Shown here one piece after another: positions 1 through 54,701 of a DNA stretch of 54,701 nt. The first letter of the stretch is position 1, and each line of letters begins with the position of its first letter. The stretch spans positions 1 to 54,701 of the forward strand of contig JBJFYY010000101.1 in assembly GCA_044892505.1 (NCBI GenBank), written 5' to 3'. The position numbers and the translations under genes were made by a program. This DNA comes from Schmidtea nova. Taxonomy: Eukaryota. Below the pieces are notes generated by a model. That model worked only from the letters and a program-made list of their open reading frames with translations, was not told where the DNA came from and did not search any database.

Positions 1-177
1 AAATAAAAATACGAAAACATCTCACTACTACAATTCTAATGTAAGGTTAACTATTAATCAACAACAAATAAACAAAACACATAGAAAGTATATCAAATCT
101 TATACGAGATTAAATAAACCATAAAATACCTACAAACCGTGATACAAAAAGGTCAAACCTTCTCTAATATTTGTAAC
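1..177 (-). rRNA. rrnL: 16S-like large subunit rRNA, 5' part (truncated by window edge)
   Basis: Same sequence as 23183-23358, which is contiguous with conserved rrnL motifs. Confidence 0.8.
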
Positions 178-247
178 ATGAAGAAATTAAGTTGTAATCT
201 TAATAAAAATTAGTTAGTAGCAAATCGTCCATATACTTGTTCTTCAC
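178..247 (-). tRNA. trnS1: tRNA-Ser(AGN), D-armless, anticodon ACU
   Basis: TGAAGAA/TTCTTCA acceptor, loop CT-ACT-AA, T-arm ATTAAG/CTTAAT; expected position before rrnL. Confidence 0.7.
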
Positions 248-250
248 AAT

Positions 251-312
251 GACTTGTAGTTAGTAACTATCGCGATAATAAAATAAGGCTATCCATAAAA
301 ATAGGACAAGTC
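251..312 (-). other. tRNA-like element X with no assignable anticodon
   Basis: Perfect 7-bp GACTTGT/ACAAGTC acceptor-like stem, AGTT/AACT T-arm, GATAG/TTATC stem with a 10-nt loop. Confidence 0.45.
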
Positions 313-314
313 TG

Positions 315-384
315 GATGAAGAAGTTAAGTTGTAATCTTAACTGAAATAGCTTATAGCGAATCATCCAGTACGTGTTCTTCATC
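315..384 (-). pseudogene. Diverged duplicate of trnS1 (loop CT-ATA-AG)
   Basis: GATGAAGAA/TTCTTCATC stem and GTTAAG-ATTACAA-CTTAAC arm mirror trnS1; anticodon arm degraded. Confidence 0.6.
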
Positions 385-443
385 AAATGTCATAAAAGAT
401 CTATTATTTGGAAAATAATCATAATATATTATACTAACATAAG
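383..443 (-). tRNA. trnG: tRNA-Gly(UCC)
   Basis: ATTAT-TT-TCC-AA-ATAAT anticodon arm. Confidence 0.85.
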
Positions 444-448
444 AATAA

Positions 449-516
449 ATTCTGAAGAGCAAAAAACCCACCTATACATTTACAATGTAATCTTCTAGAA
501 ATTAAAATACTCAGAA
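449..516 (-). tRNA. trnY: tRNA-Tyr(GUA)
   Basis: TTCTGAG/TTCAGAA acceptor; TACA-TT-GTA-AA-TGTA. Confidence 0.9.
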
Positions 517-519
517 AAC

Positions 520-587
520 CATAAAAGAAACCCCATAAGATTTATAATCAAGACCTAAACTTGAAGCATTACCTCTGCCACATTTAC
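520..587 (-). tRNA. trnL1: tRNA-Leu(UAG)
   Basis: TGGCAGAG D-arm; TCAAG-TT-TAG-GT-CTTGA. Confidence 0.9.
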
Positions 588-1311
588 AAGCACAATTTCT
601 ATTATGCTTACCATGTTACGACTTAACTCTTCATATAAAAATCAGAGATTGACGGGCGGTATGTACTAAGTTCAAGAAAAAATTCACAACAACCAAATTA
701 TTTAACTATTACTATTTAGTCCTACCTAACACCCATCTTTTCACCAAGTATCTTACAATGTAGCAAAGAAATAATCCTAAGAAATGCAGCACAATGATTT
801 GCAGTAAAGAAAACCTAGAAACTAAGCTATCCATCAGTTGTACAACCGTACACTAGCAACCAACATTTGATTCTAGGCAAAATAATAAGTGAATACTCTC
901 TTCTAATCCCATGCTCCCCAAACAATTTAAACAACTGCCAAGTCATTTCATTTCGATGTGGTAATAAAATAACAAATCCTTATAAATAAGTAACAAATCA
1001 TGTCTAAAAAGGAATTTAGAATAAGATGAGCAACAAACCTTACCATAAATTAAACACAAAATAGTATGTTAAAACTCAAACTATTTACACCAACATTTAA
1101 ACCAAATAGAATTACAAAGTGTAACCGCAGAAGCTGGCACTCAATTTATCTCCTATATTACAAATGTTAACTTAAACAATAGCTAAAGATTAAATTTTTA
1201 AAAACACACGTCTAACAAAAACCACGAACTAAAACGAAAGTGATAGCAAACAACAAATTACTTATAACGTTTATAACTTGTAAGTTTAAAAAGCCAAGAC
1301 AAAACTCTAAG
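588..1311 (-). rRNA. rrnS: 12S-like small subunit rRNA
   Basis: Minus strand carries AAGTCGTAACATGGTAAG, GTACATACCGCCCGTC and GTGCCAGC-TTC-TGCGGT SSU motifs; ends set by flanking tRNAs. Confidence 0.95.
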
Positions 1312-1376
1312 TGTTTCAAGAAAAAACCTTCAACTGAGATCCTTCAAAACCCTGCTTTAAATTAAGCTATCGAAAC
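1312..1376 (-). tRNA. trnF: tRNA-Phe(GAA)
   Basis: GTTTCGA/TTGAAAC acceptor; GGGTT-TT-GAA-GG-ATCTC. Confidence 0.9.
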
Positions 1377-1377
1377 A

Positions 1378-1439
1378 AGAAAAAGTGCAAAACAACCGAT
1401 AACTCCACAAATTACCATTCTAAAATAAACTACTTTAAC
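1378..1439 (-). tRNA. trnH: tRNA-His(GUG)
   Basis: GGTAAT-TT-GTG-GA-GTTATC anticodon arm. Confidence 0.85.
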
Positions 1440-1441
1440 AA

Positions 1442-1504
1442 TGTGAAAGGGAATTACTCGATTACAGAATATGAATCTATCAGTTTAAATTAACTTACCA
1501 ACAC
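1442..1504 (-). tRNA. trnM: tRNA-Met(CAU)
   Basis: ATAGA-TT-CAT-AT-TCTGT anticodon arm; TAAGTT..AAACT D-arm. Confidence 0.85.
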
Positions 1505-2139
1505 CAAACAAACAAAAAAAATCGCCTGAAAGCTAGATCTCCGCTAAATCGCCGCCGCCGCAAAAGAAAAATAAACAAACAAAAGAAAAATAAACAAAAC
1601 AAAAACAAAGAAAACAAACAAAGTTTAAATCAGTTTCTAGTTTCTTAGTGTTTACAGAATTTTGTTGTTAAGGGAGTTGTTTTGTTACAAAGTTATTTTG
1701 TTTATCATTAAGTGCGCCACTATTAGCTTCGCTAATGTTATTAAATCGCTATGCAACATAGTTATTTTACTTATTATTAAGTGTGCTACTATTAGCTTCG
1801 CTAATACAATAAGTCGCTGTATGACATAATTATTTTACATATTACTAATATACAATAAGTATATTCATAGAAACATGCTTACAAGTATCTTTCTATTCAT
1901 ATACTTATTGACTTAATTCTCTATGCTAGCTATATTCTACTTATTATATTACTTATCTATAAGCGCGCTATAGTTAGCTTCGCTAACATTATACTTATCA
2001 TTTAACTTATTTATTTTATAAATACAATGTATTTATACAATAAATATACTCATAAAAACATGTTTACAAACATCTTTCTATTCGTATATTTATTGACTTA
2101 GTTTTTTTATTCGTGCTTATTACTTAATGTTTACCATAA

Positions 2140-2752
2140 TTTTCTTCTCTATACCTATATATATTAATATACAATATTCAATAAGTGCTTCAGATAAGTC
2201 TTTGTCTTTATTTTCGATTCTCTACAATAAAAACAAAACCTTATTCTTGCACATAATGAATAGTTGTACATTAATATATATCAATAAGCCCACATCCGTG
2301 AGGCTGAAGCGATCTAAAGTGCAGGTTACCCTATTAACATTATAAGCGTTAATTTTAACATATAATAAAAATATAATAATAAAAAAGACGATTCCCATTC
2401 AAATTCACAAAATCAATTTGTGATTTTCATCCTTTCGTATCGTCTCTTTCATTATTAATTTTTTATATAGTAAAAATAAGCCACTTATAAAGTAAATAAG
2501 ATAACCATGACAATCTGTGAGCCGTGACTTCGTTAAGTACCTCGTTGTAAGCATAGTCTGAGCATATCGTGCTTAATCATTCCAGATTAAAATTTTGAAG
2601 TAAATTTTATATAAATGGTTAAAGAATAGGGTACCCAACAGCCTGCGGTATTTGTGACCTGGTCTGTTTCCTTCGTACCCTCTCCTCTAAGCCATTTCCA
2701 CAAAATTTCATCAATAATTTTAAACTTGCAGATAAGCCACGATAACACTCAG
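2140..2752. repeat. ~613-bp direct repeat, copy a
   Basis: Recurs almost identically at +1140 (3280-3892). Confidence 0.95.
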
Positions 2753-2754
2753 AT

Positions 2755-3275
2755 TAACAAAATAAGTATATAAATAATATATAATAATTACTCAGATAAG
2801 TTTATTTATTTATTTACGGTTTTTGCTACCTGCAATAAATAAACAATCTTATTTTCGTAATTAATATATATTCTTTATACACACAAAGCCAAGTACACAA
2901 ATAAACACACAATAAGTATTCAGATAAGTTTATTTATTTATTTACGGTTTTTTTGCTACCTGCAATAAATAAACAACCTTATTTTCATACTTAATGTCTG
3001 TTTCTTTATGTACACTTAACTAAGTATATAAATAAACACACAATAAGTATTCAGATAAGTTTATTTATTTATTTACGGTTTTTTGCTACCTGCAATAAAT
3101 AAACAACCTTATTTTCATACTTAATGTATGTTTCTTTATATACACAAAGCTGAGCACATAGATTAATATATGATAATTACTCAGATAAGCTTATTTATTT
3201 ATTTACGGTTTTGACACCTGCAATAAATAAACAATCTCATTCTCGTACTTAACATATATTAATCCTCGTGCTTTA
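2755..3275. repeat. Four tandem ~130-bp hairpin repeats
   Basis: TCAGATAAG-TTTATTTATT...AATAAATAAAC at 2792, 2920, 3051, 3181. Confidence 0.9.
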
Positions 3276-3279
3276 CAAA

Positions 3280-3892
3280 TTTCTTTCTCTATACCTTATA
3301 TATTTAATATACAATATTCAATAAGTGCTTCAGATAAGTCTTTGTCTTTATTTTCGATTCTCTACAATAAAAACAAAACCTTATTCTTGCACATAATGAA
3401 TAGTTGTACATTAATATATATCAATAAGCCCACATCCGTGAGGCTGAAGAGATCTAAAGTGCAGGTTACCCTATTAACATTATAAGCGTTAATTTTAACA
3501 TATAATAAAAATATAATAATAAAAAAGACGATTCCCATTCAAATTCACAAAATCAATTTGTGATTTTCATCCTTTCGTATCGTCTCTTTCATTATTAATT
3601 TTTATTATAGTAAAAATAAGCCACTTATAAAGTAAATAAGATAACCATGACAATCTGTGAGCCGTGACTTCGTTAAGTACCTCGTTGTAAGCATAGTCTG
3701 AGCATATCGTGCTTAATCATTCCAGATTAAAATTTTGAAGTAAATTTTATATAAATGGTTAAAGAATAGGGTACCCAACAGCCTGCGGTATTTGTGACCT
3801 GGTCTGTTTCCTTCGTACCCTCTCCTTTAAGCCATTTCCACAAAATTTCATCAATAATTTTAAACTTGCAGATAAGCCACGATAACACTCAG
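3280..3892. repeat. ~613-bp direct repeat, copy b
   Basis: Matches 2140-2752. Confidence 0.95.
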
Positions 3893-3905
3893 CAAAACGT
3901 ATAAG

Positions 3906-4310
3906 CCTTTACATAGATAAACATAGATAATTTCTACAATTATATGTGTTTATAAGTGTGTATTATAAACCCTGTATTTAATATTCTTTAACAATTATGT
4001 TTCTTATCAGTGTTCTTAATTTTTGTCACGAACTCAAGCGAAGCACGTAAAGAAGCTTTAAAAGACTCTGCGCTTACCAGCCTGCTGCCGCTTGGTACTG
4101 TGTTTCTTAACGCTACGCAGTCGCTTGAGGCTTGTGCTTTCGCTAAACCCAGACACGTCTCATCTCGCTTCTTTGCTTTTCGTTCTACACAAAAAAGAAG
4201 AAGCACAGAAAAGTAACCCAATTGCTAAACAATATTAAAGACATTGTTTATAACACACCCTGATAAACACAGATAATTCTAAAAATTATCTATGTTTACC
4301 TATATAAAGG
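3906..4310. repeat. ~400-bp imperfect inverted repeat (giant hairpin) with GC-rich core
   Basis: Four pairs of reverse-complementary blocks nested around ~4105. Confidence 0.85.
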
Positions 4311-4430
4311 ACCACAACTTTGTAAATATATACGTATATTATATAGCTAAGTAACTATATACTAAAGTATATCGCTACTTAACTATATAATATACATATA
4401 TATTTAACCTATAAGTCTTAAATATCTCCA

Positions 4431-5133
4431 TATCATATATATATAGATAAGTAACTATATACTTACAGTATATAGATACTTAACTATATATATATAATAT
4501 GACATAATGTAAGTAAAATAAGTAAAAAAAACTAAGCAATAAACGAGTAGAATAATGAGTTCACAAACTCATTTTTTTTTTTTTTTTTTTAATAGCAAAG
4601 GAATAAGAAATTATTCAAAAAAAAAATAATTTCTTAACTCATACTTCTCCTCATTTATTACATGTTTTGTTTACTTATGTTACATACATTATGTCATATC
4701 ATATATATATAGATAAGTATCTATATACTGTAAGTATATAGTTACTTATCTATATATATATGATATGTCTCTATTTAAGACCCAATGTTTTACCATAATT
4801 TACATATTATATATATATAGATAAGTAACTATATACTTACAGTATATAGATACTTAACTATATATATATAATATGACATAATGTAAGTAAAATAAGTAAA
4901 AAAACTAAGTAATAAACGAGTAGAATAATGAGTTCACAAACTCATTTTTTTTTTTTTTTTTTTACTTCCATCTCCTATTAAGACTTAGTTTAAAAAAAAA
5001 ATAAGTTCTTAACTCATACATCTCCTCATTTATTACATATTTTGTTTACTTATTGTACATACATTATGTCATATTATATATATATAGATAAGTATCTATA
5101 TACTTTAAGTATATAGTACTTATCTATATATAT
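4431..5133. repeat. AT-rich palindromic modules with poly-T and short stem-loops, two tandem copies
   Basis: 4431-4500 is the reverse complement of ~4685-4765; module repeats at ~4806-5133. Confidence 0.85.
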
Positions 5134-5381
5134 NNNNNNNNNNNNNNNNNNNNNNNNNNNNNNNNNNNNNNNNNNNNNNNNNNNNNNNNNNNNNNNNNNN
5201 NNNNNNNNNNNNNNNNNNNNNNNNNNNNNNNNNNNNNNNNNNNNNNNNNNNNNNNNNNNNNNNNNNNNNNNNNNNNNNNNNNNNNNNNNNNNNNNNNNNN
5301 NNNNNNNNNNNNNNNNNNNNNNNNNNNNNNNNNNNNNNNNNNNNNNNNNNNNNNNNNNNNNNNNNNNNNNNNNNNNNNNNN
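5134..5381. other. N run (248 nt)
   Basis: Unresolved or masked bases; 235 and 231 nt in copies 2 and 3. Confidence 0.99.
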
Positions 5382-5918
5382 GCTTACCTTTAAGGGGGTT
5401 TTTTTCCGTACATACGAATAAGTACGAGAGACAACTTTCACCTTGCCTCGTAAAGAAAAAGTTAGACAATGATCCTTTCACCATCTGCAACTCAAATAGA
5501 ACATACTAATAACACTCATTAAATAACAAATTGTTAAATAATTAAATGCAATAGCAGTCCTAAAACCTGGATCTTATCCGCGTAATTATTTTACCAACCA
5601 GTTCTGGTCTCGACATATCCTACGTCCGTCCGTAAAGTGTAGGAACTTCTGAACACCTTGCCCCCAAGTTAGGTGGGCTCTAGCAGCTGCATACCGAAAT
5701 GCTACCTTGTGCATCGACTACCTTAATCGCGTCTTCTATGTTAGGTTTAAAGTTCAAGCTTCTGTTTGCCAATGGGCGAAGATATACAATATTTCATGAA
5801 ATCGCCTCAGCGTGCAACGAGGTGTGTATAACAATAGGCTCATTACGATACCTACAAAACTTTTTAAAGTCTTCACTCTCTAATACTATATGATATATGC
5901 TTAATACAATATATTACT

Positions 5919-6288
5919 NNNNNNNNNNNNNNNNNNNNNNNNNNNNNNNNNNNNNNNNNNNNNNNNNNNNNNNNNNNNNNNNNNNNNNNNNNNNNNNNNN
6001 NNNNNNNNNNNNNNNNNNNNNNNNNNNNNNNNNNNNNNNNNNNNNNNNNNNNNNNNNNNNNNNNNNNNNNNNNNNNNNNNNNNNNNNNNNNNNNNNNNNN
6101 NNNNNNNNNNNNNNNNNNNNNNNNNNNNNNNNNNNNNNNNNNNNNNNNNNNNNNNNNNNNNNNNNNNNNNNNNNNNNNNNNNNNNNNNNNNNNNNNNNNN
6201 NNNNNNNNNNNNNNNNNNNNNNNNNNNNNNNNNNNNNNNNNNNNNNNNNNNNNNNNNNNNNNNNNNNNNNNNNNNNNNNNNNNNNNNN
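5919..6288. other. N run (370 nt)
   Basis: Unresolved or masked bases; 369 and 370 nt in copies 2 and 3. Confidence 0.99.
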
Positions 6289-6476
6289 ATACACCCCCTT
6301 CCCCCCTCTATAAAACCAACCAAACAAAACCATCCCTATCAAAATACCAAAGTTTCATCCAGGCTTATAAAAGAGAAGACACGAAAGTAACAATCAAGGT
6401 GCTGATTACCACAGATTGTTATGTGTCTTATCATTTATGAGCTTATAAAAACTAAACCTTAATCAACAAAACAAAA

Positions 6477-9247
6477 TCCCCCACTAAAACCAATATAACA
6501 CAAGTTCAAACTACCATATAATTTTCATGTGCCAGCAAAAAAAAAAAAAAATAACTACTGGAAGGCCTAACAGCCTCTCAGTAGTGAGAAAACACTTTCA
6601 AACAATTAAGGGCCTTTTTGTGAACAAGGTTATAGAGAGTTTGTAAAACCCATCAAAAACCAAATTTATGCTACACAAAATGCCTTTAAACCAATGTCAG
6701 TTTCAATCACAGGCCATTTTGTGGATAAATTTGTCACTAACTCTAAAACAAACACAATTTACAAACCATTTACCACCAAGCTATCAAAATTCAACTAATC
6801 AAAAACTATGTTATAAAATAATTGTTTAAAATCAGATTTAAAAACAAATTTAAAACACAAAAAACATTTTCAAAAAATTAATAAAAATTACCGTACTTTA
6901 GTTCACCATTTTACGGTCAAAATAGCGTTTGCAATACCACTATATTGCAAGTCATTTTTGTAGAGAAATTTGCCACTAAATTTAAGTTTTAAAAAACTAA
7001 AATAAATGACAAAATTCTCAACATAAAATAACTAACATAATAAACATAATTTTAAACTATACAATAAACATAGTTTTAAAAACAAACACACATTTAAAAA
7101 GCCATTTAGGACCCAGCTAACAAAATTCAACTAATCAAAAACTATGTTATAAAATAATTGTTTAAAATCAGATTTAAAAACAAATTTAAAACACAAAAAA
7201 CATTTTCAAAAAATTAATAAAAATTACCGTACTTTAGTTCACCATTTTACGGTCAAAATAGCGTTTGCAATACCACTATATTGCAAGTCATTTTTGTAGA
7301 GAAATTTGCCACTAAATTTAAGTTTTAAAAAACTAAAATAAATGACAAAATTCTCAACATAAAATAACTAACATAATAAACATAATTTTAAACTATACAA
7401 TAAACATAGTTTTAAAAACAAACACACATTTAAAAAGCCATTTAGGACCCAGCTAACAAAATTCAACTAATCAAAAACTATGTTATAAAATAATTGTTTA
7501 AAATCAGATTTAAAAACAAATTTAAAACACAAAAAACATTTTCAAAAAATTAATAAAAATTACCGTACTTTAGTTCACCATTTTACGGTCAAAATAGCGT
7601 TTGCAATACCACTATATTGCAAGTCATTTTTGTAGAGAAATTTGCCACTAAATTTAAGTTTTAAAAAACTAAAATAAATGACAAAATTCTCAACATAAAA
7701 TAACTAACATAATAAACATAATTTTAAACAAACAAAAAGACTAAAACAATTACGTTAGGGACATACTAGTCAAAAACAATTTAACTTGTAGTTAAAACTA
7801 TAGCGATACCAAAACAAAGCTACCCATAAACAGGACAAATTATAAAAGAGCAACAAGAAACAACACCATCCTTATAAAAACTAAGTAACAAAAATAAACA
7901 AAACTACATTATAAAATAATTGTGTTAAAAATATGATTTAAAAACAAATTTAAAACACAAAAAACATTTTCAAAAAATTAATAAAAATTACCGTACTTTA
8001 GTTCACCATTTTACGGTCAAAATAGCGTTTGCAATACCACTATATTGCAAGTCATTTTTGTAGAGAAATTTGCCACTAAATTTAAGTTTTAAAAAACTAA
8101 AATAAATGACAAAATTCTCAACATAAAATAACTAACATAATAAACATAATTTTAAACAAACAAAAAGACTAAAACAATTACGTTAGGGACATACTAGTCA
8201 AAAACAATTTAACTTGTAGTTAAAACTATAGCGATACCAAAACAAAGCTACCCATAAACAGGACAAATTATAAAAGAGCAACAAGAAACAACACCATCCT
8301 TATAAAAACTAAGTAACAAAAATAAACAAAACTACATTATAAAATAATTGTGTTAAAAATATGATTTAAAAACAAATTTAAAACACAAAAAACATTTTCA
8401 AAAAATTAATAAAAATTACCGTACTTTAGTTCACCATTTTACGGTCAAAATAGCGTTTGCAATACCACTATATTGCAAGTCATTTTTGTAGAGAAATTTG
8501 CCACTAAATTTAAGTTTTAAAAAACTAAAATAAATGACAAAATTCTCAACATAAAATAACTAACACACCCCCAACCCCAAACACAAGTTCAAAATACCAC
8601 ATAATTTTATGTGTGCCAGCAAAAAAAAAAAAAATAACTACTGGAAGGCCTAACAGCCTCTCAGTAGTGAGAAAACACTTTCAAACAATTAAGGGCCTTT
8701 TTATGAACAAGGTTATAGAGAGTTTGTAAAACCCATCAAAAACCAAATTTATGCTACACAAAATGCCTTTAAACCAATGTCAGTTTCAATCACAGGCCAT
8801 TTTGTGGATAAATTTGTCACTAACTCTAAAACAAACACAATTTACAAACCATTTAACACCAAGCTATCAAAATTCAACTAATCAAAAACTATGTTATAAA
8901 ATAATTGTTTAAAATCAGATTTAAAAACAAATTTAAAACACAAAAAACATTTTCAAAAAATTAATAAAAATTACCGTACTTTAGTTCACCATTTTACGGT
9001 CAAAATAGCGTTTGCAATACCACTATATTGCAAGTCATTTTTGTAGAGAAATTTGCCACTAAATTTAAGTTTTAAAAAACTAAAATAAATGACAAAATTC
9101 TCAACATAAAATAACTAACATAATAATTTTTAAACAAACAAAAAGACTAAAACAATTACGTTAGGGACATACTAGTCAAAAACAATTCAACTTGTAGTTA
9201 AAACTATAGCGATACCAAAACAAAGCTACCCATAAACAGGACAAATT
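6477..9247. repeat. Modular tandem array: ~260-bp core with alternative spacers (336-bp and 428-bp periods) plus a duplicated ~320-bp block
   Basis: AAAATTCAACTAATC at 6786/7122/7458; CAAAAAGACT at 7733/8161; block 6477-6800 recurs at ~8567-8890. Confidence 0.92.
9189..9247 (-). other. tRNA-like element X homolog (also 7783-7841 and 8211-8269)
   Basis: Aligns to 251-312; AATTTGT/ACAAGTT acceptor-like stem retained. Confidence 0.45.
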
Positions 9248-9261
9248 CGGCTAAACCTCGA

Positions 9262-9750
9262 CTAAACCTTAGTACTAAAGCGGGGACCGTTAAAGTAATT
9301 ACGTACCTTAATCAAAATATTAACTAGTCTGTTCAACTGGTGGCAAGGAATATACAAAATGTAATAAAACAAACCAAACCCAGATAAAAAAGTCAAAAAA
9401 CGAAGCTCAAGCTTCAAAATAAATATATAAATATCCAAACTAATTACTAAAAGACGACGACAACGATATTCCTCCTTTTCCATAGAGCTAACGTTAAAAA
9501 ACTTAAAGTAAATAATACCGAATCAATAGAAGTACAAACAAAAAAAACGAAAAAAAGAGTTATAATACAAAGGAGCTAAAGAATGTAAAAAGCTCAAAAA
9601 CTTACGAATTACTCAGACAAGACCACTACCAACACCTAAACCATAATAAAAAATACCAGAATGCTTATAATAAACTCAAACAAAAATATAAAGTATAACA
9701 AAAACCAGGAGCAAAGTACTATACGAAAACAAATTTGATGTATGAACCAT
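9262..9750 (-). CDS. 162-aa ORF starting MVHTSNLFSY; putative extended ATP synthase subunit 8-like protein
   Basis: ATG 2 nt after the nad2 stop, open under code 9 to TAG; N-terminal hydrophobic helix; same T/G-rich composition as the genes. The atp8 identity is inferred from position and topology only. Confidence 0.7.
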
Positions 9751-9752
9751 TT

Positions 9753-10700
9753 CTAGGTTATAATGTAGTAAATATAGTACAAACTAAATAGAGAAGAAAG
9801 GATTAAAGAAGAAAAACTAAACAAATAACTATAATTAGAATGAAAAAACAAATCAGATAAAACTAAGACCATTATATACATGGATAAAACTATGATACTA
9901 ACCAACAACAATAAAACAAAAGAACTATTTATAGTCAAGGGTGTTGCCAACAAAAACAACACAAACTTACAAGCAAACAGAATAAAAGGAGGGAAACCTG
10001 TTAAAGTAACATATAAAACTAATACTAAGTAAACAGACATATTTTTTAACTGGCTAAAATCATATAATGTCTGAACGTTATTATTGTAAATCAAATAAAC
10101 AAATAATCTAAAAATCAATACTAAATAAACCAACCAATACTTCAAAGCACAATCAGAAGAAATTGTACAAATAAAAACAAACCAACTCGTGTGGAAAGTG
10201 GAAGATCAAAACAAATAGTATGCTAAATCTCGATAAACTGATAACATGTAAAACAAAGAAATCAAGGAAACCACAAGACAACAAAAACCAAACTCAGAGT
10301 AAGGTAGCTTTGCTAAACCTATGTAAACAAAACAATAAACAGACTTATGTATAACCAACATAAAAAACAAAACTAAATAGTTAAAATAAGAAACAACTGG
10401 AAAAAACCACCAAAACAAAGGAAAAAAAGACAACTTAAACAAAACTGCTAAAGACAAAAAAAAAGTCTCCCTATAAATAGAAGACCATATAATAAAGATA
10501 TCGCTAATTAAGGTAAACAAGAAATAAACAAAAACACCCAAATTTATGCTATAGTTATTAAAATAATTTAAAAGCATCATTGCTCTTAAAGATTTTAAAA
10601 GAACATAAAAATAGAATTTAGCATAACTTAACCTAAAAATCAGCATAAAAGAAGAGTAAAAATATATTCCTCAATAACTAAAAAGCAATACGTGTAGCAA
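9753..10700 (-). CDS. nad2: NADH dehydrogenase subunit 2 (TTG start)
   Basis: Single frame under code 9; LFKLSFFPLFWW and LTGFPPFILF motifs. Confidence 0.9.
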
Positions 10701-10701
10701 T

Positions 10702-10764
10702 AACCTAGGTGCATTAAAACACAATGCAAAGCTGCAAACTTTGTATAAATAATTAATTCTAAGT
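10702..10764 (-). tRNA. trnA: tRNA-Ala(UGC)
   Basis: AAAG-TT-TGC-AG-CTTT; ACTTAGA/CCTAGGT acceptor. Confidence 0.85.
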
Positions 10765-11121
10765 TTAAAACTTCCAAACTAGCAAGCCGTTGAAATACTC
10801 CAACCAAACTCCTAATATTAACACAAATAAAAAATAAAAATAATATAAACGATTACCATACAAGTTGTTGAACACCTCATAAGGTAGCTGGAAGATAAAA
10901 CACAACTCTATATCTAAAACAATAAACAAAATAACAACTAAAAAAAAACGAAAAGAGAAAGGAAAACGAGAAACATCCTTAGAATCAAATCCACACTCAT
11001 AAGTAGTTTGTGACTCACGAAAGTAATTATACCCCAATAAATCTAATCAAATTAATCAAAAACATAATAAAACAATTAAAAAAAGAGTAAAAAGGCAGAC
11101 TCCAGTTAAGACACTGTACAC
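10765..11121 (-). CDS. nad3: NADH dehydrogenase subunit 3 (GTG start)
   Basis: YECGF...PFSFRFFLVVILFIVLDIE motif; TAA stop. Confidence 0.95.
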
Positions 11122-11185
11122 CAAAGAATCCTAACAGAAATCTTAAACCTCCAAAGTTCATATTTTAATCTTAAACTATTCTAAG
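11121..11185 (-). tRNA. trnP: tRNA-Pro(UGG)
   Basis: TGAAC-TT-TGG-AG-GTTTA. Confidence 0.8.
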
Positions 11186-11222
11186 AACTAAATAGAATAC
11201 AAAAAAACAACATATAAATAAC

Positions 11223-12098
11223 TTAATTATTCAAATACTCATAAGTAGTAGAATACGTGTGTAGCACAGCTGGATGCTTAACAAAATGCAGATTGCAAGG
11301 AGAATCCAAAGTCACATCAAAATGCTTCTTACCAACTAAACCACGAAACCCCTGAGCATCAACACATTCTATAACAATAGGCATGTAAGTGTGATTAGCA
11401 CCACAAACTTCTGAACATTGGCCTACAAACTTACCAACACGAGTAGAATAAAAAAACCCTTGATTAAGGCGACCTGGAATAGCATCAACCTTCAAGCCTG
11501 TTTGTGGTATTGAAAAACTGTGTGCAACATCTCTAGCAGTGACTAGAAAACGAGTATAGACTCGAAGAAACAAAATTAAAGGCTTATCTACTTTAGATTT
11601 ACGACCAGTAGCATCAGGAACCCAATGAGAATTAAAATCATAAGTCTTATAAAAACAAGAAGTATGCTCAGTAACAGTATCACGACGCTTACGAAGCAAC
11701 ACCAAATCCTTAAAACTACAAACGATACCACGACAACGACGAACCACGTGATTGCTGTAAGTATACAAATAAAAAGACTCTACATATTTCCAATACCATT
11801 GGTGTCCTGTGACCTTAACTGTTTGCTTTGGAAGAGGTGCTATAGTAGTGCCTTGATACAAACCATAAAAACTAGGCATACAAATCAAACTAATAGCAAT
11901 ACCAGGAATATAAGTCCACCAAGATTCTATCTTATCTTTTTCCAACAAATCACGATAAGTTCAACCAATCAGACGAAGAAATATAATAACTAAACTAACG
12001 AATAATGCAATTGACCCTAAAACCGATAAAACAAAACAAAAGAAGAACTCAGAAATTTGATACAAAGGAGAAAAACCTTTCAATAAATTAGTACCCAT
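11223..12098 (-). CDS. cox2: Cytochrome c oxidase subunit 2, 291 aa, with internal insertion and C-terminal tail
   Basis: GHQWYW, DVAHSF and GQCSEVCGANHTYMP CuA motifs; ATG start. Confidence 0.97.
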
Positions 12099-12163
12099 CA
12101 AAACCAAAGAAAACCTTATTATTAATTTTGAAAATTAAAAGTTTAAACTTAACCTATGGCTTT
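12099..12163 (-). tRNA. trnW: tRNA-Trp(UCA)
   Basis: AAAGCCA/TGGTTTT acceptor; TTAAT-TT-TCA-AA-ATTAA. Confidence 0.9.
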
Positions 12164-13049
12164 AATAAACAAGCAAAAAGATAAAATATATAATTACAAA
12201 CAACAAACCTATTCTCCAAGACAAGTTCATTAACAAGTCATAACGAAATCGTGGAAAAGTGGAACGGAATCAAATAAACCAAAAAGAAACAACTACACCT
12301 AAAAACATGTTTAAGAAGCTAATAGACATTGAAACATACAACAACAACCACAATATAGAAATAAACACTATCTGCCCATACTCTCCCAAGAACAAACAAG
12401 CAAACTCCATAGAACCGTATTCAGTATTAAAACCAGAAACCAATTCACTCTCACCCTCAGAAAAATCAAAAGGAGAGCGGTTAGTCTCAGCCAATCTGCT
12501 AATTATAAACAACCCAGATAAGGGAGTCAATAAAAACAAGTATCAAAAACCCATTATTTTAAAGCTGATCACTGATAAAGTGAAATTCAACACTAATGGG
12601 AACAATAAAACAAAAACAAATAATGCCTCGTAAGATATTACTTGAGAAGCACCACGAACAGAGCCCAACAACGTATACTTAGAGTTACAAGATCAACCAG
12701 AACCCAGTATGCAATATACATTTAATCTATTCAAACAAAAATAAATTAGGAAACTGAAAACAAAACAAAAAGCGGAAGTAACAAGAGGCAACAAACATCA
12801 AACCAAAAATAAGATAAAAACTGCTAACAAAGGTCTAAAACTAAAAAGGAGTTTGCTGGATAAAGAAAGCTTACCAAAACCCTTAAACAAAAGCTTTAGT
12901 GTATCTGCTAAAGGAGTTATCAACCCAACATAACCTACCTTATTTGGTCCCTTACGAAGCTGAATGTACCTCATAATCTTACGTTCCAACATAGTTATAA
13001 AAACAACACTAATAACCAAACATAATCAAATAGCAAGAATACCTAACAA
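12162..13049 (-). CDS. nad1: NADH dehydrogenase subunit 1 (TTG start)
   Basis: [42 protein letters not shown] and PRFRYD motifs. Confidence 0.97.
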
Positions 13050-13109
13050 TACACAAAACTAGGTTACCTGCTAGGTGTAAACTAGACATACTTATTATAC
13101 TATTGTGTA
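13049..13109 (-). tRNA. trnV: tRNA-Val(UAC)
   Basis: TACACAA/TTGTGTA acceptor; CTAG-TT-TAC-AC-CTAG. Confidence 0.92.
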
Positions 13110-13110
13110 A

Positions 13111-13749
13111 CTAATCAGACATATACCTTTTCAACAACAAACTGTAAACACTAGCCTGTATGACACTTACAAAAACCTCAAAAAACAAATAGAACATTAC
13201 AAAAAACAAAACAAACAAACTCATTCTAAAAGAGAACGAAGAACCAAATAAATGTAAAAAAATATGCCCAGCTGTCATATTAACAGTTAAACGTAAAGCT
13301 AATGTAAAAATACGAACTCAATAACTAATAAACTCTACAAAAAACAAGAAACCAGACAACACACCAGAACTAAAAGGAACAAAATGAGCAAACAAACCAA
13401 CAAAACTGTTGACCAACCTGTAGACATAGATGCTAATGCACACAAACAAACTAAAAACAAAATTAACATAAACATGTGAAGTAACTCCAAAAAAATAAGG
13501 AAATAACCCTGAGATTTTAAAAAACAACACAAAGTAAAAAAGCAAGTAATTGAAAGATTGAAATGACTGATAAACCCATAAACGCGAGCCTTGGAACATA
13601 TAGTTGAATAAACTAAACAAGGAGTACGGGTTAAATGTATAAAAATGTCAAGCAACAAACAACACTAAAAACAAAGATACAGCTCAAGGATCAAATATTA
13701 GAGAATTAAAAAACTTAACATCTAAAGCTGAAAACACATTGTTCATCAT
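13111..13749 (-). CDS. atp6: ATP synthase F0 subunit 6
   Basis: VEFISYWVRIFTLALRLTVNMTAGH and FEVFVSVIQA motifs; ATG to TAG. Confidence 0.95.
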
Positions 13750-13813
13750 CAAATTGGGAGAAAAACTCTAAAACAGATTAAGAGTCTGCCACTTAAACAA
13801 AAGATTCCAATTA
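13750..13813 (-). tRNA. trnK: tRNA-Lys(CUU)
   Basis: GCAGA-CT-CTT-AA-TCTGT; a CUU anticodon is expected when AAA=Asn. Confidence 0.9.
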
Positions 13814-13869
13814 TAGGGCTAGTCCTTCCTTGTAAACCAAAATAACAAATGCATAAACACTCAAAAAAA
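13807..13869 (-). tRNA. trnQ: tRNA-Gln(UUG)
   Basis: TGTTA-TT-TTG-GT-TTACA; acceptor stem poorly paired. Confidence 0.6.
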
Positions 13870-13932
13870 TAGCAATGAGAATTACCTACAATTTACTATA
13901 TCAGAGTAACCTACTTATGCAGTCCTATTGCT
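13870..13932 (-). tRNA. trnI: tRNA-Ile(GAU)
   Basis: TTACT-CT-GAT-AT-AGTAA; AGCAAT/ATTGCT acceptor. Confidence 0.9.
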
Positions 13933-14742
13933 TTACTGTATGTAGTAACCAAACCAATATACAAAAAAATAAAGAAACAGCCAAACCACATCAACAAAAT
14001 GCCAATATCAAATAGAACACTCTAAACCAATATGCTGCTTATTAGAAAACAAGCTAAAACGAACACGATACAACCTAACTGATATGAAGACTAAGCCCAA
14101 AATAACGTGGAAACCATGAAAACCAGTCAACATAAAAAACACACTACCATAGACAGTACTTTTTATACTAATGTAACTCATAATATATTCCCTCACCTGG
14201 AAAAACAAAAAAAACACACCATAAAACAACGTAATAAAATAACTTCAGTCTAAAGGAGTGTTAGAAGGAACTCTCACATAAACCAAACCACTAGAAATAA
14301 CACAGTAATGACAAAAAGTAATGCTAACACCAGAAGACAACAACAAAACCGTATTCAACAAAGGAAGACCAAATGGGTCTATAACTAATCTGTTAAACAT
14401 GAAGGGGGGCCAAGTATCAATGCTAACTCCTGGATTTAAGCAGTTATGGAAATAACTTCAAAAAAAACCAAAGAAAAACATAACCTCAGAGCAAACAAAC
14501 AACAGAAAGCCAACTCGCAACCCTAAAGAAACTAAATTAGTAGTATTACCTGTCGAGGATTCTAAAGTAATGTCACAAAACCAACAATAAACACAAAAAA
14601 GCAAGTAAACAATAGAAATAACAAACACATACTTAAAACCAAAGTTCAAGTAGTAAAGAAAAGATACTACCAAAAAAAACAAAGAATAAGAAGTAACACC
14701 AGGCCACGGGCTAATGCGAACCATGTGACAGCTAAAAAACAA
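13933..14742 (-). CDS. cox3: Cytochrome c oxidase subunit 3 (TTG start)
   Basis: SPWP, SEVMFFFGFF, TGFHGFHV and WYWHFVDVVW motifs. Confidence 0.97.
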
Positions 14743-14743
14743 A

Positions 14744-14803
14744 CATCAGAAAGATATAAAACTTTAGTTTTGGGTCGTAACCAAACCCTTTCAGGTCTCT
14801 GAT
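14744..14803 (-). tRNA. trnR: tRNA-Arg(ACG)
   Basis: ATCAGA/TCTGAT acceptor; TTTGG-TT-ACG-AC-CCAAA. Confidence 0.9.
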
Positions 14804-14865
14804 ATAGGAATGAATCCCTTCACCTAATAACCGACAATTATTTATTCTAAATAAACTAATTCCTA
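14804..14865 (-). tRNA. trnD: tRNA-Asp(GUC)
   Basis: TAGGAAT/ATTCCTA acceptor; AATAA-TT-GTC-GG-TTATT. Confidence 0.92.
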
Positions 14866-14921
14866 AAAACAGGGAATAAAAGTAATCCTTCATCTACTTT
14901 CAAAGTAAACATAAACTGTCT
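14866..14921 (-). tRNA. trnS2: tRNA-Ser(UGA), D-armless
   Basis: TTTAC-TT-TGA-AA-GTAGA; AGACAG/CTGTTT acceptor. Confidence 0.85.
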
Positions 14922-16517
14922 CTATAATAAACAAATAAAAAGCAAGATAACAAAAGAAATAAAAGAATATAAACCCATGTTCAACAAAACTCTGCTATAA
15001 AAAAATTTCAAATAACGAATATAGCATAAATTACCTAAACTCACAATAAAACTAAGAAAAAATATACCCAAATCCAAAAGATAGTAAAAAGAACCAACCT
15101 TCAAACTAAAATAAGAAAAAAGCAAATAAAATATTTTCAAATAATTATAAGAATAAGCCTTACTAGCCCCAGTGTGCTGCAAAAAAAAAAAAAAAAAAAT
15201 ATACATGGCTAAAAGCCATGCAGAACTTACACCGATTAAATCCCTGGTATCCAAGCTAAACAAATAAGTACCTAAGACCATGACTAACGCGTATAAAATA
15301 TAAAAAGGAAGATAAGACCATCTAGATTTTCTAGAAGTAACTAAATACTTATTCAAATCCCCTAACAAAATTCTAATAAAACGATAAGAATAAATAAAAG
15401 TTAATAACAAAGAAAAAGAAAACAGAACCCTATATACTAAGCTATATCTACAAGTAAACACCCTAGACAACACCAACTCCTTTGTATAAAACGAAGACAT
15501 AAAAGGAACACCAAACAAAGAAAATGCATCAACCATCATAAAAAATGAAACCAATGGGATAGAGTAACCCAAAGAATTCAATAAACGAAAGTCTTGATTG
15601 TGTCTGCCAGAAACACTTACAGTACCAAGCACAACAAACATAGAAGCCTTGAAAAGAGCATGAACAAGCATGTAAAAAAAAAACAACTTTATAAAGCCAT
15701 ATCTCAACAAACAACCCATAAACCCCAATTGACTAAGAGTAGAGTAAGCAACTAACTTCTTTGAGTCAAAAGTCAACAATGCACTACAACTGCCTAGAAA
15801 CAAAGTAACTAAACTTAAAAATCTAAACATAAAGATGAAATCTAAAGAAAGGCTGTCAAATAAACGAAAAAGCATATATAAACCAGCAACAACTAAAGTA
15901 GAAGAGTGTACTAAAGCTGAAACAGGGGTAGGGGCAGACATAGCCTCTGGTAACCAATAGCTAAAAGGATATACGGCACTCTTAGTAAAAAAAGCGATAA
16001 CTAAGAAAACAATAACCAAACAATCCAAAGACAATGCGGAAAAAGAAAACCTAAAAAAGTATCACACCAAACTAACTAAATAAAGAGAATCACCCAAACG
16101 TTTAACTAAAAAAGTCTTAAGGCTAGCTGAAAAACTAGAACCACAACCATATCAACTTACTAAGAAAAAGCTAACAAACCCTAAACCATCCCAACCAACA
16201 AGAAAAGAAACAAACCTAGGTGAAATAATTAGTAAGACCATGGAAAACACAAAAAGATTGAAAACAAAAACAAAACGATACAAATTGACTTCATCAACAA
16301 AATAATAAACCATAAAAGAGTTAACACTTCTCACTATTAGTAGTAAGACTGCAATAAACATAAAACTATACCAATCAAAAAACATAAAAAAAGAAAAATA
16401 ATCAAAAGAATTAATCAAATAAAGATCATAAACTAAAACTGTAGAACCACCCTCAAGAGAAAGTATTAAAAAAACAATAAACAAGAACATAAAAAAGCGA
16501 GTGTAAAAAAACAACAT
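14922..16517 (-). CDS. nad5: NADH dehydrogenase subunit 5
   Basis: GWDGLG, KSAVYPFSYWLPEAMSAPTPVSALVHSSTLV and KKLVAYSTLSQLG motifs. Confidence 0.97.
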
Positions 16518-16967
16518 TTAAATAACAAAAGGACGTAATGAACCAAATCTACCTGCAATCACATTAACAACGTACAAAATGTACACCAAAAAGACAACTA
16601 AAACAAAAACAAAATAAATCTCATAACGAGTAAACAACAAATAATTAAAGCTGTCACTACAAGAAAACAACAGATCAAGATCCTCAAAAACCAAACAAAA
16701 CAATACAACCAACAAAAAGAAAAATACTATCAACCTATATAAATAAGAATAAGTAAACCCTACGATAGATTTGGAGTTAACAGACAGCACATATATAAAA
16801 AGAACTAACAACCCACCAACATAAACCAAAAAAAACAACAAACCATACCAAAATAAATCGTATAAGCTGAATAAATAGAGTGTGCAAAAAACAAAAAAGA
16901 TTAAAACAAGAAACAAGTAGTAAACCCTAAAAGAACAAAAAACAAACAACAATAAAAAACCAGTCAT
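16518..16967 (-). CDS. nad6: NADH dehydrogenase subunit 6
   Basis: LVYVGGLLVLFIYV motif; ATG to TAA, abutting nad5. Confidence 0.92.
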   Translation of the reverse strand: MTGFLLLFVFCSFRVYYLFLVLIFFVFCTLYLFSLYDLFWYGLLFFLVYVGGLLVLFIYVLSVNSKSIVGFTYSYLYRLIVFFFLLVVLFCLVFEDLDLLFSCSDSFNYLLFTRYEIYFVFVLVVFLVYILYVVNVIAGRFGSLRPFVI

Positions 16968-16973
16968 TACAAC

Positions 16974-17042
16974 CAGCAGGTTAATACAAACTTACCTAGA
17001 AATAGAAAATTTCTTGTTCTAACAACTTAAACTAAACCTACC
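16974..17042 (-). tRNA. trnE: tRNA-Glu(UUC)
   Basis: GGTAGGT/ACCTGCT acceptor; TTC in a slightly irregular anticodon loop. Confidence 0.75.
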
Positions 17043-17051
17043 AACTAAAAC

Positions 17052-18867
<1,816 letters not shown>

Positions 18868-18875
<8 letters not shown>

Positions 18876-19140
18876 GCTTAGGTGGGATATGTTCAACAGG
18901 AATGCCTGGTGCAGTATAAGAAGGCCAAGCTATGCACCAATACATAAGACATATCCAAGCATACATAAACAAAGCAAACATAACTAAAGCACCAAAACTA
19001 CCAAATAACCTTGAAAAAAAACGCTTCTTATAATAATCAGAATTACCAGGATTCACAACCTTGGCAGAACTACTGCTAGTAACAGAGAGTTTTAAAACAA
19101 CAGACTTAGAAACTAATAAACCATTGCTAACAACATTCAT
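18868..19140 (-). CDS. Orphan 90-aa ORF with one predicted transmembrane helix
   Basis: ATG to TAA on the coding strand, filling the nad4-cox1 gap; identical in copy 2; no recognisable homology. Confidence 0.55.
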
Positions 19141-19197
19141 ATGTTACAAGACATGTAAATCAAAGATAAAACAAAAATTTACCTTCCATTTGCAACT

Positions 19198-20556
19198 TTA
19201 AATAATTAGCGAATTCACTAATAAGATTGATAGAAAACAAACTACCCTAATAAAAAAGAATCCCAAATAAATACCAAAATCAGATATGTAACTGAAAGAG
19301 ACTAAGTTGGAACTGTAACCAGAAGAAACTAGAAGATAAAACAAGACACAATAAAAACCACAAAATAAAACATTGATAAACATAAAAATAAAAGAGAAAT
19401 AAGCAATATTATGACACAAATAAATAAAAATAACTTCAGAAAAAAAACCCAAACTAAAAGGAAATGAACAATTTAAAACAAGAAACAAAGTTACAAAAAA
19501 AACAAACAGAGAGTAAACATACAAATAACCTCGATTTAAATAAAAACTACGAGAATGCGTTAAAGAAAACATATATCCAGAACTAACAAACAAACCAAAA
19601 GAAACAAGACCATGAGAAAAAGACAAAATTAAAGCAGCTAACAAAGAAAATGAACTACCAGACCAAAAAGTAAGAGAAACCAAAGACATGTGTACTATTG
19701 AAGAATAAGCTATAAAAGACTTTCTATCAAACTGACGAGTAGTACTATATTTAGACATAAACACACTAAAACATAAATAAACAAACAGAAAAGAAAATAT
19801 AAAATGAAGATAATACAAACCAAACAAAGAATTAAAGTAGCGAATAACACCATAAACGCCTAGCTTAACCATCAGAGAAGCTAACAAAACAGAACCAACT
19901 ACCGGAGCTTCGACATGTGCCTTTGGTAACCAGGAGTGTAACCCTCAAACAGGAAACTTAAAAAAGAAACCTAAAACAATAATTAAAAAATAAAACCTAA
20001 ATAACCAACCTAACCCTAAACTAACATAATCAGAAGACAAAGTCAACAAAAATAGTAATGAGCCAAAAAAAACAGAAGAATCAACAATAACATACAACAA
20101 AGAAACAACAAAAAAAACAGGAAGAGAACCACAAAAAGAATATATTAAAAAATAACTGACCGCCTCTATACGCTCTGGTTTATAACCCCAAACAACAATA
20201 ATCAAATAAATTAAGAAAAATGAAAACTCAAAAAATACAAATACATATAACATGTTTTTGGACGAATAAAACAAAAATATACTCAGAGATACCGAAGATA
20301 ACAAAAAACAAAGAGAATGAGAAAAAAAACCATAATCAACAACAGATATAAACATAAAGACCAATAAAACCAAAAGCAAGAAAACAAAATTGAAAGAACT
20401 AACACTGAAATACAAAGAACTAAAAGAAAACAACCTAAAAAAAGAATAATTATAATATATAAAAAAATACACACACAAAAGTAAATAAAAAAAAACCAAA
20501 GAGACATAGTTTAAACAAAAGTACCTAATAGGCAATAAAAGTTTTAGAACAAACAT
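19198..20556 (-). CDS. nad4: NADH dehydrogenase subunit 4
   Basis: WGYKPERIEA, KLGVYG, KSFIAYSSIVHM and HGLVS motifs. Confidence 0.96.
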
Positions 20557-20818
20557 TAATACGCGACTCGCTATGTAAAAATTTGACTAAAACAGAAAAA
20601 CTAACTGCAGATTCAGAAACAAACAAAGCTAAAATAAACAACAACACTATAAAACCATAAAAATACAATGAAAGACCTAAAGAAACATAAACAAGAAGCA
20701 TACAGATCTCTAAAAATAAAAAAAACTTCAAAATACGAAAACTCAAACAATACAAAAAAAAGATATTCAAAAACAAAAAGAAGCCTACCAACGAATCAAC
20801 GAAACTAACTCTAATCAA
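20525..20818 (-). CDS. nad4L: NADH dehydrogenase subunit 4L (start uncertain: TTG 20818 or 20791)
   Basis: LFLEICML and FVSESAVS motifs; overlaps nad4 by 32 bp. Confidence 0.88.
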   Translation of the reverse strand: MIRVSFVDSLVGFFLFLNIFFLYCLSFRILKFFLFLEICMLLVYVSLGLSLYFYGFIVLLFILALFVSESAVSFSVLVKFLHSESRINVCSKTFIAY

Positions 20819-21876
20819 GGAAAATCAAAAAACAAAATGAAATACAAAAAATAAAAAAAAGAACTAACCACACTGACTGCCACATAAGGAGAGTCAACAG
20901 ACAACCCACCTAAAACTGTTAACAGTAAAAATTTTAAAAAAAAAAAAAAAAAAAAAATTAAATTAAAATAATCCATAACTACCATTTCCAAAGGGTAATT
21001 AAAAAATGGAATAACAAAATAAATAAATATAAAAAGAAACAGAAATATCACACCACCTAGCTTATTCGGAACAGAACGAAGAACAGCATAAGCAGCTAAA
21101 AAATATCACTCAGGCTTTATGTGGGCAGGGGTAGACAAAAATTTAGCTTCCTCAAAATTAGAACTATCAAACTGAAAAAAAGGAACAAACAAAACTAAAT
21201 ACAAAAACAAAACAAATAGAATAATAAAACCCAAAAAATCATTTATAACAAAATAAGGACTAAACATTAACGAACGTCCCTTAGAACTAATCCCTAAAGG
21301 GTTACCTCTCCCATCTACATGTAAAAAAAACAAGTGAAAAAAAATAAATAAAACTAAAACAAAAGGCAACAAGTAATGTAGAACAAAAAAACGAGATAGA
21401 GTAGGAGAAGATATTGAAAAACCACCTCACAACCAACTAACCAAAACAGAACCAAAATAAGGGACAGCAGATAGTAAGCTAGTGATAACCGTGGCACCTC
21501 ATAAAGACATTTTTCCTCAAGGAAGTACATAACCCAAAAAAGCAATGGCCATGCACAGCACAAAGATAAAACAACCAACCAATCAAGTACTGGCTCTTAA
21601 AAAACTGTATTTATATAAACCACGAAATAAGTGTAAATAAATAAAAAAAAAAAAAAAAGAAGCACCTATTCTATGTACACTACGAAATAAAAAACCAAAA
21701 AAAACCTCACGATAAAACAAGTCCAATGATTCAAAAGAACCTGAAACAGAAGGAAGATAAACAGAAGACAAAAAAAAACCAGAAACAAACTGAACAGCAA
21801 ACCAAACTAACAACAAAGAGCCAAAACATCAAAAATAATCTATTTTCTTAGGAGTGGGTAAGTATACTGTGGACAT
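20785..21876 (-). CDS. cob: Cytochrome b
   Basis: LPTP, YFWCFGSLL, LPWGKMSLWGATVIT and HIKPEWYFL motifs; single frame ATG to TAG under code 9. Confidence 0.97.
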
Positions 21877-21937
21877 CACTATCCGACGTTGGTTCAAAAA
21901 TACTATAGAAGGCACACGACTACAGAAAAACAAGGCA

Positions 21938-21996
21938 ATGAAACTGGATAAACCATTGATAAGTTAAAAACTTATTGTTATTTAAACTAAATTTAA
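21938..21996 (-). tRNA. Supernumerary trnN-derived tRNA-like gene with UUU anticodon
   Basis: ATAAG-TT-TTT-AA-CTTAT arm, GG-TTTAT-CC T-arm and ..AAATT/AGTTTCA acceptor copied from trnN. Confidence 0.55.
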
Positions 21997-21999
21997 CAA

Positions 22000-22146
22000 G
22001 ATTCAAAAGAATCTTAGACATAAGGAAGATAAACAGAAGACAAAAAAACCAGAAAAAAACTGAATAGCAAACCAAACTAACAACAAAGAGCCAAAGCATC
22101 AAAAATAATATATTTTCTTAGGAATGGGTATGTATACTGTGGACAT
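22000..22146 (-). pseudogene. Duplicated, frameshifted 5' fragment of cob
   Basis: ATG TCC ACA GTA TAC ATA CCC ATT...; 6 substitutions in the first 98 nt (5 non-synonymous), then a 2-nt deletion. Confidence 0.9.
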
Positions 22147-22205
22147 CTCTATCCACGTTGGTTCAAAAACACAGTAGAAGATACACGACTACAGAAAATA
22201 CGGCA

Positions 22206-22267
22206 ATGAAACTGGATAAACCACCAATAAGTTAACAGCTTATTATTCTTATTTAAACTAAATTTCA
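22206..22267 (-). tRNA. trnN: tRNA-Asn(GUU)
   Basis: TGAAATT/AGTTTCA acceptor; ATAAG-CT-GTT-AA-CTTAT. Confidence 0.92.
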
Positions 22268-22268
22268 C

Positions 22269-22328
22269 AGTAAGCTCTAAAAGATTGTGAAGGTTGCAAC
22301 TTCGTGTATTAAATTATACTAAACTTAC
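22269..22328 (-). tRNA. trnC: tRNA-Cys(GCA)
   Basis: GTAAGTT/AGCTTAC acceptor; GAAG-TT-GCA-AC-CTTC. Confidence 0.92.
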
Positions 22329-22329
22329 A

Positions 22330-22390
22330 AAGAAGTGGTAAATAAAACATAATCAGGCTTACAAGACCTTATACTCAAAATGACAAATCT
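22330..22390 (-). tRNA. trnT: tRNA-Thr(UGU)
   Basis: AGGT-CT-TGT-AA-GCCT; weak acceptor stem. Confidence 0.65.
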
Positions 22391-22391
22391 A

Positions 22392-22453
22392 CACTAAAGG
22401 GTAAAACCTTCAAAGGAGCTTAAATCCAACACATAAACATCTGCCACTATAGC
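22392..22453 (-). tRNA. trnL2: tRNA-Leu(UAA)
   Basis: TGGCAGA D-arm; GGA-TT-TAA-GC-TCC. Confidence 0.85.
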
Positions 22454-23358
22454 AATACAAATTAGCTTCCTTTCGTACAACAAACCTATATTCAAGATAA
22501 AAACCAACCTGATTTACATCGGTCTAAACTCAAATCACGAATAATATTACTAGTCGAACAGACTAAAAACAAAAGCAGCTTCACCAATATTTAATTACAA
22601 TTCAACATCGAGGTAGAAAACAAAATCTTCAATATGTCCTCCAAAATTCTATCTCCCTGTTATCCCTAAGGAAGTTCTGTTTAACAAATAAATTTTTAAA
22701 ACAAATACAGATACCCCAACAAATAACTTCACAAATTGCACTAAGTTTTAAACTCACTAGGGTCTTTTCGTCATTAACAATAAAAACCGAATCTTTACAG
22801 AAAAAATAAATTATAAAAACAAATCTATTAATAACTTATCGCCTATCATTAACCCATTCAAACAATTCTGAAATTATCAGACAAACAATTATGCTACCTT
22901 CGTACAGTTAAAATACTGCAGCTATTTAAATACAACATTGAGCAGAAAAATACATTTTAATAAAAAAGAAATGTTTTTAAAAAACAGTTGTAAACGCACA
23001 GAGTTATATAAAAAATAATAGAAAATAATTGTGTAATTACTAGACTGAAAGTCGCCTATTGATCAACAACCAGCTTAGACTTATTTTAAACAATCAAAAG
23101 TAATAATATTAAAAATAAAACAATAAAAAAGAACAATAAACCCAATAAACTAAAAGCTTATCCCACTCTTAAAAAAAACTAGAAATAAAAATACGAAAAC
23201 ATCTCACTACTACAATTCTAATGTAAGTTAACTATTAATCAACAACAAATAAACAAAACACATAGAAAGTATATCAAATCTTATACGAGATTAAATAAAC
23301 CATAAAATACCTACAAACCGTGATACAAAAAGGTCAAACCTTCTCTAATATTTGTAAC
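22454..23358 (-). rRNA. rrnL: 16S-like large subunit rRNA
   Basis: Minus strand carries CGTGATTTGAGTTTAGACCGATGTAAATCAGG, ACCTCGATGTTG, TAGGGATAACAG and AAGACCCTAGTGAG LSU motifs. Confidence 0.95.
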
Positions 23359-23766
23359 ATGAAGAAATTAAGTTGTAATCTTAATAAAAATTAGTTAGTA
23401 GCAAATCGTCCATATACTTGTTCTTCACAATGACTTGTAGTTAGTAACTATCGCGATAATAAAATAAGGCTATCCATAAAAATAGGACAAGTCTGGATGA
23501 AGAAGTTAAGTTGTAATCTTAACTGAAATAGCTTATAGCGAATCATCCAGTACGTGTTCTTCATCAAATGTCATAAAAGATCTATTATTTGGAAAATAAT
23601 CATAATATATTATACTAACATAAGAATAAATTCTGAAGAGCAAAAACCCACCTATACATTTACAATGTAATCTTCTAGAAATTAAAATACTCAGAAAACC
23701 ATAAAAGAAACCCATAAGATTTATAATCAAGACCTAAACTTGAAGCATTACCTCTGCCACATTTAC
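23359..23766 (-). tRNA. Copy 2 cluster: trnS1, element X, trnS1-like, trnG, trnY, trnL1
   Basis: Same sequence as 178-587. Confidence 0.85.
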
Positions 23767-24490
23767 AAGCACAATTTCTATTATGCTTACCATGTTACGA
23801 CTTAACTCTTCATATAAAAATCAGAGATTGACGGGCGGTATGTACTAAGTTCAAGAAAAAATTCACAACAACCAAATTATTTAACTATTACTATTTAGTC
23901 CTACCTAACACCCATCTTTTCACCAAGTATCTTACAATGTAGCAAAGAAATAATCCTAAGAAATGCAGCACAATGATTTGCAGTAAAGAAAACCTAGAAA
24001 CTAAGCTATCCATCAGTTGTACAACCGTACACTAGCAACCAACATTTGATTCTAGGCAAAATAATAAGTGAATACTCTCTTCTAATCCCATGCTCCCCAA
24101 ACAATTTAAACAACTGCCAAGTCATTTCATTTCGATGTGGTAATAAAATAACAAATCCTTATAAATAAGTAACAAATCATGTCTAAAAAGGAATTTAGAA
24201 TAAGATGAGCAACAAACCTTACCATAAATTAAACACAAAATAGTATGTTAAAACTCAAACTATTTACACCAACATTTAAACCAAATAGAATTACAAAGTG
24301 TAACCGCAGAAGCTGGCACTCAATTTATCTCCTATATTACAAATGTTAACTTAAACAATAGCTAAAGATTAAATTTTTAAAAACACACGTCTAACAAAAA
24401 CCACGAACTAAAACGAAAGTGATAGCAAACAACAAATTACTTATAACGTTTATAACTTGTAAGTTTAAAAAGCCAAGACAAAACTCTAAG
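23767..24490 (-). rRNA. rrnS: rrnS, copy 2
   Basis: Same as 588-1311. Confidence 0.95.
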
Positions 24491-24683
24491 TGTTTCAAGA
24501 AAAAACCTTCAACTGAGATCCTTCAAAACCCTGCTTTAAATTAAGCTATCGAAACAAGAAAAAGTGCAAAACAACCGATAACTCCACAAATTACCATTCT
24601 AAAATAAACTACTTTAACAATGTGAAAGGGAATTACTCGATTACAGAATATGAATCTATCAGTTTAAATTAACTTACCAACAC
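24491..24683 (-). tRNA. Copy 2 cluster: trnF, trnH, trnM
   Basis: Same as 1312-1504. Confidence 0.88.
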
Positions 24684-27600
24684 CAAACAAACAAAAAAAA
24701 TCGCCTGAAAGCTAGATCTCCGCTAAATCGCCGCCGCCGCAAAAGAAAAATAAACAAACAAAAGAAAAATAAACAAAACAAAAACAAAGAAAACAAACAA
24801 AGTTTAAATCAGTTCTAGTTTCTTAGTGTTTACAGAATTTTGTTGTTAAGGGAGTTGTTTTGTTACAAAGTTATTTTGTTTATCATTAAGTGCGCCACTA
24901 TTAGCTTCGCTAATGTTATTAAATCGCTATGCAACATAGTTATTTTACTTATTATTAAGTGTGCTACTATTAGCTTCGCTAATACAATAAGTCGCTGTAT
25001 GACATAATTATTTTACATATTACTAATATACAATAAGTATATTCATAGAAACATGCTTACAAGTATCTTTCTATTCATATACTTATTGACTTAATTCTCT
25101 ATGCTAGCTATATTCTACTTATTATATTACTTATCTATAAGCGCGCTATAGTTAGCTTCGCTAACATTATACTTATCATTTAACTTATTTATTTTATAAA
25201 TACAATGTATTTATACAATAAATATACTCATAAAAACATGTTTACAAACATCTTTCTATTCGTATATTTATTGACTTAGTTTTTTTATTCGTGCTTATTA
25301 CTTAATGTTTACCATAATTTTCTTCTCTATACCTATATATATTAATATACAATATTCAATAAGTGCTTCAGATAAGTCTTTGTCTTTATTTTCGATTCTC
25401 TACAATAAAAACAAAACCTTATTCTTGCACATAATGAATAGTTGTACATTAATATATATCAATAAGCCCACATCCGTGAGGCTGAAGCGATCTAAAGTGC
25501 AGGTTACCCTATTAACATTATAAGCGTTAATTTTAACATATAATAAAAATATAATAATAAAAAAGACGATTCCCATTCAAATTCACAAAATCAATTTGTG
25601 ATTTTCATCCTTTCGTATCGTCTCTTTCATTATTAATTTTTATTATAGTAAAAATAAGCCACTTATAAAGTAAATAAGATAACCATGACAATCTGTGAGC
25701 CGTGACTTCGTTAAGTACCTCGTTGTAAGCATAGTCTGAGCATATCGTGCTTAATCATTCCAGATTAAAATTTTGAAGTAAATTTTATATAAATGGTTAA
25801 AGAATAGGGTACCCAACAGCCTGCGGTATTTGTGACCTGGTCTGTTTCCTTCGTACCCTCTCCTCTAAGCCATTTCCACAAAATTTCATCAATAATTTTA
25901 AACTTGCAGATAAGCCACGATAACACTCAGATTAACAAAATAAGTATATAAATAATATATAATAATTACTCAGATAAGTTTATTTATTTATTTACGGTTT
26001 TTGCTACCTGCAATAAATAAACAATCTTATTTTCGTAATTAATATATATTCTTTATACACACAAAGCCAAGTACACAAATAAACACACAATAAGTATTCA
26101 GATAAGTTTATTTATTTATTTACGGTTTTTTGCTACCTGCAATAAATAAACAACCTTATTTTCATACTTAATGTCTGTTTCTTTATGTACACTTAACTAA
26201 GTATATAAATAAACACACAATAAGTATTCAGATAAGTTTATTTATTTATTTACGGTTTTTTGCTACCTGCAATAAATAAACAACCTTATTTTCATACTTA
26301 ATGTATGTTTCTTTATATACACAAAGCTGAGCACATAGATTAATATATGATAATTACTCAGATAAGCTTATTTATTTATTTACGGTTTTGACACCTGCAA
26401 TAAATAAACAATCTCATTCTCGTACTTAACATATATTAATCCTCGTGCTTTACAAATTTCTTTCTCTATACCTATATATATTAATATACAATATTCAATA
26501 AGTGCTTCAGATAAGTCTTTGTCTTTATTTTCGATTCTCTACAATAAAAACAAAACCTTATTCTTGCACATAATGAATAGTTGTACATTAATATATATCA
26601 ATAAGCCCACATCCGTGAGGCTGAAGAGATCTAAAGTGCAGGTTACCCTATTAACATTATAAGCGTTAATTTTAACATATAATAAAAATATAATAATAAA
26701 AAAGACGATTCCCATTCAAATTCACAAAATCAATTTGTGATTTTCATCCTTTCGTATCGTCTCTTTCATTATTAATTTTTATTATAGTAAAAATAAGCCA
26801 CTTATAAAGTAAATAAGATAACCATGACAATCTGTGAGCCGTGACTTCGTTAAGTACCTCGTTGTAAGCATAGTCTGAGCATATCGTGCTTAATCATTCC
26901 AGATTAAAATTTTGAAGTAAATTTTATATAAATGGTTAAAGAATAGGGTACCCAACAGCCTGCGGTATTTGTGACCTGGTCTGTTTCCTTCGTACCCTCT
27001 CCTTTAAGCCATTTCCACAAAATTTCATCAATAATTTTAAACTTGCAGATAAGCCACGATAACACTCAGCAAAACGTATAAGCCTTTACATAGATAAACA
27101 TAGATAATTTCTACAATTATATGTGTTTATAAGTGTGTATTATAAACCCTGTATTTAATATTCTTTAACAATTATGTTTCTTATCAGTGTTCTTAATTTT
27201 TGTCACGAACTCAAGCGAAGCACGTAAAGAAGCTTTAAAAGACTCTGCGCTTACCAGCCTGCTGCCGCTTGGTACTGTGTTCTTAACGCTACGCAGTCGC
27301 TTGAGGCTTGTGCTTTCGCTAAACCCAGACACGTCTCATCTCGCTTCTTTGCTTTTCGTTCTACACAAAAAAGAAGAAGCACAGAAAAGTAACCCAATTG
27401 CTAAACAATATTAAAGACATTGTTTATAACACACCCTGATAAACACAGATAATTCTAAAAATTATCTATGTTTACCTATATAAAGGACCACAACTTTGTA
27501 AATATATACGTATATTATATAGCTAAGTAACTATATACTAAAGTATATCGCTACTTAACTATATAATATACATATATATTTAACCTATAAGTCTTAAATA

Positions 27601-30600
27601 TCTCCATATCATATATATATAGATAAGTAACTATATACTTACAGTATATAGATACTTAACTATATATATATAATATGACATAATGTAAGTAAAATAAGTA
27701 AAAAAAACTAAGCAATAAACGAGTAGAATAATGAGTTCACAAACTCATTTTTTTTTTTTTTTTTTTAATAGCAAAGGAATAAGAAATTATTCAAAAAAAA
27801 AATAATTTCTTAACTCATACTTCTCCTCATTTATTACATGTTTTGTTTACTTATGTTACATACATTATGTCATATCATATATATATAGATAAGTATCTAT
27901 ATACTGTAAGTATATAGTTACTTATCTATATATATATGATATGTCTCTATTTAAGACCCAATGTTTTACCATAATTTACATATTATATATATATAGATAA
28001 GTAACTATATACTTACAGTATATAGATACTTAACTATATATATATAATATGACATAATGTAAGTAAAATAAGTAAAAAAACTAAGTAATAAACGAGTAGA
28101 ATAATGAGTTCACAAACTCATTTTTTTTTTTTTTTTTTTACTTCCATCTCCTATTAAGACTTAGTTTAAAAAAAAAATAAGTTCTTAACTCATACATCTC
28201 CTCATTTATTACATATTTTGTTTACTTATTGTACATACATTATGTCATATTATATATATATAGATAAGTATCTATATACTTTAAGTATATAGTACTTATC
28301 TATATATATNNNNNNNNNNNNNNNNNNNNNNNNNNNNNNNNNNNNNNNNNNNNNNNNNNNNNNNNNNNNNNNNNNNNNNNNNNNNNNNNNNNNNNNNNNN
28401 NNNNNNNNNNNNNNNNNNNNNNNNNNNNNNNNNNNNNNNNNNNNNNNNNNNNNNNNNNNNNNNNNNNNNNNNNNNNNNNNNNNNNNNNNNNNNNNNNNNN
28501 NNNNNNNNNNNNNNNNNNNNNNNNNNNNNNNNNNNNNNNNNNNNGCTTACCTTTAAGGGGGTTTTTTTCCGTACATACGAATAAGTACGAGAGACAACTT
28601 TCACCTTGCCTCGTAAAGAAAAAGTTAGACAATGATCCTTTCACCATCTGCAACTCAAATAGAACATACTAATAACACTCATTAAATAACAAATTGTTAA
28701 ATAATTAAATGCAATAGCAGTCCTAAAACCTGGATCTTATCCGCGTAATTATTTTACCAACCAGTTCTGGTCTCGACATATCCTACGTCCGTCCGTAAAG
28801 TGTAGGAACTTCTGAACACCTTGCCCCCAAGTTAGGTGGGCTCTAGCAGCTGCATACCGAAATGCTACCTTGTGCATCGACTACCTTAATCGCGTCTTCT
28901 ATGTTAGGTTTAAAGTTCAAGCTTCTGTTTGCCAATGGGCGAAGATATACAATATTTCATGAAATCGCCTCAGCGTGCAACGAGGTGTGTATAACAATAG
29001 GCTCATTACGATACCTACAAAACTTTTTAAAGTCTTCACTCTCTAATACTATATGATATATGCTTAATACAATATATTACTNNNNNNNNNNNNNNNNNNN
29101 NNNNNNNNNNNNNNNNNNNNNNNNNNNNNNNNNNNNNNNNNNNNNNNNNNNNNNNNNNNNNNNNNNNNNNNNNNNNNNNNNNNNNNNNNNNNNNNNNNNN
29201 NNNNNNNNNNNNNNNNNNNNNNNNNNNNNNNNNNNNNNNNNNNNNNNNNNNNNNNNNNNNNNNNNNNNNNNNNNNNNNNNNNNNNNNNNNNNNNNNNNNN
29301 NNNNNNNNNNNNNNNNNNNNNNNNNNNNNNNNNNNNNNNNNNNNNNNNNNNNNNNNNNNNNNNNNNNNNNNNNNNNNNNNNNNNNNNNNNNNNNNNNNNN
29401 NNNNNNNNNNNNNNNNNNNNNNNNNNNNNNNNNNNNNNNNNNNNNNNNNNATACACCCCCTTCCCCCCTCTATAAAACCAACCAAACAAAACCATCCCTA
29501 TCAAAATACCAAAGTTTCATCCAGGCTTATAAAAGAGAAGACACGAAAGTAACAATCAAGGTGCTGATTACCACAGATTGTTATGTGTCTTATCATTTAT
29601 GAGCTTATAAAAACTAAACCTTAATCAACAAAACAAAATCCCCCACTAAAACCAATATAACACAAGTTCAAACTACCATATAATTTTCATGTGCCAGCAA
29701 AAAAAAAAAAAAATAACTACTGGAAGGCCTAACAGCCTCTCAGTAGTGAGAAAACACTTTCAAACAATTAAGGGCCTTTTTGTGAACAAGGTTATAGAGA
29801 GTTTGTAAAACCCATCAAAAACCAAATTTATGCTACACAAAATGCCTTTAAACCAATGTCAGTTTCAATCACAGGCCATTTTGTGGATAAATTTGTCACT
29901 AACTCTAAAACAAACACAATTTACAAACCATTTACCACCAAGCTATCAAAATTCAACTAATCAAAAACTATGTTATAAAATAATTGTTTAAAATCAGATT
30001 TAAAAACAAATTTAAAACACAAAAAACATTTTCAAAAAATTAATAAAAATTACCGTACTTTAGTTCACCATTTTACGGTCAAAATAGCGTTTGCAATACC
30101 ACTATATTGCAAGTCATTTTTGTAGAGAAATTTGCCACTAAATTTAAGTTTTAAAAAACTAAAATAAATGACAAAATTCTCAACATAAAATAACTAACAT
30201 AATAAACATAATTTTAAACTATACAATAAACATAGTTTTAAAAACAAACACACATTTAAAAAGCCATTTAGGACCCAGCTAACAAAATTCAACTAATCAA
30301 AAACTATGTTATAAAATAATTGTTTAAAATCAGATTTAAAAACAAATTTAAAACACAAAAAACATTTTCAAAAAATTAATAAAAATTACCGTACTTTAGT
30401 TCACCATTTTACGGTCAAAATAGCGTTTGCAATACCACTATATTGCAAGTCATTTTTGTAGAGAAATTTGCCACTAAATTTAAGTTTTAAAAAACTAAAA
30501 TAAATGACAAAATTCTCAACATAAAATAACTAACATAATAAACATAATTTTAAACTATACAATAAACATAGTTTTAAAAACAAACACACATTTAAAAAGC

Positions 30601-32423
30601 CATTTAGGACCCAGCTAACAAAATTCAACTAATCAAAAACTATGTTATAAAATAATTGTTTAAAATCAGATTTAAAAACAAATTTAAAACACAAAAAACA
30701 TTTTCAAAAAATTAATAAAAATTACCGTACTTTAGTTCACCATTTTACGGTCAAAATAGCGTTTGCAATACCACTATATTGCAAGTCATTTTTGTAGAGA
30801 AATTTGCCACTAAATTTAAGTTTTAAAAAACTAAAATAAATGACAAAATTCTCAACATAAAATAACTAACATAATAAACATAATTTTAAACAAACAAAAA
30901 GACTAAAACAATTACGTTAGGGACATACTAGTCAAAAACAATTTAACTTGTAGTTAAAACTATAGCGATACCAAAACAAAGCTACCCATAAACAGGACAA
31001 ATTATAAAAGAGCAACAAGAAACAACACCATCCTTATAAAAACTAAGTAACAAAAATAAACAAAACTACATTATAAAATAATTGTGTTAAAAATATGATT
31101 TAAAAACAAATTTAAAACACAAAAAACATTTTCAAAAAATTAATAAAAATTACCGTACTTTAGTTCACCATTTTACGGTCAAAATAGCGTTTGCAATACC
31201 ACTATATTGCAAGTCATTTTTGTAGAGAAATTTGCCACTAAATTTAAGTTTTAAAAAACTAAAATAAATGACAAAATTCTCAACATAAAATAACTAACAT
31301 AATAAACATAATTTTAAACAAACAAAAAGACTAAAACAATTACGTTAGGGACATACTAGTCAAAAACAATTTAACTTGTAGTTAAAACTATAGCGATACC
31401 AAAACAAAGCTACCCATAAACAGGACAAATTATAAAAGAGCAACAAGAAACAACACCATCCTTATAAAAACTAAGTAACAAAAATAAACAAAACTACATT
31501 ATAAAATAATTGTGTTAAAAATATGATTTAAAAACAAATTTAAAACACAAAAAACATTTTCAAAAAATTAATAAAAATTACCGTACTTTAGTTCACCATT
31601 TTACGGTCAAAATAGCGTTTGCAATACCACTATATTGCAAGTCATTTTTGTAGAGAAATTTGCCACTAAATTTAAGTTTTAAAAAACTAAAATAAATGAC
31701 AAAATTCTCAACATAAAATAACTAACACACCCCCAACCCCAAACACAAGTTCAAAATACCACATAATTTTATGTGTGCCAGCAAAAAAAAAAAAAATAAC
31801 TACTGGAAGGCCTAACAGCCTCTCAGTAGTGAGAAAACACTTTCAAACAATTAAGGGCCTTTTTATGAACAAGGTTATAGAGAGTTTGTAAAACCCATCA
31901 AAAACCAAATTTATGCTACACAAAATGCCTTTAAACCAATGTCAGTTTCAATCACAGGCCATTTTGTGGATAAATTTGTCACTAACTCTAAAACAAACAC
32001 AATTTACAAACCATTTAACACCAAGCTATCAAAATTCAACTAATCAAAAACTATGTTATAAAATAATTGTTTAAAATCAGATTTAAAAACAAATTTAAAA
32101 CACAAAAAACATTTTCAAAAAATTAATAAAAATTACCGTACTTTAGTTCACCATTTTACGGTCAAAATAGCGTTTGCAATACCACTATATTGCAAGTCAT
32201 TTTTGTAGAGAAATTTGCCACTAAATTTAAGTTTTAAAAAACTAAAATAAATGACAAAATTCTCAACATAAAATAACTAACATAATAATTTTTAAACAAA
32301 CAAAAAGACTAAAACAATTACGTTAGGGACATACTAGTCAAAAACAATTCAACTTGTAGTTAAAACTATAGCGATACCAAAACAAAGCTACCCATAAACA
32401 GGACAAATTCGGCTAAACCTCGA
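24684..32423. promoter_or_regulatory. Long non-coding region, copy 2
   Basis: Same architecture as 1505-9261. Confidence 0.85.
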
Positions 32424-32912
32424 CTAAACCTTAGTACTAAAGCGGGGACCGTTAAAGTAATTACGTACCTTAATCAAAATATTAACTAGTCTGTTCAACT
32501 GGTGGCAAGGAATATACAAAATGTAATAAAACAAACCAAACCCAGATAAAAAAGTCAAAAAACGAAGCTCAAGCTTCAAAATAAATATATAAATATCCAA
32601 ACTAATTACTAAAAGACGACGACAACGATATTCCTCCTTTTCCATAGAGCTAACGTTAAAAAACTTAAAGTAAATAATACCGAATCAATAGAAGTACAAA
32701 CAAAAAAAACGAAAAAAAGAGTTATAATACAAAGGAGCTAAAGAATGTAAAAAGCTCAAAAACTTACGAATTACTCAGACAAGACCACTACCAACACCTA
32801 AACCATAATAAAAAATACCAGAATGCTTATAATAAACTCAAACAAAAATATAAAGTATAACAAAAACCAGGAGCAAAGTACTATACGAAAACAAATTTGA
32901 TGTATGAACCAT
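32424..32912 (-). CDS. 162-aa MVH ORF (atp8-like), copy 2
   Basis: Same as 9262-9750. Confidence 0.7.
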
Positions 32913-32914
32913 TT

Positions 32915-33862
32915 CTAGGTTATAATGTAGTAAATATAGTACAAACTAAATAGAGAAGAAAGGATTAAAGAAGAAAAACTAAACAAATAACTATAATTAG
33001 AATGAAAAAACAAATCAGATAAAACTAAGACCATTATATACATGGATAAAACTATGATACTAACCAACAACAATAAAACAAAAGAACTATTTATAGTCAA
33101 GGGTGTTGCCAACAAAAACAACACAAACTTACAAGCAAACAGAATAAAAGGAGGGAAACCTGTTAAAGTAACATATAAAACTAATACTAAGTAAACAGAC
33201 ATATTTTTTAACTGGCTAAAATCATATAATGTCTGAACGTTATTATTGTAAATCAAATAAACAAATAATCTAAAAATCAATACTAAATAAACCAACCAAT
33301 ACTTCAAAGCACAATCAGAAGAAATTGTACAAATAAAAACAAACCAACTCGTGTGGAAAGTGGAAGATCAAAACAAATAGTATGCTAAATCTCGATAAAC
33401 TGATAACATGTAAAACAAAGAAATCAAGGAAACCACAAGACAACAAAAACCAAACTCAGAGTAAGGTAGCTTTGCTAAACCTATGTAAACAAAACAATAA
33501 ACAGACTTATGTATAACCAACATAAAAAACAAAACTAAATAGTTAAAATAAGAAACAACTGGAAAAAACCACCAAAACAAAGGAAAAAAAGACAACTTAA
33601 ACAAAACTGCTAAAGACAAAAAAAAAGTCTCCCTATAAATAGAAGACCATATAATAAAGATATCGCTAATTAAGGTAAACAAGAAATAAACAAAAACACC
33701 CAAATTTATGCTATAGTTATTAAAATAATTTAAAAGCATCATTGCTCTTAAAGATTTTAAAAGAACATAAAAATAGAATTTAGCATAACTTAACCTAAAA
33801 ATCAGCATAAAAGAAGAGTAAAAATATATTCCTCAATAACTAAAAAGCAATACGTGTAGCAA
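32915..33862 (-). CDS. nad2: nad2, copy 2
   Basis: Copy 1 +23162. Confidence 0.9.
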
Positions 33863-33863
33863 T

Positions 33864-33926
33864 AACCTAGGTGCATTAAAACACAATGCAAAGCTGCAAA
33901 CTTTGTATAAATAATTAATTCTAAGT
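33864..33926 (-). tRNA. trnA: tRNA-Ala, copy 2
   Basis: Copy 1 +23162. Confidence 0.85.
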
Positions 33927-34283
33927 TTAAAACTTCCAAACTAGCAAGCCGTTGAAATACTCCAACCAAACTCCTAATATTAACACAAATAAAAAATAAA
34001 AATAATATAAACGATTACCATACAAGTTGTTGAACACCTCATAAGGTAGCTGGAAGATAAAACACAACTCTATATCTAAAACAATAAACAAAATAACAAC
34101 TAAAAAAAAACGAAAAGAGAAAGGAAAACGAGAAACATCCTTAGAATCAAATCCACACTCATAAGTAGTTTGTGACTCACGAAAGTAATTATACCCCAAT
34201 AAATCTAATCAAATTAATCAAAAACATAATAAAACAATTAAAAAAAGAGTAAAAAGGCAGACTCCAGTTAAGACACTGTACAC
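33927..34283 (-). CDS. nad3: nad3, copy 2
   Basis: Copy 1 +23162. Confidence 0.95.
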
Positions 34284-34347
34284 CAAAGAATCCTAACAGA
34301 AATCTTAAACCTCCAAAGTTCATATTTTAATCTTAAACTATTCTAAG
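34283..34347 (-). tRNA. trnP: tRNA-Pro, copy 2
   Basis: Copy 1 +23162. Confidence 0.8.
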
Positions 34348-34384
34348 AACTAAATAGAATACAAAAAAACAACATATAAATAAC

Positions 34385-35260
34385 TTAATTATTCAAATAC
34401 TCATAAGTAGTAGAATACGTGTGTAGCACAGCTGGATGCTTAACAAAATGCAGATTGCAAGGAGAATCCAAAGTCACATCAAAATGCTTCTTACCAACTA
34501 AACCACGAAACCCCTGAGCATCAACACATTCTATAACAATAGGCATGTAAGTGTGATTAGCACCACAAACTTCTGAACATTGGCCTACAAACTTACCAAC
34601 ACGAGTAGAATAAAAAAACCCTTGATTAAGGCGACCTGGAATAGCATCAACCTTCAAGCCTGTTTGTGGTATTGAAAAACTGTGTGCAACATCTCTAGCA
34701 GTGACTAGAAAACGAGTATAGACTCGAAGAAACAAAATTAAAGGCTTATCTACTTTAGATTTACGACCAGTAGCATCAGGAACCCAATGAGAATTAAAAT
34801 CATAAGTCTTATAAAAACAAGAAGTATGCTCAGTAACAGTATCACGACGCTTACGAAGCAACACCAAATCCTTAAAACTACAAACGATACCACGACAACG
34901 ACGAACCACGTGATTGCTGTAAGTATACAAATAAAAAGACTCTACATATTTCCAATACCATTGGTGTCCTGTGACCTTAACTGTTTGCTTTGGAAGAGGT
35001 GCTATAGTAGTGCCTTGATACAAACCATAAAAACTAGGCATACAAATCAAACTAATAGCAATACCAGGAATATAAGTCCACCAAGATTCTATCTTATCTT
35101 TTTCCAACAAATCACGATAAGTTCAACCAATCAGACGAAGAAATATAATAACTAAACTAACGAATAATGCAATTGACCCTAAAACCGATAAAACAAAACA
35201 AAAGAAGAACTCAGAAATTTGATACAAAGGAGAAAAACCTTTCAATAAATTAGTACCCAT
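34385..35260 (-). CDS. cox2: cox2, copy 2
   Basis: Copy 1 +23162. Confidence 0.97.
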
Positions 35261-35325
35261 CAAAACCAAAGAAAACCTTATTATTAATTTTGAAAATTAA
35301 AAGTTTAAACTTAACCTATGGCTTT
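35261..35325 (-). tRNA. trnW: tRNA-Trp, copy 2
   Basis: Copy 1 +23162. Confidence 0.9.
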
Positions 35326-36211
35326 AATAAACAAGCAAAAAGATAAAATATATAATTACAAACAACAAACCTATTCTCCAAGACAAGTTCATTAACAAGT
35401 CATAACGAAATCGTGGAAAAGTGGAACGGAATCAAATAAACCAAAAAGAAACAACTACACCTAAAAACATGTTTAAGAAGCTAATAGACATTGAAACATA
35501 CAACAACAACCACAATATAGAAATAAACACTATCTGCCCATACTCTCCCAAGAACAAACAAGCAAACTCCATAGAACCGTATTCAGTATTAAAACCAGAA
35601 ACCAATTCACTCTCACCCTCAGAAAAATCAAAAGGAGAGCGGTTAGTCTCAGCCAATCTGCTAATTATAAACAACCCAGATAAGGGAGTCAATAAAAACA
35701 AGTATCAAAAACCCATTATTTTAAAGCTGATCACTGATAAAGTGAAATTCAACACTAATGGGAACAATAAAACAAAAACAAATAATGCCTCGTAAGATAT
35801 TACTTGAGAAGCACCACGAACAGAGCCCAACAACGTATACTTAGAGTTACAAGATCAACCAGAACCCAGTATGCAATATACATTTAATCTATTCAAACAA
35901 AAATAAATTAGGAAACTGAAAACAAAACAAAAAGCGGAAGTAACAAGAGGCAACAAACATCAAACCAAAAATAAGATAAAAACTGCTAACAAAGGTCTAA
36001 AACTAAAAAGGAGTTTGCTGGATAAAGAAAGCTTACCAAAACCCTTAAACAAAAGCTTTAGTGTATCTGCTAAAGGAGTTATCAACCCAACATAACCTAC
36101 CTTATTTGGTCCCTTACGAAGCTGAATGTACCTCATAATCTTACGTTCCAACATAGTTATAAAAACAACACTAATAACCAAACATAATCAAATAGCAAGA
36201 ATACCTAACAA
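35324..36211 (-). CDS. nad1: nad1, copy 2
   Basis: Copy 1 +23162. Confidence 0.97.
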
Positions 36212-36271
36212 TACACAAAACTAGGTTACCTGCTAGGTGTAAACTAGACATACTTATTATACTATTGTGTA
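36211..36271 (-). tRNA. trnV: tRNA-Val, copy 2
   Basis: Copy 1 +23162. Confidence 0.9.
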
Positions 36272-36272
36272 A

Positions 36273-36911
36273 CTAATCAGACATATACCTTTTCAACAAC
36301 AAACTGTAAACACTAGCCTGTATGACACTTACAAAAACCTCAAAAAACAAATAGAACATTACAAAAAACAAAACAAACAAACTCATTCTAAAAGAGAACG
36401 AAGAACCAAATAAATGTAAAAAAATATGCCCAGCTGTCATATTAACAGTTAAACGTAAAGCTAATGTAAAAATACGAACTCAATAACTAATAAACTCTAC
36501 AAAAAACAAGAAACCAGACAACACACCAGAACTAAAAGGAACAAAATGAGCAAACAAACCAACAAAACTGTTGACCAACCTGTAGACATAGATGCTAATG
36601 CACACAAACAAACTAAAAACAAAATTAACATAAACATGTGAAGTAACTCCAAAAAAATAAGGAAATAACCCTGAGATTTTAAAAAACAACACAAAGTAAA
36701 AAAGCAAGTAATTGAAAGATTGAAATGACTGATAAACCCATAAACGCGAGCCTTGGAACATATAGTTGAATAAACTAAACAAGGAGTACGGGTTAAATGT
36801 ATAAAAATGTCAAGCAACAAACAACACTAAAAACAAAGATACAGCTCAAGGATCAAATATTAGAGAATTAAAAAACTTAACATCTAAAGCTGAAAACACA
36901 TTGTTCATCAT
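36273..36911 (-). CDS. atp6: atp6, copy 2
   Basis: Copy 1 +23162. Confidence 0.95.
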
Positions 36912-37094
36912 CAAATTGGGAGAAAAACTCTAAAACAGATTAAGAGTCTGCCACTTAAACAAAAGATTCCAATTATAGGGCTAGTCCTTCCTTGTAAACC
37001 AAAATAACAAATGCATAAACACTCAAAAAAATAGCAATGAGAATTACCTACAATTTACTATATCAGAGTAACCTACTTATGCAGTCCTATTGCT
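36912..37094 (-). tRNA. Copy 2 cluster: trnK, trnQ, trnI
   Basis: Copy 1 +23162. Confidence 0.85.
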
Positions 37095-37904
37095 TTACTG
37101 TATGTAGTAACCAAACCAATATACAAAAAAATAAAGAAACAGCCAAACCACATCAACAAAATGCCAATATCAAATAGAACACTCTAAACCAATATGCTGC
37201 TTATTAGAAAACAAGCTAAAACGAACACGATACAACCTAACTGATATGAAGACTAAGCCCAAAATAACGTGGAAACCATGAAAACCAGTCAACATAAAAA
37301 ACACACTACCATAGACAGTACTTTTTATACTAATGTAACTCATAATATATTCCCTCACCTGGAAAAACAAAAAAAACACACCATAAAACAACGTAATAAA
37401 ATAACTTCAGTCTAAAGGAGTGTTAGAAGGAACTCTCACATAAACCAAACCACTAGAAATAACACAGTAATGACAAAAAGTAATGCTAACACCAGAAGAC
37501 AACAACAAAACCGTATTCAACAAAGGAAGACCAAATGGGTCTATAACTAATCTGTTAAACATGAAGGGGGGCCAAGTATCAATGCTAACTCCTGGATTTA
37601 AGCAGTTATGGAAATAACTTCAAAAAAAACCAAAGAAAAACATAACCTCAGAGCAAACAAACAACAGAAAGCCAACTCGCAACCCTAAAGAAACTAAATT
37701 AGTAGTATTACCTGTCGAGGATTCTAAAGTAATGTCACAAAACCAACAATAAACACAAAAAAGCAAGTAAACAATAGAAATAACAAACACATACTTAAAA
37801 CCAAAGTTCAAGTAGTAAAGAAAAGATACTACCAAAAAAAACAAAGAATAAGAAGTAACACCAGGCCACGGGCTAATGCGAACCATGTGACAGCTAAAAA
37901 ACAA
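37095..37904 (-). CDS. cox3: cox3, copy 2
   Basis: Copy 1 +23162. Confidence 0.97.
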
Positions 37905-37905
37905 A

Positions 37906-38083
37906 CATCAGAAAGATATAAAACTTTAGTTTTGGGTCGTAACCAAACCCTTTCAGGTCTCTGATATAGGAATGAATCCCTTCACCTAATAACCGACAAT
38001 TATTTATTCTAAATAAACTAATTCCTAAAAACAGGGAATAAAAGTAATCCTTCATCTACTTTCAAAGTAAACATAAACTGTCT
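37906..38083 (-). tRNA. Copy 2 cluster: trnR, trnD, trnS2
   Basis: Copy 1 +23162. Confidence 0.88.
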
Positions 38084-39679
38084 CTATAATAAACAAATAA
38101 AAAGCAAGATAACAAAAGAAATAAAAGAATATAAACCCATGTTCAACAAAACTCTGCTATAAAAAAATTTCAAATAACGAATATAGCATAAATTACCTAA
38201 ACTCACAATAAAACTAAGAAAAAATATACCCAAATCCAAAAGATAGTAAAAAGAACCAACCTTCAAACTAAAATAAGAAAAAAGCAAATAAAATATTTTC
38301 AAATAATTATAAGAATAAGCCTTACTAGCCCCAGTGTGCTGCAAAAAAAAAAAAAAAAAAATATACATGGCTAAAAGCCATGCAGAACTTACACCGATTA
38401 AATCCCTGGTATCCAAGCTAAACAAATAAGTACCTAAGACCATGACTAACGCGTATAAAATATAAAAAGGAAGATAAGACCATCTAGATTTTCTAGAAGT
38501 AACTAAATACTTATTCAAATCCCCTAACAAAATTCTAATAAAACGATAAGAATAAATAAAAGTTAATAACAAAGAAAAAGAAAACAGAACCCTATATACT
38601 AAGCTATATCTACAAGTAAACACCCTAGACAACACCAACTCCTTTGTATAAAACGAAGACATAAAAGGAACACCAAACAAAGAAAATGCATCAACCATCA
38701 TAAAAAATGAAACCAATGGGATAGAGTAACCCAAAGAATTCAATAAACGAAAGTCTTGATTGTGTCTGCCAGAAACACTTACAGTACCAAGCACAACAAA
38801 CATAGAAGCCTTGAAAAGAGCATGAACAAGCATGTAAAAAAAAAACAACTTTATAAAGCCATATCTCAACAAACAACCCATAAACCCCAATTGACTAAGA
38901 GTAGAGTAAGCAACTAACTTCTTTGAGTCAAAAGTCAACAATGCACTACAACTGCCTAGAAACAAAGTAACTAAACTTAAAAATCTAAACATAAAGATGA
39001 AATCTAAAGAAAGGCTGTCAAATAAACGAAAAAGCATATATAAACCAGCAACAACTAAAGTAGAAGAGTGTACTAAAGCTGAAACAGGGGTAGGGGCAGA
39101 CATAGCCTCTGGTAACCAATAGCTAAAAGGATATACGGCACTCTTAGTAAAAAAAGCGATAACTAAGAAAACAATAACCAAACAATCCAAAGACAATGCG
39201 GAAAAAGAAAACCTAAAAAAGTATCACACCAAACTAACTAAATAAAGAGAATCACCCAAACGTTTAACTAAAAAAGTCTTAAGGCTAGCTGAAAAACTAG
39301 AACCACAACCATATCAACTTACTAAGAAAAAGCTAACAAACCCTAAACCATCCCAACCAACAAGAAAAGAAACAAACCTAGGTGAAATAATTAGTAAGAC
39401 CATGGAAAACACAAAAAGATTGAAAACAAAAACAAAACGATACAAATTGACTTCATCAACAAAATAATAAACCATAAAAGAGTTAACACTTCTCACTATT
39501 AGTAGTAAGACTGCAATAAACATAAAACTATACCAATCAAAAAACATAAAAAAAGAAAAATAATCAAAAGAATTAATCAAATAAAGATCATAAACTAAAA
39601 CTGTAGAACCACCCTCAAGAGAAAGTATTAAAAAAACAATAAACAAGAACATAAAAAAGCGAGTGTAAAAAAACAACAT
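38084..39679 (-). CDS. nad5: nad5, copy 2
   Basis: Copy 1 +23162. Confidence 0.97.
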
Positions 39680-40129
39680 TTAAATAACAAAAGGACGTAA
39701 TGAACCAAATCTACCTGCAATCACATTAACAACGTACAAAATGTACACCAAAAAGACAACTAAAACAAAAACAAAATAAATCTCATAACGAGTAAACAAC
39801 AAATAATTAAAGCTGTCACTACAAGAAAACAACAGATCAAGATCCTCAAAAACCAAACAAAACAATACAACCAACAAAAAGAAAAATACTATCAACCTAT
39901 ATAAATAAGAATAAGTAAACCCTACGATAGATTTGGAGTTAACAGACAGCACATATATAAAAAGAACTAACAACCCACCAACATAAACCAAAAAAAACAA
40001 CAAACCATACCAAAATAAATCGTATAAGCTGAATAAATAGAGTGTGCAAAAAACAAAAAAGATTAAAACAAGAAACAAGTAGTAAACCCTAAAAGAACAA
40101 AAAACAAACAACAATAAAAAACCAGTCAT
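39680..40129 (-). CDS. nad6: nad6, copy 2
   Basis: Copy 1 +23162. Confidence 0.92.
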   Translation of the reverse strand: MTGFLLLFVFCSFRVYYLFLVLIFFVFCTLYLFSLYDLFWYGLLFFLVYVGGLLVLFIYVLSVNSKSIVGFTYSYLYRLIVFFFLLVVLFCLVFEDLDLLFSCSDSFNYLLFTRYEIYFVFVLVVFLVYILYVVNVIAGRFGSLRPFVI

Positions 40130-40135
40130 TACAAC

Positions 40136-40204
40136 CAGCAGGTTAATACAAACTTACCTAGAAATAGAAAATTTCTTGTTCTAACAACTTAAACTAAACC
40201 TACC
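40136..40204 (-). tRNA. trnE: tRNA-Glu, copy 2
   Basis: Copy 1 +23162. Confidence 0.75.
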
Positions 40205-40213
40205 AACTAAAAC

Positions 40214-42030
<1,817 letters not shown>

Positions 42031-42038
<8 letters not shown>

Positions 42039-42303
42039 GCTTAGGTGGGATATGTTCAACAGGAATGCCTGGTGCAGTATAAGAAGGCCAAGCTATGCAC
42101 CAATACATAAGACATATCCAAGCATACATAAACAAAGCAAACATAACTAAAGCACCAAAACTACCAAATAACCTTGAAAAAAAACGCTTCTTATAATAAT
42201 CAGAATTACCAGGATTCACAACCTTGGCAGAACTACTGCTAGTAACAGAGAGTTTTAAAACAACAGACTTAGAAACTAATAAACCATTGCTAACAACATT
42301 CAT
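42031..42303 (-). CDS. Orphan 90-aa ORF, copy 2
   Basis: Identical translation in the ORF track. Confidence 0.55.
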
Positions 42304-42360
42304 ATGTTACAAGACATGTAAATCAAAGATAAAACAAAAATTTACCTTCCATTTGCAACT

Positions 42361-43719
42361 TTAAATAATTAGCGAATTCACTAATAAGATTGATAGAAAA
42401 CAAACTACCCTAATAAAAAAGAATCCCAAATAAATACCAAAATCAGATATGTAACTGAAAGAGACTAAGTTGGAACTGTAACCAGAAGAAACTAGAAGAT
42501 AAAACAAGACACAATAAAAACCACAAAATAAAACATTGATAAACATAAAAATAAAAGAGAAATAAGCAATATTATGACACAAATAAATAAAAATAACTTC
42601 AGAAAAAAAACCCAAACTAAAAGGAAATGAACAATTTAAAACAAGAAACAAAGTTACAAAAAAAACAAACAGAGAGTAAACATACAAATAACCTCGATTT
42701 AAATAAAAACTACGAGAATGCGTTAAAGAAAACATATATCCAGAACTAACAAACAAACCAAAAGAAACAAGACCATGAGAAAAAGACAAAATTAAAGCAG
42801 CTAACAAAGAAAATGAACTACCAGACCAAAAAGTAAGAGAAACCAAAGACATGTGTACTATTGAAGAATAAGCTATAAAAGACTTTCTATCAAACTGACG
42901 AGTAGTACTATATTTAGACATAAACACACTAAAACATAAATAAACAAACAGAAAAGAAAATATAAAATGAAGATAATACAAACCAAACAAAGAATTAAAG
43001 TAGCGAATAACACCATAAACGCCTAGCTTAACCATCAGAGAAGCTAACAAAACAGAACCAACTACCGGAGCTTCGACATGTGCCTTTGGTAACCAGGAGT
43101 GTAACCCTCAAACAGGAAACTTAAAAAAGAAACCTAAAACAATAATTAAAAAATAAAACCTAAATAACCAACCTAACCCTAAACTAACATAATCAGAAGA
43201 CAAAGTCAACAAAAATAGTAATGAGCCAAAAAAAACAGAAGAATCAACAATAACATACAACAAAGAAACAACAAAAAAAACAGGAAGAGAACCACAAAAA
43301 GAATATATTAAAAAATAACTGACCGCCTCTATACGCTCTGGTTTATAACCCCAAACAACAATAATCAAATAAATTAAGAAAAATGAAAACTCAAAAAATA
43401 CAAATACATATAACATGTTTTTGGACGAATAAAACAAAAATATACTCAGAGATACCGAAGATAACAAAAAACAAAGAGAATGAGAAAAAAAACCATAATC
43501 AACAACAGATATAAACATAAAGACCAATAAAACCAAAAGCAAGAAAACAAAATTGAAAGAACTAACACTGAAATACAAAGAACTAAAAGAAAACAACCTA
43601 AAAAAAGAATAATTATAATATATAAAAAAATACACACACAAAAGTAAATAAAAAAAAACCAAAGAGACATAGTTTAAACAAAAGTACCTAATAGGCAATA
43701 AAAGTTTTAGAACAAACAT
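42361..43719 (-). CDS. nad4: nad4, copy 2
   Basis: Copy 1 +23163. Confidence 0.96.
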
Positions 43720-43981
43720 TAATACGCGACTCGCTATGTAAAAATTTGACTAAAACAGAAAAACTAACTGCAGATTCAGAAACAAACAAAGCTAAAATAA
43801 ACAACAACACTATAAAACCATAAAAATACAATGAAAGACCTAAAGAAACATAAACAAGAAGCATACAGATCTCTAAAAATAAAAAAAACTTCAAAATACG
43901 AAAACTCAAACAATACAAAAAAAAGATATTCAAAAACAAAAAGAAGCCTACCAACGAATCAACGAAACTAACTCTAATCAA
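43688..43981 (-). CDS. nad4L: nad4L, copy 2
   Basis: Copy 1 +23163. Confidence 0.88.
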   Translation of the reverse strand: MIRVSFVDSLVGFFLFLNIFFLYCLSFRILKFFLFLEICMLLVYVSLGLSLYFYGFIVLLFILALFVSESAVSFSVLVKFLHSESRINVCSKTFIAY

Positions 43982-45039
43982 GGAAAATCAAAAAACAAAA
44001 TGAAATACAAAAAATAAAAAAAAGAACTAACCACACTGACTGCCACATAAGGAGAGTCAACAGACAACCCACCTAAAACTGTTAACAGTAAAAATTTTAA
44101 AAAAAAAAAAAAAAAAAAAATTAAATTAAAATAATCCATAACTACCATTTCCAAAGGGTAATTAAAAAATGGAATAACAAAATAAATAAATATAAAAAGA
44201 AACAGAAATATCACACCACCTAGCTTATTCGGAACAGAACGAAGAACAGCATAAGCAGCTAAAAAATATCACTCAGGCTTTATGTGGGCAGGGGTAGACA
44301 AAAATTTAGCTTCCTCAAAATTAGAACTATCAAACTGAAAAAAAGGAACAAACAAAACTAAATACAAAAACAAAACAAATAGAATAATAAAACCCAAAAA
44401 ATCATTTATAACAAAATAAGGACTAAACATTAACGAACGTCCCTTAGAACTAATCCCTAAAGGGTTACCTCTCCCATCTACATGTAAAAAAAACAAGTGA
44501 AAAAAAATAAATAAAACTAAAACAAAAGGCAACAAGTAATGTAGAACAAAAAAACGAGATAGAGTAGGAGAAGATATTGAAAAACCACCTCACAACCAAC
44601 TAACCAAAACAGAACCAAAATAAGGGACAGCAGATAGTAAGCTAGTGATAACCGTGGCACCTCATAAAGACATTTTTCCTCAAGGAAGTACATAACCCAA
44701 AAAAGCAATGGCCATGCACAGCACAAAGATAAAACAACCAACCAATCAAGTACTGGCTCTTAAAAAACTGTATTTATATAAACCACGAAATAAGTGTAAA
44801 TAAATAAAAAAAAAAAAAAAAGAAGCACCTATTCTATGTACACTACGAAATAAAAAACCAAAAAAAACCTCACGATAAAACAAGTCCAATGATTCAAAAG
44901 AACCTGAAACAGAAGGAAGATAAACAGAAGACAAAAAAAAACCAGAAACAAACTGAACAGCAAACCAAACTAACAACAAAGAGCCAAAACATCAAAAATA
45001 ATCTATTTTCTTAGGAGTGGGTAAGTATACTGTGGACAT
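43948..45039 (-). CDS. cob: cob, copy 2
   Basis: Copy 1 +23163. Confidence 0.97.
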
Positions 45040-45100
45040 CACTATCCGACGTTGGTTCAAAAATACTATAGAAGGCACACGACTACAGAAAAACAAGGCA

Positions 45101-45159
45101 ATGAAACTGGATAAACCATTGATAAGTTAAAAACTTATTGTTATTTAAACTAAATTTAA
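45101..45159 (-). tRNA. trnN-derived UUU tRNA-like gene, copy 2
   Basis: Same loop sequence as 21938-21996. Confidence 0.55.
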
Positions 45160-45162
45160 CAA

Positions 45163-45309
45163 GATTCAAAAGAATCTTAGACATAAGGAAGATAAACAGA
45201 AGACAAAAAAACCAGAAAAAAACTGAATAGCAAACCAAACTAACAACAAAGAGCCAAAGCATCAAAAATAATATATTTTCTTAGGAATGGGTATGTATAC
45301 TGTGGACAT
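45163..45309 (-). pseudogene. cob 5' fragment, copy 2
   Basis: Copy 1 +23163. Confidence 0.9.
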
Positions 45310-45368
45310 CTCTATCCACGTTGGTTCAAAAACACAGTAGAAGATACACGACTACAGAAAATACGGCA

Positions 45369-45616
45369 ATGAAACTGGATAAACCACCAATAAGTTAACA
45401 GCTTATTATTCTTATTTAAACTAAATTTCACAGTAAGCTCTAAAAGATTGTGAAGGTTGCAACTTCGTGTATTAAATTATACTAAACTTACAAAGAAGTG
45501 GTAAATAAAACATAATCAGGCTTACAAGACCTTATACTCAAAATGACAAATCTACACTAAAGGGTAAAACCTTCAAAGGAGCTTAAATCCAACACATAAA
45601 CATCTGCCACTATAGC
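45369..45616 (-). tRNA. Copy 2 cluster: trnN, trnC, trnT, trnL2
   Basis: Copy 1 +23163. Confidence 0.85.
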
Positions 45617-46521
45617 AATACAAATTAGCTTCCTTTCGTACAACAAACCTATATTCAAGATAAAAACCAACCTGATTTACATCGGTCTAAACTCAAATCA
45701 CGAATAATATTACTAGTCGAACAGACTAAAAACAAAAGCAGCTTCACCAATATTTAATTACAATTCAACATCGAGGTAGAAAACAAAATCTTCAATATGT
45801 CCTCCAAAATTCTATCTCCCTGTTATCCCTAAGGAAGTTCTGTTTAACAAATAAATTTTTAAAACAAATACAGATACCCCAACAAATAACTTCACAAATT
45901 GCACTAAGTTTTAAACTCACTAGGGTCTTTTCGTCATTAACAATAAAAACCGAATCTTTACAGAAAAAATAAATTATAAAAACAAATCTATTAATAACTT
46001 ATCGCCTATCATTAACCCATTCAAACAATTCTGAAATTATCAGACAAACAATTATGCTACCTTCGTACAGTTAAAATACTGCAGCTATTTAAATACAACA
46101 TTGAGCAGAAAAATACATTTTAATAAAAAAGAAATGTTTTTAAAAAACAGTTGTAAACGCACAGAGTTATATAAAAAATAATAGAAAATAATTGTGTAAT
46201 TACTAGACTGAAAGTCGCCTATTGATCAACAACCAGCTTAGACTTATTTTAAACAATCAAAAGTAATAATATTAAAAATAAAACAATAAAAAAGAACAAT
46301 AAACCCAATAAACTAAAAGCTTATCCCACTCTTAAAAAAAACTAGAAATAAAAATACGAAAACATCTCACTACTACAATTCTAATGTAAGTTAACTATTA
46401 ATCAACAACAAATAAACAAAACACATAGAAAGTATATCAAATCTTATACGAGATTAAATAAACCATAAAATACCTACAAACCGTGATACAAAAAGGTCAA
46501 ACCTTCTCTAATATTTGTAAC
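45617..46521 (-). rRNA. rrnL: rrnL, second full copy
   Basis: 22454-23358 +23163. Confidence 0.95.
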
Positions 46522-46929
46522 ATGAAGAAATTAAGTTGTAATCTTAATAAAAATTAGTTAGTAGCAAATCGTCCATATACTTGTTCTTCACAATGACTTG
46601 TAGTTAGTAACTATCGCGATAATAAAATAAGGCTATCCATAAAAATAGGACAAGTCTGGATGAAGAAGTTAAGTTGTAATCTTAACTGAAATAGCTTATA
46701 GCGAATCATCCAGTACGTGTTCTTCATCAAATGTCATAAAAGATCTATTATTTGGAAAATAATCATAATATATTATACTAACATAAGAATAAATTCTGAA
46801 GAGCAAAAACCCACCTATACATTTACAATGTAATCTTCTAGAAATTAAAATACTCAGAAAACCATAAAAGAAACCCATAAGATTTATAATCAAGACCTAA
46901 ACTTGAAGCATTACCTCTGCCACATTTAC
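46522..46929 (-). tRNA. Copy 3 cluster: trnS1, element X, trnS1-like, trnG, trnY, trnL1
   Basis: Copy 2 +23163. Confidence 0.85.
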
Positions 46930-47653
46930 AAGCACAATTTCTATTATGCTTACCATGTTACGACTTAACTCTTCATATAAAAATCAGAGATTGACGGGCG
47001 GTATGTACTAAGTTCAAGAAAAAATTCACAACAACCAAATTATTTAACTATTACTATTTAGTCCTACCTAACACCCATCTTTTCACCAAGTATCTTACAA
47101 TGTAGCAAAGAAATAATCCTAAGAAATGCAGCACAATGATTTGCAGTAAAGAAAACCTAGAAACTAAGCTATCCATCAGTTGTACAACCGTACACTAGCA
47201 ACCAACATTTGATTCTAGGCAAAATAATAAGTGAATACTCTCTTCTAATCCCATGCTCCCCAAACAATTTAAACAACTGCCAAGTCATTTCATTTCGATG
47301 TGGTAATAAAATAACAAATCCTTATAAATAAGTAACAAATCATGTCTAAAAAGGAATTTAGAATAAGATGAGCAACAAACCTTACCATAAATTAAACACA
47401 AAATAGTATGTTAAAACTCAAACTATTTACACCAACATTTAAACCAAATAGAATTACAAAGTGTAACCGCAGAAGCTGGCACTCAATTTATCTCCTATAT
47501 TACAAATGTTAACTTAAACAATAGCTAAAGATTAAATTTTTAAAAACACACGTCTAACAAAAACCACGAACTAAAACGAAAGTGATAGCAAACAACAAAT
47601 TACTTATAACGTTTATAACTTGTAAGTTTAAAAAGCCAAGACAAAACTCTAAG
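46930..47653 (-). rRNA. rrnS: rrnS, copy 3
   Basis: Copy 2 +23163. Confidence 0.95.
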
Positions 47654-47846
47654 TGTTTCAAGAAAAAACCTTCAACTGAGATCCTTCAAAACCCTGCTTT
47701 AAATTAAGCTATCGAAACAAGAAAAAGTGCAAAACAACCGATAACTCCACAAATTACCATTCTAAAATAAACTACTTTAACAATGTGAAAGGGAATTACT
47801 CGATTACAGAATATGAATCTATCAGTTTAAATTAACTTACCAACAC
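47654..47846 (-). tRNA. Copy 3 cluster: trnF, trnH, trnM
   Basis: Copy 2 +23163. Confidence 0.88.
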
Positions 47847-50800
47847 CAAACAAACAAAAAAAATCGCCTGAAAGCTAGATCTCCGCTAAATCGCCGCCGC
47901 CGCAAAAGAAAAATAAACAAACAAAAGAAAAATAAACAAAACAAAAACAAAGAAAACAAACAAAGTTTAAATCAGTTCTAGTTTCTTAGTGTTTACAGAA
48001 TTTTGTTGTTAAGGGAGTTGTTTTGTTACAAAGTTATTTTGTTTATCATTAAGTGCGCCACTATTAGCTTCGCTAATGTTATTAAATCGCTATGCAACAT
48101 AGTTATTTTACTTATTATTAAGTGTGCTACTATTAGCTTCGCTAATACAATAAGTCGCTGTATGACATAATTATTTTACATATTACTAATATACAATAAG
48201 TATATTCATAGAAACATGCTTACAAGTATCTTTCTATTCATATACTTATTGACTTAATTCTCTATGCTAGCTATATTCTACTTATTATATTACTTATCTA
48301 TAAGCGCGCTATAGTTAGCTTCGCTAACATTATACTTATCATTTAACTTATTTATTTTATAAATACAATGTATTTATACAATAAATATACTCATAAAAAC
48401 ATGTTTACAAACATCTTTCTATTCGTATATTTATTGACTTAGTTTTTTTATTCGTGCTTATTACTTAATGTTTACCATAATTTTCTTCTCTATACCTATA
48501 TATATTAATATACAATATTCAATAAGTGCTTCAGATAAGTCTTTGTCTTTATTTTCGATTCTCTACAATAAAAACAAAACCTTATTCTTGCACATAATGA
48601 ATAGTTGTACATTAATATATATCAATAAGCCCACATCCGTGAGGCTGAAGCGATCTAAAGTGCAGGTTACCCTATTAACATTATAAGCGTTAATTTTAAC
48701 ATATAATAAAAATATAATAATAAAAAAGACGATTCCCATTCAAATTCACAAAATCAATTTGTGATTTTCATCCTTTCGTATCGTCTCTTTCATTATTAAT
48801 TTTTATTATAGTAAAAATAAGCCACTTATAAAGTAAATAAGATAACCATGACAATCTGTGAGCCGTGACTTCGTTAAGTACCTCGTTGTAAGCATAGTCT
48901 GAGCATATCGTGCTTAATCATTCCAGATTAAAATTTTGAAGTAAATTTTATATAAATGGTTAAAGAATAGGGTACCCAACAGCCTGCGGTATTTGTGACC
49001 TGGTCTGTTTCCTTCGTACCCTCTCCTCTAAGCCATTTCCACAAAATTTCATCAATAATTTTAAACTTGCAGATAAGCCACGATAACACTCAGATTAACA
49101 AAATAAGTATATAAATAATATATAATAATTACTCAGATAAGTTTATTTATTTATTTACGGTTTTTGCTACCTGCAATAAATAAACAATCTTATTTTCGTA
49201 ATTAATATATATTCTTTATACACACAAAGCCAAGTACACAAATAAACACACAATAAGTATTCAGATAAGTTTATTTATTTATTTACGGTTTTTTGCTACC
49301 TGCAATAAATAAACAACCTTATTTTCATACTTAATGTCTGTTTCTTTATGTACACTTAACTAAGTATATAAATAAACACACAATAAGTATTCAGATAAGT
49401 TTATTTATTTATTTACGGTTTTTTGCTACCTGCAATAAATAAACAACCTTATTTTCATACTTAATGTATGTTTCTTTATATACACAAAGCTGAGCACATA
49501 GATTAATATATGATAATTACTCAGATAAGCTTATTTATTTATTTACGGTTTTGACACCTGCAATAAATAAACAATCTCATTCTCGTACTTAACATATATT
49601 AATCCTCGTGCTTTACAAATTTCTTTCTCTATACCTATATATATTAATATACAATATTCAATAAGTGCTTCAGATAAGTCTTTGTCTTTATTTTCGATTC
49701 TCTACAATAAAAACAAAACCTTATTCTTGCACATAATGAATAGTTGTACATTAATATATATCAATAAGCCCACATCCGTGAGGCTGAAGAGATCTAAAGT
49801 GCAGGTTACCCTATTAACATTATAAGCGTTAATTTTAACATATAATAAAAATATAATAATAAAAAAGACGATTCCCATTCAAATTCACAAAATCAATTTG
49901 TGATTTTCATCCTTTCGTATCGTCTCTTTCATTATTAATTTTTATTATAGTAAAAATAAGCCACTTATAAAGTAAATAAGATAACCATGACAATCTGTGA
50001 GCCGTGACTTCGTTAAGTACCTCGTTGTAAGCATAGTCTGAGCATATCGTGCTTAATCATTCCAGATTAAAATTTTGAAGTAAATTTTATATAAATGGTT
50101 AAAGAATAGGGTACCCAACAGCCTGCGGTATTTGTGACCTGGTCTGTTTCCTTCGTACCCTCTCCTTTAAGCCATTTCCACAAAATTTCATCAATAATTT
50201 TAAACTTGCAGATAAGCCACGATAACACTCAGCAAAACGTATAAGCCTTTACATAGATAAACATAGATAATTTCTACAATTATATGTGTTTATAAGTGTG
50301 TATTATAAACCCTGTATTTAATATTCTTTAACAATTATGTTTCTTATCAGTGTTCTTAATTTTTGTCACGAACTCAAGCGAAGCACGTAAAGAAGCTTTA
50401 AAAGACTCTGCGCTTACCAGCCTGCTGCCGCTTGGTACTGTGTTCTTAACGCTACGCAGTCGCTTGAGGCTTGTGCTTTCGCTAAACCCAGACACGTCTC
50501 ATCTCGCTTCTTTGCTTTTCGTTCTACACAAAAAAGAAGAAGCACAGAAAAGTAACCCAATTGCTAAACAATATTAAAGACATTGTTTATAACACACCCT
50601 GATAAACACAGATAATTCTAAAAATTATCTATGTTTACCTATATAAAGGACCACAACTTTGTAAATATATACGTATATTATATAGCTAAGTAACTATATA
50701 CTAAAGTATATCGCTACTTAACTATATAATATACATATATATTTAACCTATAAGTCTTAAATATCTCCATATCATATATATATAGATAAGTAACTATATA

Positions 50801-53800
50801 CTTACAGTATATAGATACTTAACTATATATATATAATATGACATAATGTAAGTAAAATAAGTAAAAAAAACTAAGCAATAAACGAGTAGAATAATGAGTT
50901 CACAAACTCATTTTTTTTTTTTTTTTTTTAATAGCAAAGGAATAAGAAATTATTCAAAAAAAAAATAATTTCTTAACTCATACTTCTCCTCATTTATTAC
51001 ATGTTTTGTTTACTTATGTTACATACATTATGTCATATCATATATATATAGATAAGTATCTATATACTGTAAGTATATAGTTACTTATCTATATATATAT
51101 GATATGTCTCTATTTAAGACCCAATGTTTTACCATAATTTACATATTATATATATATAGATAAGTAACTATATACTTACAGTATATAGATACTTAACTAT
51201 ATATATATAATATGACATAATGTAAGTAAAATAAGTAAAAAAACTAAGTAATAAACGAGTAGAATAATGAGTTCACAAACTCATTTTTTTTTTTTTTTTT
51301 TTACTTCCATCTCCTATTAAGACTTAGTTTAAAAAAAAAATAAGTTCTTAACTCATACATCTCCTCATTTATTACATATTTTGTTTACTTATTGTACATA
51401 CATTATGTCATATTATATATATATAGATAAGTATCTATATACTTTAAGTATATAGTACTTATCTATATATATNNNNNNNNNNNNNNNNNNNNNNNNNNNN
51501 NNNNNNNNNNNNNNNNNNNNNNNNNNNNNNNNNNNNNNNNNNNNNNNNNNNNNNNNNNNNNNNNNNNNNNNNNNNNNNNNNNNNNNNNNNNNNNNNNNNN
51601 NNNNNNNNNNNNNNNNNNNNNNNNNNNNNNNNNNNNNNNNNNNNNNNNNNNNNNNNNNNNNNNNNNNNNNNNNNNNNNNNNNNNNNNNNNNNNNNNNNNN
51701 NNNGCTTACCTTTAAGGGGGTTTTTTTCCGTACATACGAATAAGTACGAGAGACAACTTTCACCTTGCCTCGTAAAGAAAAAGTTAGACAATGATCCTTT
51801 CACCATCTGCAACTCAAATAGAACATACTAATAACACTCATTAAATAACAAATTGTTAAATAATTAAATGCAATAGCAGTCCTAAAACCTGGATCTTATC
51901 CGCGTAATTATTTTACCAACCAGTTCTGGTCTCGACATATCCTACGTCCGTCCGTAAAGTGTAGGAACTTCTGAACACCTTGCCCCCAAGTTAGGTGGGC
52001 TCTAGCAGCTGCATACCGAAATGCTACCTTGTGCATCGACTACCTTAATCGCGTCTTCTATGTTAGGTTTAAAGTTCAAGCTTCTGTTTGCCAATGGGCG
52101 AAGATATACAATATTTCATGAAATCGCCTCAGCGTGCAACGAGGTGTGTATAACAATAGGCTCATTACGATACCTACAAAACTTTTTAAAGTCTTCACTC
52201 TCTAATACTATATGATATATGCTTAATACAATATATTACTNNNNNNNNNNNNNNNNNNNNNNNNNNNNNNNNNNNNNNNNNNNNNNNNNNNNNNNNNNNN
52301 NNNNNNNNNNNNNNNNNNNNNNNNNNNNNNNNNNNNNNNNNNNNNNNNNNNNNNNNNNNNNNNNNNNNNNNNNNNNNNNNNNNNNNNNNNNNNNNNNNNN
52401 NNNNNNNNNNNNNNNNNNNNNNNNNNNNNNNNNNNNNNNNNNNNNNNNNNNNNNNNNNNNNNNNNNNNNNNNNNNNNNNNNNNNNNNNNNNNNNNNNNNN
52501 NNNNNNNNNNNNNNNNNNNNNNNNNNNNNNNNNNNNNNNNNNNNNNNNNNNNNNNNNNNNNNNNNNNNNNNNNNNNNNNNNNNNNNNNNNNNNNNNNNNN
52601 NNNNNNNNNNATACACCCCCTTCCCCCCTCTATAAAACCAACCAAACAAAACCATCCCTATCAAAATACCAAAGTTTCATCCAGGCTTATAAAAGAGAAG
52701 ACACGAAAGTAACAATCAAGGTGCTGATTACCACAGATTGTTATGTGTCTTATCATTTATGAGCTTATAAAAACTAAACCTTAATCAACAAAACAAAATC
52801 CCCCACTAAAACCAATATAACACAAGTTCAAACTACCATATAATTTTCATGTGCCAGCAAAAAAAAAAAAAAATAACTACTGGAAGGCCTAACAGCCTCT
52901 CAGTAGTGAGAAAACACTTTCAAACAATTAAGGGCCTTTTTGTGAACAAGGTTATAGAGAGTTTGTAAAACCCATCAAAAACCAAATTTATGCTACACAA
53001 AATGCCTTTAAACCAATGTCAGTTTCAATCACAGGCCATTTTGTGGATAAATTTGTCACTAACTCTAAAACAAACACAATTTACAAACCATTTACCACCA
53101 AGCTATCAAAATTCAACTAATCAAAAACTATGTTATAAAATAATTGTTTAAAATCAGATTTAAAAACAAATTTAAAACACAAAAAACATTTTCAAAAAAT
53201 TAATAAAAATTACCGTACTTTAGTTCACCATTTTACGGTCAAAATAGCGTTTGCAATACCACTATATTGCAAGTCATTTTTGTAGAGAAATTTGCCACTA
53301 AATTTAAGTTTTAAAAAACTAAAATAAATGACAAAATTCTCAACATAAAATAACTAACATAATAAACATAATTTTAAACTATACAATAAACATAGTTTTA
53401 AAAACAAACACACATTTAAAAAGCCATTTAGGACCCAGCTAACAAAATTCAACTAATCAAAAACTATGTTATAAAATAATTGTTTAAAATCAGATTTAAA
53501 AACAAATTTAAAACACAAAAAACATTTTCAAAAAATTAATAAAAATTACCGTACTTTAGTTCACCATTTTACGGTCAAAATAGCGTTTGCAATACCACTA
53601 TATTGCAAGTCATTTTTGTAGAGAAATTTGCCACTAAATTTAAGTTTTAAAAAACTAAAATAAATGACAAAATTCTCAACATAAAAATAACTAACATAAT
53701 AAACATAATTTTAAACTATACAATAAACATAGTTTTAAAAACAAACACACATTTAAAAAGCCATTTAGGACCCAGCTAACAAAATTCAACTAATCAAAAA

Positions 53801-54701
53801 CTATGTTATAAAATAATTGTTTAAAATCAGATTTAAAAACAAATTTAAAACACAAAAAACATTTTCAAAAAATTAATAAAAATTACCGTACTTTAGTTCA
53901 CCATTTTACGGTCAAAATAGCGTTTGCAATACCACTATATTGCAAGTCATTTTTGTAGAGAAATTTGCCACTAAATTTAAGTTTTAAAAAACTAAAATAA
54001 ATGACAAAATTCTCAACATAAAATAACTAACATAATAAACATAATTTTAAACAAACAAAAAGACTAAAACAATTACGTTAGGGACATACTAGTCAAAAAC
54101 AATTTAACTTGTAGTTAAAACTATAGCGATACCAAAACAAAGCTACCCATAAACAGGACAAATTATAAAAGAGCAACAAGAAACAACACCATCCTTATAA
54201 AAACTAAGTAACAAAAATAAACAAAACTACATTATAAAATAATTGTGTTAAAAATATGATTTAAAAACAAATTTAAAACACAAAAAACATTTTCAAAAAA
54301 TTAATAAAAATTACCGTACTTTAGTTCACCATTTTACGGTCAAAATAGCGTTTGCAATACCACTATATTGCAAGTCATTTTTGTAGAGAAATTTGCCACT
54401 AAATTTAAGTTTTAAAAAACTAAAATAAATGACAAAATTCTCAACATAAAATAACTAACATAATAAACATAATTTTAAACTATACAATAAACATAGTTTT
54501 AAAAACAAACACACATTTAAAAAGCCATTTAGGACCCAGCTAACAAATTCAACTAATCAAAAACTATGTTATAAAATAATTGTTTAAAATCAGATTTAAA
54601 AACAAATTTAAAACACAAAAAAACATTTTCAAAAAATTAATAAAAATTACCGTACTTTAGTTCACCATTTTACGGTCAAAATAGCGTTTGCAATACCACT
54701 A
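47847..54701. promoter_or_regulatory. Long non-coding region, copy 3 (truncated)
   Basis: Same modules as copies 1 and 2. Confidence 0.85.

Follow-up and report, generated by a model that had tools for sequence, protein, structure and literature searches.

A coding-like 90-codon frame overlapping the start of cox1 in a triclad mitochondrial genome, a candidate for an unannotated protein gene

Flatworm mitochondrial genomes are annotated with 12 proteins, 13 in some. A 90-codon open frame (ORF90) that lies between nad4 and cox1 in a triclad mitochondrial genome raises the question of whether it is a further protein gene, a part of cox1 or a leftover of the leader between the two. The window, the whole 54.7-kb stretch of DNA analysed here, holds this genome repeated head-to-tail as a concatemer, with all genes on the minus strand and read with code 9. 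The local gene order is cytb, nad4L, nad4, ORF90, cox1, trnE (17041-16975, minus strand), nad6 and nad5, and the same order is the pattern of the planarian family Dugesiidae (PMC12870015; PMC12192195); trnM, trnH and trnF are located before rrnS and trnF is absent between nad4 and cox1. Gene pairs free of an intervening tRNA also occur elsewhere in the mitogenome (cytb/nad4L/nad4 and nad6/nad5). Gene lengths in the window differ from those in the published S. mediterranea tables. ORF90 recurs at a distance of 23,163 bp (other stretches at 23,162 to 23,182 bp, the copies differing by small indels), and concatemer copies 1 and 2 are without any difference over 18796-28540. Gaps set the copies apart in the long non-coding repeat region (1-5133 against 23183-28309; 99.8% identity, 8 gap openings), and over this region and the stretches around the runs of N the copy-to-copy register shifts from 23,162 to 23,182.

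An earlier note, made from the letters of this DNA, had described a clean ATG-to-TAA frame of 90 codons with an in-frame stop upstream, identical in both copies and positioned between nad4 and cox1. Each of these points held. ORF90 runs on the minus strand from 19140 to 18868, a TAA lies two codons before its ATG (...L-stop-HMNVV), its second copy (42031-42303, minus strand) is identical to the first, and it is flanked by the TAA stop codon of nad4 (19200-19198, minus strand) and by the conserved core of cox1, which begins at about 18597 (core and stop, 17052-18596, minus strand). The residues quoted in that note were correct overall, except where code 9 applies, which reads AAA as Asn and AGG as Ser. 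The frame is open under code 9 and, because it contains no in-frame TGA, under codes 4, 5 and 11 as well; the plus strand opposite holds ORFs of 32-46 codons only.

On a strand this rich in T, where out-of-frame and non-coding ORFs of 60-112 codons are numerous, the openness of a frame says little by itself, and we therefore scored codon usage with a model built from eleven bona fide genes of the mitogenome, expressed in nats per codon. ORF90 scored 0.395-0.40 when read in frame and below zero in both alternative frames. All bona fide genes scored below it (0.145-0.347), and chance ORFs, whether in non-coding DNA (0.151 at most) or in wrong frames of genes, were far below; among all open stretches of at least 60 codons in the mitogenome, the ORF90 score is the maximum. 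When sequences of ORF90 composition were generated, the frame stayed open in 2.5% of mononucleotide shuffles and in 1.05% of first-order Markov sequences, and none of the stop-free ones reached the ORF90 score (0/1520 and 0/632, 0/2152 in total; z about 5). T occupies 61% of third positions in ORF90 (57% in the third positions of the genes), against 32% of first and 37% of second positions, a pattern that would be expected if the encoded residues were under selection now or very recently. ORF90 is more than a chance ORF; it is gene-like. By the same score, the open frame that follows nad2 (9265-9783, minus strand), which is the '?' ORF or atp8 candidate of Ross et al., reaches 0.27 nats per codon and falls in the range of genes.

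The earlier note had also reported a single hydrophobic stretch in the product, and hydropathy places one such stretch, and no other, at residues 46-72. Together with charge and AlphaFold2, this defines a predicted transmembrane helix (18925-19005, minus strand) preceded by the basic patch YYKKRFF. The N-terminal 45 residues are Ser/Val-rich, of low complexity and carry a net charge of +4, and the tail of 18 residues is Pro-rich. AlphaFold2, run without an alignment, modelled residues 32-75 as a single long helix; for the 10-residue blocks that make up residues 41-70, mean pLDDT was 83-92. A T-rich strand readily gives hydrophobic stretches, and the predicted helix is weak evidence.

The relation of ORF90 to its downstream neighbour is closer than the earlier note had it, since the note missed that the two frames overlap. 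The cox1 frame, +1 relative to ORF90, opens at 18929 and continues for 625 codons; its conserved core begins at about codon 112 and the first 111 codons are without ATG. This Met-less extension of cox1 covers the last 62 nt of ORF90. Likewise unnoticed was a TTG at 18875-18873 that overlaps the end of ORF90 by 8 nt. The junction, TTGGTTAA (18868-18875, minus strand), divides into C-TTG-GTT-AAG in the frame of cox1 and into CTT-GGT-TAA in that of ORF90, with the ORF90 TAA at 18870-18868. Over the overlap, the sliding codon-usage score is 0.54 in the ORF90 frame vs -0.18 in the cox1 frame: the coding signal changes frame at the ORF90 TAA, following ORF90 before it and cox1 only after it. From the TTG, the extension comprises 93 codons (18597-18875, minus strand; the frame itself is open from 18929) with about two hydrophobic segments.

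Extended cox1 genes of triclads were described by Ross et al. 2016, who also found that drops in RNA-seq coverage do not fit the annotated cox1 start and proposed TTG as a common start codon (PMC4856072). Three TTG codons are available as cox1 starts here, at 18896, 18875 and 18851. The one at 18875 yields a COX1 of 607 aa, and published annotations list COX1 at 606 aa for both biotypes of S. mediterranea (TTG start) and at 604 aa for Girardia (ATG start) (PMC4856072 Tables S1-S3). Of the seven genes preceded by a tRNA, six have TTG as their first or second codon in frame past the tRNA 3' end, which speaks for frequent initiation at TTG in this genome; the genes examined include nad2 (10706), nad3 (11124), cox2 (12104), nad1 (13052), atp6 (13755) and cox3 (14745), all on the minus strand.

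Upstream, nad4 and ORF90 are separated by a 55-nt spacer (19142-19196, minus strand) that folds into a tRNA-like shape of modest stability only (-12.6 kcal/mol, z -1.78). Its closing stem of 7 bp is acceptor-like (GUUGCAA/UUGUAAC, 19196-19190 with 19149-19143), it contains a 9-bp hairpin with a 7-nt loop (UUUUUGU), and a single A at 19142 follows the stem in the manner of a discriminator base. No tRNA was called between nad4 and cox1, and neither Rfam nor relaxed ARAGORN recognises the spacer. In other, non-dugesiid triclads, trnF sits at this site, directly before a cox1 that starts with ATG (PMC12870015; PMC4856072 Table S4). The spacer is probably a tRNA-like processing signal, and it may be a relic of trnF that was retained as such, in the shape of an armless tRNA.

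Public sequencing runs provide two putative RNA ends at the borders of this spacer. Runs that contain the sequence date from 2024; Nextera ends and the ends of Oxford Nanopore cDNA primers both occur in them, in keeping with the comparative-genome study of Schmidtea, in which ATAC-seq and the PCS109/PCS111 cDNA kits were used (PMC11410931). We take the genome to be that of a dugesiid, probably of a Schmidtea species. One contig of run X3 has 12 loose T before 19197 (plus strand), which represent a poly(A) tail of the nad4 message, joined after 19197 at the stop codon. A second X3 contig spans 18921-19141 at a depth of 593 and continues as the reverse complement of TTTCTGTTGGTGCTGATATTGCT+T, where TTTCTGTTGGTGCTGATATTGCT is the standard Nanopore tail, which doubles as strand-switching primer, as judged by its occurrence in 233 nanopore papers. 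The primer junction, which is without the usual GGG, puts a 5' end one base upstream of the ATG, at 19141. Each end comes from one assembled contig of X3, a run that is cDNA-like and not on record as RNA; a search for RNA runs yielded none on record. Both ends fit the borders of the acceptor-like stem (19196 and 19143; one contig each) and are therefore placed at the positions expected for cleavage of a tRNA by RNase P and RNase Z. The mature mRNA thus appears to begin with U-AUG (19141/19140). An mRNA that starts at or near its AUG is normal for animal mitochondria, and the start codons of other genes in this genome lie at, or a few bases from, the 3' ends of tRNAs. No RNA end was listed between 19140 and 18597, a region over which contigs cannot show a continuous transcript. 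In another X3 contig, 20495 is followed by 13 A (plus strand), within nad4; a priming artefact could explain these, as could a poly(A) site, whether internal or antisense.

We read ORF90 as the translated first cistron of a two-gene ORF90-cox1 mRNA that encodes a putative single-pass inner-membrane protein, and we give this reading about an even chance of being correct. It is favoured because the coding signal of ORF90 reaches its TAA, the TTG gives a COX1 of dugesiid length, TTG starts are frequent, tRNA-free gene pairs exist in this genome, and the parity of membrane topology is preserved. On the last point, ORF90 would contribute one helix and the cox1 extension about two hydrophobic segments; the orientation of the COX1 core is kept only if the two are separate, which favours two proteins. 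The processing enzymes, the translation, the membrane topology and any association of ORF90 with complex IV are parts of the model that we infer, and the steps would be as follows. The primary transcript would be cut on both sides of the 55-nt tRNA-like hairpin, at the trnF site of other triclads, leaving a nad4 message that ends at its stop codon plus poly(A) and a new mRNA that starts U-AUG at 19141/19140. Mitoribosomes would initiate at the 5'-terminal AUG and make a 90-residue protein with its positive N-terminal half in the matrix, one helix in the inner membrane and its Pro-rich tail in the intermembrane space. Translation of ORF90 would stop at the TAA (18870-18868), and COX1, N-terminally extended as in all triclads, would have an initiation of its own at the TTG, eight bases ahead of where the ORF90 stop codon ends. 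Of the two options in the earlier note, an accessory subunit confined to the lineage or a piece split off from a cox1 leader, the evidence fits an ORF90 that is physically, and probably translationally, tied to cox1 and lineage-specific: it is coding-like, probably at the 5' end of the cox1 mRNA, abutting and overlapping the likely cox1 start, and devoid of detectable relatives.

Such an arrangement has counterparts among the classical overlapping pairs of mitochondrial genes. As in atp8/atp6 and nad4L/nad4, a short single-helix protein (the helix of ORF90 being predicted) would come first at a tRNA-free junction, and the downstream start overlaps the upstream stop in another frame (here the candidate TTG and the TAA, +1). 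Unlike in those pairs, the partner is cox1 and the downstream start would be TTG. ORF90 itself is not to be equated with ATP8 (PF00895), an assignment that we rejected: there is no Pfam match at E<=10 and no similarity, the N-terminus is MNVV and not of the MPQL type, and the helix lies at residues 46-72, in the C-terminal half, which is the opposite of the ATP8 layout with its N-terminal helix.

The closest comparison at the level of gene order is S. mediterranea, where nad4 is also followed by cox1 without an intervening trnF, and where cox1, annotated from a TTG, likewise carries a 5' extension free of Met and some 100 codons long (606 aa vs 607 aa here; PMC4856072). The 426-427 nt between nad4 and this start are labelled non-coding in S. 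mediterranea (PMC4856072), whereas here an intact, strongly coding-like 90-codon frame stands at the apparent 5' end of the mRNA; the nad4-to-TTG interval is 322 nt here vs 426 nt there, which makes the present sequence one of a related species or haplotype. Ross et al. report that the nad4-cox1 region is not conserved among triclads, and in Girardia only 25 nt separate the two genes (PMC4856072). ORF90 is therefore at best lineage-restricted.

Database searches agree with a lineage-specific sequence in that ORF90 has no detectable relative in the databases searched. No Pfam family matched at E<=10, a word-indexed search gave no candidate, comparison with PDB sequences gave noise only, and no relative was found in metagenome, viral or prokaryote-genome contigs. 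The mitogenome itself holds no paralogue, and ORF90 is similar neither to the ORF after nad2 nor to the cox1 extension and resembles trnF only weakly. HMMER, run over 1.84 billion representatives, returned one match, to a 27-residue Ser/Val low-complexity stretch of a 1689-aa protein; we rejected it as a relative on the grounds of its low complexity and because BLASTP did not reproduce it. In the ESM Atlas, N-terminal fragments of the Na/K-ATPase beta chain came up at 0.87, below the 0.9 level, and kinship was likewise rejected, the likeness being read as one of generic signal-anchor features. A search for related mitogenomes based on cox1 gave best matches of 64% and 62% identity, none of them close.

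This lack of relatives also suits the view that ORF90 is a leftover without a selected product, a long 5' leader, perhaps incidentally translated and free to decay, which would derive from a former in-frame cox1 leader or from a remnant of the departure of the trnM-trnH-trnF block. We consider this possible, if rather unlikely. It would account for a region that has no equivalent in Girardia (25 nt), departs by some 100 nt from its length in S. mediterranea and was seen to be unconserved among triclads by Ross et al. (PMC4856072), and it is in keeping with the low-complexity, Ser/Val-rich N-terminal half and with the chance ORFs of 60-112 codons that this strand produces. Decay should nevertheless erase the coding signal and add stop codons, and the codon periodicity of ORF90 is above that of real genes and unmatched by chance ORFs or shuffles. 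Moreover, the frame spans exactly from the 5'-terminal AUG of the mRNA to just past the start of cox1, and a leftover would imply an untranslated leader of 266 nt. A leader of this length would be exceptional for an animal mitochondrial mRNA.

A second alternative, which we find doubtful, makes ORF90 the N-terminus of COX1 itself: translation would start at the AUG at 19140 and shift by +1 at GGU-UAA-G (18873-18867), skipping U while the stop codon in the A site acts as a slow codon, to give a COX1 of about 695 residues. Sites of +1 frameshifting usually have a zero-frame stop at the shift point (RF2, antizyme), and the ORF90 stop provides this layout. From the ATG at 19140 to the cox1 stop there are 2089 nt (3n+1), which is near the 2103 nt of Phagocata gracilis cox1, whose ATG lies 2 nt after trnF (PMC4856072 Table S4), a likeness in length only. 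It further speaks for a shift that the switch of frame is limited to the last 8 nt of ORF90, that the cox1 extension is without ATG, and that the extra base is real in independent runs (no indels, four runs). A shift is, however, not obligatory with TTG starts at hand at 18896, 18875 and 18851, one of them at the right place to give the COX1 length of S. mediterranea and Girardia. There is also no slippery codon in the P site, as GGU cannot re-pair on GUU, and no stable RNA structure downstream of the stop (z -0.36), and joining a further helix to an extension of two segments would reverse the orientation of the COX1 core. Programmed +1 frameshifts are known in animal mitochondria from bird and turtle nad3, ant cytb and genes of glass sponges. 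As in these, a single extra base, confirmed in the DNA, stands between two open frames; unlike here, theirs lie inside a conserved core and are unavoidable, whereas the one proposed here would precede a plausible start, in a lineage-specific extension.

The integrity of the locus was assessed on Logan contigs from four runs of two studies (X2, X3, X6 and X5), aligned to 18400-20600. These contigs contain no insertion or deletion over that interval, at a sequencing depth above 100,000 in X2 and X6, and a fifth run, X1, contains all sampled 31-mers. As no indel appears in independent contigs, both ORF90 and the offset of its frame against cox1 are genuine features of the DNA. No polymorphism was seen inside ORF90 in the contigs of X2, X3, X6 and X5, and the only two variants found lie outside it, both in X5: one at 18849 turns TTG into TTA and is synonymous in the cox1 extension, and one at 18625 changes TTA (Leu) to TGA (Trp), also in the extension. 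X5 is a 'soil metagenome' run that contains this planarian mitogenome at low depth. Just downstream of ORF90, within the cox1 extension, the two copies in the window disagree at a homopolymer, a difference that the earlier note also missed; it is G5 in copy 1 (18795-18799) and G6 in copy 2 (41958-41963). The extra G would sever the cox1 extension from its TTG, and in copy 2 the frame that leads into the cox1 core meets a stop six codons upstream of the G run. Contigs of the four runs match copy 1 (G5), and the G6 probably reflects either an error of long-read sequencing or rare heteroplasmy. That ORF90, or its split from cox1, is an assembly artefact of long-read homopolymer error is thus highly improbable, for although this one discrepancy exists and ORF90 contains a run of eight T, the frame is the same in both copies, contigs from four runs (very deep in X2 and X6) show no indel over 18400-20600, and every sampled 31-mer is present in X1.

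Returning to ORF90 as the first cistron of a shared message, we regard it as a concrete and well-supported candidate for an unannotated protein gene, which would fall into the loose class of lineage-specific mitochondrial ORFans. With the triclad '?' ORF and the F-orf and M-orf of bivalves it has in common that it is a short, lineage-restricted ORF on the coding strand, without homologue and with a predicted transmembrane helix. It differs in being attached to the cox1 mRNA and not stand-alone; the '?' ORF is moreover conserved among triclads, whereas ORF90 is known here from one mitogenome. With the bivalve ORFs of doubly uniparental inheritance (DUI) the likeness is an analogy only, as nothing here concerns sex-linked mtDNA. 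A narrower proposal, which we put forward tentatively and hold to be unlikely, is that ORF90 is a lineage-specific small subunit or assembly partner of cytochrome oxidase, born when a one-base split detached the front of the COX1 extension, and made from the same mRNA as COX1. If that proposal were true, a flatworm mitogenome would contain a 14th protein gene, one that arose by fission of a gene within mtDNA.

If ORF90 is translated, annotations of triclad mitogenomes miss a gene, and cox1 shares its mRNA with a second gene. The long-standing question of where the extended cox1 of triclads begins would then have a concrete answer, either a TTG that overlaps the upstream stop codon or a +1 shift at that place. 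ORF90 would also offer a tractable case for the origin of new small membrane proteins in mtDNA, in a model organism for which RNA interference, proteomics and long-read transcriptomes are already at hand.

Follow-up and report, generated by a model that had tools for sequence, protein, structure and literature searches.

Why should a planarian mitogenome carry, beside an ordinary trnN, a second trnN-like element whose UUU anticodon is cognate to AAA, the codon reassigned to asparagine? The element, referred to here as N', is a 59-nt trnN paralogue (21938-21996, minus strand) with the anticodon loop TT-TTT-AA, and it lies just upstream of cob in the window that we analyzed, a 54,701-nt stretch of contig JBJFYY010000101.1 from Schmidtea nova. 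A sequence-only reading had proposed that N' could be a dedicated AAA-Asn decoder or an Asn-to-Lys remolded tRNA, with a cloverleaf kept only for processing of the cob 5' end as the simpler alternative. Neither decoding role gained support from our analysis, given that N' has diverged about as much as its flanks, is structurally degraded, and has no decoding gap to fill. The simpler alternative, whether as a processing signal for the cob 5' end or as an element that has simply not yet decayed, fits the evidence best. We put the probability at roughly three in four that N' is the leftover of a young tandem duplication, which serves at most as an RNA-cutting signal before cob and is no decoder of AAA. 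Within this remnant reading, about half of the weight falls on an element that is still useful as punctuation and about half on one that is purely neutral and not yet deleted.

Self-comparison of the 54.7-kb window resolved it into 2.36 head-to-tail copies of a triclad mitogenome unit of ~23.16 kb (about 23,162 bp; for example, 6289-29450), a concatemer produced by the assembler. Because of this, the whole feature is repeated identically at 45101-45430, with a second instance of N' at 45101-45159 and of trnN(GUU) at 45369-45430 (both minus strand). The two full unit copies differ only in the length of one G homopolymer (G5/G6, 18801 versus 41963), probably a long-read consensus error. Runs of N in the window are masked positions and were not touched in the analysis. 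Transfer RNAs were called with ARAGORN in its metazoan-mitochondrial mode under code 9 (-mt -gc9); the default bacterial mode gave zero calls in the window. Together with code-9 open reading frames, these calls yielded the gene order M-H-F-rrnS-L1-Y-G-S1-rrnL-L2-T-C-N-[pseudo-cob]-N'-cob-nad4L-nad4-cox1-E-nad6-nad5, followed by S2-D-R-cox3-I-(Q)-K-atp6-V-nad1-W-cox2-P-nad3-A-nad2, which is the order listed for the triclads Schmidtea and Girardia (PMC4856072 Tables S1-S3). All genes lie on the minus strand, which is ~50% T overall and 67% T at fourfold sites. The protein genes are all intact and the standard tRNA set is otherwise complete.

The gene order points to a Schmidtea-like dugesiid, as do the nad4L match and a stretch of non-coding DNA that separates nad4 from cox1. 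In a word-index protein search with nad4L, the sole match, and thus the closest protein, was S. mediterranea nad4L at 68% amino-acid identity. Compared with S. mediterranea, the present mitogenome differs in its 32-nt nad4L/nad4 overlap and in its trnR(ACG). The same word-index search returned no candidates for the cob fragment and, for the cox1 fragment, just distant metazoan and bacterial cox1 proteins at no more than 63% identity. Among scans for DNA of relatives, two of metagenomes gave nothing or distant cox1 only, and one of viral contigs gave a single irrelevant match.

The origin of N' is recorded in its surroundings. As the sequence-only reading had it, a tandem duplication of ~272 bp left two trnN copies, and pairwise alignment bears this out with a unit of about 271/272 bp that comprises trnN and the first ~217 nt of cob, in copies ~90% identical. 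The 5' edge of the unit is the trnC/trnN boundary, with trnC(GCA; 22269-22328, minus strand) directly upstream of trnN, and its 3' edge falls ~150 nt into cob. The upstream unit begins with the canonical trnN (22206-22267, minus strand; anticodon GUU, loop CT-GTT-AA), called by ARAGORN and recovered by the Rfam tRNA model. This gene is followed by a pseudo-cob (21997-22205, minus strand), which aligns with 21725-21937 and consists of ~53 nt before the ATG and ~156 nt after it, with frameshifting indels. N' opens the downstream unit and leads into the intact cob, which runs from its ATG for 363 codons (20788-21876, minus strand) and was recognized by code-9 translation and conserved cob motifs.

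The two tRNA copies are 85-88% identical and differ by 7 substitutions in 59 aligned nt and one 3-nt indel, counted pairwise and unpolarized. Over the 61 nt that follow the tRNA part, the units differ by 8 substitutions in 59 positions and two 1-nt indels, and over the cob part after the ATG by 11 in 150 and two further indels; one of these indels removed 2 nt from a T run of the upstream copy and shifts its frame. No third, older copy of the unit that might have served as an internal outgroup turned up in a sensitive self-BLAST. Decay of the co-duplicated cob fragment had been claimed as well; the frameshifts are there, but the decay is mild rather than heavy, since the piece is still ~93% identical to cob. 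Judged by these divergences, the duplication is young. A head-to-tail repeat that covers a tRNA gene and part of its neighbor, with the fragment of that neighbor truncated and frameshifted, is what tandem duplication and then random loss leave behind. By analogy, N' would be a known kind of object, a duplicated tRNA beside a pseudogene fragment, the standard signature of this process.

The letters of N' themselves appear secure. Contigs from four public sequencing runs of two studies (X1, X2, X3, and X5) are identical across 21861-22048, the anticodon included. A 3.6-kb contig of run X1 (20976-23200) covers both trnN copies with 0 differences, and a contig of X5, an independent run labeled as a soil metagenome, has 0 differences over 21861-22011. 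No variation among samples was seen over the N' region in the contigs of these four runs. Since the same letters recur in the contigs of all four, the T5 loop is real DNA and not an assembly slip, and the T5/A5 run at the center of the sequence-only reading thus stands in short-read-derived data. An error of assembly or polishing in this run of letters, or a nuclear copy (NUMT), would still have to be weighed, given that the window is an assembler-made concatemer whose unit copies differ at one G homopolymer. The agreement of short-read-derived contigs across four runs and two studies, one contig spanning both trnN copies, k-mer depths that are very high, as expected of an organelle, and uniformly intact protein genes all speak against such an artefact, to which we assign next to no probability. 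Other contigs do depart from the main arrangement elsewhere in the unit. One contig of X1 lacks 172 nt inside rrnL (22833-23006), and contigs of X1 and X2 fuse 23132 to 20829 with 23 foreign letters in between; both kinds may represent NUMTs or rearranged minor mitochondrial molecules.

In structure, N' is a tRNA-shaped element that has lost ground against its sister copy. ARAGORN called it as a 59-nt tRNA(ttt) with its anticodon at 21968-21966, and the alignment places the UUU anticodon (21966-21968, minus strand) as a G34-to-T difference from trnN. The predicted structures agree with the anatomy described from the sequence, with a perfect 5-bp anticodon stem and a 2-bp T arm, both as in the GUU copy, a 3-bp D stem re-formed after the 3-nt deletion, and 6 of 7 acceptor pairs (T2.C71) versus 7 of 7 in the GUU copy (G2-C71). 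C71 is common to both copies, and it was therefore the change of G2 to T that broke the acceptor pair in N'. The 26:44 pair has been lost as well. Further changes lie in the acceptor stem, in the D arm, at position 32, and in the variable region, while the anticodon stem, the T arm, U33, A37, and the 7-nt loop are intact. N' thus retains from trnN its descent and a cloverleaf with acceptor, anticodon, and T arms, whereas its anticodon is UUU and not GUU. Against the Rfam tRNA model, trnN(GUU) scores 29.9 bits, above the gathering score of 29, and N' scores 19.1 bits (E of 0.22 when 441 nt were searched); the model flags two non-canonical pairs, located in its acceptor and D stems. Decay is not proven by the low score, because many genuine tRNAs of this mitogenome stay below 20 bits too and most have low scores. 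At its minimum energy (-4.4 kcal/mol, z of -0.49), N' folds into no cloverleaf and lacks an acceptor stem, and in this fold U32-A38 and U33-A37 pairs shrink the anticodon loop to 3 nt.

A tRNA under selection might be expected to stand out from a pseudogene beside it, and N' shows no sign of excess conservation over its pseudogene flanks, although weak constraint is possible given the small counts. The tRNA part has diverged by 11.9% plus the indel and the flanks by 9.1% (19/209; Fisher p = 0.62, from small and unpolarized counts); set against the cob part alone, at 7.3%, the tRNA part lies on the higher side if there is any difference, again without significance in these small counts (Fisher p = 0.29). 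In the cob fragment, this 7.3% separates two lineages of which one is a pseudogene. Only 2 of the 7 substitutions in N' fall in stems, a paucity that is not significant. Furthermore, we simulated 3,000 copies of trnN(GUU), each with 7 random substitutions weighted by strand composition and one 3-nt deletion placed at random. ARAGORN recovered a tRNA at the original position from 679 of these (23%), so the retained cloverleaf needs no selection to account for it. The anticodon change has the direction of mutation bias on this strand, which runs from G to T, and G34 to T in N' follows the strong T bias. Several spurious "Asn(ttt)" calls were also made by ARAGORN elsewhere on this 50%-T strand. 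These comparisons remove all positive arguments for a function of N' that can be drawn from sequence alone, which falls short of proof of non-functionality.

The genetic code of this mitogenome sets the terms on which any UUU tRNA would have to work. In cox1, 55 of 60 homologues have Asn opposite the AAA of DRHF-N-TSFF, and 47 of 47 have Lys opposite an AAG. In cob, AAA encodes the Asn of LPTPK-N-I (the LPxPxNI motif) and of EEA-N-FLSTP (the ANxLxTP motif), and AAG encodes the Lys of HIKPEWYF and PNKLGG, motifs that are universal in this protein. AAA is used ~34 times, or for 26% of Asn codons, and AAG ~52 times. The resident trnK (13750-13813, minus strand; ARAGORN) has the anticodon CUU and reads AAG only. 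With AAA as Asn and AAG as Lys at conserved sites and with trnK(CUU) in place, code 9 applies, and with trnN(GUU) and trnK(CUU) both present, there is no decoding gap. That AAA encodes Asn here beside a normal trnK(CUU), as the sequence-only reading had claimed, is thus confirmed by the cox1 and cob alignments and by ARAGORN.

In split AAR boxes, a tRNA with U34 reads both A and G, and the avoidance of misreading between AAA and AAG is the very purpose of the CUU anticodon in code-9 trnK. It follows that N' charged with Asn would put Asn at AAG Lys codons, and that N' charged with Lys would put Lys at AAA Asn codons; either charging would make an efficient UUU tRNA harmful. AsnRS and LysRS are class IIb synthetases, which read the anticodon, and G34 is an identity element for AsnRS, so the G34U change should weaken charging with Asn and favor Lys. 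In echinoderms, the only code-9 system known to have been examined by biochemistry, AAU, AAC, and AAA are all read by a tRNA-Asn with the modified anticodon G-psi-U (Tomita et al. 1999, as quoted in PMC6319601), in agreement with the sequence-only reading. Here, trnN(GUU) and trnK(CUU) already serve the box as has been described for echinoderms. The papers searched described neither a UUU-anticodon Asn tRNA in any code-9 organism nor biochemistry of AAA = Asn reading in flatworms.

Taken together, these data leave it improbable that N' is a live tRNA, be it a Watson-Crick decoder of AAA as Asn or an intermediate in a GUU-to-UUU-to-UCU remolding of the kind suggested by the relocated trnS1 of S. 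mediterranea. As a dedicated AAA decoder, Asn-charged N' would read AAA by Watson-Crick pairing and relieve trnN(GUU) of a G:A wobble. This proposal draws on the match between UUU and a codon that means Asn ~34 times here, on the intact anticodon arm, and on the awkwardness of the modified tRNA-Asn(G-psi-U) solution of echinoderms (Tomita et al. 1999, as quoted in PMC6319601). It has to contend with the lack of excess conservation, the degraded acceptor and D arms, the Asn that wobble logic predicts at ~52 AAG Lys codons, and the impaired Asn charging expected of G34U; moreover, the duplication is so young that the mere presence of N' says nothing about selection. We regard such a decoder as highly unlikely. 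Alternatively, G34U might have made N' a substrate of LysRS, a tRNA-Lys(UUU) that reads AAA and AAG, in an incipient reversal of the code or a state of ambiguity. A single base at position 34 separates Asn and Lys identities, and the class IIb LysRS reads U35 and U36. The reverse remolding, from K(UUU) to N(GUU), has been reported in the sponge Axinella corrugata (PMC4783518). A code-5-type tRNA-Lys(UUU) would likewise bear UUU, but here AAA still occupies invariant Asn sites in cox1 and cob, and an efficient Lys-tRNA(UUU) would damage ~34 Asn positions. The resident Lys tRNA is trnK(CUU), and because it is retained, remolding has stopped short of its last defining step, in which the ancestral gene disappears. 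The structural decay of N' counts here too, and a shift to Lys is very unlikely.

The interval between trnN and cob in related planarians raises a third way in which N' could be a working gene. In asexual S. mediterranea, trnN(gtt) is followed by 639 nt annotated as non-coding, then by a 67-nt tRNA-like gene annotated trnS1(tct), and 22 nt later by cytb (PMC4856072 Table S2); in a sexual strain of the same species, 716 nt lie between trnN and cytb (PMC4856072 Table S1). A trnN duplicate ahead of cob might accordingly have been recruited as trnS1(UCU) in Schmidtea-type mitogenomes, with UUU one step between GUU and UCU. The shared architecture favors this path, as does the absence of trnS1 from the ancestral slot between trnG and rrnL in S. 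mediterranea (PMC4856072 Table S2; PMC12870015). Against it, a well-formed trnS1 still occupies that slot here (23359-23427), and the duplication, at ~90% DNA identity, is far younger than the split from S. mediterranea (68% for nad4L), so independent events would be needed; we see little chance that N' is a way-station of this kind. The 639- to 716-nt interval of S. mediterranea may be an older relative of the duplication at 21877-22267.

Mitochondrial polycistrons are punctuated by tRNAs, among them tRNA-like structures kept only as cleavage signals, as the Ojala-Attardi model holds. N' is the last tRNA-shaped element before cob and lies immediately 5' of it in the predicted polycistron. The 61 nt between N' and the cob ATG (21877-21937, minus strand) contain no stop in the cob frame, and they include an in-frame TTG at 21933-21931, 4 nt past the end of N'; a start there would give a cob of 1146 nt. 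This stretch could be a 5' leader or the true N-terminus of cob, and the cob start may be the TTG. In Girardia sp., trnN abuts cytb, which starts with TTG and is 1131 nt long (PMC4856072 Table S3). The ends and summed depths of contigs from X2 and X3, deep Nextera-type libraries of unspecified kind with short contigs, were considered as evidence of transcript ends and rejected, because the contigs break at k-mers common to both repeat copies.

Under the remnant reading, N' would have arisen as a by-product when trnN and the first ~217 nt of cob were duplicated in tandem in a planarian mitogenome of dugesiid type, and it would now stand midway in the process of tandem duplication and random loss. 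The truncated copy of cob would already be a pseudogene and decoding would be left to trnN(GUU), while N' drifts, with G34 to T giving UUU along the T bias of the strand and other changes accumulating elsewhere in the element. N' is probably cut out of the transcript, because it stands directly before cob in the polycistron and is still tRNA-like. It may thus still be excised by RNase P and RNase Z, which would free the cob mRNA from its pseudo-cob leader. Such cleavage would be the only plausible reason for N' to persist, with its shape kept while its anticodon drifts. Transcription and cleavage of N', like the absence of aminoacylation, are what we infer for it.

Comparable elements are known from other mitogenomes. 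The flatworm Craspedella pedum has a duplicated trnT together with cox1 pseudogene fragments (bioRxiv 10.1101/2025.07.01.662465). As in that species, the tandem unit described here contains a tRNA gene and a truncated neighboring protein gene, and one redundant copy of each is diverging; unlike in C. pedum, the redundant tRNA has by chance acquired an anticodon that matches a reassigned codon, and it occupies the place at which the 5' end of cob has to be formed. A doubtful and unexplained second trnN is annotated in the dugesiids Dugesia japonica and D. ryukyuensis, according to the legend of Fig. 5 in Ross et al. 2016 (PMC4856072). Ours is likewise an extra trnN call in a dugesiid mitogenome, with an origin by duplication that can be demonstrated. 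Any UUU anticodon becomes "Asn" in code-9 annotation tools, and the extra trnN of Dugesia may therefore be of the same kind. By definition, remolding takes three steps, in which a gene is duplicated, its anticodon changes, and the ancestral gene is lost (Sahyoun et al. 2015, PMC4783518). N' resembles alloacceptor remolding in its local tRNA duplication and anticodon point mutation, with donor and copy less than 300 nt apart on the same strand, but the third step is absent, and trnK(CUU) and trnN(GUU) are both kept. With the tRNA-Asn(G-psi-U) system of echinoderms, this mitogenome shares AAA as Asn and a trnK(CUU) confined to AAG, whereas the echinoderm solution is a single modified GUU tRNA. 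With tRNA punctuation in the Ojala-Attardi sense it shares the position of N' as the last cloverleaf before cob, at which cleavage would occur.

If the ordinary reading of N' as a duplication remnant holds, the locus shows, in a clean and datable snapshot, a planarian mitogenome in the course of tandem duplication and random loss. There is a warning for annotation as well, as tools running under code 9 will label N' "trnN." In addition, N' lends itself to a simple natural test, namely, whether a cloverleaf whose anticodon has become a "forbidden" one by drift can be kept for its role in processing alone. For the way in which flatworms read AAA as Asn, N' would be informative only if it proved to be charged, and were it truly an AAA-Asn decoder, it would have no precedent as a UUU-anticodon Asn tRNA of a code-9 mitochondrion.

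Some further observations concern the rest of the mitogenome. The trnS1 in the ancestral trnG-rrnL slot (23359-23427, minus strand) has a perfect 7-bp acceptor stem and a 6-bp T stem, and its anticodon loop, CT-ACT-AA, gives ACU and not the usual GCU or UCU. The anticodon of trnR (14742-14805) is ACG, and A34, possibly converted to inosine, may thus be used twice in this mitogenome. Two ARAGORN calls, "Gln(ctg)" at 10266-10328 and "Asn(ttt)" at 15189-15245 (minus strand), lie inside nad2 and nad5 and were discarded as false positives; the real trnQ(ttg) candidate sits at ~13814-13869, in the 56-nt gap between trnI and trnK. A tandem repeat array of 334- to 428-bp units follows nad2, and a tRNA-like shape without an anticodon, "mtRNA-???(tt)," was called by ARAGORN once per tandem-repeat unit at 6950-9100 (minus strand), with repeats at +23162. 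Of two unassigned open reading frames, one of 173 codons after nad2 (9265-9783, minus strand) is the counterpart of a 501-nt "?" ORF in S. mediterranea, and the other, of 90 codons (18868-19140, minus strand), lies between nad4 and cox1, in the place of a 427-nt non-coding region of that species.
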